Shown here: positions 1 to 64,000 of the stretch, piece after piece
Layout: every line of letters starts with the position of its first letter
How positions within the stretch are numbered: position 1 is the stretch's first letter
Source of the DNA: Candidatus Altimarinota bacterium
GTDB taxonomy: Bacteria > Patescibacteriota > Gracilibacteria > BD1-5 > UBA6164
NCBI GenBank assembly: GCA_035905775.1
Contig: JAMIGJ010000044.1
Location: 2-64,001, forward strand
Direction of reading: 5' to 3'
Length of the DNA stretch: 64,000 nucleotides
Translations under genes and position numbers: made by a program
Notes under the pieces: model-generated
What the model saw: the letters and a program-made list of their open reading frames with translations, nothing else
What the model was told of the DNA's origin: nothing
Database searches by the model: none

Positions 1-13
1 ATAAAAAAATAGA

Positions 14-967
14 TTATAAGCTAAAAAATACTTCAGACAAGAGCGTATCTTGCAACTTTGTTTTTCGGATATTTTTTCCGATAAATACTATGCGAGATAT
101 CCTCTCTTTTCTATCCCAACGCTCATCTGGGTTAAGCGTAAAACTCGAACCAGCTTTTTGGATGATATATCGTGCTTCAGGCATTTCGGCAAAGTGCACA
201 AATCCCTTGATTCGAAAGATATCATCGGGAAGATTTCCTAAAAAGTGTTTCATATGTTCGAGGCTATAACATGTTTCCTCTGTTTTAAAGAGATAGTTGG
301 TGATACTATGATCATGATGGTGATCGTGCTCATGCCCTAGTTCGTGTTCTATCGCTTCGGTCATCTCAAAACTCGTGGTATCGAGGATGTAACTGAGGTC
401 TACTTTTCCAAAATTTGTTTCAACGATGACTCCATAAGGATTGAGTTCTTTGACTGATTTTTTGATTGCTTCTATTTCTTCTGGTGCCACTCCTTCGACT
501 TTATTAAGGATGATAAAATTCGCAAACTCTATCTGTTCAAAGGTCGTTTGGAGTGATTGTACGAGATGATGCCTGAAATTTGTGGCATCAACGAGGCAGA
601 CGATACTATCCAGTTTACATCTTCCTTCAAAATCTTCGATGAGAAAGGTCTGAGCAATCGGCAGAGGTTCGCTCATTCCAGAAGCTTCGATGATGAGATA
701 GTCAAATTCTTTTCCAGAGTCAAGAAGTTTTTGAACTCCAGCGATAAAGTCTCCTCGTACTGAGCAGCACATACATCCATTCTGGATTTCTATGATTTCT
801 TCGACAGAGTTTTCGACGAGTTCTCCATCGACTCCTTCTTCTCCAAATTCATTTTCTATCACGGCTATTTTGTAGTCTTGGGTATTTCGTAAAATATGAT
901 TGAGAAGGGTTGTTTTTCCAGCTCCCAAAAAGCCAGAAAGTACGGTTACGGGTATTTTTTTATTCAT
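14..967 (-). CDS. COG0523/CobW-family G3E GTPase, putative zinc metallochaperone
   Basis: Uninterrupted 317-aa ORF with Walker A GFLGAGKTTLL, a CxCC motif (GCMCCSV) and a His-rich stretch HELGHEHDHHHDH. TAA stop. Lies directly downstream of a Fur-family gene. Confidence 0.85.
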   Translation of the reverse strand: MNKKIPVTVLSGFLGAGKTTLLNHILRNTQDYKIAVIENEFGEEGVDGELVENSVEEIIEIQNGCMCCSVRGDFIAGVQKLLDSGKEFDYLIIEASGMSEPLPIAQTFLIEDFEGRCKLDSIVCLVDATNFRHHLVQSLQTTFEQIEFANFIILNKVEGVAPEEIEAIKKSVKELNPYGVIVETNFGKVDLSYILDTTSFEMTEAIEHELGHEHDHHHDHSITNYLFKTEETCYSLEHMKHFLGNLPDDIFRIKGFVHFAEMPEARYIIQKAGSSFTLNPDERWDRKERISRIVFIGKNIRKTKLQDTLLSEVFFSL

Positions 968-979
968 AGATTTAATATT

Positions 980-1378
980 TTATGAGCTACACTCACTACA
1001 TTTCCCAAATAAATTTATCGAGTGTTCTCGCAGGGTGAAATGATGATTTTTTGCAACTTGAGAGAGAAGTTTGCAGAGAAACTGAGAGTCAAACGAAAGG
1101 ATTTTTCCACAAGATTCGCACTTCATATGTTCGTGATGATGCTCGTGTGAGTTGACTTCATATTGTTCGACTCCAGCCTCAAGACTCACTCTGCGAAGAA
1201 CTCCAATCTCACAAAAGAGCTTTATCGTCCGAAAGATACTCGCTCTCCCAATATCTGGAAAGCTTGTTTCGATATCACGAGCCGAAAAAATATGAAACTC
1301 CTGCATTTTTCCAAAGAGCTCTTTACGCTCAGGAGTGACGCTTTTTTTCTCACGTTTGAGTATTTCTTCTATTTTCAT
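980..1378 (-). CDS. Fur-family metal-responsive regulator (Zur-like)
   Basis: 132-aa ORF with a winged-helix N-terminus, HEHHHEH, and CxxC pairs (CESC, CSEC). Same orientation as the COG0523 gene. Confidence 0.8.
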   Translation of the reverse strand: MKIEEILKREKKSVTPERKELFGKMQEFHIFSARDIETSFPDIGRASIFRTIKLFCEIGVLRRVSLEAGVEQYEVNSHEHHHEHMKCESCGKILSFDSQFLCKLLSQVAKNHHFTLREHSINLFGKCSECSS

Positions 1379-1650
1379 AATTGAGACATAGTATCAATTA
1401 AAGTATTTGAAATATATGCAAGAGAGGTGAGATGTCAAAAGATTTTTGAGAAAAATAATTTCTTCTTGCAATTTTAAAACTTTTTTGTAGAGTACTGCTC
1501 GACACAGATTTTCATGTTTTGAAAATCCCCTGAATGAAGAGACACCCTTACACAAAACTTGAGGACATCTCTTCCTTGCGAGATGTATACATATTTTGTA
1601 GGTAGGTTTTATAGGCTTGTATGAGCGTGTAAAAAAGTGTCTCTTTATTT

Positions 1651-1699
1651 TATTATTCCACCTCTGAATCTCCTCCTTTTATTAAAAAGGAGGAGAGCA
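1651..1699 (-). repeat. PE-1 palindromic element copy
   Basis: On the minus strand it reads CTCCTCCTTTT-TAAT-AAAAGGAGGAG followed by ATTCAGAGGTGGAATA. Same architecture as the other PE-1 copies. Confidence 0.7.
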
Positions 1700-1721
1700 T
1701 CAAAAAATATTAATTCTTTTT

Positions 1722-1766
1722 CCCCCTTCCTTTTTTGTAAAAGGAAGGGTTGGGGATGGAATAAGT
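1722..1766 (+). repeat. PE-1 palindromic element copy (variant)
   Basis: CCCTTCCTTTT-TTGT-AAAAGGAAGGG followed by TTGGGGATGGAATAAG. Inverted relative to the copy at 1651-1699. Confidence 0.6.
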
Positions 1767-1786
1767 GGGATTAACCATATTACATT

Positions 1787-3604
1787 ATGTCAGAAATTAC
1801 TGTACAGAAAACTACGTTCCGTGACCTCGGTCTTTCGGAAAAGCTTCTTGAGGCCATTGAGAAAAAAGGATACCAATATCCAAGTGAAATCCAAGCTGGA
1901 GTGATACCACTTCTCTTAAACGGAGACAGAGATATCGTAGGACAAGCTCAAACGGGAACCGGGAAAACAGCAGCTTTTGGTCTGCCACTTTTAGATAGAC
2001 TCAATATGGATAAATCAGGAGTTCAAGCGATGATCCTCGCTCCAACTCGAGAGCTTGCGATCCAAGTAGCCAATGAAATCAAATCATTTGCCGATGCTCA
2101 AGTAAAAGTAACACTTCTCTACGGAGGACAAAATATCCGAGATGAACTTATGGAGCTTAAACGAGGTCCGCATATCGTGGTTGGGACTCCAGGTCGAGTC
2201 AAAGATCACCTTATTACCAAACGAACGCTCAATCTCTCGACGATCGATTATTTTATCCTCGATGAAGCAGATGAGATGCTTAATATTGGGTTTCGAGAAG
2301 AAATCGAAGAAATCCTGACGCATACTCCAGAAAATAAAAAAACACTGCTTTTTTCTGCAACGATGCCACGAGAAATTTTGGGTCTCGTAAAACAATATAT
2401 GCACGAGTATGATACCGTTGCGATTCAATCAAAAACGACGATTTCAGATCGTATCACTCAAATCTACTATGAAGTGGCTCCACGAAATAAATTTGAAGCT
2501 CTTTCGCGAGTGATTGATATGACCGAAGATTTTTATGGAATCGTATTTTGTAAGACCAAGATGGATGTAGATGAAGTTGCTTCAAAACTTATCGGAAGAG
2601 GGATTAAGGCTGAAGCCATTCACGGAGATATCGAACAAAAAAATCGAGAAAAAGTACTTGCGAGATTTAAATCTCGCAAAATCTCAATTCTTGTCGCAAC
2701 CGATGTTGCGGCTCGAGGAATCGATGTAGAAGATCTCACTCACGTGGTAAACTACTCACTTCCAGATAATGCAGAAGTCTATACACACCGTATCGGTCGT
2801 ACCGCTCGTGCAGGGAAGACGGGAACAGCCATCAACTTCGTGTCTCGACTCGATACTCGAAAACTCTTTGGCATCGAAAGACTCTTGAAACAAAAAATGA
2901 CCCAAGGAAAAATCCCAGGAGCTCGTGAAGTAGTAGAACTTCAGAAAAAACGACTCGTAGGAAATATCGCAAATCTCATGAATGACGAAAAACTCCATGA
3001 ATACGAATCTATGGTTCAAAGTCTCCTTGAACTTGGGGATCCAAAAACCGTACTTGCTGCGATGCTCAAAAACGCTCATGCAGATAAATTTGATGAAGCA
3101 TCCTATAATATCATCACGGAGTCAGCACCTCTTGCTCCAACAGGAGAACAGCGTATTTTCATCGCTCGTGGAAAGCTCGATAATCTTGATCCAGGAAGTC
3201 TGATCCGATTCATCGAAAACGAAGTGGGGATGAAACTCGGTGATGTTGGTAAAATCGATGTTCTTGAAAAATTTTCTTATATGAATGTTCAAGCGAAAGA
3301 CGCAGAGCAAATTTTACATCATTTTAAAGAACTTAATCCACGTCAACCACTTGTAGTACAAGCGAAAGCTCGAACAGATGGAGGAGGATATGCAAGCAGT
3401 GGGGGAGGTTCACGTGGAGGACGAAGTGGAGGATCATCTGGATGATATTCTGGAGGGGGATTTAAAAAATCATACTCAGGAGGACGAGGAGATGGACTTG
3501 GATATTCTGGAGGAGGTTCAAATTCACGTTCAAGCGGAGCTCGAGGGAGTTCTCGTGGAGGTCGAGAATCTGCAGGAGGGAAAAGTTATGGATGGAAAAA
3601 GTAA
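1787..3604 (+). CDS. deaD: DEAD-box ATP-dependent RNA helicase with Gly/Ser/Arg-rich tail
   Basis: Carries Q motif, AQTGTGKT, DEAD, SAT and HRIGRTARAG. The frame reads through TGA at 3443-3445 into a GYSGGG/RGG tail and ends at TAA 3602-3604. Confidence 0.9.
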
Positions 3605-3610
3605 GAAATA

Positions 3611-3639
3611 AAAAAATCTCTGCCTTGCAGAGATTTTTT
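3611..3639 (+). terminator. Rho-independent terminator
   Basis: Stem ATCTCTG/CAGAGAT with a 5-nt loop, followed by a T-run, right after the deaD stop. Confidence 0.7.
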
Positions 3640-3710
3640 GTGCATGAAAAGAGTTTGCAAAAAATATAAAAACCTCTAATTTACTAAAAAGTATTTTGTA
3701 ATTTAAAATT

Positions 3711-3992
3711 ATGCTTGAGCTTCTCCAACTCATGTGACAAAAACAATCTCTAGTTATATATGCGCTTTTTCTTATCCTTATCGTGTTACAGTATTATGTT
3801 TCACTGCAGCCTCAAGGATATTTTTTGTGAAAAATACGTAAGTATATCCCAAAAAACTATCGTCAGAGATTTGTGCAACCTGAAATGGAGATAAAAGCAC
3901 GAGTTTCATTTCAAAGATTTGTGCTTTTATGTATAATTGCACTCGTTATATTTCTCATCTTACAAATAGCAGGATTATATTTTTTATCATAA
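3711..3992 (+). CDS. small hypothetical membrane protein (93 aa)
   Basis: ATG to TAA in code 25 with 2 in-frame TGA. Two hydrophobic segments. Ends 4 nt before the next ATG. Confidence 0.4.
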
Positions 3993-3996
3993 TTTT

Positions 3997-5829
3997 ATGA
4001 ACCAAACACTCTTTCTTGAAAATATTTCAAAAATTCATGAACTTTTTAACGCAAATGAAGCGCATCTCAATGGACTTGCTGAAGGAATTCAAAAAGAGGG
4101 ATATCAAAGAGAGATACTAGATAGCTTTCTTGATGAGTTGAGGCTTGAAAAAAATAGTGATACACGCTATGTAGCCTATGCACGAATTGCAGGAAAAAAA
4201 TTTGAACCTCTCGATATCTACCTCGAAAAAATTGGAAAATCTCGTGAAGAGCGAGATATCTATTTTGAGAAATCCTATATTTTTGTGAGAAAATATTATG
4301 AAAATATGCAGGAAACTCTGCTTCAAAAAATACAGGAGCAAAAACTGCTCCCAGAGTTCTATATGACGATATTTGAGTATACACATAAGCTTGGAAAACT
4401 CTATTCTGAATTATTTTTGCAGTGGAATAGAAAACTTCTTTTTGAGCAAAATCGTGAACTCGAAGCTCGCTTTGAGGGAAATCAGGATGCAATTATCATG
4501 TTTCTCCAAGAAAATGGACTCTTTGATACATGACACCGTGGAGATATGGCAGACAGGAGTTATTCACTGCTAGAGAAAGCAGGAAACGAATATATTTCTC
4601 GAAGCTACTGTGAAGTATTTCCCACAGAAGTTCAAACGATTGTGAAAAAATACGAAGATTTTATACAAGCTCTAGATCTGCTCGAAGACGAAGTATTTGG
4701 GAGAAAACGAGAATATATTAACTATTTTACAGCAATTCAAACTGCATGGAAGGAAAAAGATATAAACGAACTCGTAGAAAAATGGTCTCAAGTGGATATT
4801 GCGTGGATGGCTATAGATACTCCCGTACAACCAGGGCATCCGATAGAATACTATGAAGATAAATATCGTCGAGCAGTTTCCATAGAGTTTGACCTCCGGC
4901 TGACTGATCCAAGTCTCTTTGAATCGACCGTTGCAAAAAATATCGAACATATGTATGAAGCGATGTACGATGAAATCGGTCGAGAAAATTTTCCTGAAAG
5001 CTATCACTACAGTCTCAATAATCAAAAAAAAGTACAGCTCTATATCGGAGCTCCAGTTCTTGCTTATGGATCATTTTTGTGTGGAAGCTATAGCGCGCAA
5101 GTCGTTCCAAACGATGATGAGGTGAGTAAAATCCATGGAAAAAAGATTTTTGCCTTTCCAAAATATGTACGAGAAAGCCAAAAAGTAGCTCCAAAAATGG
5201 CACTTGATGCCAAGATGATAGATGCAGAGATCTTAGAAAAATATGATGCGTTTTTGCAAGGTCCAGAAGAGAGATACTACGAAATCTATGATATCGAAAC
5301 GATTGGGCACGAATATGGGCATACCCTTTGGCTTGCTCCAGGAGCAGAGATTCGCATGGGAGAACAAGGACTTTTTAAAAATATAGAAGAGTTTAAAGCA
5401 ACGGCAGGAGGACTCGTCGCATATTTTCTCGCAGGTGGAAATGAGCTTTTGGATGAAGATGTAGTGGTAACGCATCTCATGCGCAGTATGCGGATGATGC
5501 GATACCGAGAAGTAGAGGATATTCTCCCATACTATTGTGAGTGCCTCATACATCTCCATATATTTTTTATGTCAGGGATGATAGACTATCACTTTGGAAA
5601 AGTAAAACTCCATTATAATGAAAAAACCTACGCAACATTCAAAGAACTCTATACTTCTATCTATACCCAACAAATATTTACCTATCTCAATCAGATGGAA
5701 GCAGGGAATTTTCTTTTTGAATTTGTAGTACGGGAAAACGGAGTATTTCTCCCAAAAGAGGAAAAAGTCAGAAAATTTGTAGAAGAGTATTATGAAAATT
5801 ATAAGAGGATAGGGAATGAAGTGTTGTAG
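3997..5829 (+). CDS. hypothetical protein with HExxH zinc-metallopeptidase motif
   Basis: Track ORFs 3997-4533 and 4546-5829 share one frame and are separated only by TGA 4531-4533. Contains HEYGH (IGHEYGHTLW). 610 aa. Confidence 0.75.
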
Positions 5830-5842
5830 AAAAGTTTTGTAA

Positions 5843-5871
5843 GGAACGAATATTTTCGTTCCCATTTTTTT
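5843..5871 (+). terminator. Rho-independent terminator
   Basis: Stem GGAACGAA/TTCGTTCC with loop TATT, then a T-run. Confidence 0.7.
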
Positions 5872-5983
5872 AGAGATTTTCAGTACTTCTTGTATCCATC
5901 TTTGTTTTCTTTGTATTTCATATTTCTTGAAAAATGAAAAAAACTCTCTTTACTTCTGCATATATTTTCATACTATAAAACGT

Positions 5984-8269
5984 ATGAAAAATATACAAAC
6001 TATACTCAAAAATACCTTTTGACTCGAATCTTTTCGAGAAGGGCAACAAGAAATCATCGAGCATATCATCGACGGAAACGATACGCTCGTTTTTATGCCG
6101 ACTGGAGGAGGAAAATCTCTTACCTATCAACTTCCTGGGATAGTCGGGGACGGGATATGTATCGTGATTTCTCCGCTTATTTCTCTCATGAAAGATCAGG
6201 TTGATAAACTCAATACTCTTGGAATACGTACAGAAGTCATCAACTCGACTCTTTCTGGACGTGAAAAACAGGATATATTGCATGAGCTCAAGTATTTTCA
6301 GGATGAAGGAAATGAAGGAATAAAATTTCTCTATATCGCTCCTGAACGTCTCAACTCTAATGAGTTTATCGGGATTCTCAAAACCTGTAAAATATCGCTG
6401 CTTGCCATCGATGAAGCTCATTGTATCTCGCAGTGGGGACATGATTTTCGTCCGAGCTATATGAAAATTAAAGGATTTATTGATGAACTTGCAGGAGGGG
6501 GAGTACGAACTTTTCCGGTCGTAGGACTCACTGCAACCGCAACCCATAAAGTACGAGAAGATATCGTCGAGCGACTTGGGCTTAAAAAATATAGGAGTTT
6601 TATCTCAGGATTTGATCGAAAAAATATCTGTATCATCGTCCGAGAAATCTCTACCAAAGAAGAAAAACAAAAAAAAGTCGAGGAAATCATCGCAAAAACA
6701 CCTTGAGTTGGGATTATCTACTGCTCAAGCCGAAAACACGTGATCGAGCTTTCAGATCATCTCATCTCTCGTGGGATAAAAACAGGAGTGTATAAAGGAG
6801 ATTTGAGTGCAGAAGTGCGTGACCAACAGCAAAATGCCTTTATGAATGACGAGTATAAGGTGATGGTTGCCACCAATGCCTTTGGAATGGGAATCGATAA
6901 AAAAGACATTCGTTTTGTGATTCACTACAATCTTCCCGGAAGTATTGAAAACTATTATCAGGAAATCGGTCGGGCTTGAAGAGATGGAAAGATGAGCTAC
7001 GCAGTGACCCTTGCAAGTTACGGTGATACCAAAATCCAAGAATTTTTCATAGAAAATACCTATCCAGAAAAAAAAGAAGTTTTGGATTTCTATGACTATC
7101 TCTACCAAAAGATGCAACTTTGAGAAGGAAAAGCCGAGCGAGTAGCAAAAACCTATGTGTCGATGGCCAGTGAATCAGGAGTCGGAAATGATATGAAAGT
7201 CGCTGCGATTATCAAGATTCTCGAAAAATATGGAATCTTGCGACGATGACTCGAAGAAACAGATACTGAGCAAGACTTTCGAGGACGTGGTTTAACATTG
7301 CTACAAGAAAAACGTCAACACAGCCATGTGATGATAGACTGGAAACGGCAAGAACTTCTCAAAAATGAGTCCTATCATAAACTCGAAGAGATGAAAAAAC
7401 TCCTCTTTTATCCACGTTGTCGTAAGAGATATATTTTAGAGTACTTTGGAGATGAAGAAGATCTAGAGCATCTTCCAGCAAACTGTGGAGTGTGTGACTA
7501 TTGTCTGGAAGCAAGAAAATATAGCTCTGAAGATATCGAAAAGATGTTTCCCCTGAGTAGCTATAGTCTCATCCTCGAATCTGTAAAAAAATATGACGAA
7601 AAGTTTGGACAAGTATTATTGGTGCGCATGCTCTTAGGAAGTGGAGATAAAAGACTTACACAGTGGCATCTGGATGACTATGAGCATTTTTGAGCGCTGA
7701 AAGAATATGATAAGGAGGCGATTGGAGCGATGTTTGATGCACTCGTCACCGAAAACTTTCTTTTTAAAACTTCAGGGCAATACCCATGTATAGGTATTAC
7801 AGAGCTCGGTCGTGCTGCGATTTTTCGCAGTCAGGTCTTAAAAAATGCTCACAGTGATATGAATCACTTTGTGATGCAAAAAGTATGAAACAGCAAAAAA
7901 ACAGCCGGAAAAAGTGACGGGAAAAAAGCTGCAGCCAAAAAATCTGAAACCTATAAAGAGACTTTAGAGCTCTATAAAGCAGGAAAAACCATTCCAGAAA
8001 TCGCTGAGCTTCGGGACTATACCATGCAAACCATCGAGCAACATCTCGTACAACTCTATATCTCAGGACTCCTTTCGCTTTTTGAAGTACTGAAGCTTTC
8101 AGATCTCGAAAAACTCAAGACAGTAAAAACACTCGTTGAGTCAGATGCACTCATCGATAACTCAGCTTTGAAACCCATAAAAGAGATTTTACAAGATGAG
8201 GGAAGAGATGATATCTCCTATTTTGATATCAAACTCGCACTTGCGCTCATCGAAAAAGGAGATTTATAA
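5984..8269 (+). CDS. recQ: ATP-dependent DNA helicase RecQ with C-terminal helix-turn-helix-like domain
   Basis: Five track fragments lie in one frame joined by 7 TGA. Motifs: FG(TGA)LESFREGQ, MPTGGGKS, DEAHC, GRAG(TGA)RDG and a CxxC zinc region. 761 aa, TAA stop. Confidence 0.9.
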
Positions 8270-8350
8270 AAACTAAAAATGAATTGTTTCGTAAATTGTA
8301 TTTTTATTTCTTTTATGTTACTATTTTTATATACAAATTAACTAAAAGAT

Positions 8351-9151
8351 ATGTCTGATTCAAAAGAAACATGAGGATGAAATAAAGATCCACTTCCATT
8401 TAATATTTATAAATGATATTTTTGAAAAATAGAAATGGGAGATATTATTCCTGTTTGATGAAATATTGTGTGAGGTGTAACTTCACATCTAGAAATAGAT
8501 GAAATACCTCAAAATACAATGATTGATATTCATGAATTTGAAGGATTATATAATAAGCAAAAATCGTGAATTGAAGAATACCTAAATAAAGCTCAAATAG
8601 ATGCTGAAAGTAGAATGTTTTTTGCTCTATGGAATGTACAAACTAGAATTCAAAAAGCACTCAAAACTATGCAGCAAACAGATTTATCTCAAAGAAGTAC
8701 CCTTTATAATACCAAAGGGCAAGTCAAACTTTCAGAACTGATATGAAATTCTGCGTGTGCTGAACGAGCAGCATTATGAACATATGTATTATATGGTTTA
8801 TGAATAGAAGCATACTATATGGCATGATATTCTTTTCAGAGTGATATAGATGATGGAGAACCACATTCATGGATTATTATTCCATGAGTAAGTAAAACTC
8901 TTATTTTTGATGTTGCTCGACCAATTACAATTGAGTGAGGACAAGAATTGCCTAATATTTATAGGATAAATGGAGAATTTAATAAAGAAATAATTTGAAA
9001 ATCAGATAATTTTTATGTGGAAGCAAAATCTGTATATTGATGAAGAAATTCACTTCATTTTTGAGTTTGAGATGGAAGAATGTCATCTGAAATTCCAAAT
9101 ATAGTAAACACAAGTTCAAATGAGGTAGTAAAAATCATCTCATGAAATTAG
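8351..9151 (+). CDS. hypothetical protein, transglutaminase-like cysteine-peptidase fold suspected
   Basis: Invisible in the standard-code track because it has 20 in-frame TGA in 266 codons. ATG to TAG. Candidate Cys-His-Asp pattern: NSACAERAAL...PHSWIIIP...IFDV. Confidence 0.6.
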
Positions 9152-9168
9152 ATTATTAGTACGAATTC

Positions 9169-9870
9169 ATGAAAAAAATATTATTTCTCATACCTCCCAG
9201 CGAAGGAAAAACTTCAGGATGAGAGCTCTGAAATGAAACTCTCAACTTTCATTTTGAAAAACCAACAAAAATAATAGAGCAAGCAAACGAAAAAGATCTC
9301 AAATGCAAGGGAAAACGTTTTGAGGAAGCGCAGGAACTCAATACTTTATGTAGTTCTCCTCTCCTGCAAGGGAGAGGAGATTCAGAGGTGAGGGCTGCGA
9401 TTGCTCGCTATAATGGAGTGATGTATAGCGCAATTGATTACGACGCAATGACTTTGGATGCGCAACATATTTTTGATAGGCATTTTTTGATATGTTCTGG
9501 GATGTATGGACTTGTGTGACCACAAGACGCAATAGCAAACTATAAACTTCCGATAGAGACGAAGTGACTTTCGCATTTTTGGAAAGAAAAAATCACTCAA
9601 ACACTCAATGAGAGTAAGTTTAATATCATCGTAGATGTACTTCCAGGAAGCTATAAAAAGATGATTAACTGGAAAAAACTCCATAAAAAAGTCATAGTGG
9701 TAGATTTTTTTGAAATGAAAGATGGAAAGAAGAAAAAAATGACGCATGGAGTAAAAGCCGTGAAAGGGAAATGGATTAAAAAACTCTGTGAAAAAGATTT
9801 CACAGAGTTTGAAAACATGATTCTTGAAAAAATATCACAAGGGGAAACTAGGCTTGAGGTACTTCAATAA
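9169..9870 (+). CDS. yaaA: YaaA-like peroxide stress protein (UPF0246/DUF328)
   Basis: Motifs LIPPSEGK, RYNGVMYSAID, ICSGMYGLVG(TGA)PQD, YKLP, FWKEKIT and THGVKAVKG. 4 in-frame TGA, TAA stop. Confidence 0.75.
9348..9394 (+). repeat. PE-1 palindromic element copy inside yaaA coding sequence
   Basis: CTCCTCTCC-TGCA-AGGGAGAGGAG followed by ATTCAGAGGTGAGG. Translated in-frame as CSSPLLQGRGDSEVR. Confidence 0.65.
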
Positions 9871-10555
9871 GCAAAATATCACTTTCACTTTCTGCAGTAA
9901 AACCTATTTTTTGATTGATTTCTAAAATCCCAATTGCATCACGAGTGTGCAGAAGCGTGTCTTCTACTACAAAACTTCCTGAAATATTCATCACATAGAT
10001 GATATTGTTTGCTTTTTGGAGTTGATACTCAAAACTCTCTCCAGTGTTTGTAAGTCTTCGAGAAATATACGCATCTTGGTTGATAAAGGCAACATCATCT
10101 CGTTTTATTGGTCCAGAAAGTAAGGTCCATTCTCCATTTTTGAGAGTGTAGGCTGCTTGAGAATATTGAGGATCAATCCCATTTTCTCTCGTATGTATCC
10201 AAATTTGAAAGAGTTCACAGGCTATAAAAGGATCATGATTCATCTCAGAGTGATAGACTCCACTTCCAGCAGACATGGATTGTACTTCTCAAATAGATAC
10301 GATTCCAGCGTTTCCCATAGAATCTTTATGAGAAATACTTCCCTGAAGTGGAATAGTGATAATTTCCATATTTGCATGAGGATGCATTCAAAATCCCTTT
10401 GCAGGAGCAATCCAATCATCATTGATGACGCGAAGAGCTCAAAATCCCATACGATCGGGATCATAATAATCCGAAAAAGAAAACGAAAAATTACTTCGAA
10501 GCCACGAAATTTCTGATTTTCATCGAGTATGTTCTGGAAAAAATATAGTTTTCAT
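9848..10555 (-). CDS. pirin-family protein (cupin)
   Basis: Motifs HPHANMEIITIPLQG and MSAGSGVYHSEMN. 4 in-frame TGA. Its start shares TAATG with the upstream gene's stop. Confidence 0.85.
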
Positions 10556-11190
10556 TATGAGAGGTGAAGGATAACATCATCGTTTGCATAGCGAATCTTT
10601 GGTCGAGTTGCATAGCTATCATCTGCTGCGCGGTATCAAACTGGAAGAACGAGAACACTCGCAAGTCCCAATTCAGGAAGTCCAAGCACTCTATCATAGT
10701 CAGCTTTCGAGAATCCTTCCATAGGGCACGCGTCTATCTGCATGCTTGCAGCGACGGTGAGAGCATTCCCGAGTGCGATATATACTTGTTTTTCTGCCCA
10801 AGATGCAGCCATCTCTGGACTCAAATTTTGGATAAAACCAAGCATCGTATCTTTGTATCCCTGAAGTGCTTCAGCGGGAGCTCCAGTTTTTTGGATCATA
10901 TCTGCGATGTAGGACTCAACGTGACTTGCATCAAGCGCTGTTTTACGGCATAAAACTAGCAGATGACTCGCATCAGCTACTTGTCTTTGTCCCCAAGAGT
11001 GAGTTACCAGCTCTTCTCGAACACTTGGATTTTCTACCACTACAAATTTCCATGGTTGGAGTCCAAAACTACTTGGAGTCAGTCGGAGTGCTTCGAGAAG
11101 CGTTTCAAATGCTTCAGCAGAGAGTTTTTTTGTGGCATCAAATTTTTTGGTAGCATATCTCCAAGAGAGTGCAGAAATCATGTTATTCAT
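10555..11190 (-). CDS. NAD(P)H nitroreductase
   Basis: Nitroreductase signatures RYATKKF, QPWKFVVV and CPMEGF. One TGA read-through extends the ORF to TAA at 10555-10557. Looks more GC-rich than its neighbours by eye. Confidence 0.85.
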
Positions 11191-11283
11191 ACGAGTTTTT
11201 TAAAATAATAAAATTGCTTTTCTATTATAGGAAGCTATTATTTTATAGCAACACCGAACTAGTATCTTTTTCACTACTATAGT

Positions 11284-11556
11284 ATGAATTATTGCTCACT
11301 TTCTCCACTTTTTGGGGTATTAGGGAAAAAATGGACTATGCATCTGATGGCTACTTTTTGAGAAAAAGAAGTGATTTCTTTTGGGGATTTACGACGTGAA
11401 TTTCCTCAAGTAACCGCATCAACTCTCACAGCTCGTTTACGTGATTTTCAAAACTTTGATCTTATCGAAAAGACACAAGAAGGGAAATACACTATCACCG
11501 AAACATTTCGAAAACTTACTCCTCTTATACGGCAGCTTGATCTATGAAAAAAATAA
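11284..11556 (+). CDS. HxlR-family transcriptional regulator
   Basis: C-x-L-x-LFGVLGKKWTMHLM pattern and a winged helix. Divergent from the nitroreductase gene. 2 in-frame TGA. Confidence 0.7.
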
Positions 11557-13055
11557 AATCTCTTTTTGAAATGATGGCAAAACATCATAAAACGTGTTTG
11601 CTTCCAAAACCTGTAAAAATACTGGTGCGTATCACGTATATCCTCATATTTTTCTATTTGCTTCTGCTTATTTTTGCAGCACGACTTGAGGGATACGCAA
11701 CATTTCCAGGAGTATTTCTCAATACTTTGGAGTATACGAAAACAGAGCAATATATATCCAATCTTCCCGTGCAAGATATTTTTGTGCAGAGTGGAAAAAA
11801 CACCATTCACGCGTGGTATATCGATAATAAAGCCCCTAAAACGGTGTACTATTTTCATGGAAATGGGGGAGAACTGAGATATTTTCAAGAGGAAATCGAG
11901 TTTATCTCTGCTTTGTGATATAATGTTTTAGCGCTCGAATATCCAGGGTACGGAAAGTCAACAGGATTTCCTTTTCCTTGAGATATAAAAAATGCTGCTG
12001 AGGATATGTATGCTTATGCTCAAAAAACTTACTGACTCAGTGAAGAAAATACGATTATCTGGGGCTATAGCATCGGAACCTGAGTTGCGACAGAGTTCGC
12101 AATGTGAAAAGATATTGATTCACTCGTCCTGCTGGCAAGCTATACTTCACGGTATGATTTATCGAGCTTTCGCTTTGGAGTCCCTCTGCAAAAACTCTTT
12201 TTTCTTCCTAATAGTTTTGTAACGCTCGAAAATATACAGTATGTTTCTGCTCCAAAATATATCATGCACGGGACTGCAGATACGATCGTTCCATATTTTA
12301 TGGGAAGAGAGGTGTTTGAGTCTGCAAGATGAAAAAAGTATTTTTTTGAAATTCCAAATGGAGATCATTTTCGATTTTTTTATCTTCCAGAGGCACGCAA
12401 GCAGATACAAAATTTTTTGCAATACCATACTCTTGATGAGCAAGAAATACAAAAAATGGAGCAAACACGTTTTCTTGAAAGTCTTGATTTGGAGTCCGAT
12501 ACGTCATTTCAAAAGTATATAGATCCCGAGAGGGCATTTAGCCAAAAATGGTATGTTCCTGAAGATATGAGAAGTCTCTCAGTAACGTATATCATCGATG
12601 TAAAAGGAGATTTACAGTTAAGGAACGAAGCAGCAAGCCAGTTTGAAAAACTTGCAGCAGCATTTCACCAGGATATGGGGGAAAAAGTAGTGGTTGTGAG
12701 TAGTTATCGAAGCTATAGCTATCAAGTTGGGATTAAAGCAGGAGGTTGTCCTGATGCACTCTGCGCAAAAGCAGGTCACAGTGAGCATCAATCTGGTCTT
12801 GCGCTCGATGTCTGGTCAGCCAGTTCAGATGCCTATTGGAAATCCTCTACGAAACTCATGAGATATTATGATTGGTTTTCACAAAACGCACATCTCTATG
12901 GATTTCATAATAGCTATCAAAATGGGAGATCTATCGATGGATATGAAATCGAGCCTTGGCATTGGAGATATCTTGGAGTTGAGCTTGCAAGTTATCTCAA
13001 AAATCATGATATGACTTTTGCACAGTACTTTGCACGTACCAAAAAAGAGCCTTAG
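11544..13055 (+). CDS. fusion protein: N-terminal TM, alpha/beta hydrolase and VanY-like D,D-carboxypeptidase (M15B)
   Basis: One frame from 11544 to 13055 with 6 TGA and no TAA/TAG, checked codon by codon. Has HGNGG, the nucleophile elbow GYSIGTG, then HSEHQSGLALD and EPWHWRY. Confidence 0.75.
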
Positions 13056-13073
13056 GATCTTTTTTGGTTGTTT

Positions 13074-13367
13074 TTAGTTTTGAAATTTTTCTTGTTCTTC
13101 GATTTGTATCTCTTTTTCTACTTCGTCTTCAATTTCTTTTTGGAGGAGGATTTGAGTGAGGAGCCTTTTTTTATAGAGCTTATCTTTTTCAGCGAGTTTA
13201 TTTTTATACCATAGTATCAGAAAGGGGAGAGCAATAAAACTCAGAAGAAAAAATACAATAAGTGCAAGACATATATGAAGAATAACTCAAAATGATTGAG
13301 AAGATATGCCTCATACTTGAGTCATAATTTCAGCATATGAATTATAATGATACTCAAACCCTATCAT
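13074..13367 (-). CDS. small membrane protein (97 aa)
   Basis: ATG to TAA with one hydrophobic helix followed by a charged coiled tail. Directly downstream of the sortase gene. Confidence 0.5.
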
Positions 13368-13376
13368 AGTATAAAA

Positions 13377-14384
13377 TTATTTTTCTATTCGTAAAAGTTC
13401 CCCCGTCAAGACAAGACGATTGAGCGTTGTTCCAATGGGCCAGCAAGTCATGAGAGATATTTGCGCTTTTCCTGCTTCGACATTATTTTTTAAAACAGAG
13501 ACATCACCCGGTCGTATTACATTTTTTGTTTGTATTTTATAGATATATTTTTCTTGGCCATAATATACGATAACTTCATCATCAAACGATACTTTATCAA
13601 GAAGTGCAAATACATCGTTATATTCTCACTCAAGCCATGGAAAGTTTGATGAGTGACCAAATATAAATGAATTTCCGACTTCACCAGGTTTTGCAGATCC
13701 AGGATATCGTACCACTCCGTTTTCAAGTTCTTTCATGAAAATATCATTGAGTTCATCCACTCCTTGCACATTTGGGTGAGTGATATCCACGAGTGGTATA
13801 TTTTTTCCTATTTTTGGAATGACAATACGATTTTCATAGGGAGTGATTTCTATATCAAGAGCCACATCATCATTTTTTGCTACGAGTGCAGCGATAGAGT
13901 GTTTTTCTCCTCCAGAAAGTACAGATCAAGATGCTTCTTCTGAGAGTTTTCCAAATGTCTGAGCCTGAACTCTTTCTTGTTTTCCTTCTCCTACATTGGC
14001 AGCAGCTACTGACTCGATGAGTGAATTTTTCGTTTGTTCTAGTTCTCCAGCGTATATGACGCTTTTTGCAATATTCCAGTAGGCAGAATAATTAGAAACA
14101 AGTAAAAGAACTCAAAAAATAATAGCCGAAGTAGAAAAATACTTTATCAGAAATATGAGAGTTGAAAGCATTCATTTTTTTTTCGTTTTGACTTCTTGAG
14201 TTGTTTGTATGCTTTCAAAGGCATCTCACATATTTTCTCAAGCCAAAATATCAATATTGCCTGCTTCTTTCTCTTCTCTCTCTTCAGATTTTTCGGTCAA
14301 TACGTCATTTTTTCCCTCTAAAAAAGGTATTTTTTGTATTTCTTGGGCATCAAGCGCTGCAAGAATATCATCTTGGTATTGCAT
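13377..14384 (-). CDS. sortase-family transpeptidase
   Basis: Motifs PGEVGNSFIFGHS, ISLMTCWP and NRLVLTG, with a TM anchor LSTLIFLIKYF. Start is uncertain: in-frame ATGs at 14435, 14384, 14231 and 14171. Confidence 0.7.
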
Positions 14385-14528
14385 AGAGTATATTTTTATT
14401 TGTATTTTTGTTTTGGTACTTCTAGAGTAACACATATTTTTTTCTCCTGCAAAGAAAAGAACTTGATTTCCTCATATTTTTGGGTACTATCACTTCTAAT
14501 ACATTTACCGCATAGAAAAACCCTTCCC

Positions 14529-14981
14529 ATGGCAAGAAAATATGAAAAAAGTTCGGGATGAGTGGTGTACAGAAAAAATAATGGAAAGACGGAAATATTG
14601 CTCTTAAAGTGGCTCAATTCACGCAAGCAAGAAGAGTATGTGATTCCCAAAGGAAAGATTGAAGACGGAGAAGTCGCAAAAGATACTGCAGTACGAGAAA
14701 TCTCGGAAGAAGCAGGAGTTGCGATGCAAGATCTTGAAATTATTAAATTTGTCACGAAGCTCAACTACACGTACACCGCAGGATACCTCAAAGGAACTCC
14801 TCTGATTGATAAAGATGTTTATATCTTTATCATTCGCTATCACGGAACAGCAGCTCCAGTTGTTCGAAAAGAAGAGCGATTTACTGGCTATGAGTGGGTA
14901 GATATTGAGAAGATACAAGATATTCCGATTCGTTTTGATCTAAACGGGATTATTTACCGAAACAAACCGTATTTTATTTAG
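14529..14981 (+). CDS. NUDIX hydrolase
   Basis: Nudix box GKIEDGEVAKDTAVREISEEAGV. ATG 14529 is joined to the track ORF through TGA 14559-14561. Confidence 0.85.
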
Positions 14982-15052
14982 CCTTCACCTAAGCTTTCCC
15001 AAGATAGCCCACATACAATTTTTCACCCTCAAGGTGTAGGGGAGAAATGGGG
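14982..15052 (-). repeat. PE-1-related palindromic element (divergent variant)
   Basis: The minus strand reads CTCCCCTACACCTTGAGGGTGAAAAATTGTATGTGGG. It resembles the copy at 27088-27145. Confidence 0.35.
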
Positions 15053-15082
15053 CTCAAGATATATTTTCTAAACAATATACGT

Positions 15083-15556
15083 ATGATAGAAATTAGCTAT
15101 AAAACTCCAGATATCCTCGTGATAAAAAATTCTGATAAAAAAGAAGTACTGTTTCATACCCAAGAGAGAAAAGTATTTTTGGAAGAATTTGATGTGACGC
15201 ATCCTGGAGAATATGAAAAATCAGGAAATCTCCTCGAAGTTCGAAACTATACAGATATCTTATTTTACAAATTTTTGATAGATGGAAAACACCTCTGTAT
15301 TGTGACTTCTGATGCTTTTGATCTCAAAGAAGACATTATTTCATTTTTTGGAGATGTAGATATCCTCATCATTATAGGTTCAAAAGATGCCGTGAAAGTC
15401 TATGAAAATATCGAAGCAAAAGTCGTAATCCCTTACGGAGAAGGGAAGGATCTGTTTTTAGGTGCAGCAGGACAGCATCCAGAAGGCATAAAAATATACA
15501 AGCTCAATGCTGAGCTTGACGGAGATAGAACGGATTTTATCAATTTGGAAGGGTAA
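15083..15556 (+). CDS. hypothetical protein (possible MBL-fold-like hydrolase)
   Basis: 157-aa ORF starting at MIEISYK with no TGA. The function call is weak. Confidence 0.55.
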   Translation: MIEISYKTPDILVIKNSDKKEVLFHTQERKVFLEEFDVTHPGEYEKSGNLLEVRNYTDILFYKFLIDGKHLCIVTSDAFDLKEDIISFFGDVDILIIIGSKDAVKVYENIEAKVVIPYGEGKDLFLGAAGQHPEGIKIYKLNAELDGDRTDFINLEG

Positions 15557-15570
15557 AAAAGCTATTTACA

Positions 15571-15609
15571 AAAAAAACTCTCTCAAAGAATTTTCTTTGA
15601 GAGAGTTTT
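15571..15609. terminator. bidirectional terminator hairpin, copy 1 of an identical 38-bp repeat
   Basis: Sequence AAAAAACTCTCTCAAAGAATTTTCTTTGAGAGAGTTTT sits between convergent genes. It is identical to the copy at 17059-17096. Confidence 0.75.
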
Positions 15610-15611
15610 AT

Positions 15612-16175
15612 CTATTTCTTTTTTCCCTGAATGTAATCTTTAATTTCTTTGATTTTTGTGTCATTCTTTATTTCCTCTGCAATAGTATTCTTATCCTTTT
15701 TTAAAGTTTTTGTCCCATTTTCATGAGAAATAATAGTATACCATTTCTTATCCATATTATATTTTGTAGCAATAATATAGTATCATCATATTTCTAATAA
15801 TCCATTATTTCATTCTATTTTACCTCTCATTGCATCTCATTGGCTGATATATAAAATACCATTTTCATATCCTGCTTCTTGTTCAATAATAATATTTTCC
15901 TCGACATTACCAGAAATAGCTTCTAATACTTTAGCACTATATTGAGTCGCAGGAAGTGATCATAAATATTCATTTCATACTTCCTTTTCAACTTTTACTA
16001 CCATAATTGCATCTGCAAATTCTACTAGATTTTTTGTTTGAGAAAAATCCATTATATATTGAGCATCATAAATTGACGAAATAGGAAATTTAATCACATT
16101 ATAATGTATTCAAGTAGTAATAGTCCCAATGATTCAGAATATGAAAATGAAACTAATAAAAATATTTTTATTCAT
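15612..16175 (-). CDS. hypothetical membrane-anchored or secreted protein (187 aa)
   Basis: Absent from the standard-code track. 8 in-frame TGA, N-terminal hydrophobic anchor, ATG to TAG verified triplet by triplet. Confidence 0.6.
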
Positions 16176-16208
16176 ATGAATTGAAATTAGTTAATAAATG
16201 ATTCTTTT

Positions 16209-16706
16209 TTACCATAAATAATTATAATCAGCCTTATCTTGAGTTCATAATGATGTTTTTGCAGTTTGACTTGAGTACATAACATTGTTTATTACATTAT
16301 GATCGGCAAGCCCTAAAGTATGTCATAATTCATGAAGAAAGGTATTTGTTCTAGGAGAATTAGATTGATTTTCTAAATAAGCTTTATTTATTTCAACAAG
16401 ATCTGAACCGATTCTAAATGTTGTTCGTCATGTCCAGCTAGAATTTGCAACAGTGACATCTTTAATTTGTATATCTTCGATTGTTGAAGCTGTATCAGCA
16501 GCTATTGAAATAGATCACATTGCATTCCAAGTTGAGATAGCACTGGTAAGTTGAGTGGAATACTTTGTACTTCATCACCATCTAATTTCTCAAGAATCAA
16601 CAGAAGAAACTCATAAAACATAATTTGCAGCAAAAAGATTCGTTGAATACAATAAACAGAATGTTCATATAGCCATTACTATATAAAAAGATTTTTTTAT
16701 TTTCAT
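16209..16706 (-). CDS. secreted small zinc metalloprotease, snapalysin/matrixin-like
   Basis: Signal-like N-terminus and the motif HELG(TGA)HTLGLADH (HExxHxxGxxH). 9 in-frame TGA in 165 codons, TAA stop. Confidence 0.7.
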
Positions 16707-17058
16707 ACGAAAAAATCAAGAAATAAAATTGTACTTTGCAAAGTATATATATTTTCTCTTTTTATATCGGCAAAGCAAATTCTGAAAAAAAAAACAGATA
16801 GACAAAAACTCAAAAAACTTTTCAATAAAATACAAATATATTTAAAAAAAATTGCAAAACTCAAAAAAAATGATACAAATAGGGTCTGTGTGGAATAAGA
16901 AATAAAAGTTTTGCAAGACATTTTTTTCAAATCTATCTTCATGAGAGATACACAATATGTTCTCTCTTCGCCCACAGGAGGAGAGATTTTTATAGCATTT
17001 TTACAAAATAGTAACATCTTATCCCTTTCTTATAAAACGAAAGTTACGAAATAAAATT

Positions 17059-17096
17059 AAAAAACTCTCTCAAAGAATTTTCTTTGAGAGAGTTTT
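17059..17096. repeat. copy 2 of the identical 38-bp hairpin (terminator downstream of tRNA-Gln)
   Basis: Exact repeat of 15571-15609, located 13 nt from the tRNA-Gln 3' end. Confidence 0.75.
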
Positions 17097-17109
17097 TTAG
17101 TTTTAAAAT

Positions 17110-17183
17110 TGGCTGGGATGGAGGGGATCGAACCCCCGATGCCGGATTCAGAGTCCGGAGCCTTACCACTTGGCGACATCCCA
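17110..17183 (-). tRNA. tRNA-Gln (anticodon CUG)
   Basis: Cloverleaf with acceptor TGGGATG/CATCCCA, anticodon loop CTCTGAA, T-loop GGTTCGATCC and an encoded CCA. Confidence 0.9.
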
Positions 17184-17236
17184 AAAAATAAACTCTCACT
17201 TGAATTCTCTTCCGTGAGAAGGGCAAGATGCTAGCA

Positions 17237-17284
17237 TGTAGCTTCTTGCTCCTTTCTTCAAGAGGAAAGATTCAGGAAAGAGTT
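17237..17284 (+). repeat. PE-1 palindromic element copy
   Basis: TGTAGCTTCTTGCTCCTTTCTTCAAGAGGAAAG followed by ATTCAGGAAAGAG. Lies between tRNA-Gln and the rplL stop. Confidence 0.65.
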
Positions 17285-17291
17285 ATTCAAA

Positions 17292-17669
17292 CTACTTGAT
17301 TTCAACAGTTGCTCCAGCTTCTTCAAGTTTTGCCTTGATTTCTTCAGCTTCAGCTCGGTCAATACCTTCTTTTACAGCACCTCCTGCATCTACAAGAGCT
17401 TTTGCTTCACCAAGTCCAAGTCCAAGAAGTTCTTTTACTACCTTGATAACAGCAATTTTTTGTCCTCCTGCATTAGCAAGGATAACGTTTACTTTCGATG
17501 GTCCTTCATCTTCAGCAGCAGCTCCACCACCAGCAGCAACCATTACAGGAGCAGCAGCAGAAACTCCAAATTCTTCTTCCATAGCGTGTACGAGGTCGTT
17601 GAGTTCAACGATAGTAAGCTCTTTTACAAGCTCCATAATCTTAGCAGCGTTTTTTGATAATTCAGCCAT
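17292..17669 (-). CDS. rplL: 50S ribosomal protein L7/L12
   Basis: [19 protein letters not shown]..., an Ala/Gly hinge, and C-terminal domain [19 protein letters not shown]. No TGA. Confidence 0.95.
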
Positions 17670-17804
17670 TTTTGCAGAAATTATAAAAATAAAAATATAT
17701 TTCATCAAAGAAATTTTTTCCAATATCCCAAAACATTGGGATGTATCTCCACGAAATAGGGGATACTGAATACATCTCTTCTATGCTAGCTTTTGAGGCT
17801 AGTC

Positions 17805-17887
17805 AGGATTCTAAAAATGCTGTAGAGAACGAATGTATTCGTTCAGGTATGAATATTTTCATACCCTACAGACCATTTTTAGAACCT
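17805..17887. repeat. nested palindrome (three-way junction) in the rplJ-rplL spacer
   Basis: Outer stem AGGATTCTAAAAATG/CATTTTTAGAACCT, then CTGTAG/CTACAG, enclosing hairpins AGAACGAA/TTCGTTC and GGTATGAA/TTCATACC. Confidence 0.6.
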
Positions 17888-17902
17888 TAGACTAAACACA
17901 AA

Positions 17903-18556
17903 TTACTCAGCTTTTGCTTCTTCTGTTGCAGGAGTTTCAGTAGGTACTTCTTCAGACTTTGCTTCAGTTGGAGCTTCTTCTGTTTTCGCTTCAGGAGCTG
18001 CATCTTCAACTTTTGCTTCTTTCTTTGCTTCGAGTTTTCCAACTACATCTTTTCCTTGAGTTTCAAGGTCTTTCGCAGCAGCATCAAACCAGCGAGCCAA
18101 TCCAGCAAGAGGAGCTTGCATAGATCCAACGAGTCGTCCAAGAAGGGTTTCTCGGCTTGGCATACCAGCAATTGCTTTGGTTGCTGCTTCATCCTGAAGT
18201 TCTCCTTCAAAGATAGAAACCGTCCAATTTACTTTTTCACCTTTCGTTTTTGTAACGACTTCATTTACTTTTGCAAGTCCTGCAATCGCATCATCGTTCG
18301 AACATACCATTCCAATTTGTCCTGGAAGGGTTTTGAGATCAATATCGATATTGAGCACATTTTTAATCGCTTTCACGATAATCGTCTTTTTTGCAACCGT
18401 ATAGTTCGCGTTTACAGATCGAAGACTTTTTCTCATTGCTTCAAATTCACTTACAGAAAGTGCGTTTGTTTTTGCAAAACCTATTGATTTTGCTGCTTTA
18501 ATTTTCGCTTCTAGATCTGCGATAATCTCTGCTTTTTGTTGTTTTGTTACTGCCAT
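17903..18556 (-). CDS. rplJ: 50S ribosomal protein L10 with acidic C-terminal extension
   Basis: L10 N-terminus MAVTKQQKAEIIADLE. Upstream of rplL. 217 aa with an E/A/K/T/P-rich tail. No TGA. Confidence 0.9.
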   Translation of the reverse strand: MAVTKQQKAEIIADLEAKIKAAKSIGFAKTNALSVSEFEAMRKSLRSVNANYTVAKKTIIVKAIKNVLNIDIDLKTLPGQIGMVCSNDDAIAGLAKVNEVVTKTKGEKVNWTVSIFEGELQDEAATKAIAGMPSRETLLGRLVGSMQAPLAGLARWFDAAAKDLETQGKDVVGKLEAKKEAKVEDAAPEAKTEEAPTEAKSEEVPTETPATEEAKAE

Positions 18557-18822
18557 AATATTGGTTTAAGCAAGTAGGGTATAATATGTAAGCATATATA
18601 AAAAATCTCTTTGCGAGAGCAAAGAGAAAGTTTTTGGTATTTTAAAAATACATTCAAAAAATCGACTCTTTTGTCTCGATAGGTCTTACGTGACTTTGCC
18701 TATGGTCTTCAACAAAATATATGTTTACGGAGAGTATTATAGTGATATTTTTATGCAGTCAAGTTTTTTGCGAGAGAAATATATTTTTCATTATCTTTGC
18801 TTGATATTTTTCAAAAAAATGT

Positions 18823-18850
18823 TTGACAATTCTCGCAAAACCTATAGCAT
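18823..18850 (+). promoter_or_regulatory. sigma70-like promoter of the ncRNA gene
   Basis: TTGACA at 18823-18828, a 16-nt spacer, then TAGCAT at 18845-18850. Confidence 0.4.
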
Positions 18851-18856
18851 ACTAGG

Positions 18857-19198
18857 TATCCTCTCGGTAAAACAGCGAGTTGGACACGAGTAGCTCCCAT
18901 GGGTGGGGGCTAAAGATAAACGCGCAGAAGCGCAAAGGAGTAAAGTTATGTTCTGTCAAACAGGGAACCAAAATCCAGCCCCATTTATGGGGCAGAATCA
19001 ACAGGAACCCGAAAACGGGTCGGATGTCGAGCAGCCTCGAATGCAACTGAAACCTCAACGTGATGTTGAGTGTGAATGTTGCGGCTTTCCCAAGTCAATG
19101 CACATGGGGCCTTGCGGAGTTAATAGCAGATAACTGTCTATAACTCCATGAAATCGACCCGCGCAAGTTTACAGGCCTGCGCGGGTCATTCTTTTTTT
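18857..19198 (+). ncRNA. rnpB: structured ncRNA, candidate RNase P RNA
   Basis: Locally GC-rich with its own promoter and terminator. Blocks resemble RNase P: GGAGTAAAGTTATG (P4 5' strand), CAGGGAACC, ATGCAACTGAAAC, GTGAATGTTGCGG, CCAAGTCAATG, and GCAGATAACT that can pair with AGTTAT. Confidence 0.45.
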
Positions 19199-19212
19199 AA
19201 ATATTCTACTAC

Positions 19213-19247
19213 AAAAAAATCTCATACATATATGTATGAGATTTTTT
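19213..19247. terminator. bidirectional terminator (rpmE)
   Basis: AAAAAAATCTCATACATATATGTATGAGATTTTTT, a perfect hairpin flanked by A and T runs. Confidence 0.7.
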
Positions 19248-19263
19248 AAAGGTGTTTCAAAAA

Positions 19264-19527
19264 TTATTTTTTTGCGTTTTGCATTTCTTCCATCTTTTTC
19301 TGACGTGCGTAAAATTTGTCCACTGCACCAGTCTTGAGGATTCTCTTTTCTCCTGTATAGTGAGGATGAGACTGAGATGATACTTCGATAAATACACTTG
19401 GATACTCTACTCCTTCGTAGGTGTAGGTTCCGGTTGTCTTAATCGTAGAGTTTACGATCAGTACGTACCCGATAGCTTGCTCCACAAAAGCAACTTTTCG
19501 GCTCACTGGGTGAATTCCTTCTTTCAT
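19264..19527 (-). CDS. rpmE: 50S ribosomal protein L31, type B (no CxxC zinc ribbon)
   Basis: MKEGIHP...SSQSHPHYTG. The zinc-binding cysteine pairs are absent. Confidence 0.9.
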   Translation of the reverse strand: MKEGIHPVSRKVAFVEQAIGYVLIVNSTIKTTGTYTYEGVEYPSVFIEVSSQSHPHYTGEKRILKTGAVDKFYARQKKMEEMQNAKK

Positions 19528-19614
19528 AGTTTCTTTTTTTACTTGCCCGCTTGATACGGTGCAAAAATATAAATATTTGGAAAAATAACAGATTAACTGT
19601 TAGCGGGATATATA

Positions 19615-19698
19615 TGGTGCCCAGGAGAAGACTCGAACTTCCACACCATACGGCACTGGTTTCTAAGACCAGCGTGTCTACCATTCCACCACCTGGGC
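19615..19698 (-). tRNA. tRNA-Leu (anticodon UAG)
   Basis: Acceptor GCCCAGG, anticodon loop CTTAGAA, long variable arm, T-loop GTTCGAGTC, encoded CCA. Confidence 0.9.
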
Positions 19699-19713
19699 AT
19701 TGCATAAAAAATC

Positions 19714-19798
19714 TGGTGGGCAGAGAGGGATTCGAACCCCCGAAAGCGAAGCTAAGGGATTTACAGTCCCCCCCATTTGGCCACTCTGGAATCTGCCC
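19714..19798 (-). tRNA. tRNA-Tyr (anticodon GUA)
   Basis: Acceptor GGGCAGA, anticodon loop CTGTAAA, long variable arm, T-loop GGTTCGAATCC, encoded CCA. Confidence 0.9.
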
Positions 19799-19876
19799 AA
19801 ATAAAAAACCTCACCCGAACTCTTTTTATGGAGAGACCCAAAGGATTTTTTGGATGAGGAGTTTCAAAAATTTCAA

Positions 19877-19952
19877 TGGAGCCACTTGTCGGATTTGAAC
19901 CGACGACCCTTCGCTTACAAGGCGAGCGCTCTACCAGCTGAGCTAAAGTGGC
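19877..19952 (-). tRNA. tRNA-Thr (anticodon UGU)
   Basis: GCCACTTTAGCTCAGCTGGTAGAGC, anticodon loop CTTGTAA, T-loop GGTTCAAATCC, encoded CCA. Confidence 0.9.
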
Positions 19953-20080
19953 TTACTGCTTTTTTGTAGCGCGTGAAATATTATGAAGATTCAAATGAAA
20001 GTCAAATTTTTTTCTCACATTTTATTTTTGAGTTTTTTTCGTATACTTTCGTGGCTATTTTTATAAATCTAGAACTATTT

Positions 20081-20757
20081 ATGATGGTTTTACGTAAATT
20101 TTTTCTGATACTGGTCTGCTTCTTGTTTCTCCTTTCTTGTGGTCAAAATACGAAAAATGTAAAAAATGAGAACACACAAGCAGATTCAATCCCCCAAGAA
20201 AGACGTATTTTTGCGCTTGGTGATTCGCTCACTGCGGGGTATGGGCTTGAACTGGAAGATGCCTATCCTGCTCAGTTAGAAAGTAAACTTACAGCTGCAT
20301 GATATAGATATAAGGTCGTAAATGCAGGGGTTTCTGGAAATACATCTGCTGAGCTTTTAGCTCGTATTGAGTGGACTCTCACTGATGCAAATCCTGAAGA
20401 TATCGTGATACTCGTGATAGGAGGAAATGATGGTCTTCGTGGATTGCTATCTCTGATCTCAAAAAAAATATTCTCTCGATGATAGAAATCATTCAAGCAA
20501 AAGAACTTACTCTCGTACTTGCTGGGATGCAAATCCCACCAAACCTCGGGCTTGCATATGCTCGTGATTTTAAAAATGTATATAGTGAAATAGTAGCAGA
20601 AGTATCAGATATATATTTTCTCGAATTTTTCTTGGAGGACGTTGCTGCAGTGAGAAAATATAATCTCCCAGATATGATACATCCAAACCGAGAAGGATAC
20701 CAAGTAATTGTAGAAAATGTGTTTGAATTTTTAGTTGATAATACGATAGTATGATAG
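20081..20757 (+). CDS. SGNH/GDSL lipoprotein esterase (TesA-like) with apparent -1 frameshift in an A8 run
   Basis: Lipobox LLSC, then GDSLTAG, GVSGNT and GGNDGL in one frame. MQIPPNLG and DMIHPN lie in the -1 frame. The switch falls at A8, 20461-20468. Confidence 0.65.
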
Positions 20758-21413
20758 AAATATATTCTCTGACGAAATCTTTTTCTACTCCTGAAAACGA
20801 AATACTCAAGCTCTTTGAAAATATGAATCTACGTTTTGAAACGTGAGATTTTGTAGCTCTGATGTGACCCAGTGGTCAATGAAAAACGACCTTTCTCAAT
20901 ATGCTATCTGGTCTTGAATCTGATTACACTGGGAGTATACAAATAGCTGATACCAAGCTTGAATCTCTCACAGAATCACAAAGAACTGCTTTTCGTGGAA
21001 AACATATTTCCTATGTATTTCAGGACTATAATCTTATAGATACGCTTACCGTCGAGGAAAATATCGATCTCGTACTTGATATTAATCACACAAAGAGACG
21101 ATATTCGACTGATGAAATCCTCACAAAAGTATGACTTCTCTCTAAAAAAAAGAGCTTTCCGAACCAACTTTCATGAGGAGAAAAACAAAGAGTCGCGCTT
21201 GCACGTGCGTTCGTAAGTGTGACCGATATCATCCTCGCAGATGAGCCAACGGGAAGTCTGGATGAAAAAAATGAGAAAAAAGTGATGGAACTCTTTCAAA
21301 CACTCTGGAAAGAGTCTGGAGTGACTCTCGTGATGATTACACATTCTGAGACAGTTGCATCTTATGCAGCAAACAAATATATATTAGCAGATCACACTTT
21401 TAAAAAATTATAA
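20751..21413 (+). CDS. ABC transporter ATP-binding protein (LolD/MacB type)
   Basis: Walker A G(TGA)PSGQG(TGA)KT, signature LSG(TGA)GEKQR, Walker B ILADEPT. Its start overlaps the previous gene (ATGATAG). Confidence 0.9.
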
Positions 21414-21417
21414 ACCT

Positions 21418-23808
21418 ATGTTTTCCTATTTTTTTAAATCTTTTTACAGAAATCATCTTTCTCTCATTATACGGATGTGGAGTATTATTTTTATAGCTGC
21501 ACTTGGCTTTATTATGACGCTCTCAGTAATAGAACTTGCGTATAATAAAATCCGTGCTGAGTCACGTATTTTACTCTGAGCTGATATCGTCCTGGAGCAT
21601 AGTCAAGATTTGACTGAAGAACAGAGAATTACCATGCAAGAGATACAAGATCGTTTTTGACTGGAGTATACTTCGATTTTGGAGTTTGATACGAATTTGC
21701 TTTTTTGAGATTCAGATGTTCCAGAGCTCACAGAAATAAAGCTTATCTCGGGAGTATTTCCACTTTTTGCTGACTGAGTCGATCTCTCACAGGGAATAGC
21801 CGTTTCTGATGCAGTACGAGAAAAATTATGAACCTGACAAACGATACGTATCGCAGAGAAAGATTTTAGGGTGAGTGAAACTATCCCTGCAGAGCAAATT
21901 GTTGGATTTTCACTCTTCACGCAAGGCAGAGAAATCTGGATTCAAAATACTCCCTGAGTTTTTGATATGCTTTTTAGTCCATGAGCACGTCTTGAGTATG
22001 AATATCTGTTTGCAGTACCAGCAGAAACATTTGATGCTGTGAAAGCAGCCTTTGAAGAAAAGAAAGATGTATTTTGAGGATGGAGGGTACGCGATATCGA
22101 AAATCGAGAAGAACGAATTACCGATGCACTCTGAGAACTGGAACTTTTTTTACAAGTATTTTTACTCTGTTCTACTCTCGTGACGCTCCTCTCTCTCTAT
22201 TTTTCGCTTGAAACCTTTCGTCTTCAAGAAAAGAAACATTATACTCTGTTTGTGATTTTAGGATATTCGCGTTTCAAAGCTGCGATAATTTTACTGGTGA
22301 TGATACTCATCCTGTTTCATAGCGCATTTTTGCTCGCACTTTTTGCTTGTTGGTTCATATTTTTGTGACTGTGAGATATTGCTCTCTTGCAGTGACTGAC
22401 TCTGAGCGTTGAAACGCTCATTACGAGTTATACTGCTCTTATCTGTATTGTATGTTTTGCAGGATATTTGAGTCTCTATAAACTTTTTTTTCTTCCAATT
22501 CGTCTTCTGATGCGCTCTGAGGAAGTATTTTCAAACCTAAGACAAAAAATTATTTTTGGAAGTATCATATTTTTCTGAATCACCCTTCTTGCTCTGATTT
22601 TTTCTCAAAATGTATTTCAGGCATTTCTTATCAGTGGAGGGATATTTGCTTTTTGTATCATTTTAGGATGATGTATGTTTCTTGTATATCAGACTTTATT
22701 TTTGGGAATTCAAAAATATAGGAAAAAATATTTTCCTCTCTATCATACGCTGCGAGCACTCATACGACCCAGAAATATGACGCTTCTCATAAGTCTTCCT
22801 CTCATTATCATCTTTTCCGTTTTGTATTTTTTGATCGTATTTGCGTTTGTATTTCTCGATGTGATGAAGCTCGAAACGAAAAATTCGGATTATTTTTTCC
22901 TCAATATCTCAGAAAGCTCAGCTCAAACTCTTGGGGAACAGTATAGAGATATAGATCTTTATGATATTCTCTTGGCTCGTATCATCGCAATTAATGAGAG
23001 TTCACTTCAAACGCATTTAGGACAAGAAAAACCAAGTTGAGAATTCAGTCGAGAATTTAATCTGACCACCCATCCACTTCCAGAAAATCCATTTTTTGTT
23101 GGAAGTGCTTTGACGCAGAGCTGAGTTTCTCTCGATGAAGATTTTGCAAAGAGATTATGAGTGGAACTATGAGATAGGATTACTTTTCTCCTCTCAGGAC
23201 GAGAGGTGACATTTGAAATCCAAAATCTCCGTAGGGCAGTCAGAGATGATTTTTGACCTTTTTTCTATTTTCAAATTCGCAGTGAGGATGTAGCGTGACT
23301 TGGAAGAAATTATTTTGCAACTTTACCTTCTCCAGAGAGGGATATCACCACTTTGAAACAAGATCTCTTTCACATATCTCCTACGATACAGCTCATTGAT
23401 GTACGAAATACGCTTTGAGAGATAGAGGGAATATTTCATCTTATTTCCCAAACAGTGTGAGGCATACTGATCTATACTCTCCTTTTTGTATATCTCTTGC
23501 TGACGGTATCTCTCAGGGTATTATCAGATTTGAGAAAACCAGAAGTAACGATACTCTATACTCTCTGAGCCTCAAAAACCTTTTCTGAGAGATTTCTTCT
23601 CTATGAATATAGTTTTTTACTTCTTTTTTCTGCTCTTTTTTCTCTCATTTTAGGGACTTGTACGGTGAGTATATTTTTATTGCAGTCAAGTTTTTTTGTA
23701 TTTGAGTGGAAATTTTTATTTGCAGGATATGGAGTAGTATGACTTGGAGTCTTGCTTTTATTTTTGCCATTTTTCCCTCAATTTTTTAGATTTTCACGAA
23801 AGATATAA
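21418..23808 (+). CDS. FtsX-family ABC transporter permease (large two-module type)
   Basis: 796 codons in a single frame with about 27 TGA and no TAA/TAG (all lines checked). Multiple TM blocks. Immediately follows the ATPase gene. Confidence 0.8.
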
Positions 23809-23810
23809 AC

Positions 23811-24707
23811 ATGAATTTTCAAGAAAAAATACAAACATTTCTCGAAACAATATCACAAAAGCCAAAACTCATCGTGATCTATGGTCCTACAGCCTGTGGG
23901 AAAACAGCGCTGAGTATCGAAATCGCACAGATGCTCCAAACGGAAATTATTTCGACCGATAGTAGGCAGATATTTTGCGGTATGGATATCGGGACGGGAA
24001 AAATCACTGAAAGCGAAAAACAGGGGATAGTGCATCATATGCTAGATATCGTGACTCCAGATCAAGAATATACGGTTGCAGATTTTAAAAAAGAAGCAGA
24101 AAATCATATTGAGACACTTCTGAAATCCTGAAAAATTCCTCTCCTTGTCTGAGGAACTGGGCTCTATATCGATGCACTTATCTATGAAAATAAAATTGGA
24201 GTGATGCCCAGTGATCCGGAACTTCGACAAAAGATAGAAGTGATGCCCAGTGATGAGCTCTACGAAACACTCCAAAAGATCGACCCTGAATACGCAAGTG
24301 AACTGCATCCCAATAATCGTCCCTACCTCGAACGAGCTCTAGAAATCAAACTTCTCACGGGAAAATCAAAGAAAGATTTTAGACAGGAAAAAGTCCTCAA
24401 GTATGATGTACTTTTTCTCACTCCCTATGATGGAGACAGAGAAAAACTCTACACAAGAATTAATACGAGAGTACAAGAGATGTTTGAGCAGAGGCTTGAG
24501 CAGGAAGTACGATGATTGATAGAACAATGATATAGAGAAAATGATTTTGGAATGCGAAGTATTGGCTATCAAGAATTTTTCCCGTATTTTGCAGGAGAAA
24601 TTTCGATCTGAGAAGTAAAAAATAAGATACAACAATATTCTCGAAATTATGCAAAAAGACAACTTACTTGGTTTTCAAAATATACAAAAAATATATCTGA
24701 ATTATAA
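23811..24707 (+). CDS. miaA: tRNA dimethylallyltransferase
   Basis: Motifs GPTACGKT, STDSRQIFCGMDIGTGK, LVG(TGA)GTGLY and RNYAKRQLTWF. 5 in-frame TGA. Confidence 0.9.
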
Positions 24708-24860
24708 GATTTCAAAGTCAATATATTTTTCAGATGATTTTTTTGTGAGGAGATACAAAATATGTTATTGTACTCGTGCATATTCTTTCTTGAGAAATAC
24801 TTTGATTTTTGCGAAAGCCACAATATACTTTTACAAAGCATCTCTTACTTTTCAAAAAAT

Positions 24861-25154
24861 ATGAATATCAAACTTGAAAAACTCTTTGAAACATACCAAT
24901 TTTCTCCAAAAGATCGATATGATTTCTTGCAAATATATAACTTACTCCCAGACTATAAAAAGATAAAAGTAATAGAGTCATTTGAAGAAATAGCAAAAAA
25001 ATTAGATATTTTGCGTGAAAATCTTCATCTCGAGCAAGAAATACTTTTTGGGAAAACACTAGAAAACATTGAATCGAGGCTTGAGGCACTCCATCGAGCA
25101 AAAATCTTAGAAGGCAGCCAAGGACAAAGAGAGCTTCTGCGTCAAAGCTTTTAA
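24861..25154 (+). CDS. hypothetical helical protein (97 aa)
   Basis: ORF from ATG 24861 to TAA, charged and helical in composition. No family recognised. Confidence 0.55.
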   Translation: MNIKLEKLFETYQFSPKDRYDFLQIYNLLPDYKKIKVIESFEEIAKKLDILRENLHLEQEILFGKTLENIESRLEALHRAKILEGSQGQRELLRQSF

Positions 25155-25195
25155 GAAAAAATACAAAAATACAAATATAACTTAATTCCACAGAT

Positions 25196-25480
25196 ATGGC
25201 AGTGAGCGCAGGACTCCAAAAATATTTTGACTCACGACGTGGGAAAAAAGACGATACTCAGGCTCGACTTGATGCTCTTGCAGGACAGATAGACCCTGCT
25301 TTTGCACAAAGTTTTTTAGACTTTCGAGCAAAAATCCTCGGGATTATCGAAGAACATCCTGAAGAAACTCCTGTAATTTTGGAAGAAATCGAGGAACTCG
25401 ATCAGACACTCCAGACTCGAAAACGAGTTCATAATCTCAAAAAAGCACAGATAATGCTCGATATCGCAGATGCCGTATAA
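25196..25480 (+). CDS. hypothetical protein (94 aa)
   Basis: Clean ATG to TAA ORF with an acidic helical composition. Confidence 0.55.
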   Translation: MAVSAGLQKYFDSRRGKKDDTQARLDALAGQIDPAFAQSFLDFRAKILGIIEEHPEETPVILEEIEELDQTLQTRKRVHNLKKAQIMLDIADAV

Positions 25481-25492
25481 AAAATCAGGAAG

Positions 25493-26140
25493 CTACACTT
25501 CTATATTTTTTTTCCCAAAGGTACATTCCTCACGCATCGGACATACTCCACACTTTGGATTTCTTGCAGTACAGTGATAGCGACCGAAAAGTACGAGCGT
25601 ATTATGTAGGGGAGCGAGATCAGTAGCATCAAATATGGATGCTGCTTTTTTATCGGTCTCGAGGGGAGTTGTTGTCTTAACGATACCGATACGATTGAGG
25701 ACTCGGTGAACGTGCGTATCAACTCAGAGGTAGGGAGCTTTTTCTGTCACTGAGAGAAATACTTTTGCCGTTTTTATCCCCACTCCAGGAAGTTTTACGA
25801 GCTCCTCAATCGTTTTTGGAGGCTTACTGGCATGTTTTTCTATGAGTATCTCACAGGTTTTAAAGATATTTTTGGCTTTATTGTTAAAAAAACTCACTGA
25901 GTTGATGAAATCAGTTATTTCCTCAATTCAGAGCTTGACTCCATCTTCAGGAGTCTGTAAAAAACGAAAAAAGTTTCGATTGATAATATTTACCTGCTTA
26001 TCGGTTGCCTGAGCAGACATGAGGATCGCAATCAGGAGCTGAAACTCATTTTCATGATAGAGCTCCGTTTCAGCATTGGGAAACATTTCAAAGGCCGTTT
26101 TTTTCAGTGCTTCGATTTTTTGTTTTATTTTTGGAGTCAT
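25493..26140 (-). CDS. nth: endonuclease III
   Basis: HhH-GPD motif LVKLPGVGIKTA, VDTHVHRV, and the Fe-S motif CTARNPKCGVCPMREEC. 2 in-frame TGA, TAG stop. Confidence 0.9.
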
Positions 26141-26205
26141 AGAACTTGAGTGGAAAATATTGTATGTATTTTATAGAAAAAATGAGTAATATCTAGAAAA
26201 AATAA

Positions 26206-26256
26206 CTATTCCTATCTTAATTCTTTCCTTTTTGATAAAAGGAAAGAGGCTACAAA
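26206..26256 (-). repeat. PE-1 palindromic element copy
   Basis: The minus strand reads TGTAGCCTCTTTCCTTTT-ATCA-AAAAGGAAAGA followed by ATTAAGATAGGAATAG. Confidence 0.65.
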
Positions 26257-26258
26257 AT

Positions 26259-27059
26259 ATGTACACGCAAGATTTTTACATCACTAGGCCAGTGTGAAAT
26301 AATGCTTTTTCCTATCATGAAAGAAAAAATAAAAAGCTTTTTGTTCCTACAATCAAAAAGATAGAGAGTTTTGATGATATAAAGCTTTTGAATCTCAATA
26401 CAAAAAATATCACTTTTGAAGATTTTGATTTTGATGGAAAACTCCAGACCTGCTTTGGACTCAAGAATTTGTATGAACTCAGTTTCTCGTCACTACAGCC
26501 CTCATCACAATTCTTCTCCTGCCAGGAGAGAGAGCAAATACAAAAATCTATACCGATATATATTGTAGATAACCACAATCATGTGTTTTATTTTTGGTAT
26601 TTGGCTCGTGAGCGGGGAATCATCTCAGACGGAGCTCTCCTCTATCATGTTGATGAGCATGCAGATATGCGAGACCCCCAAGAGTATCTCATGAAGCCCG
26701 ATTCACAGGATTTAGAAAAGGTTTTTGAATATACCAATTTTTTCCTCAATGTTGGAAATTTTATCATTCCTGCAATGAAAGAATGACTGATTGGAGAAGT
26801 AGTACAAATTCGCAGTGAAGGGGCACTCAATGCATATCTAGAGTCCGGACTCCAAAGAGTCCGGACTCGGTGAGAGTCAATTATTCTCAACCTCGACCTT
26901 GATTTTTTTGAACCAGAACTCGACTACATCGAATTCGAACTCAAAAAGCAGGTGATACTCGATATCGCAGCTAAAGCAGACCTTATCACGATTTGCACGA
27001 GTCCATTTTTTATAGAACAGGAGAGAGCAATCAGAGTTTTGAAAGAAATATTCCAATAA
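26259..27059 (+). CDS. hypothetical protein, UPF0489-like (DNHNH motif)
   Basis: IYIVDNHNHVFYFW...HVDEHADM. ATG 26259 is joined through 3 TGA. Contains the twin palindrome at 26841-26868. Confidence 0.55.
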
Positions 27060-27060
27060 A

Positions 27061-27089
27061 AAAATCTGAGAAATTTCTCAGATTTTTTT
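27061..27089 (+). terminator. Rho-independent terminator
   Basis: Stem ATCTGAGAAA/TTTCTCAGAT followed by a T-run. Confidence 0.7.
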
Positions 27090-27145
27090 GTAATTTCATC
27101 TCCCTTGATAAGGGGAAAATTGTGAGGGGTTTGAGATTGCGAGAA
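27088..27145 (+). repeat. PE-1-related palindromic element (variant)
   Basis: TCTCCCTTGATAAGGGGAAA followed by ATTGTGAGGGGTTTGAG. Confidence 0.45.
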
Positions 27146-27159
27146 TGTGAAGTATTTTT

Positions 27160-27696
27160 TTACTCCTTTGGCATGACAGCCTCTATCGCTCCAAATGTCG
27201 CTTCTTTTCAAGCTGGGATAAGGACTGTGACGGTATCTCCGATTTCAGCCTTGAAGTGCGTTACTGCTGCAGTAAGAACGTCGTAAGCTACTCCATCAGA
27301 TATGACTTGGTAGCGACCATTATTTTGAGAGAGCAGTCAGATACGAGTTTCGCGCTCAATTTGTTTGATTTGTTTATAGAGCATTTTTCCACTTCCGTCG
27401 ATCGTGAGTTTCATACGATCTCCTTGCACGAGTTTTGACTTACTCGCATAGTTTACTGGGACTGGATAGTGATTTTTATCTACTCCGAGCATATCCTCAC
27501 CTGTAAAGACCCCTTCGATAATCTTAGAATCCCCACTTTCATATTTCGAGAGCCCTTTGGTATCGAGTTCCAAAGACGAATTCAAATCAATATTTTCTTC
27601 TTCAAGAATTTCTTTGAGGAGTTTCTTGGCATTTTTGAGAGATTTTTCTGCCGTGTCGATAAAGTCTCTTATGGCTTGGATACGTTTTTTGGTCAT
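27160..27696 (-). CDS. hypothetical protein (178 aa)
   Basis: Track ORF 27337-27696 extends through 2 TGA to TAA at 27160-27162. Coiled N-terminus and a beta-rich C-terminus. Confidence 0.65.
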
Positions 27697-27777
27697 ATTT
27701 GTATATTTATTTTTATAAGTATGTATCTATTGTATGTAAAAAAGAGTTTTTTGTAAATAAACAGAGCTTTACTTTCT

Positions 27778-28782
27778 CTAAAAATACCACGCTATAAAGC
27801 TTGAAATCTGGGGATGAAAAAAGAGAACACAGAGATATCCACTTGCGATAAATGGTCCAAATGGAACTTGAGTTTCAAGACCGGTTTCACGGGTTTTTTT
27901 GAGACGAGCTTGTATGAGAATAATTATCCCAAGAATACTTCCGATAATATAACACAGCATCCAAGCAGGGAATGCAAAACTTACTCCAACAAGCAGTCCC
28001 ATAAGTATCGCGATTCTTAGATCTCAGGCCCCCATCCAGCGTCATCCAGAAACGATGATTTGTAAAAAAAATGAGATATATACCCCAAGTGCCGCAAGAG
28101 TTCCAGAAAGCAGAGCAGAATCTCGATAAGATACGTCAAAAAAATACATATACACTCATAAACCGATACATACCCCTGCTACGATGAGACAATCGTATAT
28201 TTCTTTGAGACCCGCAAGAAAGACAAAATATAAGGCTCATAGGACTCACATACATACGAGAAAAGTCACAATATCAAAATTTCACACAGGGAAATAGGGA
28301 TAAATAACAATTCAAAAACCTTGAAGGATTAAAGCTCCAAATGCTCCAATATTTGCAATAAGTAAAACACTTTCAGGAATTTCTAAAAAGAGAATATCGT
28401 AAAAACTATAGACCACGGTGAGAAATACGATACTCAGAAAAAACAGAAGTCTTGAGATTTCTCTAATATCTCACGAAAATATAAGCGCAGGATCAATCAT
28501 GAAATATCACACAGCAGCAAAAAGTGCCCCAGTCGCAAGCTCTAAAGCAGGATAAATAGGAGAAATTCTTGTTCTACAAGACTGACACTTTCCTCATTGA
28601 AACAGCCATGAAAATAAGGGAATCAGTTCTGATGCTCAGAGTGTATGTTGGCACTTCGGACAGTGACTTCGTCCCGTCATAATCCCACCTTCTCCGCTTT
28701 TGAGTCGATACACCAGTACCGATGCAAAACTTCCAAAGAGTGTTCCTAAAATGAAGAGAGAAGTGTAAAAAAAGAGGTTCAT
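27778..28782 (-). CDS. pilD: type IV prepilin peptidase (A24)
   Basis: Motifs CPKCQ...CQSC, GAGDLRI and VPFGPF, with multiple TM helices. 13 in-frame TGA; every triplet checked for TAA/TAG. Confidence 0.85.
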
Positions 28783-28837
28783 GAGTTTCAGAGCTAAAAA
28801 AATATTTTTTCAAGTATATGAAAAATTAAAAAAACTC

Positions 28838-28996
28838 CTACATTTTCGGAGTTTTTTGTCTGCGACATCTCTCGCTACAATACAGTACTTGCTCAAAATT
28901 GTTCTTCCATTTTTTACGTATCGTAAAAGGCTTCTGGCACACTTTGCAGAGCTTTGCTTCTTTGAGTTTTCATCTATCGAGCAGTTTCATAATCAT
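28838..28996 (-). CDS. DUF2256-like small zinc-binding protein
   Basis: [30 protein letters not shown]. Its start overlaps the photolyase 3' end by about 20 nt. TAG stop. Confidence 0.65.
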
Positions 28997-30374
28997 CTGA
29001 TTTGTAGAGTTCTCGAGCCTTGTGCGTCTCGATGCGATGGTCAACTATTGTGGGACAATACGAAAGAGGAATTTCGAGAGGATTATGGATTGCTTTTACA
29101 CTTTCAAACTCGAGCTGCGGGATATATTTTTTGATAAACGTTGCTTGTGTATCAAATTTTTCACTTTGCAGCATCGGACTAAAGACTCGAAGGGGTTTTG
29201 GATCAGCTCCCACACTTGCTGACCATTGCCAGTTTCCGAGGTTTACTGCCTCGTCATAATCGAGCAGTTTTTCTGCAAAGTATCGTTCTCCGAGTCTCCA
29301 GTCGATATGCATATCTTTGGTGAGAAAACTTGCAACCACCATACGAGCCCGTCCATGCATCCAATTTGTTTCGTTGAGCTGTCGCATCGCAGCATCTACG
29401 ATAGGATATCCAGTTTCTCCACAGCACCATTTTTGAAACATCTCTTCATCTTGAGACCACTCAATATGCCTTCGTTTTTCCTGAAATTCTTCGTTTTTTG
29501 TGTTCGGAAAATAATAGAGAATGTGCCACCAAAACTCTCTCCATGCCATTTCTGAAATAAAATGCTCTGCTCCACGAGTCCTATCAGCTCCATCATGTCC
29601 ACTTTGTGTGGCATCCAGTTCTCGAAAACTTTCAAGAGCTTGTTTATAAATCTGTCTCACCGAAAAAACTCCAAATCTGAGATAGGGAGAAAGTCGGGAT
29701 GTCCCATCTTTATCGAGATCATTTCTCACATCACTGTAATTTCGTAAAATATGTTTTTCAAAACGCTCTTTTCCAAAATCCATTGTAAAATAAGAATGTT
29801 TTTCATGAGCTATGAAATCTCAAGCTTGTGTGTGATCTTCACTGTCGAGTTGAGAAAAATACTCAAGTTTTGGAAGTATCTTGAGTGATTCAGGATGAGC
29901 TCTGAGATATTTTTGCCAGAGTTTATAGTAAGGAGTAAATACCTTTCTTTGCTCGATTTCCTGAGGTTCTACAAGGAGAAAGTCTTTGTGCGATTCAAAC
30001 TTGCATCAAAAAAAATGAATCTTTTCCGCAACGAGTTCATCACGTTTTTTTCCATACGTTCCATAACTCGTATTCGTAAATACACACTCGATACCGTATT
30101 TTTTCACGAGTTCTGGTATGATTTCTTCTGGTTTTCCTTTCAAAACGATCACTTTTTCTCCTCAGATTTTTTTGAGATTTTCTGAAAGAGTATCAAGTGC
30201 TTCTCGGATAAATCAAAACTTGATGTCAGAGAGTCCTCAAAATTTCTCAAGCAAATGCTCATCAAGGATAAATATCGGGAGAATATTTTCTGAGTTTTGT
30301 ACAGCTTCAAAGAGTCAGGTGTTATCATCGAGACGCAAGTCTTGCCTGAACCAGAATATAGATTTTTTATACAT
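28974..30374 (-). CDS. phr: deoxyribodipyrimidine (CPD) photolyase, class I-like
   Basis: Motifs IFWFRQDLRLDDN, SRLSPYLRFG, WREFWWH and GYPIVDAAMRQL...WMHGRARM...NWQWSAS. 466 aa, 7 in-frame TGA, TAG stop. Confidence 0.9.
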
Positions 30375-30699
30375 AATTTTGCGTGAGTTTACGAATATAT
30401 TTTTTTTCTCATTGTGCAATTTTCTCTCCATCTTGAAAGAGGATTGCTTGTAGTGTATCAGAATCAACTCGGATGAGGGTGCATTTCCACTGCTTTGCGA
30501 TACAGACTTTTTCCCACAGATTTTCGAGATTTACGCGGTCCTTATGAGTGATTTCAAGATATTTGTTTTTCAGAGCCCGTTCGTATTTTGCTTCTTCGTA
30601 GCTATAGAGATGATGAGGAGTTCCACGGGATCCGATTTTTGCTCCCGATTTTTTTCCACGTCGCAGCTTATCGATATGTTCGAGTTTTATTTTTGTCAT
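30367..30699 (-). CDS. hypothetical protein (110 aa)
   Basis: ORF 30409-30699 extends through one TGA to TAA 30367-30369, overlapping the photolyase start by 8 nt. Confidence 0.55.
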
Positions 30700-30701
30700 A
30701 C

Positions 30702-30983
30702 CTATTGCTCATCTAAATAAAGAGTCACCTCAACCATATCTCCAGCTCATTTGTGAATATATTTTCGTATCTCCTCATTAATAGAAAGAAGTTTATCCTG
30801 TCCGTTTATAGAAAAAAGATTTTTTGATCGAATTTCATAGCTGTCGATGTATCAAGAAACTTTCGTATATCCCCAGCGAACGTAGAGTTCTTGAGTATTT
30901 GGGATTTGAATATGATAGGTCCATGCTCATTTTCATGGAGCATAGATGAGTTCCAAATATGTATTTTTTATGAGATAGTTCAT
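30702..30983 (-). CDS. DUF1905-like protein
   Basis: Found only in code 25 (6 TGA). GKGAWTYHIQIP...GYIDSYEI...GAGDMVEVTLYLD. Its start overlaps the upstream gene's end. Confidence 0.65.
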
Positions 30984-31156
30984 AATCTTTTTTCTTTTGA
31001 TTTCCAAGTACCACCGTAGACATAATATACTCATTTTTTCAGAGAAAGACAACATTTTCCGCAGACAAATATCCAATTTTTTCCTTTTTCTTTTTGTATT
31101 CGATAGGCTTGATGGAGGTCTGCTTTTCCACAGTGTTCACAGATTTTTGGAGTCAT
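30968..31156 (-). CDS. small zinc-ribbon protein (62 aa)
   Basis: CEHCGK...CGKCC. ATG lies 5 nt after the upstream stop. 2 in-frame TGA. Confidence 0.5.
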
Positions 31157-31161
31157 AGAGT

Positions 31162-32682
31162 TTAAAAAAGAGATATTTGGAGTGTTACGGAAGTCTTCTT
31201 CGGTATTTTTTTGCGTCCACGGAACACTCGGCTTCCGTGTTTTTTATATATTTTTTCTTTGAGTTCTTTTGGGAGAACTCATTTGGTTTCCCAGAGGATT
31301 TTTCGAGCCTGTCTATTTGCTTCTTCTATATCTATGATTGCTTGAGGATACTCCAAGCTTTCAAAATGTTCCCATTTCCATGGTTCATGGAGACACTCTT
31401 TGGGAACTTTTTGGAGTTCGGGAATATATTTTCGAATGAGTTTCCCATCGGGATCTTTTTCACGACCATTGAGGACAGGATTATAAATACGTATGGTATT
31501 AATTCCACTGGTCCCTGCCTGCATCTGGAGCTGACTGTAGTGAATTCCAGGTTCATAATCGAGAAAGAGCTTCGCAAGTCTCCCTCAGATAGTCTGCCAA
31601 GGTTGCATACAGGTATTACACAAAAAACTCGTCAGAATGGCTCGACTCCGAAAATTGCACCAACCAGTAGCTTGCAGCTGACGAATCGTTGCATCAATGT
31701 AGGGGATGCCTGATGTTCCTGTAAATACTCTTTCGACGAGTCCTTCATCTGCTTGGCTGCGTATCATATCAAAGGCAGGATTAAGGTTTTTCCACTCGAT
31801 GCTGGGCTCATCCTCGAGTTTTTGGATAAAGTGCGATTGCCAATGCAGTCGTGCGAGAAAAAAATCAAGTTGTTTGATGAACCCTTTTCCACTTTCTCAG
31901 GGGAGAGTTTTGAGTTCTTGGATGCGTTTTTGGGTTTCCTGATAGATATATTTGACCGAGAGACAGCCAAACGCGATATAGGGAGAAAGTCGTGAACAGG
32001 AGTCTTGGGACTCAAAAGGTTTTGAAATATGATAGCTATAGTTTTTTGCTCGATTCCATAGAAAATCATCAAGGACTTTTTTCCCAACATCTTCTCCTCC
32101 TGCTTGAAATCATTTCAGGTCTTGTATTTTTTGTGCAAAACTCCGAAAGGTTTGTTGTGAAAGTATTTCGAACTCTCCAAGCTCCAGAGAGAAGCTACAT
32201 TTTTGAGGTGCAAAAATTTCTTCATGCATCCGAGTATTCCAGATACGCGACCATACATCTCTACTTTTGAGCCTTCTCACGACTCCATTTGTAGGATATT
32301 CTTTGAGTCGAATATGCTGATCTTTACAGAATTCAATTACTTTGAGATCTCTCTGAAACGTTAGAAAGTTCCCAGTTTCCTCATGAGAAAAGATTTTTGT
32401 GATATCATAGTGTTTTTGTAAAAAGGAAAAACCTTCTAGAGCTTCGTAAGGAAGAGTAATGAGAGGGATATTGTATTTTTTGAGATTTTTTTTGAGAACT
32501 GAGAGACTTTCGCAGACAAATTTGAGATGTCTCTCGCTCGAGTCTGGAGCTTCAAGAATGGAGTTTTCAAAAAAATATACCCCAAGCGTTGGGATATCCG
32601 GCTTGAAATTTGCCAAAATCTCGTTATCGTGAATACGAAGATTTTTTTTAAACCAGATTATTTGTATTTTTTCTCGTTTCAT
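31162..32682 (-). CDS. cryptochrome/photolyase-family flavoprotein (second paralog)
   Basis: Motifs IIWFKKNLRIHDN, SRLSPYIAFG, ARLHWQSHFIQKLEDEP, GIPYIDATIRQL and IHYSQLQMQAG. 506 aa, 5 TGA, all triplets checked. Confidence 0.85.
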
Positions 32683-32821
32683 GCACGAAGCTCAAATTAT
32701 ATTATACCACCAGTTGCGAGAGGATTATATATATTCAAAATATACTCATATTATATATATCCATCATACGGGAAAAATCAAGTTTCAGTGAAATAATTTG
32801 AACCTCAATGTTCATAGCAAG

Positions 32822-34150
32822 ATGATTGACTATGCAGGAGGGAAGTATTTTATGAACGAACTTTCAAAAAAAGGTTTCAAGGCAAACTTCTTTTGTAGTA
32901 CCAGCTATCTTTCATGACTCAAAAAATATGCAAAAAAGCATCATATCACAAAATATGTTCTGGTAAAACCACTCGAGGACTATGTGTATAAAAATTTTTT
33001 AAAAATCCAAAAAGAGCTTGAGAAAGCCTCAGTTGAACTCGAATTTCTCCCTGATACTCAGAGTTTTTTCCTGAGTCACGAAGATTTTTTGAAGCAATAC
33101 CAAAAACCTCCCATTCTCGAGTATTTTTATCGCTTTATGCGAAAGAGAGAACATATCTTAGTGGGTGAAAATAATGAGCCTCTTGGAGGAAAATGGAACT
33201 ATGACGAAGAAAATCGCAAATTTGATAAAAGCCATAGTAGATCTTGGAATTTCTCTCTCGAAAAAAATAGCTTTGTGCTGGAGGCAGAAGAATATTATAA
33301 TGGAGCACTATTTCCAAACTTAATCCCTACGAACCGTCCTGAAGCTTTGAAGCTTTTAGAGTATTTTTGTGAGCATCATCTTGCTGATTTTGGGAGACTT
33401 GAAGATGCGATGTATGAGACAGATAATTATGTGCATCATAGCCTGCTTTCCACTGCCATAAATTTTTGATTTCTCTCTCCAAGAGAAGTACTTGAGAGAG
33501 CGCTCTCCCAGGCAAATATTCCTCTTTCGAGTTTAGAGGGATTTGTCAGACAAATTTTAGGGTGGAGAGAATATATGTATCACTTTTTCCAGTTTTATAA
33601 AGACACTATACACACAGAAAATCATTTTTCTCATACTCGAAGTCTGCCATCATACTTTTGGAAGGATGCAGAGATTTGTGAGATGAATTGTCTTTTTCGA
33701 ACCTTGAAACAGGTACAAACCGAGCATTACTCGCACCATATCCAACGACTCATGGTTATCGGAAATTTTGCCTTACTTTCGGGACTTGATCCGCATGAAC
33801 TCAATAGATGGTTTTTTGAGTACTATACCGACGCATTTGAGTGGGTGGTAACTCCCAATGTTCTCTCGATGAGCCAATTTGCAGACGGAGGAAAACTTGC
33901 AACCAAACCCTATATAGCATCAGCCAATTATATCTCTGGGATGTCCGATTATTGCAAAAATTGTTACTATGATGCCAAAGAAAAATACACAGAAAATGCC
34001 TGTCCCCTCAACTATCTCTACTGGGATTTTGTCGCGCAAAATAAAACTGCCTTTGAAAAAAGACAGCCCTTTATCGTAAAAAATCTTGCAAAAATAGATA
34101 TTGAAAAAGTGAGGGAGCAGAAGGAGAGGTTTTTAGGGAAGATAATCTAG
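32822..34150 (+). CDS. FeS-BCP / (6-4) photolyase-like protein (COG3046 type), N-terminus apparently short
   Basis: Motifs EYFYRFMRK, GGKWNYDEENRK, RQILGWREY and the Cys cluster YCKNCYYD...CPLNYLYWDF. Start is uncertain (ATG 32822 or 32852). Confidence 0.75.
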
Positions 34151-34567
34151 ACTTATTTTTCATAATTCAGTCCCAGTACCGTCTGCTACTTGAATATCAG
34201 TAGGAATCATATAGATTATAATTCCATTATCATAAATTGCTCAAGGTATAATACTCGTATCTATTACATCTTTATAAGCTTTTCATATATCATCTCTTCA
34301 AGGAAAAATATTGTCAAATTCAGTTGGCTTCTTTCAAGTGTGTAAAATAATTCTCACATTTTCCCATCGTTTATCTCTCTTTATTTGATTTCGAGCATCA
34401 GCTATTAGTCTATCAAATTCTTTGATTTCTATTCAAGAAGTATTTTTAAATTGTTCAGGTGTCATAAAAATTTCTCAATCTAAAACTGCTTGAACTGCAT
34501 TTCAAGTCTCATCTGGTTTCTGAAATACTCTTCTATCTTTTAAGAATTCTCCTAGAAAAACTTCCAT
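34133..34567 (-). CDS. hypothetical protein (144 aa)
   Basis: Absent from the standard-code track (8 TGA). ATG to TAA verified. Its 3' end overlaps the convergent gene by 18 nt. Confidence 0.5.
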
Positions 34568-34633
34568 AAAACTATTTTATATGATAATAAAAACATTTTA
34601 AAAAATAAAATTATATTGTCAATTAAAAAATAT

Positions 34634-34662
34634 TTGACAGAAAAATACTTATTTTATATAAT
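34634..34662 (+). promoter_or_regulatory. consensus sigma70 promoter
   Basis: TTGACA at 34634-34639, a 17-nt spacer, then TATAAT at 34657-34662. About 70 nt upstream of ATG 34731. Confidence 0.55.
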
Positions 34663-34730
34663 AAGCACGTAAATATATTATGTGCTAATTTAGATATATT
34701 TACAAGATTTTATTTCTTCACTTTTGTATT

Positions 34731-35201
34731 ATGTTTCAAGGAAAAGTATACTCCTACCGTAATATCAACGGTCAGGAAAAAACATTTGAAAAAACATTTG
34801 AGAACTATGATGACTATAAAGCGTTTATAGATTCGGATGAAAATTTTAGACCCTTTGCCCATTTTCCAAGCTTTGGATTTGGAAATTTTGATGCCTTTGA
34901 TCGTTATCTTAATAATTTCTTCACCCAGAGAATTGCTCTCCCATCTCAAAATAATCGCAATCAAGAACTGCTTCCCGTAAGTCTTGAGAAATATGAAGTT
35001 GAGGCACAGCGACTCGAACAAGAAGAACAGCAAAAAGCTCAGAAAAAGACGCTTCTTGAGAAATCTCGCGAGAGGCTTCAAGGCTATCTTGAAAAATTTC
35101 AAACACACAGTAAAAAAGACGAGCGCATCGCTGAGCTCGTTAAAGAAGCCGAAGCAGATATGAAAAAGATTGAAGAGGAACTTGCAAAAATTGCAGGATA
35201 A
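34731..35201 (+). CDS. hypothetical protein (156 aa) with coiled-coil C-terminus
   Basis: Clean ORF with a consensus promoter upstream and a terminator downstream. The antisense ORF in the track is a low-complexity mirror. Confidence 0.65.
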   Translation: MFQGKVYSYRNINGQEKTFEKTFENYDDYKAFIDSDENFRPFAHFPSFGFGNFDAFDRYLNNFFTQRIALPSQNNRNQELLPVSLEKYEVEAQRLEQEEQQKAQKKTLLEKSRERLQGYLEKFQTHSKKDERIAELVKEAEADMKKIEEELAKIAG

Positions 35202-35204
35202 GCA

Positions 35205-35228
35205 AAAGCAGCCATTAGGCTGCTTTTT
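35205..35228 (+). terminator. Rho-independent terminator
   Basis: Stem AAAGCAGCC/GGCTGCTTT with loop ATTA, then T's. Confidence 0.7.
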
Positions 35229-35320
35229 GTTATCTCTTTGATACTTTATTTTCACAAAATCTTTTTTAATTCTTTATATTTGAATTATCATTCGTGATAA
35301 TTATATAAGAATTAAATACT

Positions 35321-35869
35321 ATGCAATCATTACTTTTCTCATTTTATATGGCTACAGAAGCCGAGGTAAAAGAGTTTTTTGATTCACAAATAAAGTGTAA
35401 ATATCAAGGGAGAGTAGAATGAGAGTATAGAAGCGAAATTCCAGCAGGGGAATGTTCAGGAAGATATAATTATTTTGTAAAAAATGATAAAGGATATGTA
35501 TTTCCTTGATGCACATACTTAAGTAATGAGTGTGTTTGAGATGGTATATGTTGAAACTCTAATCTGACAGAAATTTATTGGCCTGAACCTGAAATATGAG
35601 ATTATATATATTGAATTATGAATGATTCATGAAATATATTACGTATTTGAAAACATAATTATGATTCGGATAAAAGTATCCCTGACTGTAAAACTTATTC
35701 TAATATAGCGGATTTTTATTTTCATACATCAGTATCATCAGAGTCTAATGAATATTCAATTTACAGTGTAATTTTCATTTCTTCTGCAATATTTTTTTGC
35801 ATATTTTTTTTATCTTTCATATATAAAAAAATAAAATCCACTAAAAAAATAAGTAAATTTCTAAAATAA
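35321..35869 (+). CDS. Cys-rich protein with C-terminal TM anchor (182 aa)
   Basis: Only visible in code 25 (8 TGA). 7 Cys in the N-terminal two-thirds. C-terminal hydrophobic helix followed by a KK-rich tail. Confidence 0.55.
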
Positions 35870-36976
35870 ACTTAAATTATCTCCAAACTCCATTTCCTCT
35901 ACAAAACTCTCCTCATATCCTCTTACTTTGAGATTTTCAAAGACAGTAAAATCATGTGTTCCCGACTGGATTTGCGCGTAACACACAAGATAAGGGATTT
36001 CAAAACAATTGTAGGACTTCACTTCGGGAGGTCGAACTGAAAGTTCAAGATTATATTTTTTCTGAAAAGATTGTTGTATCATTGCTCGAGGATTTCCCGA
36101 GTTTTTTCCGATGAGAAAAGGGGAGAATGGAGAGTTCTGCGAAAAATACTTCTTATGATTTTCGTGTAAGATACATATGACGTAAGCTTCACGAGTAGGG
36201 AAGGAACTTTTTTTCTTTTCGACTACTGGTTCTAAACTTCCTTGAGTTTGGTAAAATTTTGATTCTTGGAAAGGATATGTTTCCCAGTCAATTCACGAAA
36301 CATTATTGAGAGAAATCGTTGCTCCATAATCCATGAGAGCATTATTGATATCGCGAGATATATTTGTAGCCCCTTTCTCTTTTCAAGGGAGAGGATTCAG
36401 GAGAGAGTTATGAAACTCTCTCATCTGCCCTAGTAACTCCTCTTTCTCCTCTTTCGTCAGCTTTTGAAACTTTGTTCCAAAATAATATCGGGAAAATATT
36501 TTTTCGAGATTGGTATCAAAACTGAGTGTTGGGATATCATAAGCAAAGGCTCGGATAGCTTCAGCCGTATAGGGTCAAACTCAGGGAAGAGTTCGGAGTT
36601 TTTCTGTTTCATGTGGAAAAACTCATCCAAAATCAGTAACTACTTTTTGTGCGGTTTTGAGCATATTACGAGCTCGACTATAGTATCCAAGTCATTTATA
36701 GTAGGGAAAGAAATCTTCATAGCTACACGCTGCGAGGTCTTCCAACGTTGGAAACGCTTTCAAAATAGTTTCAAAATAGAGTTTGACTCGTTCGACTTGT
36801 GTTTGCTGGAGCATCGTTTCTGCAAGCCATACTCGATATCCCAGAGTCTTTTCATCAAAATTATAATCCCTCCAAGGAAGATTTTTTCTTCCATTTTGAA
36901 GATACCATGTTTGTAACTCAGAAAATGGAAATTTTGGAAGCATATTTTGTATATTGCTTGAAAAGATATTTTTCAT
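35861..36976 (-). CDS. mutY: A/G-specific adenine glycosylase MutY lacking the Fe-S cluster cysteines
   Basis: Motifs LPWR, VWLAETMLQQTQV, G(TGA)LGYYSRARN, LPG(TGA)VG(TGA)PYTA and NNALMDYGA. 371 aa in one frame, all triplets checked. Confidence 0.85.
36364..36409 (+). repeat. PE-1 palindromic element copy inside mutY coding sequence
   Basis: TGTAGCCCCTTTCTCTTTTCAAGGGAGAGG followed by ATTCAGGAGAGAG. Read antisense, it encodes NSLLNPLPGKEKGATN. Confidence 0.7.
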
Positions 36977-37016
36977 ATACTATAGGGGTATTATTTTATT
37001 TTTCCAATTTTTCACT

Positions 37017-37445
37017 ATGGAACTTCTCAAACTTTTTTTAACTTTTGGAGTCGGGTATCTCACGATTCTCATTGGGGACTTTTTGTGGCTTGGGCATGGT
37101 GCAAAAAATTTTACGATTCGTGAGTTTGGAGAACTTGTGGTCGTGAAAGACGGATCAATTGATATTAAACTTGGGGTAGGACTTCTCGCGTGGGCAGTGA
37201 TTGTACTTCTTGTGCTCGTATTTGTGACAAAATCAGGATATGCGCACTCTATTTCATCTGCGCTTTTTTGGGGAGCTATGATGGGTTGTCTCAGCTACGC
37301 GATGTATGATCTCACCAATCTCACTTTTTTGAAAAATTATTCTCTTGCTTTTACTCTCGTAGATATTACCTGGGGAACATTCTTGCTTGCGATGGTTTCG
37401 CTTACAATGTATCTCTTTTCACGTTGGATCGAAAAAGTGTTGTAA
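37017..37445 (+). CDS. DUF2177-like membrane protein
   Basis: 142 aa with 4 hydrophobic helices. DFLWLG...YAMYDLTNL...DITWG pattern. Confidence 0.7.
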   Translation: MELLKLFLTFGVGYLTILIGDFLWLGHGAKNFTIREFGELVVVKDGSIDIKLGVGLLAWAVIVLLVLVFVTKSGYAHSISSALFWGAMMGCLSYAMYDLTNLTFLKNYSLAFTLVDITWGTFLLAMVSLTMYLFSRWIEKVL

Positions 37446-37452
37446 TATTTCC

Positions 37453-37480
37453 GTAGAGAACGCAGATCTGCGTTCCCTAC
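37453..37480. repeat. GTAGAGAACG...CGTTCCCTAC hairpin
   Basis: Near-perfect 28-bp palindrome that shares arms with the element at 17821-17870. Confidence 0.55.
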
Positions 37481-37495
37481 ATAATAATTCTGAAT

Positions 37496-38254
37496 ATGAC
37501 CATCCTTCTTATAAGCCTCGCAATTTCCTATATCTTGCTTTTTCTCCTCTCCGTCAAACTCAGAGATAACTCTATCGCAGATATTTTTTGGGGGCTTGGT
37601 TTTATACTTATCGCGTGGGTAACGTATAGCCAAAGTATTGAAACGACCTCTCAAACCATAGTGACCCTTCTCGTAACTGCTTGGGGAGTACGACTTGCAC
37701 TGAATATCGGATCAAAAAAATTTTTGCACACTGGAGAAGATGCTCGCTATGCGAGATGGAGAGCAAGTTGGAAATATTTTTATATCAGAAGCTTTTTACA
37801 AGTTTTTGTATTGCAGGGGATTTTGATGTTTTTTGTGGCAACTCCGATTTGGATTTTAAACTTTGAGAGTGGCTTTCAGGAACATATGATGTTGACGATG
37901 ATGGGATGACTCATAGCACTTTTTGGTCTCATATACGAAACCATTGCAGACTGTGAACTCAGGCAGTTTATCAGAACCAAAGAAGAGGGGCAGATACTTA
38001 CACAGGGCTTACGAAAATTTCACAGGTATCCGCAGTATTTTGGAGAATCAGTGTTTTGGCTCGGGATATCAATTATCGCTGCTCAAATCTCTCTTTGGGC
38101 TTATGCAGGTTGGCTTCTGATTACCTTTCTCCTGCTCTTTGTTTCAGGAGTCCCACTTCTTGAGGCTCGCTACAAAGGGCAGAGAAACTATACGATGTAC
38201 AAGAAAAAAACTCCCGTCTTTTTTCCGGATTATAGAAGACTATGGGAGAGATAA
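37496..38254 (+). CDS. DUF1295 / steroid 5-alpha-reductase-like membrane protein
   Basis: Two track ORFs lie in one frame joined by TGA. GLRKFHRYPQYFGE, with multiple TM helices. Confidence 0.8.
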
Positions 38255-38282
38255 AAAGTTCCTGCATTGCAGGAACTTTTTT
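38255..38282. terminator. bidirectional terminator
   Basis: AAAAGTTCCTGCATTGCAGGAACTTTT sits between convergent genes. Confidence 0.7.
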
Positions 38283-39153
38283 AATAACTCATGGCACCAA
38301 TGACCTTAAGCCCCAGCTGTGCTATCGGCATGAGATTTTCTTTGAGCTTTTGTCGCAGGATCATGAAATCTGCTCGGACGATTGCGAGGAGAAAATGTAT
38401 AGGGAAATTGTTTTCGTACTCACTGTAGGCATGAAATGCTATTGGAAGTACCTTGTAGGTATGTGCGATTTCTTCGGCAATTTGTCCTTCTATATCACTC
38501 ATAATCGCAGGAATCTCTCCAGTCGTGAACTTCTGAGAAACTTTTTTATCGGTTCCATATGAGGCTTGCATCTGTCCGGCATCTGCAAATCTATCTGCTT
38601 TCGCGTAGTGTGCTTTGAGATACTCGAGATAGCTTACGTATTTACAAGCTTCGGTCGTCGTTTCCCGAAGGATATTGAGTTTATTATGAATCGTCTGTGT
38701 ATCGGTGAGCGAACACCCTAGCGTTTCTGCTGTTCGGTCAAGACGTGTGATACGCAGATCGATCTGTCCTCCTACAGTATCATTGAGCTCTCCACTGGCT
38801 TCGCGTTGCAGTTCTTCGAGGAGGAATGTGAGCGAATTTTTTTGTGCTTGGATAAGGGCACATTTATAGATATTTCCTATATTTTTTCGATACAGTGCTT
38901 TTGCAGCATCGAGTGCAGGAGCATGAGAAACGGCATTTTGAAACTGAGAACCAACCCCATCTGCTGATTCATATTCTTCGACACTGTATACTGGTTTTTC
39001 AGATTTATATGTCTCACAGATATTTTTTACTCGACACTCATACATCGAAAAACCATTTTGCGAACCACAAACATCGGACTCTGCTGCATAAGAAGAGCTT
39101 TGCAGTGAAAAAAATACAAAAGCGATACTGGCTACGAGAATGCGAATTTTCAT
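38281..39153 (-). CDS. secreted hypothetical protein (290 aa)
   Basis: Signal peptide MKIRILVASIAFVFFSLQSSSYA. Seven Cys. No in-frame TGA. Looks more GC-rich than its neighbours by eye. Confidence 0.7.
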   Translation of the reverse strand: MKIRILVASIAFVFFSLQSSSYAAESDVCGSQNGFSMYECRVKNICETYKSEKPVYSVEEYESADGVGSQFQNAVSHAPALDAAKALYRKNIGNIYKCALIQAQKNSLTFLLEELQREASGELNDTVGGQIDLRITRLDRTAETLGCSLTDTQTIHNKLNILRETTTEACKYVSYLEYLKAHYAKADRFADAGQMQASYGTDKKVSQKFTTGEIPAIMSDIEGQIAEEIAHTYKVLPIAFHAYSEYENNFPIHFLLAIVRADFMILRQKLKENLMPIAQLGLKVIGAMSY

Positions 39154-39292
39154 GAGAAAATATACGAGTGCAAATATATATATCTAGAGTATAAAGATAG
39201 TTCACGCAGACGCAAGTTTTTCGCTCGGTGCATATTTGACTTGCGAGATATTTTTTTTACTATAAGAGGGAGATATTTTTTAATACAAAAAT

Positions 39293-39931
39293 ATGAGAAC
39301 TTTTTCATTTATTATTACCCTGCTTCTCACCCTTGCGTGGGGCTACACATCTTGGTATTGGTACACCTGTAATATCAAAGGATTTTGTGATGGACAGACT
39401 CCAATTATTACCCAAATACCACAGAGTGACGAACTTTCTGATGATGATTTTATAGCATCTTGAAGTGCTTCGGACGCTCAAAAACTTTCTGCATCAGATG
39501 TATTACTTGAATCACAAAAGAGACAAACACAAAGCTGAAGCAATGAACCAGTTCCAGACACACAAACGGGTACGACTCAGGATGTTAGCTCAAGTGGAGC
39601 ATCTCTTGAAACAGCAGAAGAAAATCTCATAAAAAATTCTGCAGAAGATGACACACAAAATCTCACGATTTGTACGGGAAATTTTGTTAGCCCAGTCGCT
39701 CTTTGAGCTCAAAATGATACAGCACAAGTCGAGCTTTTGGAAAAATTTCTCTTTTCACAGGGAAATACACTAACGATAGATGGAGTATATGACAGTAATG
39801 ATGTTGCGGCAGTAAAGGCATTTCAGCTCGAACATAAAGAGGAAATCCTTGATCCATGGGGGATAGCTGCTCCAACTGGCTACGTCTATACCACTACTAT
39901 TAAAAAGATGAAAGAAATTGCCTGTGAGTAA
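39293..39931 (+). CDS. membrane-anchored protein with peptidoglycan-binding-like domain
   Basis: N-terminal TM helix, a Ser/Thr/Asp-rich linker, then C-terminal DGVYDSNDVAAVKAFQ (PG_binding_1-like). 3 in-frame TGA. Confidence 0.65.
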
Positions 39932-39958
39932 ATAATTTAATTCTTAAAATGAGAGAGT

Positions 39959-40441
39959 ATGTTTCAACCTGGAGCTCCTACTACTACTTTGTTTGATGCA
40001 AGCCTTGAGATAGGAATTATCCTTCTATGAGCCTTTATCTTGGGGATGATGATGGGCTGGATTATAAAACCTCGATATGAGTATGAAACAGATGTACTCG
40101 AAGAAGTTGGAGCAGTAAAACCGAGTTATGCTGCAACAAAAAAAATAGAAAAAAAACCACTTGTGACTCAAACAGAGGGAGAAAATGATGATTTAAAACT
40201 TATTGTTGGGATTAATGCAAAAGTAGAAAAATTTCTTCACGAAAAGGGAATTACAAGTTTTGAAGATATTGTTCGTGAGGATGTAGCTGGACTTGAGGTT
40301 CTGCTTCTTGATGGTGGAGCAAGTTTTCAAAAATATTCTCCTGTTACCTGGCCAGACCAGGCACGACTCGCGGCTCATAAAAAATGGACAGAACTCGAAG
40401 AGTATCAAGAGATACTTGCTCGAAGTGAAAAAAATGTCTAA
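39959..40441 (+). CDS. membrane-anchored helix-hairpin-helix protein (COG3743-like)
   Basis: N-terminal TM helix, then DDLKLIVGINAKVEKFLHEKGITSFEDI and WPDQARLAA. Confidence 0.6.
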
Positions 40442-40475
40442 AAAAATAGTTCTTCCAACAGAAGAACTATTTTTT
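40441..40475. terminator. bidirectional terminator
   Basis: ATAGTTCTTC-CAAC-AGAAGAACTAT flanked by A and T runs. Confidence 0.7.
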
Positions 40476-41787
40476 ATATGACTCGGAGTATTTCTTCAAT
40501 CGTGGTAAAACCTCGTATAGCCTTCAAAATCCCGTCTTCTTTCATGGTAATGAGGTCTCCATTTCGAGCTTCAGAAAGGATAGTTTCCACACTTGCTCCA
40601 CCTCGGATGAGGTTTCGTATATTTTCATTAAGCGTAATAATCTCATAGATTCCAATACGTCCTTTATATCCAGAGTTATTACAGTGTATGCATCCCTTTC
40701 CCTCATAAAGTTTCATATTTTCAGTAGGGAGCTGACTCATCCCAGTTTCTTGCATCATCGCTTCAATGATTGCGATATCCTGAGGAGTTTTTTCTTTTTC
40801 CACTTTACAGTGTGGGCAGATACGTCTCACCAGTCGCTGCGCGATAATCGTATCAAGCGCAGAAGCCAAAATGTAGGGAGGAAGTCACATATTGATGATA
40901 CGATCAAGCGTATCAGCTGCTGATTTGGTATGCAGGGTTGAAAGCACGAGATGTCCCGTAAGGGAAGCACTGGTTGCGGTTTGGAGGGTTTCAAAATCTC
41001 GGATTTCCCCAACCATGATGATATTAGGGTCTTGCCTCAAACACGCTTTGAGTCCAGAAGCAAAGGTCACTCCATTTTTATCATCGATTTCTGACTGTAC
41101 AATTCCGTCGAGTTGATACTCTATCGGATCTTCGAGGGTGATTATTTTTTTCTCGCGACTATTGAGCTTGGCAAGCATCGTATAGAGGGAAGTTGTCTTT
41201 CCAGATCCAGTAGGTCCAGTCACGAGAAGCATCCCAGCTTTTTTTTGGAGGGCACGCTCAAGCATACGTTTTGAAGTCCAATAAAATCCAAGTTCTTCAA
41301 AGTCTATCACCACTCCTTTTGAATCGAGGATACGACACACGATATTTTCTCCCCAGTGAATCGGGAGGGTAGAAACACGGATATCAAGCTTTTTTCCTTC
41401 ATCGAGTTTGAGAGCATATTTCCCATCTTGAGGGATAGTGCTTATATTAAGCTTGAGATTTGCTGCATACTTGAGACGTTCCACTATTTTTTTATACTGC
41501 GTGTGACCCAGTCGAAAAATATCAACCAAAATTCCATCAATACGAAATCGAACGACGACATATTCTTCGTAGCACTCATAGTGCACATCACTACTTCCTA
41601 CCACGAGAGCTCAAAGCGTGATATCACGCAGTACTTCTGCGGTATCTTGTTTTTCGAGTCATTTTTTTACCTGATCTTCAATCTTTGAAAATCGCTCAGA
41701 CTGATACTCACGGACTTCTTCTTGAGAGAGTATTTCCTGTTTGAGAGCTTCGCTTGTTATTTTTTTAGATTTTTTTACTCCAGGCAT
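40474..41787 (-). CDS. type II/IV secretion ATPase (PilB/GspE family), short form
   Basis: Three track ORFs lie in one frame. Walker A GPTGSGKTT, an Asp box, His box LVLSTLHT, and CPHC...CIHC. Confidence 0.85.
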
Positions 41788-41907
41788 ACGGCAGACATAA
41801 ATATATATACTCCAAGCATAGTATATTTTTGAGAAAAATGCAAAAAATGCTATATGAAACACAGTAAAATCATTTCTCTCTCTATTTTTTGTCAGCAGTA
41901 AAAAAAT

Positions 41908-43461
41908 ATGCTACACTCAAAGGGAATTATTTTTAAATATGTGCTATTTATGTCAGGAGAAAAACAAGTTTTTGTCTCAGTCGAAGGAGGACTTGATGGA
42001 GTACGAAGGAGAAATTTGCATCTTACCGTGGGACTTTTGAGCTTTTCGACGATGATGTTTCACTTTACGAGTGTTTTTTTCTTTACCTTACAGCTTGAAT
42101 CCTTAGCTCTAGTGGGGATATTTCTCGGGCTTGGAAATCTCTTTGCGTTTCTCTTTGATGTACCAATCGGGATACTACAATACTATCTCAAATCGAAGAC
42201 TCTCTATCTCCTTGGAGTTGCAGCTCAGGTTGTTGCGATTTTGATATTTGGAAATTTTATTTTTGAGGCAACAGATTTCATCTCGCAAAATCTCGCAGAA
42301 AATGCCGGGCCACTCGATGGACTCTTGAGATTTTTCCTAGGAAATGTCTTGAATCTCATTTTGATGCTCGTTGCTGCGATGTGTTATGGATTTAGTAAGG
42401 AAGTCAATGATATTACCAATATCTCCTATGTTCTCAATAATGCCACTCCCGATCAGTACAAATCTATTTTTGCGACCAATAATATTGCTTTTGGGATTGG
42501 TTCATTTCTTGGGCTTTTGATATCAGGATTTATTCTCAGTTCTTCTCCAAAATTTATCATACTTCATATCCTTCTGATTATCATCATCATATTTTTTGTG
42601 ATGAATTACTATTTTGATAATGCAAAAACCACCCTTGATCTCAAAGAAGTACAAAAATTTCAAGTCTACTTAAAAAAATCATCCCTCAGTAAAGCTCGTG
42701 AAAATGTCACGCAAGTCGTAAAAAGTATCGATATGAAACAAACCTTGAGTCAAACAAAATACCTCTTTTTACGTCCGATGGTCCGTAATCCCAATATGAT
42801 TAGCGTTTCGCAGATGCAACAAAAAACCATTGAAAGCTTTCATGAGATTTATGCAACTTTAGCCTTTGCACGAGGAAAATACCTGATCGTGTACTGGTCT
42901 TTTGTGATGCTTCTCACCTTTGGGTTTTGGGATACCTTTGCTTCGACCTTTCTCATAGATTTTCTCAATCAGGTAAAGTCAGGATGGAGCTTTATTTTAC
43001 TTGGACTTATCGCAGTCCCTGCTTTCGGATTACAGGGATTATTTTGAAAACTTGCAGATAAAATTGGGGTCTTTAAAATCGCAAGTTTTGGACTGTTGCT
43101 TTCTGGAGGATCGCTTCTTTGTATGGGATTTTTTACGGGAGATCCTATAAATCCATATATCGTGATGGGGCTTGCGCTCATCAACTCTGTAGGATATGCG
43201 ATCTGTATGGGGCTTTCTGCTGCGACTTTTCTCGAAAGTTATAATGCCTCTTATGCAGAGCTCAAGGGGCTCAAGCAAATAGATGCCAATGCCTCTGCGG
43301 CTCCAATGAAGATACTGCAAAATCTTGCGAATGTAGTAGGGCTTTTCCTTGGATGACTCCTCGTTTCATTTGCGGGATATGGAGGATTTTTCATCCTTTT
43401 TGGACTCATGATACTCGTATTTTTGGGATGGTCACTTATAAATAAACACAATATACAATAA
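41908..43461 (+). CDS. MFS-type transporter
   Basis: About 12 hydrophobic segments. Three fragments lie in one frame joined by TGA. Start is uncertain (41908 or 41950). Confidence 0.7.
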
Positions 43462-43534
43462 TTTTTATTGCTTCTCATTTGTAAAAAATATATTTTTCAC
43501 TACCATAGGGGAAATATATTTTTTTATTGCATGT

Positions 43535-45238
43535 ATGCGCTACAATATACGGGTTGCAGGAGCTGCAGGTCTGGGGATGAACTCAACGGCAGACATCATC
43601 GTGGAAGTCTTTGCGGAGCTCGGGTATCTTGTCAATACCGATATCGAGTATCAATCTCTGATTAAAGGATGAGTCAATTATTTTGACATCTTTGTATCAG
43701 ATCGATCAAAATATATTTCAAAATATGTGGATGTGCTTATCGCGCTTGATAGTCTCAATCTCGCTGCGTGGCTCAAGGATCTCAAGTCTGGAGCTTGTAT
43801 CATCACGAATCAAAAAAATATCGAAAAGCTTGAGGCAAAAGGGCAAGATTTTTCTGCATATAATCTCCTGCCAGTTGCCAGTGACGATAAGTATGATAAT
43901 ACCTATCTTATCAGTATTTTTTCCAAACTTTTCGGACTTCCTGCGCATCTGCTTGAGGAGAAAATAGCAAAAATATTTGCAAAAAAATGACCAGATGTCG
44001 TCGCTCAAAATATTGCTCTGTTTCAAAATATTTTACAAAGTTATGATATCCCAGCTCATATCAGCTTTCCAAAGTTTGACTCCATTGGTCCAGCTCGTCC
44101 TGTCAGCTATGGAAATAAGATGCTCGCACAAGGGGCAATCGATAATGGACTTGAATATTACTCTGCTTATCCGATGACTCCAGCATCAACGGTACTTTCT
44201 GAAGTGATTAAATCTAAAAAAGTTCCATACTTGCAGGCAGAGGATGAAATCTCAGTTGCGATGAGCGCACTTGGTGCGAGCTTTGCAGGGAAGAGGTCTA
44301 TGGTTGGGACATCGGGAGGAGGTTTTGCACTCATGGTCGAGTCTATCTCGTTTGCCATACAGGCAGAGTTGGGGCTTTCGATGATACTCGCTCAGCGAGC
44401 AGGTCCAAGTACGGGAACTCCTACCTTTCATGAACAGGGAGATCTCAATCTCGCTCTGAATCCAAGTTTTGGGGATTTTGATCATATCGTGATTGCTCCA
44501 AGTACGCTCGAAGATGCCTATTATCTCTCAGGATATTCTCTCAATCTTACTCAAAAATATCAAACCATCGTCATCGTCCTCATCGATAAACAGTTCTCAG
44601 ACGGAAAGGCAACCCTCGAAGAAGAACTCAAAACTGCAGGAATCAACCGTGGAAAGCTCGAAATGACTCCAGCAAGTGACTTTAAACGATATGCGCTCAC
44701 AGACGACGGAATTTCTCCATACTCTATCCCAGGAACTCCAAACGGAGACTTTATCGCAACGAGTTATGAGCACGATGAGTTTGGGGCAACAACAGAAGAT
44801 ACAGACATGAAAATGAAGATGACCGAAAAGCGCTGGAAAAAACTCGAAAATTTTTATGAAAAAGAAGGGATATGTGGGTATGAGGTGTTTCACTCAGAGA
44901 CCGGTCTCGTATGAGACCGGTCTCAAGCAGGACTTAGCCCAAAAAAAATGCTTCTCACAACGAGTTACACGAGTTATACCGCAAAAGAATTTATCAAAAA
45001 TAATCCTGAGTTTGGACTCATCATCGTAAAATTTCTCAAGCCACTTGATACAAGACTTCGAAACGAACTCGTAGGAAAGTCAGAAATCATCTTTGTAGAA
45101 AGCAACTACTCAGGACAACTCGAAAACTATATCACCAAAGAACTTGGACTGGCCTATATCGACGGACTCAAAATCTCAAGACTGCGAAAATATGACCTCT
45201 ATCCATTTTACTATGAGGATTTTGAAACGCTAAAATAG
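43535..45238 (+). CDS. korA: 2-oxoacid:ferredoxin oxidoreductase, fused gamma-alpha subunit
   Basis: N-terminal gamma-like domain IRVAGAAGLGMNS, then an alpha domain YSAYPMTPAS, GTSGGGFALM. 567 aa, 3 TGA, TAG stop. Confidence 0.85.
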
Positions 45239-45452
45239 TTATATGTATTGAAAAAGAAGAATAATTAAATGAATTCCAGCAATATTATCCTTAATATTTT
45301 TTGGATGTATTTTTATTTTTATATTGATATATTCATATATATATTTAGATATTATTACATCAGTAATTTTAACTCCATTTGTTTTATTTACTTTGATGTC
45401 ATTTTATAATTGAATTAAAGAAGAAATTACCAAATTAAACAATAAATAACCT

Positions 45453-46061
45453 ATGCGTAGCTGACTGACAAACATACAATGGTGTCCAGGATGTGGAGAT
45501 TTCCTCATCATCATGGCCCTCAAAAATGCCTTTAAAGAGCTTGAAATCGCGTCTCATAATCGCGTGGTCGTTTCTGGAGTTGGATGCTCTGGAAAAGCAA
45601 GCCAATACGTGGACTGATATGCAGCTGAAACGCTTCATGGACGTGCGGTGCCATTTGCGACGGGAGTGAAGCTCGCAAATCCTGAACTCACGGTCGTGAT
45701 TATGGGAGGAGACGGAGACGGATATGGGATTGGGATGGGGCACTTTATCCATGCATGTCGTAGAAATATCAATATGCTCTATATCGTGTTTGATAACGAA
45801 AATTACGCACTTACCACAGGACAGGCAAGTCCAACCACTCCACTCGGGGCTCAAACCAAAACCACTCCAGATGGAAATACCGTTGCTCCAATAGATCCAC
45901 TCAAGCTCGCAGCAGATGCTGGATGTACTTTTGCTAAACTCGGGCACTCCAAAGATTTCAAAGCACTCAAAGAGCTTATTAAGGAAGCGATACAACATCC
46001 AGGATTTGCACTTATCAATGTGATTCAGGATTGTCCAAGTTTTAAGAGATGGGGAGAGTAA
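45453..46061 (+). CDS. korB: 2-oxoacid:ferredoxin oxidoreductase beta (TPP-binding) subunit, short
   Basis: Motifs WCPGCGDF, GVGCSGK, HGRAVPFATG, GGDGDGYGIG and YALTTGQASPTT. 202 aa. Confidence 0.85.
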
Positions 46062-46077
46062 CATGATATATTACGAC

Positions 46078-46106
46078 AAAAGCCGTTCCTATAGGAACGG
46101 CTTTTT
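46078..46106 (+). terminator. Rho-independent terminator
   Basis: Stem AAAGCCGTTCC/GGAACGGCTTT with loop TATA, then T's. Confidence 0.7.
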
Positions 46107-46276
46107 GCTGTTGTGGGAGAACCAATATGGAAGCCTTTCTTCTTCATCTGATTCCCCCTGTTTTGAAAAATTTCCCGCGGCGCCAGATTATTTCACTGCG
46201 ACGAGTTTCATTTTCTCCTCCCTTCTTGTTAGAAGTAAAGTGAATATAATTATTTTTTAAATTTAGTCAAATATTT

Positions 46277-48055
46277 TTACTCTACATACAAAATATCCTT
46301 CCAATCCGCTCGGTAGAGTCCTTCTCCGAGCCTTTTTTGATCGATGGCATGTCCGATAAACCCGATACTTCTGGCAAGCAAGAAGAGCCCATTAAAAATC
46401 CCTGCCTCGATGTAGAGCTTTTTTTCATCGTAGTCCATGCTGATATCCTCGAAGATATCCAAAAGCATCGCAGCAATGTATCCGTCGACATTGAGGATGA
46501 GATTTGGCTTTTTTTCGAGGGTGAGTTCTGCTACCTGTCTGGCAAAATCAAGATGTTGGTGAGTTGGAAAATCTTGTGCGAGTGTTTCGAGGATTTCACA
46601 ACGAGAATCAGGGTTGAACTTGGATTTTACCTTGTGCCCGATTCCTGCGATATTTTCTCCAGCATCTTTCATACTCGCAACAAAGTCTTCAGCTGAAATA
46701 CCCGTTTTCAATGCCTCAAGCCAGTTTTTTGCAGCTCCGTCTATCGCTCCTCCAAAGCGTGGTCCGATAGCCGTGAGTCCTGCGATGAGCGAGGATTTGA
46801 GATCATTTCCCGCACGAGAAGTGATGATGGTGTTGATGGCTCCAGAAACCGCAGGTCCATGGTCAGCAACGAGCACTAAAACCGTGTTGAGAAATTTTTT
46901 CGCATAGTCTGGAAGAGATTTTTTAAGCCAGAGTTGTCCGATGATTTCTGCGATATCAGGATGTTGCGTAAACTCAGATATTTTTTTCCCATTGTATAGG
47001 AGTTCCTCACCTCGTTCGTCCGAAATAGACGAAGTAAAAGAAGTTTTTCTGCGATGCTTGATGTGAGCGAGTTTCTCGGAGAGAGTATCTGTTTGAGAAG
47101 AGTCTCTTTTGAGACCAGTCTTTTGAAATACTTCCTCAATCTTCTCTCCAAAATCCATATAGCTTTCTGGAACGATGGCTCCTGCATTTCTGAGAGCCAT
47201 ATTTTTATAACTGGCAGTTTCTTCGTCTTTGTTGGACTTTGCTCCTGCATGTCCAAATTGTACTTCTCCCTTGATATGTTCGTTAATCGTTCCGATACAC
47301 CATGCAACGACGGGTTTAGTAATTTCTCATGTCTCTATCATCCGTGCTACCTCGAGTTCGTCGCGTCCTCCGATTTCCCCGAGCATCACGATCATTTTGA
47401 TGTGTTCATCTGCCTGCATGATGTTCATCGCAGCAGGGAAATCCATGATATTATACTTATCTCCCCCAAGAGCGATAGAAAGCGCAGTTCCATTCGTTCG
47501 GTCTGCGATCACACGACGCAGTTCATTACTCATCCCTCATGATTTTGAGACAAATCCGACATTTCCCGGCTCATAGAGTCGTGAATCAACGATATTTTCG
47601 AGGCTTCCACCTGTGTTTCCAGCACGAAATACTCCCGCACTCATCGCTCCAACCGTTGCTGGTCCGATGATATTGAGTCCAAGTTCCTTATTTTTTTCGA
47701 TGATTTCAAGCGTGTGTCTCTCAGGAATTCCCTCAGCAATGATGATAATATTTTTGAAATATCCAGTATCCATCGCTTGCAACGTCGATTTTTGAGCAGA
47801 GCGAAAGCTTGCAAAATTTACTAGAGTATCGAGTTTTTCGGAAATACTTGTTGGTATATTTTCAAAATCTGAAAAACTAGGAACGAGAATTTCCTTGTCT
47901 CCATAAAAGAGCTTTTGCAGGGCATATTTTTTTCCAGGATTCACAAAACAAAGCACTGATGCTTCTCGACCAGAGAGAAAATCAAAATCGAGCATGTGTT
48001 GAGCTGCTCCCGTTTGGAGACCATAGATGCAGGCAAAAGAATTTTTGGTAAACAT
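46277..48055 (-). CDS. aclA: ATP-citrate lyase alpha subunit (CoA-binding, CoA-ligase and citrate-synthase-like domains)
   Basis: Three fragments lie in one frame. Phosphohistidine loop VQFGHAGA, and C-terminal LVLVADHGPAVSGA...GPRFGGA...GIGHKV. 592 aa. Confidence 0.8.
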
Positions 48056-48057
48056 AA

Positions 48058-49266
48058 TTAGAGTTTTATTTCATTCAAAATATCAGTCATATAGTGGTCA
48101 CTTCCGGTGATATGTGCTGGAATATCGAGCCTTTCACAAGCAGTTTTTAGGAGTTCAAGTCATTTTTTTTCGTTGATTCCTCCTCGTCGTACGAGGATTT
48201 CTATCTTTTGTGCTCGGATTTCTTCTTGGAGTTCTTCGAGGATATCGATGACTCCCTGAAAGGTCGTTGCTATATCGGTAAAGTTTGCAATCGCTCCTGC
48301 GATAATGAGGTATTTTTTTTGAGTCTGAGGTTTTGCTTTCAGCACCTCTTTCACTAACACTCGCACATATTCTCTGGTAAATTCTCGAGTCGGATTTCCA
48401 GACAGTTCTCCATAATTTCCTATTTCATGAGCATATCCAAGAGCTCCGAGTGAGTCCGTCATCACGAGTGACCCTCCTCCTCCGGCAAAAAGTGTCCAAA
48501 TACTCGCATTTGGATTTAAAATCTTGAGCTTCAGGGAAGCTCCCGTTTGCATATCAAGTTCTCGGATATATCGCTCGGCAGCTGACTCCTGAAATCCAAA
48601 ATTATTCGGAAACTCTATGAGAGCCCAGTGCTCTTTTTGAAGAAAATGTTCGCAGTCATCGATCTTTGCTACCGCGTCAAGCAGATGAAAATTTCCAAAA
48701 GTATCTTCAGAAATAGGATTAAACTCGAGACTGGTAAATCCATGCGTGCGATAAAAATCAAAGAGGGAAGAGATGAGTTCTTGAAGCTTCTTCTCTCCTT
48801 GTAGAAGAGAATTGAGAGAGGTTTCCTCCAACTCATCATTTACTTTTACGACTATACTTTTCGTAGTTTCCCAGTTTTCTTCGATATCGACTCCTCCTGC
48901 AGGAGAAAAAGTGACGATATCTCCATCTCGACTTTGCGTAAAACTCAGATAGTATTCTTGCTTTATTGGGAGCATTTCTTCTGCGAGAAATACATCGAGT
49001 GTTCCAAGTACTCCATCGATATTGACTTCTTTTTTGTACCAGTCTGTAAGCCATTCTTTTGCTTCGCTTCTCGCGAGGTTGATTCCGACCATTCCGCGTT
49101 TTCCGCGTTTTCCAAAGAGCATATCAGGTTTTAAAACATATTTTTTTTCTGTATCAAGTTTTTCTATATCTGAAATATCTCGAATTTGGATTCCAGAATA
49201 AAAAGTTCCAGCATATCGTGCAAACATCTGTTTTACATCATATTCTCGCAGTGAAATCTGAGCCAT
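48058..49266 (-). CDS. aclB: ATP-citrate lyase beta subunit (ATP-grasp and citrate-binding)
   Basis: MAQISLREYDVKQM..., KPDMLFGKRGK, LEFNP, and IAGAIANFTDIA. Its stop is 2 nt before the aclA start. 402 aa. Confidence 0.8.
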
Positions 49267-49493
49267 AAAGTAGGGAAAAAAATTTTTAATGCTGAGATTA
49301 TACAAAATTTTTGTATTTTTGAAAACATAATTTATACTAGAAAGTAATATTTTTTGAAAAAAAATTATGGTACAGTCATCGTTCAGTATGCTTCTGCAAC
49401 TGGTTATTTTAGGAATTTTTCTTTTTATTGTCCTTTTTGTATTTTTGAAAAAATAAAGTATAATTTTCACATATATTTTATAATTCTGTTTTT

Positions 49494-50891
49494 ATGGATC
49501 TTACCTCTTATGCATCTCTTCCGGAACTTTCATTTCTCTTTCTTTTGGCTTTTGTACTATGAGCTTTTGTAGGGATACAAAAAGATATCCTTGGAAATGA
49601 GAAAACAGGAGCATTTCGTAATAAAAATACCAGTAATGATTTTGCAGGAATTCGTTCTTTTGGACTCATTGCGATTCTTTGAGCCCTCATGCAATTTTCA
49701 GACCAACTTTTAGGAAGTTATTTAGTACTCACAATTATTGGTCTTATTATCATAGCAATATTTGTCTATGTAGATTATGTATTTCATGTATTTCGAAAAG
49801 AGCAGCAATCTCCAGCCTCAGAAATTGCGGTGATACTCGTGTATCTTTTATGAGTTCTCATATTTCTGAATCAAAAGGAGATGGCAATTATCTTTGCTAT
49901 TTTTATCTCGCTTATAATCTCAGCAAAAGATACACTCCATAATCTCATGCAAAAGATATCTCGTGATGAGCTCAATACCACACTGAAATTTGCAGCAATT
50001 GCTTTTGTGATTCTTCCACTTCTTCCAGATGTAAAATATTCTTTTTCAACGCTTTTTCAGTCACTGGGGTTCACAGAAGCTGCTCAAATCCAGCTTCCTA
50101 TTTGGACGATGGAGTTTTTTAATCCTTACTCTACATGGTTTTTCGTAGTAGTGATGTCTGGGATTTCCTATATTGGATATTTTATGACACGAATCTTTGG
50201 AGATAAATCAGGGATTATCGCATCATGTGTGATGGGAGGGATGATATCTTCCACGGCAGTAACAGCGTCTATGTCAGAAGAAAGTAAAAAACATCCTCAT
50301 AACTCTTCTCTCTATACCACAGGTGCTTTGCTGGCTTCTGGAGTGATGTTTCTGAGAGTGATCGCGATTATTGCCTTTACCTACAGTGCACTTTTAGCTG
50401 CAGTATTTATCCCTGCTCTTGCTATGTTTGTCGTTTTTATTGGCTTAACCGGATATTTTTATCTCACTTCAAAAAAACAGGCTTCGCAAGAAGTACATAT
50501 CGAGGAAAAAGTACAAAGTCCATTTCAAATTGCTCCTGCGCTCAAATTTGCAGCCTTTATTCTGATGATTAAGTTTATTGCGGCTCTCGGGATTGCCTAC
50601 AAAGATCTCATTCCACAGGAGATATTTTACTACGGTCTTGCCATCATCTCAGGACTTGCAGATGTAGATGCGATTACTCAGACGATGTCTGCGAATGCAA
50701 AATCTGGAGAGCTTGCAGCTCTCATTGCAGGGACGACTATCCTGATTGCCGTGATGTCCAATAATCTCGTCAAAGGATCTCTCGCGTTTCGTTTTGGAGA
50801 AAAAATGTTTGGACGAAAAGTTCTTCTTACCTTTATTGTTTCGATGATCGCAGGGATTATTGCTTTAGTGTTTCCTGTATTTTTCTCCTAG
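49494..50891 (+). CDS. MgtC/DUF4010-family membrane protein
   Basis: ATG 49494 is joined to the track ORF through 3 TGA. Polytopic, with the LADVDAITQT motif. Confidence 0.7.
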
Positions 50892-50908
50892 TATTTTTAA
50901 ATTTTTTA

Positions 50909-51790
50909 ATGATGAAGATTTTCAGCTTTATAGCCTTATTTTTCCTTGTTTTTCTTGTTTCTTGTCAAAAAAAAGAATCACAAGAAATGAGTATTTCAAC
51001 TCCTCAAGAAACCCCTATCACTCAAACAGCAGCTCTTATGGAAACTCCACTTCATACCACACTTGCAACAGATCCTTATACACTCACAGGATCAAGCTAT
51101 CAATTTAGCATCAATGATGAATCCATCAGGATCACTCCCATTGCACACGCTACCCTGATACTTGAGTGGGCAGATCAGGTACTCTATATCGATCCAGCAG
51201 AAGCACTGGAGTCATATACGAATTTCCCAAAACCTACTGCCATACTTGTGACGCATGAGCATGGAGATCATCTCAATCCTGAAGTACTCGAAGCACTCAT
51301 GCAAGAGGAGGTTGCACTTATCGTGAACCCTGGAGTTTTTGAAAAAATATCACCTGAACTCCAAAAAAAAGCCCAAGTGATGAAAAATGGTGATATTCTT
51401 GATGTACTTGGATTTACAATCGAAGCTGTACCTGCCTATAATGTCCGTGAAGAAGCACAAAACTATCATCCAAAAGGTAGGGATAATGGATATGTGATAC
51501 AAAAAAATGATACTAGAATCTATATTTCAGGGGATAGTGAAGATACTCCAGAAATGAGAGCTTTGAGTGATATTGATTTAGCCTTTATATCGATGAATCT
51601 CCCATATACGATGCCGGTTGAATCAGCGATTTCATGAGTCCTTGCATTTGCTCCTAAGTTTGTATTTCCGTATCATTACAGAGGCCAAGACGAGAATACA
51701 GATATAAACCTCTTTAAATCAGAAGTAGAAGGACAAAATCTCGATATTGAAGTTATACTTCATGATTGGTATAAAAATGCAACAGAGTAA
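50909..51790 (+). CDS. MBL-fold metallo-hydrolase lipoprotein
   Basis: Lipobox LVSC, THEHGDH, and a SGDSEDT region. One TGA read-through to TAA at 51788-51790. Confidence 0.75.
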
Positions 51791-52346
51791 TCGCATTCGC
51801 TGTGGCTGGGTGAATCCCACAAATGAACTCTATGTTCACTATCATGACGAAGAGTGGGGAATCCCAGTACATGATGACAGAGTGCTGTTTGAGTTTTTGA
51901 TTCTCGAAGGAGCGCAAGCAGGACTTTCATGGGAAACGATTTTAAAACGACGCGAAGGCTACAAAAACGCTTTCTGTGACTTTGATGTCAAAAAATGCTC
52001 AGAACTCAGTGACGAAGCACTCAAAACTATTTTGAAAGATGAACGCATTATTCGCAACCGACTCAAAGTATTTTCCGTACGCAAAAATGCTCTTGTATTT
52101 CTTCAGATTCAGAGCGAATTCGGGAGTTTCTCGAATTATCTCTGGAACTTTGTCGGAGGAAAAGTAGTAAAAAATCATCCAAAAACTCTTTCTGAGGTTC
52201 CAGCAAAAACTGAACTTTCAGACCGTATCTCAAAAGACCTCAAAAAACGAGGCATGAGCTTCGTCGGTTCGACCATCATCTATGCCTATCTGCAAGCTGT
52301 CGGAGTCGTGGATGATCATATCGAGGGATGCTTTTGTAAAAACTAA
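51777..52346 (+). CDS. tag: DNA-3-methyladenine glycosylase I
   Basis: Motifs RCGW, YHDEEWG, EGAQAGLSW and the C-terminal His/Cys zinc site DDHIEGC. Overlaps the previous gene by 14 nt. Confidence 0.9.
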   Translation: MQQSNRIRCGWVNPTNELYVHYHDEEWGIPVHDDRVLFEFLILEGAQAGLSWETILKRREGYKNAFCDFDVKKCSELSDEALKTILKDERIIRNRLKVFSVRKNALVFLQIQSEFGSFSNYLWNFVGGKVVKNHPKTLSEVPAKTELSDRISKDLKKRGMSFVGSTIIYAYLQAVGVVDDHIEGCFCKN

Positions 52347-52350
52347 TTTT

Positions 52351-52396
52351 CTCGCACTTTTCCAAAAAATACATACAATCTTTGTATGTATTTTTT
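52351..52396 (+). terminator. TP cassette copy 1 (terminator hairpin with embedded promoter-like hexamers)
   Basis: CTCGCA, 17 nt, TACAAT, inside AAAAAATACATAC-AATCTTT-GTATGTATTTTTT. Begins 5 nt after the tag stop. Confidence 0.65.
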
Positions 52397-52407
52397 AGTT
52401 TTCCCCC

Positions 52408-53169
52408 ATGCTCTCCAAAGAAAAAATCAAGCAGATTCGTAAACTCCACGATAAAAAATGACGTACTGAGTCAGGACTTTTTTTGGTCGAAGGACGAAAG
52501 ATGATTCTCGAACTTTTCGCAAGTGATTGGAAAGAACACATCGAAGAACTCTATGTAAGTGAAAAACTGTTTGAAGAGATTGCAGCATCTTTCCCTTTCC
52601 AAGCAAAAGAAATCAAGAGAGAGGTATGTATTTGAGATACAGAAACTATCTCCAAAATCTCGACTCTGGAAAATAATAGCGATGGAGTTGCAATAGTGAG
52701 ACAACAATCTCCCGCAACAAGTACGGTATGACAATTCAGAGACTCGTGGACCCTCGTTCTCGATGGGATTCGCGACCCAGGAAATATGGGAACGATACTA
52801 CGAACCGCAAGTTGGTTTGGAATAGAGCATATCGTGTGTTCGCAGGACTCTGTAGAACTCTATAATCCCAAAGTCGTGAGTGCGACGATGGGAACTCTCT
52901 TTCACCTCAATATTTCCTCCCAAAATCTCGAGGATTTTTATAAAAATAATACCCTTCCCGTGTATGGAGCTGAGCTTGGATGAACTAATATTGGTGAAAT
53001 AGTATTTCCAAAATCAGGAGTTCTCGTCATGGGAAGCGAATCACATGGAATCTCAGAAATCTCACGAAAATATATGACGCAGGGAGTGTTGATTCCAAAA
53101 ATCGGATACGGTGAATCTCTCAATGTCGGGATTGCAACGGGGATTTTACTCTCGCATATTGTGAAATAA
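52408..53169 (+). CDS. SpoU/TrmH-family RNA 2'-O-methyltransferase
   Basis: Motifs LDGIRDPGNMGTILRTA, VMGSESHGI and ESLNVGIA. 5 in-frame TGA. Confidence 0.85.
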
Positions 53170-53498
53170 TGAAAGCACTTCCAGAACTTTTAGTATATTT
53201 TCTCTCAGATTGCCTAGAGGGAAATAGAAACTATACGACACGACGCATGTTTGGAGGCTATGGAGTCTATTTTCGTGGAAAGATATTTGCGATATATGCT
53301 TTTGAACGCATTTATTTTAAAGTGTGAGAACACAATAAAGCAGATTTTCTGGAAAAAAATGCACGTATTTTTAGCTACGAAAAGCAAGGAAAAATAGCAA
53401 ATATCTCCTACTATGAACTCCCAGAAGAGATTATGGAAGAGAGAGAAGAGTTAGAAAAGTGGATAGAGAAGGCTTTAAATAATTGACATAAATTATAG
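53169..53498 (+). CDS. TfoX N-terminal domain protein
   Basis: RRMFGGYGVYFRGKIFA...YFKV. Its start shares one nt with the upstream TAA. TAG stop. Confidence 0.65.
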
Positions 53499-53546
53499 AT
53501 ATGTATAATATATCTACCTTAAAATTTAGAATAACAAATATAACTT

Positions 53547-53804
53547 ATGAATAAACCAGTATCACAAGAAGATATATCTTGAGAATCACTTGATGAGATT
53601 TTAAAAGGAATTTCAAGTGAAATTTCGTCTGCTTCAGGGATTACACTGCATCGCATCCAAACACGACTTGCCTGATTATTACTAGGTACTAATGATAAAA
53701 ATGCTGAAAGAAAAATTCTTAATGTTACAGAATATTGTAATTCTAAAATTCGCAAATCGCTTTGAAGTTTCACTCCTAGTAGGAGCAAACTGAGAAGAAG
53801 ATAA
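53547..53804 (+). CDS. small hypothetical protein (85 aa)
   Basis: Code-25 ORF (3 TGA) running ATG to TAA, followed by a TP cassette. Confidence 0.4.
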
Positions 53805-53805
53805 T

Positions 53806-53847
53806 TTCACAAAATATAAAAAATACATACAATCTCGTATGTATTTT
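53806..53847 (+). terminator. TP cassette copy 2
   Basis: TTCACA, 16 nt, TACAAT, inside AAAAATACATAC-AATCTC-GTATGTATTTT. Confidence 0.6.
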
Positions 53848-53869
53848 ATTTTCCTCCAATCTAAAAAAA

Positions 53870-54781
53870 ATGCCAGCAATTCTACAAATACAAAACCTGA
53901 AAAAATCCTATAAAGGAAACGAAGTCCTGAAATGAGTCAATCTCGAAGTACAAGAAGGTGATTTTTTTGCACTTTTGGGGCATAATGGAGCCGGAAAATC
54001 TACCACGATTGGGATTATGACGAGCCTCGTGAATAAAGACTCAGGAACGGTAAAAATAGGGGGAGTCGATATCGATGAAAACTTTTCTCTGGCTAAAACC
54101 CATATTGGAGTCGTGCCACAAGAGTTCAATTTTGATATCTTTGCGAAAGTCGAGGATATCTGTCTCTTTGCAGCAGGATACTATGGAGTTTCAAGAGACG
54201 AAGCGAAAAGACGAGCTGAGTTCTATCTCACGAAACTTTGACTTTGGGAAAAACGTGAGAGTAAAGCAAAAGAACTCTCAGGAGGGATGAAACGAAGACT
54301 CATGATAGCGCGAGCGCTCATGCACGAACCAAAGATTCTCGTCCTCGATGAACCCACAGCAGGAGTCGATGTCGAGCTTCGAAAGACGATGTGGGAATTT
54401 ATCCGTGAACTCAATGAAAAGGGAGTGACGATTATCCTCACGACCCACTATCTCGAAGAAGTAGAGGAGCTCTGTCGCAATGTTGCGATTTTGTCCGGAG
54501 GACAAATCGTGCATCAGGGAAGCGTGAAAGAACTTCTTTCCACCCTGGATGAAGAGATATTTGTGTTGGATTTGAAAGATAAACTCCAAGAAATACCAAA
54601 ACGATTTGCAGAGTATAATCCAAAACTCGTAGATGCAAAAACGCTCGAACTGAGCGTAAAAGCAGCGGAAAGCATAAATGATATATTTTCTATCCTCACG
54701 GAAAAGTGAGTCCAGGTTCTCTCGATGCGAAACAAATCCAACAGACTCGAGCAACTCTTTTTAAAACTTGCGAAGAAGTAA
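53870..54781 (+). CDS. ABC-2 type transporter ATP-binding protein
   Basis: Motifs GHNGAGKST, LSGGMKRRL and LVLDEPTAGVD. 3 in-frame TGA. 303 aa. Confidence 0.9.
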
Positions 54782-54785
54782 TTTC

Positions 54786-54837
54786 TTATTCCTCATCTGA
54801 ATCTTCTCCTTTTACAAAAAAGGAGAAGGGCTACAAA
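54786..54837 (-). repeat. PE-1 palindromic element copy
   Basis: The minus strand reads TGTAGCCCTTCTCCTTTT-TTGT-AAAAGGAGAAG followed by ATTCAGATGAGGAATAAG. Confidence 0.7.
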
Positions 54838-54854
54838 CAAGAATCCTAAAAACA

Positions 54855-54905
54855 CTGCAGCCTCTTTCCTTTGAATTCAAAAGAAAGAATTCAAGATAGG
54901 AATTT
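54855..54905 (+). repeat. PE-1 palindromic element copy
   Basis: CTGCAGCCTCTTTCCTTTGAATTCAAAAGAAAGA followed by ATTCAAGATAGGAAT. Inverted partner of 54786-54837. Confidence 0.65.
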
Positions 54906-54925
54906 ATTTCCTAAAATATCCTCCC

Positions 54926-55681
54926 ATGACCGATCTCTATACTCTGATCTACAAAGAAGTTTTTCGCTTCTTGCGTGTTTGGAAGCAAACGCTTCTCCCA
55001 CCTGTTATCACAACCGTACTGTATCTTGCGATTTTCTGAAAATTTATCGGGGATAATATCTCTGTGGTTAAAGGACATAGCTACATCGATTTTATCTTTC
55101 CAGGGCTTCTCATGATGGCTGTGATTATGGCAAGTTACTCCAATACCTCAAGTAGTTTTTTTGGAGCAAAGTTTCAAAAATCGATCGAAGAGCTTTTTGT
55201 CTCTCCGATAGCTCACTGGAAGATCCTTGCGGGTTTTGCTATCTGAGCGGTACTTCGAGCTCTGATTGTTGCAGGATGCGTGTTTCTGGTAGGAGCTTTT
55301 ATGACGGATATTCATATCGAGCATTATGCTCTTGCTCTTGTATTTGTTTTTCTTACAGCTCTGCTTTTTGCATTTTTAGGACTCTATAACGCACTCTTTG
55401 CAAAAAGCTTTGATGATATATCGATTATTCCAACCTTTCTTATCACCCCGATGACCTATCTTTGAGGAGTGTTTTATCCGATTTCCGTACTCGGGCAACC
55501 ATGGCAATTTATTTCTCAGTTCAATCCCATTCTCTATATGATAAATGGTCTTCGCTATAGTTTTATCTCAGTTTCAGACATCAATATTTGGATTTCTCTC
55601 GGGATGCTTATTTTTTGTAATATTGCATTTATCATCGTTCTTTTGAGACTTCTCAAGAGGGGATATGGGATACGAAGTTAA
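54926..55681 (+). CDS. ABC-2 type transporter permease
   Basis: Four track fragments lie in one frame joined by TGA. 6 TM pattern. 251 aa. Confidence 0.85.
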
Positions 55682-55688
55682 AAAAATT

Positions 55689-55735
55689 CTCGCAAATTTT
55701 TAAAAAACACATACAATCTCTGTATGTATTTTTTT
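55689..55735 (+). terminator. TP cassette copy 3
   Basis: CTCGCA, 17 nt, TACAAT, inside AAAAAACACATAC-AATCTCT-GTATGTATTTTTTT. Confidence 0.65.
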
Positions 55736-55736
55736 A

Positions 55737-55834
55737 TTTGTAGCCCCTCGTCTTTCGTATGAAAGAACAAGTGAAGAAAGGAGTACTTGTACGACTATTC
55801 TGAAGTTGAACTGAAAGAGAGGATTCAGGTGAAG
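55737..55834 (+). repeat. PE-1-related composite element
   Basis: Starts TTGTAGCCCCTCGTCTTTCGTATGAAAGA and ends GAGAGGATTCAGGTGAAG. Longer than the other copies. Confidence 0.45.
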
Positions 55835-55851
55835 ATTATTATAAAAAGATT

Positions 55852-56478
55852 ATGAAACAACAAGTTATTTTCCTCAATGGAGGGAGTCCAAAAGAAAATT
55901 TTAAGGATTATTATGACATGCTCGAGAAGCTGGAATACAATCCCGCAGATGTAAATTTTAAAAACTGGAATAAAACTTTGGGAGAAAGACTCGGGGAAAA
56001 CTATGAGTATCTCAGAGCCCCATTCCATGATAGAGATTTTGCAGACTATAGAGCATGGAAGATTATGTTTGAAAAAATGCTTCCATTTTTAGATCAAGAG
56101 ATTATGATAGTCGCTACCTCATTAGGGGGGAGTTTTATTCTCAAATATCTTGGGGAAAATGATGGAATACTTCATCCAAAATCAGGAAAGAAAATTATCA
56201 TCAAAAAACTCTTTCTGATTGCAACAGCAGTGAGTGATACTCCAGATGAGATTATGTGAAACTTTGCTTTTGATTTGGAGGAAGTATATAGTAGAGTAGC
56301 AAGATGGTGTGAAAAAATCTATATCTATCATAGCACGGATGATACTATCGTGATGTATGAAGATGCTCTCAAAATAAAAAATTATTTTCCAGATGCAATC
56401 TTTCGTGATTTTCATGATAGAGGGCATTTTTATCTTGAAACTGAACTTCCAGAACTTATAGAAGATATTAAAAATTAA
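55852..56478 (+). CDS. alpha/beta hydrolase (YdeN/RBBP9-like)
   Basis: Nucleophile elbow ATSLGG, with late Asp and His (HSTDD, DRGHF). One in-frame TGA. Confidence 0.7.
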
Positions 56479-56542
56479 GACTCAGTTGAGTTTTGAGTTT
56501 TTTCTATAGAATCATTTTATATCATCTCATAAAATTATATAT

Positions 56543-57424
56543 ATGCGAAGCGAAGCGAATACCCGAAGGGTAAAAAAAATAACAAAATGCGTGATTCCAG
56601 CAGCAGGGATGGGAACGAGATTTCTTCCAGCAACCAAAGCACTTCCAAAAGAGATGTTTCCGATTGTGGATAAACCCGTGATGCAATATCTCGTCGAAGA
56701 AGCCATTGCAGCAGGGTGTACTGATATCATTATCATTACTGGACGTAGTAAACGTGCGATAGAGGATCATTTTGATAGTAATCCTGAGCTCGAAGCACGA
56801 CTGGATAGTTCTGGAAAATTTGAGTATCTTCAAAAAGTAAAATCTGCTTCAGGTGGAGCCAATATCGTCTATGTACGACAGCCCTATCCAAAAGGAGATG
56901 GTGATGCTATATTGCGAGCGAAAAACCTCATCGGAGATGAACCTTTTTTGGTGCTTTTCGGAGATGATATTATTGATAATCCTATAACAGCAGCAGAGCA
57001 ACTCGTAAAAAAATTCGAAGAAACAGGCAGAGTAGTGATAGCAACCATCGAAGTCCCAGCGAGTGAAGTAAAAAATTATGGAATCGTAGAAACAACAGAA
57101 AATCTTGAGGTTACTAAATTTCTTGAAAAGCCAAAGTCAGGTACAGATTCTCGTAGAGCAGCAATTGGGAAATATATCCTGACTCCAGATATATTTCGCT
57201 ATCTCGAAACGGCAGATTCGAGTGTTGGAGATGGAGAAATTCGTCTTGCAGATGCCTTTATTTCCATGCTTCAAAATGATAGTATTTTTGCACTCGATAC
57301 TCTCGGAACTCGCTACGATACAGGAAGTAAAATAGGATATCTCAAAGCCTGTATCGCATACGCTATGAAAGATGAAGAAGTAAAAGATGAGTTACAAGAG
57401 TTTTTAAAAAAAATCACTTACTAA
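56543..57424 (+). CDS. galU: UTP--glucose-1-phosphate uridylyltransferase
   Basis: Motifs VIPAAGMGTRFLPATKALPKEM, PKGDGDA and EKP. No TGA. 293 aa. Confidence 0.9.
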   Translation: MRSEANTRRVKKITKCVIPAAGMGTRFLPATKALPKEMFPIVDKPVMQYLVEEAIAAGCTDIIIITGRSKRAIEDHFDSNPELEARLDSSGKFEYLQKVKSASGGANIVYVRQPYPKGDGDAILRAKNLIGDEPFLVLFGDDIIDNPITAAEQLVKKFEETGRVVIATIEVPASEVKNYGIVETTENLEVTKFLEKPKSGTDSRRAAIGKYILTPDIFRYLETADSSVGDGEIRLADAFISMLQNDSIFALDTLGTRYDTGSKIGYLKACIAYAMKDEEVKDELQEFLKKITY

Positions 57425-57426
57425 TT

Positions 57427-57472
57427 CTCGCACTTCATTAAAAAATACATACAATACTGGTATGTATTTTTT
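57427..57472 (+). terminator. TP cassette copy 4
   Basis: CTCGCA, 17 nt, TACAAT, inside AAAAAATACATAC-AATACTG-GTATGTATTTTTT. Confidence 0.65.
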
Positions 57473-57484
57473 AATGCTATTTGT

Positions 57485-58723
57485 ATGCTTCAACTCCTTT
57501 CTGATCCCGATATCCCTTGCTTTTCGCAAATGCAAGATGTTATCACTTCACTTCTTGGGAAACGAGAAAATCTTGGTTTTATCGATGTCGATGAAACGGT
57601 TGATACTGCTGAGATTCATGAATATATTGCAAAGATTTGAGACCAATTTGATACTATGGTCGTACTCGGTATCGGTGGTTCTGCACTGGGGACGAGAGCT
57701 GTGTTTGAAACACTCAGAGGCAAGTACCACAATCAAAAGCAAGCAGTCAAAAAACTCTATATCCTCGATAATATCGATCCTGAAAGTATTACGGATTTGC
57801 AGGAGCAACTCGATCTTTCAAAAACACTTTTTTGCGTGATTTCCAAGTCTGGAACCACGGTGGAGATTCATGCACTCACAACGTATTTTATGAATCTCAC
57901 GAAATCTCGTGTAGACAAATGGAAAGAGCATTTTTGCTATGTGCTTGGAGAAAATTATTCAAAAAAAGCAGAAATACAGAAACATTTCCAGACCTTTTCT
58001 CTTGCAGATAATATTGGAGGAAGATTCTCGGTATTCACTCCCGTAGGACTTCTCCCACTTGCCTTCGCTGGAGTCGATATTGATGCCTTACTTGCTGGAG
58101 TACAACACGCAAAACAGAGATTTTTGTCTGAGGATATAGAGCAAAATACAGCTCTGAGACTTGCGTTCTTACAATACTATTTTTATGAAAAAGAGGGAAA
58201 AAATATTTGTGTGCTGTTTCCTTACTCGAGTCGTTTGGGGGGAATCGGAGCGTGGTATACGCAGCTTCTTTCTGAAAGCATCGGGAAAGACAGTATCGGG
58301 ATCACTCCTATCACCGCAGTCGGAGTGACCGACCAACACTCGGAGCTTCAGCTCTTTCAGGATGGTCCCAGAGATAAGTTTTTTATGAGTCTACAAATCG
58401 CAGAGCACATAAAAAATCCTCTCATCGATGCAGAAAATCACTTTGGTTTTGCTGAATTGCTTGAAATCGAGAGATATGGGACGCTCACTTCTCTCCAAAA
58501 CGACGAAGTCCCACTTGCAGCTCTCCAAATAGATGATATCTCAGAATCGTCACTTTCCGAGCTTCTCTACATGCTTGAGTTCCAGATTGCCTATCTTGGT
58601 GAACTTTTCGGGATTAATGCCTTTGATCAACCCGGAGTCGAGAAATCAAAAATTCTTACCAAGCAAAAACTCGCACAAGATTTTCCCAATCTTGATTTGG
58701 CTACGAAGTCTCAGGAGTTTTAA
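57485..58723 (+). CDS. pgi: glucose-6-phosphate isomerase (short form)
   Basis: Motifs VVLGIGGSALG, ISKSGTT, GGRFSV and DQPGVE. ATG 57485 is joined through one TGA. Confidence 0.85.
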
Positions 58724-58736
58724 ATTTCATCATTTC

Positions 58737-58782
58737 TTCGCATTTTTCTAAAAAATACATACAATACCTGTATGTATTTTTT
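58737..58782 (+). terminator. TP cassette copy 5
   Basis: TTCGCA, 17 nt, TACAAT, inside AAAAAATACATAC-AATACCT-GTATGTATTTTTT. Confidence 0.65.
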
Positions 58783-58791
58783 AGTTTTTCT

Positions 58792-59958
58792 ATGAAAAAA
58801 ATAGTTACGATTTGAGGAGGAAATGGACAATCCAATCTCCTGGATGCTATGCAACGATATTTCCCAAAAAAGAAATATCATATCTCTAGTATCGTCTCGA
58901 TGTCGGATGATGGTCGTACAACAGGGGAGTTGATGCGAAAGTTTCAGGAAGATCTGGGACTGCATCTCCCACCTCCAGGAGATCTCCGTAGATGTCTGTT
59001 TATGATGTCGAATTCAGAGCGAAAAGATGAGTTCGAGCAGTTTCTTGAGACGATTATAGAGCGAGATATCCAGATTTCAGAGCTCACGATTTGGGACTAT
59101 TTTAGGCTGGTAGGTGCTGATGAGACTTTTAAAAAGCATTTACAAAAAATGAAGTCTCTTTCCCTTTTCAAGGGAGAGAATTCAAGCGAGAGTTTCTTAA
59201 ATTTCACTCTCCCTCTCAGGTCTTCTATCAAGGGGCACAAAGTCGGAAATATCCTGATGGCAAATCTCTACTACAATCTAGAAAAAGATTATTATAAGAT
59301 GCTTGAGGTGATGCACGAGATACTCGAAGTTGAGGCAGATATTATCCCAGTTACGACGCAGCGAGCTTATATCCGCGCTGTTTTATGAAATGGGGAAGTG
59401 ATAGAAAGCCAAGATAGAATTTCCAATGTGGCTTCCTATACCGCAGGGATTGCAGATCTCGAACTCATGGAAGACTCAAAACATGCCTACCAACATAAAA
59501 ATGTATTCAAGGCAATAAAACAAGCTGACTACATCATCATCACTCCAGGGGATCTCTTTACCTCTATCATCTCCAACTTTGTGATTGGAGGAGTGAGTGA
59601 CGTGATTAAAAAATCCGATGCAAAAATCATCTATATTGGAAATTCGACTAATAAAGGAGGAGAAACACAATGACTGACACATCTGGATATCATTAATAAA
59701 ATCGAGAGATTTTTAGGACGCAAGATAGATATATTTATCTGTAATAACAAAAAACTTGAGCTCACTCTCGAAGAAAAACAAAGCTTTCAAAGTAATATCT
59801 CTGTAAAAGGAGGGGATTATCTCTATCTCTCAAAAGGGGAGAAAAAAGAGCTCGAAGCCCGTAAAGTAAAAGTCTTCGAAGCTCCTCTGCTTGATGCACA
59901 TACCTTCTATAAACATGATAAAAAAGCTCTCACCGAGCTTTTAGAAAAGATTTTGTAG
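58792..59958 (+). CDS. YvcK/CofD-family (UPF0052) protein
   Basis: Motifs IG(TGA)GGNGQSNLL, SMSDDGRTTG, PPGDLRRC and ITPGDLFTSI. 388 aa, TAG stop. Confidence 0.8.
59153..59193 (+). repeat. PE-1 palindromic element copy inside the YvcK-like coding sequence
   Basis: CTCTTTCCCTTTTCAAGGGAGAGA followed by ATTCAAGCGAGAG. About 85 percent identical to the mutY copy. Encodes KSLSLFKGENSSESF. Confidence 0.7.
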
Positions 59959-59959
59959 T

Positions 59960-60562
59960 TTAAATCTTTTTCCAACCATCATAACTGGCTTTTCCTGTTG
60001 CAAGCAGATAGAGATGATAGGGAGTGACGAGGACTCACTTTCCAAGTCCGTAGAGAAAGAGGATGATAGCTTCTGTGCTATCAATTATTCAGAGGAGTCA
60101 TCCGATTGCTTCATCCGTAAGAGACTCTGGGGAATGTCCCCGCTGTATAAAATCAGCTGAAAAGAGCTTACGGATGAGGACTCAAGGAGTATCACTTATA
60201 TTTTTTTCTTGCTCGAGAGTCATTCTGAGATGTTCTCGAAATTCTTTACTTGCAGCTTGAAGTGCTTCTTTTGCTCGTATAATCGCTTGTTGTAACTTTT
60301 CTTGTTCTTGCAGAGAGAGTTTTTCACTTACTCCGAGTGAAAGCTCTCAGAGTGAGTTTTTTGTATTTCCTTCAAGGAGATTTTGAGCTTCTGAAATATT
60401 TATTCCAAATTCCGATGCGATATTTGCGGCAAGTTTTTGTAATAAGAGAGAGCTCTCATTTCTGATTTTTTGTTCTAAAAAAAATTGCTCTTGTCTCTGC
60501 GACTCGAGATTTTTTTTCTTTTTTTCTTCACGCTGCTGATATTCGAGTTGTTCAAATGACAT
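59960..60562 (-). CDS. hypothetical coiled-coil protein with hydrophobic C-terminus (200 aa)
   Basis: Track ORF 60347-60562 extends through 5 TGA to TAA at 59960-59962, all triplets checked. Confidence 0.55.
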
Positions 60563-60588
60563 ACCGATGAAATGAAAAAAATAAATTT

Positions 60589-62079
60589 TTACTCAGTTTC
60601 TAAACTGCTCAGTTCCATTTGAGCTTGTGTTGACCACAAAGTATTAGGTGCTTCTTGGAGTACTTTTTTAAAATATACTTGAGCAATCCCTAAGTTCCCA
60701 CTTTCTTTTGCAGTATAGGCAATTTGTATCAAAAGAAAAGGATTTTTTGGATCTTTTGAAAGAGCATGTTGCAAAAGAGAAAAAGCTTCTTGCGTATTTC
60801 CATTTTCTCGAAGAATCCATCCTTCATACGCATAAAAGTCTCAATTTTCAGGGAAGAGTTTTTGTCATTTTTTACTCCAGTCTTGAGCTGTCTCATATGA
60901 TTCATGGAGAATATGATAATACACTGCAAGCCCAAGATCAGATGCTTCAAGGTTTTCTTCCTCTTCTACGAAATCTCAAAATGCCTTGAGCATCCCAGCA
61001 TCATTTTCAAGGAGATAGAGATTATGGATGAGTTGTCTGCGAACATCGATACTTGGAGTATACCCAAGCTCAAGCGCTTTGTTGAGATGGATATTGGCTA
61101 CGACATAGTCTTTGAGCTTCTCGTGAATGACTCACAGCATATAGGAAACATCCGCATCTTGCGAGTCTATTTTTTGATACTGTGTCAGTACTTCGCGAGC
61201 CTGAGTATATTCTCCGAGTTCATAATAACTTTGCGCAAGTATTTTGAGAACGGGTTTATATCCAGGTTTTTCTTTGAGCAGTTCTTTCGAGAGCGCAACT
61301 GCAACAGGATAGAGTTTATTATGGTACCACGCTCCGATGAGATAAGCATTTTTGAGTGATACGTCTTCAAGCTGAAAATTTTCATAATTTTTCAATGCCT
61401 CTTCAACTTTGAGAAGAGGAGAAAATACGGTATTTTGAGTTCAAGTACCACTCTCTTGCACACTACTTCCTGAAAAGGAGTCTTGAAATCAAAGTTTACA
61501 CATATGAAAATCTACGACACATGAGAGACTTTGCGTATAATAAAATATTTCCTCTGAGCTATAATTGTATTTTTTGAGTTCATTTTCTATTTTCACTCGA
61601 TTTTCAGGCAGAGTTATATCGAGACTATAGATGAGACTCAGGGCAAAAAGCTCTTTTTGACTTTGTGGCATCTCTGGAAGTCGAGAGAGATAGTTGACAC
61701 TGCTTCCAAACTTTTTGAGTTCAAAATAGGTGAGCGCAATCTTTTCGAGGATGAGAGGATCATTTGGATTTTTTTTGTAAAACTCCAGATATTTTTTGAG
61801 CGCGAGCGAAAGTTGGTTATTGTTATAATAACTGTCTCCTTCAAGAATCATTCCTTTATCTGCAAGTCGTTTTTTAATCAGCTCGATTTTTGTTCGTACT
61901 GCATCTGGCTCTTCCGTCACTTCCTCTTCGACAGGAGTATTTTCTTCTGCTCCAGTTGAGGAAACAGGAGTTTCACTGTTTTTTTTCTGCTCAGTGATAA
62001 GAGTCTCTATCGTCCCAGTAAAAAATAATATTCCTGCTGCAAAAGCAAAAAACGTAAAAATAATAAGAATATTGCGCAT
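60589..62079 (-). CDS. membrane-anchored TPR-repeat protein
   Basis: Three track ORFs lie in one frame (6 TGA). N-terminal TM helix MRNILIIFTFFAFAAGILFF. Repeated TPR-like A/Y/L patterns. Confidence 0.7.
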
Positions 62080-62135
62080 AGTCGTTTTGTTTTTTTTATT
62101 TTTTTGTATAAAGTATGATCTCGAACGTATCATAG

Positions 62136-63683
62136 ATGCTTCTTGGAAAATTGCAACAGTACTATCTTTTAAAGTTCTCGACATTGTATAAAAAAATAGC
62201 CTCAAATACGATTGCACAAATCGTTTCAAAAATGCTTACCGCACTTATTTCTATCGTCCTGATTGGACTTCTCACGAAATATCTCCCGATGGAGCTCTAT
62301 GGAAGCTACAATAAAGTGTATAGCTATCTTGGGATTTTTGCATTTCTTGCGGATTTATGACTCTATACGATTGCGATTCGAGAAATCTCTGCCTGACATA
62401 CCGCAAAAGAAAAGATTATTGGAAATATCCTGACGCTTCGTACCATTTTAGGTCTGTGAATCTGGGTTCTTGCGATAGTGATAGCACTCTTGCTTCCAGG
62501 GTATCACGATACTTTGACCCTTATTGCGATAGCGATTGTGGGAGCCTTTACACTGGTAAGCCTTATAAACTCTTCGCTTTTGGCTCTCATGCAGTCACAA
62601 ATGAAGATGGAATTTTCTCTGGTATCGCTTATATCAGGAAAACTGCTCAATCTTGGGCTTATTGCGCTCGCTCTTTTGTATATTTTTCAAGAGAGCTCTG
62701 AACTTTCCTTTGCCTTTCTTTCGGTCTTTGTTGCAGGATTTCTTGGAATAGTCCTTAATACACTTTTGAACTATTGCTATCTCAAAAAAACCATAGAGAT
62801 TCGCTATCTTTTTGATGGGGAATATATTACTCATATTTTCAAAATTTCACTTCCATACGGACTCGCTTTGTTTCTTTCGGTGGTATATTTTAAGGTAGAT
62901 GTGATATTACTTTCTTTGCTTGAATCTCCAGAAAAAGCAGATATTTCTATTGCTCTGTATGGTCTTCCAATGAAGATTATTGAAGTGCTCATGGTTCTTT
63001 GAGGTTTTTACTTAAACTCTTTGCTTCCTACCCTCACAGAAAAATATAAAAATACCGACGTAAAAGCGCTTGAACATATTTTTGGTCTGAGTTTGAAAGT
63101 ACTTTTGAGTTTTGGTTTTTTGATATTTTTACTGGGGAATCTCTTTGCCTCTGAAGTGATATCGATTATTGCCACCCCAGACTATCTCACACCAAGTAAT
63201 CATCTCTATAGTTCGCTTGATGCCTTTCGAGTCGTTCTTGCCGTACTCCTGTTTTATTTTTTATCACTGTGTTGTATCTATATGCTGATTGCATCAGAAA
63301 GACAGGGGATACTCTTGTGGGTCAATCTTGCCGTGACGCTTATAAACATTATTGGAAATATTATCTTTATCCCATATTTTTCATTTATGGGAGCAGCTTA
63401 TATCACACTCGTCTCGCAGATATTTTTACTCCTGTGTACAGGATATATCATTTTGAAAGACATAAAGATACCAAAAATCTATATCTTCTCTTGCATCAAA
63501 ACATGGTTTTTTGGGACTCTTCTCTTTTTTCTATTTTACTTTATTTCTTTTTGGAAAGATTGGGGAGATATACTAACTCTCTTTATTGTTGCTCCAATGT
63601 TTCTCGCAATGTATATTGCGATGGAATATCTCTTTTCAAAAAAGCTTCTCAAAGCTTCTAATATGTTCTCAGCACTCAAGTAA
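62136..63683 (+). CDS. MOP-superfamily polysaccharide/lipid flippase (Wzx/MurJ-like)
   Basis: Three fragments lie in one frame joined by TGA. About 12-14 TM helices. 515 aa. Confidence 0.75.
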
Positions 63684-64000
63684 CAGTATTAAGTTCAAGA
63701 AATTCACTATAATCCCTATTTTTAACCTCGAGAGTGAAAATTTTCAAGTTTTGATTCGTACATCACACTCCAGAAAATGAAAGTTGTGATCCAGTGAGCA
63801 AGAGTGTTCCAGTATTGTTTCCTGTGACAGCTCATGTGAGTGTGCCAGTAAGATTTTTACAGCCAATAGATCTGATCTCATATGGAGTTTTTGCAGACCA
63901 GTTTTTTCCATAAGATATCCACGTACTTCCACTCAAATAGCTACTTTGTAGAGTCCCACTTGCACTGCGAGAAATTTGTATTCTCCAACTTGTAGGGATG
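63658..64000 (-). CDS. hypothetical Gly/Thr/Ser-rich protein, 5' end outside the window
   Basis: Open frame in code 25 from the window edge to TAG 63658-63660. Contains LTGTLTGAVTGNNTGTLLLTGS repeats. Overlaps the flippase 3' end. Confidence 0.35.

What the first reader, a model, noticed from the sequence alone, without database searches (positions are those of the whole stretch)
52351..58782. Five-copy intergenic cassette that looks like a terminator and a promoter fused into one hairpin
The same roughly 46-nt unit recurs within 14 nt downstream of the stop codons of tag, the 85-aa gene, the ABC-2 permease, galU and pgi. It reads (C/T)TCGCA, exactly 17 nt (16 in copy 2, which has TTCACA), then TACAAT. 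It is embedded in the hairpin AAAAAATACATAC, a 6-7 nt loop, GTATGTATTTTTT. The hairpin with its T-run is a textbook intrinsic terminator. The conserved hexamer spacing matches a -35/-10 promoter whose -10 (TACAAT) spans the left arm and loop. Transcripts starting about 7 nt downstream would begin inside the right arm and could not fold the terminator. One module would then end the upstream transcript and restart the downstream gene, acting as a compact insulator between unrelated housekeeping genes. A related hairpin (CATACATATATGTATG) terminates rpmE at 19213-19247.
Basis: partly seen in the sequence, partly recalled or inferred. Interest (0 to 1): 0.65.

Follow-up and report, generated by a model that had tools for sequence, protein, structure and literature searches.

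The report
Promoter built into a terminator hairpin
Five near-identical 46-base intergenic units in a tiny-genome Gracilibacteria bacterium each combine a promoter for the next gene with a terminator-like hairpin, and the same units sit at the same gene junctions in distantly related genomes, so they are functional gene punctuation rather than chance repeats.

Summary
Five + strand copies of yTCGCA – 17 nt – TACAAT lie inside the hairpin AAAAAATACATAC / 6-7 nt loop / GTATGTATTTTTT. They fill five 60-77 nt gaps between same-strand genes at 52351-58782, and a covariance model finds no other copy in the 64 kb window.

The host uses TGA as glycine (code 25, Gracilibacteria, from wastewater). I collected 20 further copies from 14 related contigs. 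They sit at the same junctions (tag>trmH, permease>hydrolase, galU>pgi, pgi>cofD) in genomes whose Pgi is only 49-56% identical and whose third codon positions are near saturation.

- **Promoter half, well supported.** 21 of 25 copies keep the box exactly 17 nt from TACAAT or TACACT. Three of the other four have a TTGACA-like hexamer at 15-16 nt instead. Two junctions keep box-17-TAnnnT after losing the hairpin. When genes are inserted, the cassette stays with the downstream gene.
- **Hairpin, selected for pairing.** There are two compensatory changes, and 96% of cells are paired. It has the A-tract/T-tract form of this clade's ordinary terminators, but its core stem is weak (-5 to -7 kcal/mol).

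No usable RNA data exist, so start and end sites remain inferred. The arms are more conserved than pairing alone requires, and the box is not the genome's general -35. A 2026 preprint reports promoter-terminator coupling in bacteria generally.

The parts
52349..52396 (+). Cassette copy 1 (junction tag > trmH). Box CTCGCA 52351-52356, 17 nt spacer, -10 TACAAT 52374-52379, left arm 52364-52376, loop 52377-52383, right arm plus T-run 52384-52396. The trmH ATG is at 52408.
   Evidence: RNA fold -13.2 kcal/mol, z -7.0. Model score 74 bits. Orthologous copies in L007 and L009.
53805..53849 (+). Cassette copy 2 (junction 85-aa ORF > ABC ATPase). TTCACA 53806-53811, 16 nt spacer, TACAAT 53828-53833, arms 53818-53830 and 53837-53849, 6 nt loop, T-run broken by an A.
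   Evidence: Fold -10.6 kcal/mol. Model score 45 bits. Relatives L007 and L021 have a different terminator/promoter at this junction, so this copy is a gain specific to this lineage.
55687..55735 (+). Cassette copy 3 (junction ABC-2 permease > alpha/beta hydrolase). Box CTCGCA 55689-55694, 17 nt spacer, TACAAT 55712-55717, arms 55702-55714 (one C.A mismatch) and 55722-55734.
   Evidence: Fold -8.4 kcal/mol. Model score 70 bits. Orthologous copies in L002, L007, L010, L011, L019 and L022. An RNA-run contig at 55553-55776 spans it.
57425..57472 (+). Cassette copy 4 (junction galU > pgi). Box CTCGCA 57427-57432, 17 nt spacer, TACAAT 57450-57455, arms 57440-57452 and 57460-57472. The pgi ATG is at 57485.
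   Evidence: Fold -16.7 kcal/mol. Model score 74 bits. Orthologous copies in L002, L016, L018, L019 and L021.
58735..58782 (+). Cassette copy 5 (junction pgi > cofD). Box TTCGCA 58737-58742, 17 nt spacer, TACAAT 58760-58765, arms 58750-58762 and 58770-58782. The cofD ATG is at 58792.
   Evidence: Fold -16.8 kcal/mol. Model score 71 bits. Orthologous copies in L004, L016, L018, L019 and L020, some with compensated stem variants.
51762..59958 (+). The syntenic block of same-strand genes punctuated by the cassettes: tag 51762-52346, trmH (SpoU) 52408-53169, tfoX-N 53169-53498, 85-aa ORF 53547-53804, ABC ATPase 53870-54781, ABC-2 permease 54926-55681, hydrolase 55759 (orthologues suggest 55853) to 56478, galU 56543-57424, pgi 57485-58723, cofD 58792-59958.
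   Evidence: ORFs called with TGA=Gly. Pfam. Block conserved in L002, L007, L018-L022.
43466..43535 (+). A promoter-in-hairpin module with unrelated sequence. TTGTAA, 16 nt, TACCAT, with the -10 in the loop of an A-tract/T-tract hairpin, between two + strand genes.
   Evidence: Fold -12.9 kcal/mol, z -2.6. This shows the architecture recurs without sequence homology.

Best explanation
Each unit is a compact composite of a promoter and a terminator-type hairpin, and it makes up essentially the whole intergenic region.

**Promoter.** The hexamer TACAAT (TACACT in some relatives) is the -10 element. The yTCGmA box exactly 17 nt upstream occupies the -35 position. Transcription of the downstream gene would start about 7 nt after the -10, at the A of GTATG in the right arm. 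That gives a U-rich leader of about 20-30 nt with no Shine-Dalgarno sequence and without the left arm, so this transcript cannot form the hairpin.

**Terminator.** A transcript arriving from the upstream gene contains both arms and the U-run. It can fold the 13-bp A/U-rich hairpin, which has the A-tract/stem/T-tract form of this clade's intrinsic (bidirectional-type) terminators. The core stem is weak, so termination is probably partial.

**Conservation.** The same bases serve as promoter spacer, -10 and initial transcribed region, and they must also pair. This probably explains why the arms are nearly frozen across genera.

**Shown:** the repeat itself; conservation at orthologous sites despite saturating divergence; fixed 17 nt spacing; conserved TA...T; compensatory stem changes; survival of the promoter half without the hairpin; association with the downstream gene.

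**Inferred:** the start site, actual termination and its efficiency, which protein reads the box, and any insulation or RNA-polymerase hand-over between termination and re-initiation.
For: **A real, local family.**
- There are five copies in the window, and the model finds none elsewhere in its 64 kb.
- 25 instances come from the window plus 14 related Gracilibacteria contigs, at the same junctions J1 (tag>trmH), J4 (permease>hydrolase), J6 (galU>pgi) and J7 (pgi>cofD).

**Divergence is large.** Pgi is 49-56% identical for L002, L016, L019, L020 and L022. Permease is 73-76% identical with third-codon identity 0.44-0.50. Even so, alignment columns 20-33 and 38-50 are at least 90% identical or invariant.

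**Promoter signature.**
- The box sits exactly 17 nt from the hexamer in 21 of 25 copies, although the spacer holds homopolymer runs and the A-run varies from 4 to 6.
- The hexamer positions T, A, C, A and the final T are invariant, while the four loop bases after it vary freely.
- Among the exceptions, W_J2 has TTCACA at 16 nt, L001 has TTGACA at 15 nt and L020_J7 has TTCATA at 16 nt.
- L002_J7 (CTCGCT-17-TAAAAT) and L021_J4 (CTCGTA-17-TATACT) keep the two hexamers but have no significant hairpin (z -1.1 and +1.3).
- All copies point at a downstream start codon. CATACAAT lies 33-48 nt upstream of the called start codons of the five cassette genes, and two further intergenic CATACAAT words lie 25 and 34 nt upstream of theirs.
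- After gene insertions (x183 in L018, x162 in L020, two - strand genes in L014) the cassette stays next to the downstream gene.

**Hairpin.**
- 96% of 325 cells are paired. Two pairs show changes on both sides: C-G to U-A in L016_J7, and A-U to U-A in L019_J7 and L020_J7. No shuffle out of 500 reaches the observed covariation score.
- L019 carries three different stems in one genome, which argues for pairing rather than one fixed protein site.
- Folding gives z-scores of -3.9 to -9.8.
- A-tract/stem/T-tract hairpins are the ordinary gene-end signal in all these genomes.
- Neighbouring junctions without a cassette carry ordinary terminators whose sequence is not conserved across lineages (J5).

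**The architecture recurs without homology.** See window 43466-43535, the ATATGTATCAT family in L020 and L022, and the ACATATATA family in L018 and L021.
Against: - There is no transcript-end evidence. RNA-run contigs are sparse, and raw-read RNA runs held no reads.
- One contig from an RNA-labelled run spans copy 3 end to end. That means read-through or DNA carry-over.
- The core stem is weak: -5.1 to -6.8 kcal/mol with 2 G-C pairs. Nine of the ten other terminators here fold at -7.9 to -16.8 kcal/mol.
- CTCGCA matches TTGACA at only 3 of 6 positions. Canonical TTGACA-17-TATAAT promoters exist in the same window. Box-17-TAnnnT is not enriched outside the cassettes (61 observed, about 70 expected). 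So the conserved TCG core is not explained by an ordinary sigma-70 -35.
- The arms are much more conserved than pairing requires. Five of 13 pairs never vary, and there are only two independent compensatory events.
- The hairpin is kept in L014 and, in altered form, upstream of the L018 hydrolase, where the upstream gene is divergent.
- galU-pgi-cofD are fused with no gap in L011, L020, L022, L023 and L024, so the module is dispensable.
Confidence: 0.6

Rival explanations
1. The unit is a promoter with a palindromic operator. The box and TACAAT form the promoter, and the 13+13 bp inverted repeat over the -10/+1 region is a double-stranded DNA site for a dimeric regulator. That regulator would co-regulate this block (trmH, ABC exporter, hydrolase, pgi, cofD). 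On this reading the hairpin-as-terminator is incidental.
For: - The arm sequence is nearly invariant at saturating divergence, more than pairing needs.
- Copies are few and confined to one syntenic block, as in a small regulon.
- The hairpin is retained where no same-strand upstream gene exists (L014, L018 hydrolase).
- The box is cassette-specific and not the general -35.
- galU, pgi and cofD/YvcK-like genes share a link to sugar-nucleotide and cell-envelope metabolism. This last point is my own knowledge, not tested here.
Against: - One genome (L019) carries three different stems (TACATAC, TACGTAC and TACTTAC/GTAAGTA) with compensation, which fits pairing better than one recognition sequence.
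- Loop length varies between 6 and 7 nt.
- The A-run and T-run flanks are exactly those of generic terminators in these genomes.
- No regulator gene was identified.
- The genes served have no single obvious pathway.
Confidence: 0.2
2. The hairpin acts on RNA as a processing or stability element rather than as a terminator. It would serve as a 3' stem-loop protecting the upstream mRNA, or as an RNase III-type cleavage site that separates a polycistronic transcript. The promoter reading could still hold alongside this.
For: - The weak core stem suggests leaky termination.
- An RNA-run contig crosses copy 3.
- The full 13-bp stem with A:U-tract pairing is stable (-8 to -17 kcal/mol).
Against: - There is no direct evidence.
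- The architecture is the same as the clade's ordinary terminators.
- Sense-strand G.U wobbles (5 cells) only slightly outnumber antisense-type C.A mismatches (2 cells), so strand specificity is unresolved.
Confidence: 0.1
3. The unit is a mobile or selfish short palindromic repeat (REP, MITE or Correia-like) that spread into intergenic sites. Its promoter-like hexamers would be carried along or arise by chance.
For: - Near-identical copies sit at several junctions.
- Copy 2 in the window is a lineage-specific gain at a junction that holds a different module in L007 and L021.
- L001 has a copy outside the block.
- The J1, J6 and J7 cassettes share TCGCACTTT beyond the functional boxes, which suggests common descent.
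Against: - Copy number is very low and local. There are 5 in 64 kb, all within 6.4 kb. Only four copies were found in one Gracilibacteria MAG (three by the exact pattern scan of GTDB representatives; a fourth, variant copy by a looser search) and two in another. The model finds no further copy in 234 kb.
- Copies are inherited orthologously, with junction-specific flanks, across genera.
- There are no terminal repeats beyond the hairpin, no target duplications, and a fixed orientation towards the downstream gene.
Confidence: 0.05
4. The unit is only a terminator. The box and TACAAT would look conserved simply because the copies are recent duplicates.
For: It has hairpin plus T-run architecture immediately after stop codons.
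Against: - Orthologous copies are conserved at 49-56% Pgi identity, while loop and spacer bases vary.
- Box-17-TAnnnT survives loss of the hairpin.
- The cassette follows the downstream gene.
- The model scores the sense strand at about twice the antisense strand (74 against 37 bits).
Confidence: 0.03

Closest known systems
Intrinsic (Rho-independent) terminators of the bidirectional A-tract/stem/T-tract type
   Same: A stem-loop directly followed by a T-run and preceded by an A-run, placed a few bases after a stop codon. Ordinary gene ends in this window and its relatives have the same outline.
   Different: The core stem is A/U-rich (2 G-C pairs, -5 to -7 kcal/mol). Its sequence is conserved across genera, whereas neighbouring ordinary terminators keep their structure but not their sequence. 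It also encloses a conserved -10 hexamer.
Sigma-70-type -35/-10 promoters
   Same: Two hexamers 17 nt apart. The -10 keeps A2 and T6 (TACAAT, TACACT, TATACT, TAAAAT). The unit lies 33-48 nt upstream of the called start codons. Canonical -35-like hexamers replace the box in some copies.
   Different: The usual box yTCGmA matches TTGACA at only 3-4 of 6 positions, yet its TCG core is conserved. It is not the general -35 of these genomes. The spacer and the initial transcribed region are sequence-conserved because they form the hairpin arms.
Coupled promoters and terminators in bacteria (bioRxiv 10.64898/2026.08.19.745784, 'Widespread coupling of promoters and terminators of transcription in bacteria', 20 Aug 2026)
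   Same: From the title and the start of the abstract, as shown by the search tool: initiation and termination sites of adjacent genes are extensively coupled. The text mentions tandem genes, read-through, -10 elements and Term-seq.
   Different: I could not open the full text, so the exact architecture described there is unknown to me. The case here is one sequence-conserved cassette, kept at orthologous junctions across genera of an uncultivated code-25 lineage, with the -10 at the left-arm/loop junction.
Short intergenic palindromic repeats with promoter or terminator activity (Neisseria Correia elements, enterobacterial REP/BIME); named from my own knowledge
   Same: Repeated intergenic inverted repeats that can supply promoter hexamers and terminator-like hairpins to neighbouring genes.
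   Different: Those elements are high-copy, dispersed across the genome, of variable orientation, and (Correia) bounded by terminal repeats with a TA duplication. This unit is low-copy and confined to one syntenic block. It always points at the downstream gene and is inherited orthologously.
Palindromic operators overlapping the -10/+1 region of promoters
   Same: An inverted repeat of 13+13 bp centred just downstream of the -10, nearly invariant in sequence.
   Different: Compensated stem variants coexist within one genome (L019). The flanks are A/T runs typical of terminators. No cognate regulator is known.

Membership tests
Intrinsic terminator | Stable, usually G+C-rich stem-loop | tested here: inconclusive
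   The full 13-bp stem folds at -8.4 to -16.8 kcal/mol with z -3.9 to -9.8. Without the A:U-tract pairs, the core is -5.1 to -6.8 kcal/mol with 2 G-C pairs, weaker than nine of the ten other terminators in the window.
Intrinsic terminator | Run of T/U immediately 3' of the stem | tested here: met
   T4-T7 directly follows the right arm core in all 25 family members.
Intrinsic terminator | Lies just downstream of a same-strand gene end | tested here: met
   All five window copies start 2-14 nt after a stop codon. Among relatives, L014 has a divergent upstream gene, and so does the separate ACATATATA-stem variant upstream of the L018 hydrolase.
Intrinsic terminator | RNA 3' ends map to the U-run | not testable with these tools
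   Only sparse RNA-run contigs exist, and no raw RNA reads were found.
Intrinsic terminator | Base pairing maintained by compensatory change | tested here: met
   Two pairs changed on both sides, 96% of cells paired, and no shuffle out of 500 reaches the covariation score. Only two independent events, so the support is modest.
Sigma-70-type promoter | -10 hexamer TAnnnT | tested here: met
   TACAAT in 22 copies and TACACT in 3. T, A, C, A and the last T are invariant columns, while the following loop bases vary.
Sigma-70-type promoter | -35 hexamer resembling TTGACA | tested here: inconclusive
   The box yTCGmA matches at 3-4 of 6 positions. Three of the four copies without the box have TTCACA, TTGACA or TTCATA. 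Box-17-TAnnnT is not enriched outside the cassettes.
Sigma-70-type promoter | Spacing of 17 +/- 1 nt between the hexamers | tested here: met
   Exactly 17 nt in 21 of 25 copies, 16 nt in 2, 15 nt in 1, and none in 1 rearranged copy.
Sigma-70-type promoter | Oriented towards, and close to, a downstream gene start | tested here: met
   In the window the CATACAAT word starts 33-48 nt upstream of the called start codon in all five copies. The cassette stays with the downstream gene after insertions.
Sigma-70-type promoter | Mapped primary transcription start about 7 nt after the -10 | not testable with these tools
   No 5'-end data are available.
REP / MITE / Correia-type mobile palindromic repeat | Many dispersed copies per genome | tested here: not met
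   Five copies lie within 6.4 kb of a 64 kb window. The model finds none elsewhere in the window and no unexpected copies in 170 kb of related loci. Only four copies were found in MAG GFS_3055: three by the exact pattern scan and one variant (L007_J4) by a looser search.
REP / MITE / Correia-type mobile palindromic repeat | Terminal inverted repeats with target-site duplication; variable orientation | tested here: not met
   No duplicated flank was seen in the alignment of 25 copies. Orientation is always towards the downstream gene.
Integron attC site | R''/R' core sites (RYYYAAC ... GTTRRRY) after each mobile gene cassette | tested here: not met
   No such cores occur in the unit. The flanking genes are housekeeping genes in conserved synteny.
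Transcription-factor operator | Inverted repeat with a fixed recognition sequence in all sites of one genome | tested here: inconclusive
   The sequence is nearly invariant overall. However, L019 has three stem variants, one of them compensated on both arms, and loop length is 6 or 7 nt.
Rfam RNA families | Match at gathering score | tested here: not met
   Only four tRNAs reach gathering score in the window.

The most novel reading that the evidence does not exclude
The cassette may be a dedicated 'stop-and-restart' signal read by a specific factor. That factor could be an alternative sigma or a protein recognising the TCGCA box and the frozen TACATAC arms. On this reading the terminator's release point sits on top of the embedded promoter, so RNA polymerase ending the upstream gene is handed directly to initiation of the next gene. 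This would give a small block of sugar-nucleotide and envelope genes equalised, insulated expression in a genome with almost no intergenic space.
Probability: 0.12. Interest if true: 0.75.

Novelty: new variant of a known kind. Interest (0 to 1): 0.5.

Why it matters
- **Gene-expression signals of an uncultivated lineage.** Nothing on promoters or terminators of Gracilibacteria turned up in the literature search. This cassette gives a concrete, testable promoter and terminator model for a code-25 lineage of the Candidate Phyla Radiation.
- **How a reduced genome saves space.** It packs two signals into one 46-nt unit that fills the whole gap between genes.
- **A natural example of promoter-terminator coupling.** A 2026 preprint reports this coupling as a general phenomenon, and here overlapping constraints have kept a non-coding sequence nearly unchanged across genera.
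- **Practical uses.** The unit and its model (R1) can mark transcription-unit boundaries when annotating such MAGs. It may also be a candidate compact insulator part for synthetic biology.
- **Open questions.** The unexplained conservation of the box and arms points to a possible unknown DNA- or RNA-binding factor.

Tried and rejected
1. **Transcript mapping.**
   - RNA-labelled runs that hold the region gave only a few contigs of 150-290 nt.
   - Four large 2026 metatranscriptomes gave zero reads.
   - So start and end sites could not be mapped.
2. **TCTCGCA as a genome-wide over-represented word** (an uptake-signal-like idea). It occurs 27 times against 18 expected under an order-3 Markov model, which is not significant, so I dropped it.
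3. **The box as the general -35 of this clade.** The loose pattern box-16/17/18-TAnnnT is not enriched outside the cassettes (61 against about 70 expected at 17 nt). Canonical TTGACA promoters are present.
4. **The generic promoter/terminator scanner.** It found 22 promoter-like sites against 22 expected. It flags copies 2 and 5 as promoters, and copies 4 and 5 as terminators, so it does not discriminate.
5. **Mobile repeat, integron attC or Xer-site readings.** Rejected on copy number, orthologous inheritance, missing core motifs and fixed orientation.
6. **Strand-specific wobble as a test of RNA against DNA pairing.** There are 5 sense-strand G.U cells against 2 antisense-type C.A cells, too few to decide.
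7. **A leaderless small ORF starting at the ATG in the right arm.** It is not in frame with the downstream genes, and the frame shifts with T-run length (by reading).
8. **Looking up window GalU by exact sequence.** Not on record.
9. **Reading the 2026 preprint.** It could not be opened under three id forms. Only the title, the start of the abstract and term counts are known.

Full report
**What organism this is.**
- The window has 37% G+C.
- It reads as long ORFs only if TGA is a sense codon.
- In a relative, the Walker A motif of the ABC ATPase reads G-H-N-(TGA)-A-G-K-T. In the window, the CofD N-terminal glycine loop reads T-I-(TGA)-G-G-N-G. So TGA codes for glycine, which is code 25.
- The nearest named relatives are Candidatus Gracilibacteria MAGs.
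- DNA runs holding the region come from activated sludge and wastewater.

- Five + strand units lie at 52349-52396, 53805-53849, 55687-55735, 57425-57472 and 58735-58782.
- Each has a box: CTCGCA three times, TTCGCA once and TTCACA once.
- The spacer is 17 nt, or 16 nt in copy 2.
- TACAAT follows, inside the hairpin AAAAAATACATAC / AAT+3-4 nt / GTATGTATTTTTT.
- The units start 2-14 nt after the stops of tag, an 85-aa ORF, the ABC-2 permease, galU and pgi. They end 10-27 nt before the next called ATG. Pfam confirms the gene names.
- Chance is excluded.
- A covariance model built from 25 family members finds exactly these five in the window, at 45-74 bits. The next best window hit is the rpmE terminator at 31 bits. 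The antisense strand scores about half the sense strand.
- Contigs from independent DNA runs cross copies 2, 3 and 4 with no differences.

**Related sequences.**
- An exact-pattern scan of one genome per species found the hairpin in two Gracilibacteria-type MAGs, plus four unrelated chance hits.
- A metagenome scan added nine contigs.
- Looking up Pgi homologues added seven more loci.
- The block ABC ATPase – permease – hydrolase – galU – pgi – cofD is syntenic in most of them.
- In total I collected 25 cassette instances at the same junctions: J1 tag>trmH, J4 permease>hydrolase, J6 galU>pgi, J7 pgi>cofD, plus copy 2 of the window and one copy elsewhere, L001.
- Divergence is large. Pgi identity to the window is 91% (L018), 82% (L021), 56% (L002, L016), 54% (L019), 52% (L020) and 49% (L022). 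Permease third-codon identity is 0.44-0.50 for the distant set.
- Orthologous copies share junction-specific flanks, such as AATGCT after J6, AGTTTTC after J1 and CTCGAA boxes at J4. So they are inherited copies, not copies homogenised within each genome.

**Evidence for a promoter.**
- In 21 of 25 copies a hexamer [C/T/A]TCG[C/A][A/T] lies exactly 17 nt upstream of TACAAT or TACACT.
- That distance never changes. Yet the spacer holds T-runs and an A-run that varies from 4 to 6, and the loop, the 3' T-run and the leader all vary in length.
- In the alignment, T, A, C, A and the last T of the hexamer are invariant, while the next four loop bases vary freely.
- Of the four copies without the box, three carry a hexamer closer to TTGACA: TTCACA at 16 nt, TTGACA at 15 nt and TTCATA at 16 nt. 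The fourth (L014) was cut by a rearrangement just upstream of the A-run.
- At L002_J7 (CTCGCT-17-TAAAAT) and L021_J4 (CTCGTA-17-TATACT) both hexamers and their spacing remain, but no hairpin does (z -1.1 and +1.3).
- Where extra genes were inserted (x183 in L018, x162 in L020, two - strand genes in L014), the cassette stayed next to the downstream gene and not next to the old upstream stop codon.
- CATACAAT also occurs 25 and 34 nt upstream of two other genes in the window, at 26165(-) and 15013(+), without a hairpin.

**Evidence for a selected hairpin of terminator type.**
- The 13-pair helix is paired in 96% of 325 cells.
- Two pairs changed on both sides: C-G to U-A in L016_J7, and A-U to U-A in L019_J7 and L020_J7. 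No shuffle out of 500 reaches the covariation score, and shifted registers pair far worse.
- L019 has three stems in one genome: TACATAC, TACGTAC with a G.U pair, and TACTTAC/GTAAGTA.
- Hairpins flanked by an A-run and a T-run are the normal gene-end signal in the window and all relatives, with many unrelated stems.
- Junctions without a cassette are either fused (0-10 nt) or carry such ordinary hairpins. The sequence of those ordinary hairpins is not conserved between lineages (J5).
- The cassette hairpin is the only terminator candidate in its 60-77 nt gap.

**Weak points.**
- Without the A:U-tract pairs, the stems fold at only -5.1 to -6.8 kcal/mol. Nine of the ten other terminators in the window fold at -7.9 to -16.8 kcal/mol, and one at -3.7. 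So termination, if it occurs, is probably partial.
- One contig from an RNA-labelled run crosses copy 3 completely. That would fit read-through, but it could be DNA.
- No other RNA evidence could be obtained.
- The arm sequence is nearly invariant across genera, with only two compensatory events. That is more conservation than pairing needs.
- The conserved TCG core of the box is not what a TTGACA-reading sigma would select. Canonical TTGACA-17-TATAAT promoters exist in the same window, and the box is not enriched at -35 positions elsewhere.
- The hairpin persists in L014, and as an altered ACATATATA stem upstream of the L018 hydrolase. In both places the upstream gene is divergent.
- These points leave room for a sequence-specific reader, such as an operator-binding regulator or a dedicated sigma or activator. 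It could act in addition to, or instead of, the terminator role.

**Mechanism proposed.**
- RNA polymerase coming from the upstream gene transcribes both arms and the U-run, forms the hairpin and terminates with moderate efficiency.
- Holoenzyme binding the box and TACAAT starts about 7 nt after the -10. In four of the five copies the seventh base is the A of GTATG, by reading.
- That transcript lacks the left arm and cannot terminate itself.
- The overlap of spacer, -10 and initial transcribed region with the two arms, plus the pairing requirement, would slow sequence change.
- These steps are inference from anatomy and conservation.

**The architecture is general in this clade.** Sequence-unrelated versions occur in several places:
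- Window 43466-43535 has TTGTAA-16-TACCAT with the -10 in the loop.
- In L020 and L022 the module AAAAAATATGTATCAT...GGTACATATTTTTT carries a TAGAA box.
- In L018 and L021 there are ACATATATA stems.
- At J2 of L007 and L021 the -35 (TTGCAG/TTGCAC) lies in the loop of an ordinary terminator, and TATACT follows the T-run.
- More distant Gracilibacteria (L023, L024) fuse galU-pgi(-cofD) with no gap and lack the cassette.

**Comparison with what is known.**
- The unit combines two textbook elements. A bioRxiv preprint of 20 Aug 2026 (10.64898/2026.08.19.745784) reports that promoters and terminators of adjacent genes are extensively coupled in bacteria. I saw only its title, the start of its abstract and term counts.
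- No paper on Gracilibacteria promoters or terminators was found.
- The unit is not a REP, MITE or Correia-type repeat, not an integron attC site and not an Rfam family.
- I therefore rate it a new variant of a known kind. It is a sequence-conserved, low-copy promoter-in-terminator cassette kept at orthologous junctions across genera of a code-25 lineage.

**Verdict.**
The promoter half is strong. The hairpin is real and terminator-like but weak, and its exact role is unproven.
- Interest is 0.5.

Noticed in passing
window 36366-36413(+), 17238-17287(+), 17233-17189(-), 54857-54905(+), 54834-54797(-), 59152-59195(+), 26253-26208(-), 52582-52628(+), about 55743-55850; L009:2033-2293, L011:1833-1879, L004:7758-7804, L019:7304-7352, L017:870-919: A second, unrelated repeat of about 48 nt: GTAGCYYCTTTCYCTT-loop-AAGRGAGAGGATTCAGGAGAGAGTT, with a hairpin core.
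- It occurs in intergenic DNA and in 5' leaders just after some cassettes.
- It also occurs in frame inside genes. It reads ..LNPLPGKEKGAT.. in a MutY-like gene, and it lies inside cofD and trmH.
- L009 trmH carries a 43-aa in-frame insertion with two inverted copies.
- It resembles the Rickettsia palindromic elements that insert into coding sequence (my own knowledge).
- It has no Rfam match at gathering score.
   Followed up: partly
window 55768-55819: A related strain in DNA run X4 lacks 52 nt here, with one T in their place. The site is in the long leader between cassette copy 3 and the likely true hydrolase start at 55853. This is an indel polymorphism in the region that resembles the second repeat. 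Contigs also break or branch near 54786-54812 and 59156-59170, where that repeat lies.
   Followed up: no
window 18842-19210: About 370 nt with no credible ORF under code 25. It is locally richer in G+C with paired-looking GC stretches (for example GACCCGCGC...GCGCGGGTC). It lies between a TTGACA-containing region at about 18824 and the L31 terminator. It may be an unannotated structured RNA, but Rfam gave only weak sub-threshold hits.
   Followed up: partly
window 18590-18730 (-): A sub-threshold match to the ribosomal protein L10 leader (RF00557, 32.5 bits against a gathering score of 44, E 0.002), upstream of the - strand gene at 17903-18556.
   Followed up: no
window 15568-15611 and 17059-17098: The same long terminator hairpin occurs twice, 1.5 kb apart: AAAA(AA)CTCTCTCAAAGAA..TTCTTTGAGAGAGTTTT, with a 12-bp core and -17 kcal/mol. 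One copy is next to tRNA-Gln.
   Followed up: no
window 43466-43535: Another promoter-in-hairpin with unrelated sequence: TTGTAA-16-TACCAT inside AAAAAATATATTTTTC...GGGGAAATATATTTTTT, between two + strand genes.
   Followed up: partly
L020:4444-4506, L022:4801-4863, L022:5773-5836: A second conserved hairpin-promoter family in relatives: AAAAAATATGTATCAT-loop-GGTACATATTTTTT. It has a TAGAA box about 17-18 nt upstream of TATCAT, and G.U wobbles on the sense strand.
   Followed up: partly
L007:2970-3040, L021:1456-1548: At the junction before the ABC ATPase these relatives use a different overlap. An ordinary terminator holds a -35-like TTGCAC/TTGCAG in its loop, and TATACT follows 16 nt later, right after the T-run.
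   Followed up: no
window 26162-26180 (-) and 15010-15019 (+): AAAATACATACAAT (the left arm plus the -10 of the cassette) occurs 25 nt upstream of a - strand gene with no right arm. ACATACAAT occurs 34 nt upstream of the gene at 15047. So CATACAAT seems to be a favoured -10 region in this organism.
   Followed up: partly
whole window: TGA is read as glycine (code 25). Standard table-11 ORF lists fragment most genes: mean ORF length is 144 aa against 176 aa with TGA as sense.
   Followed up: yes
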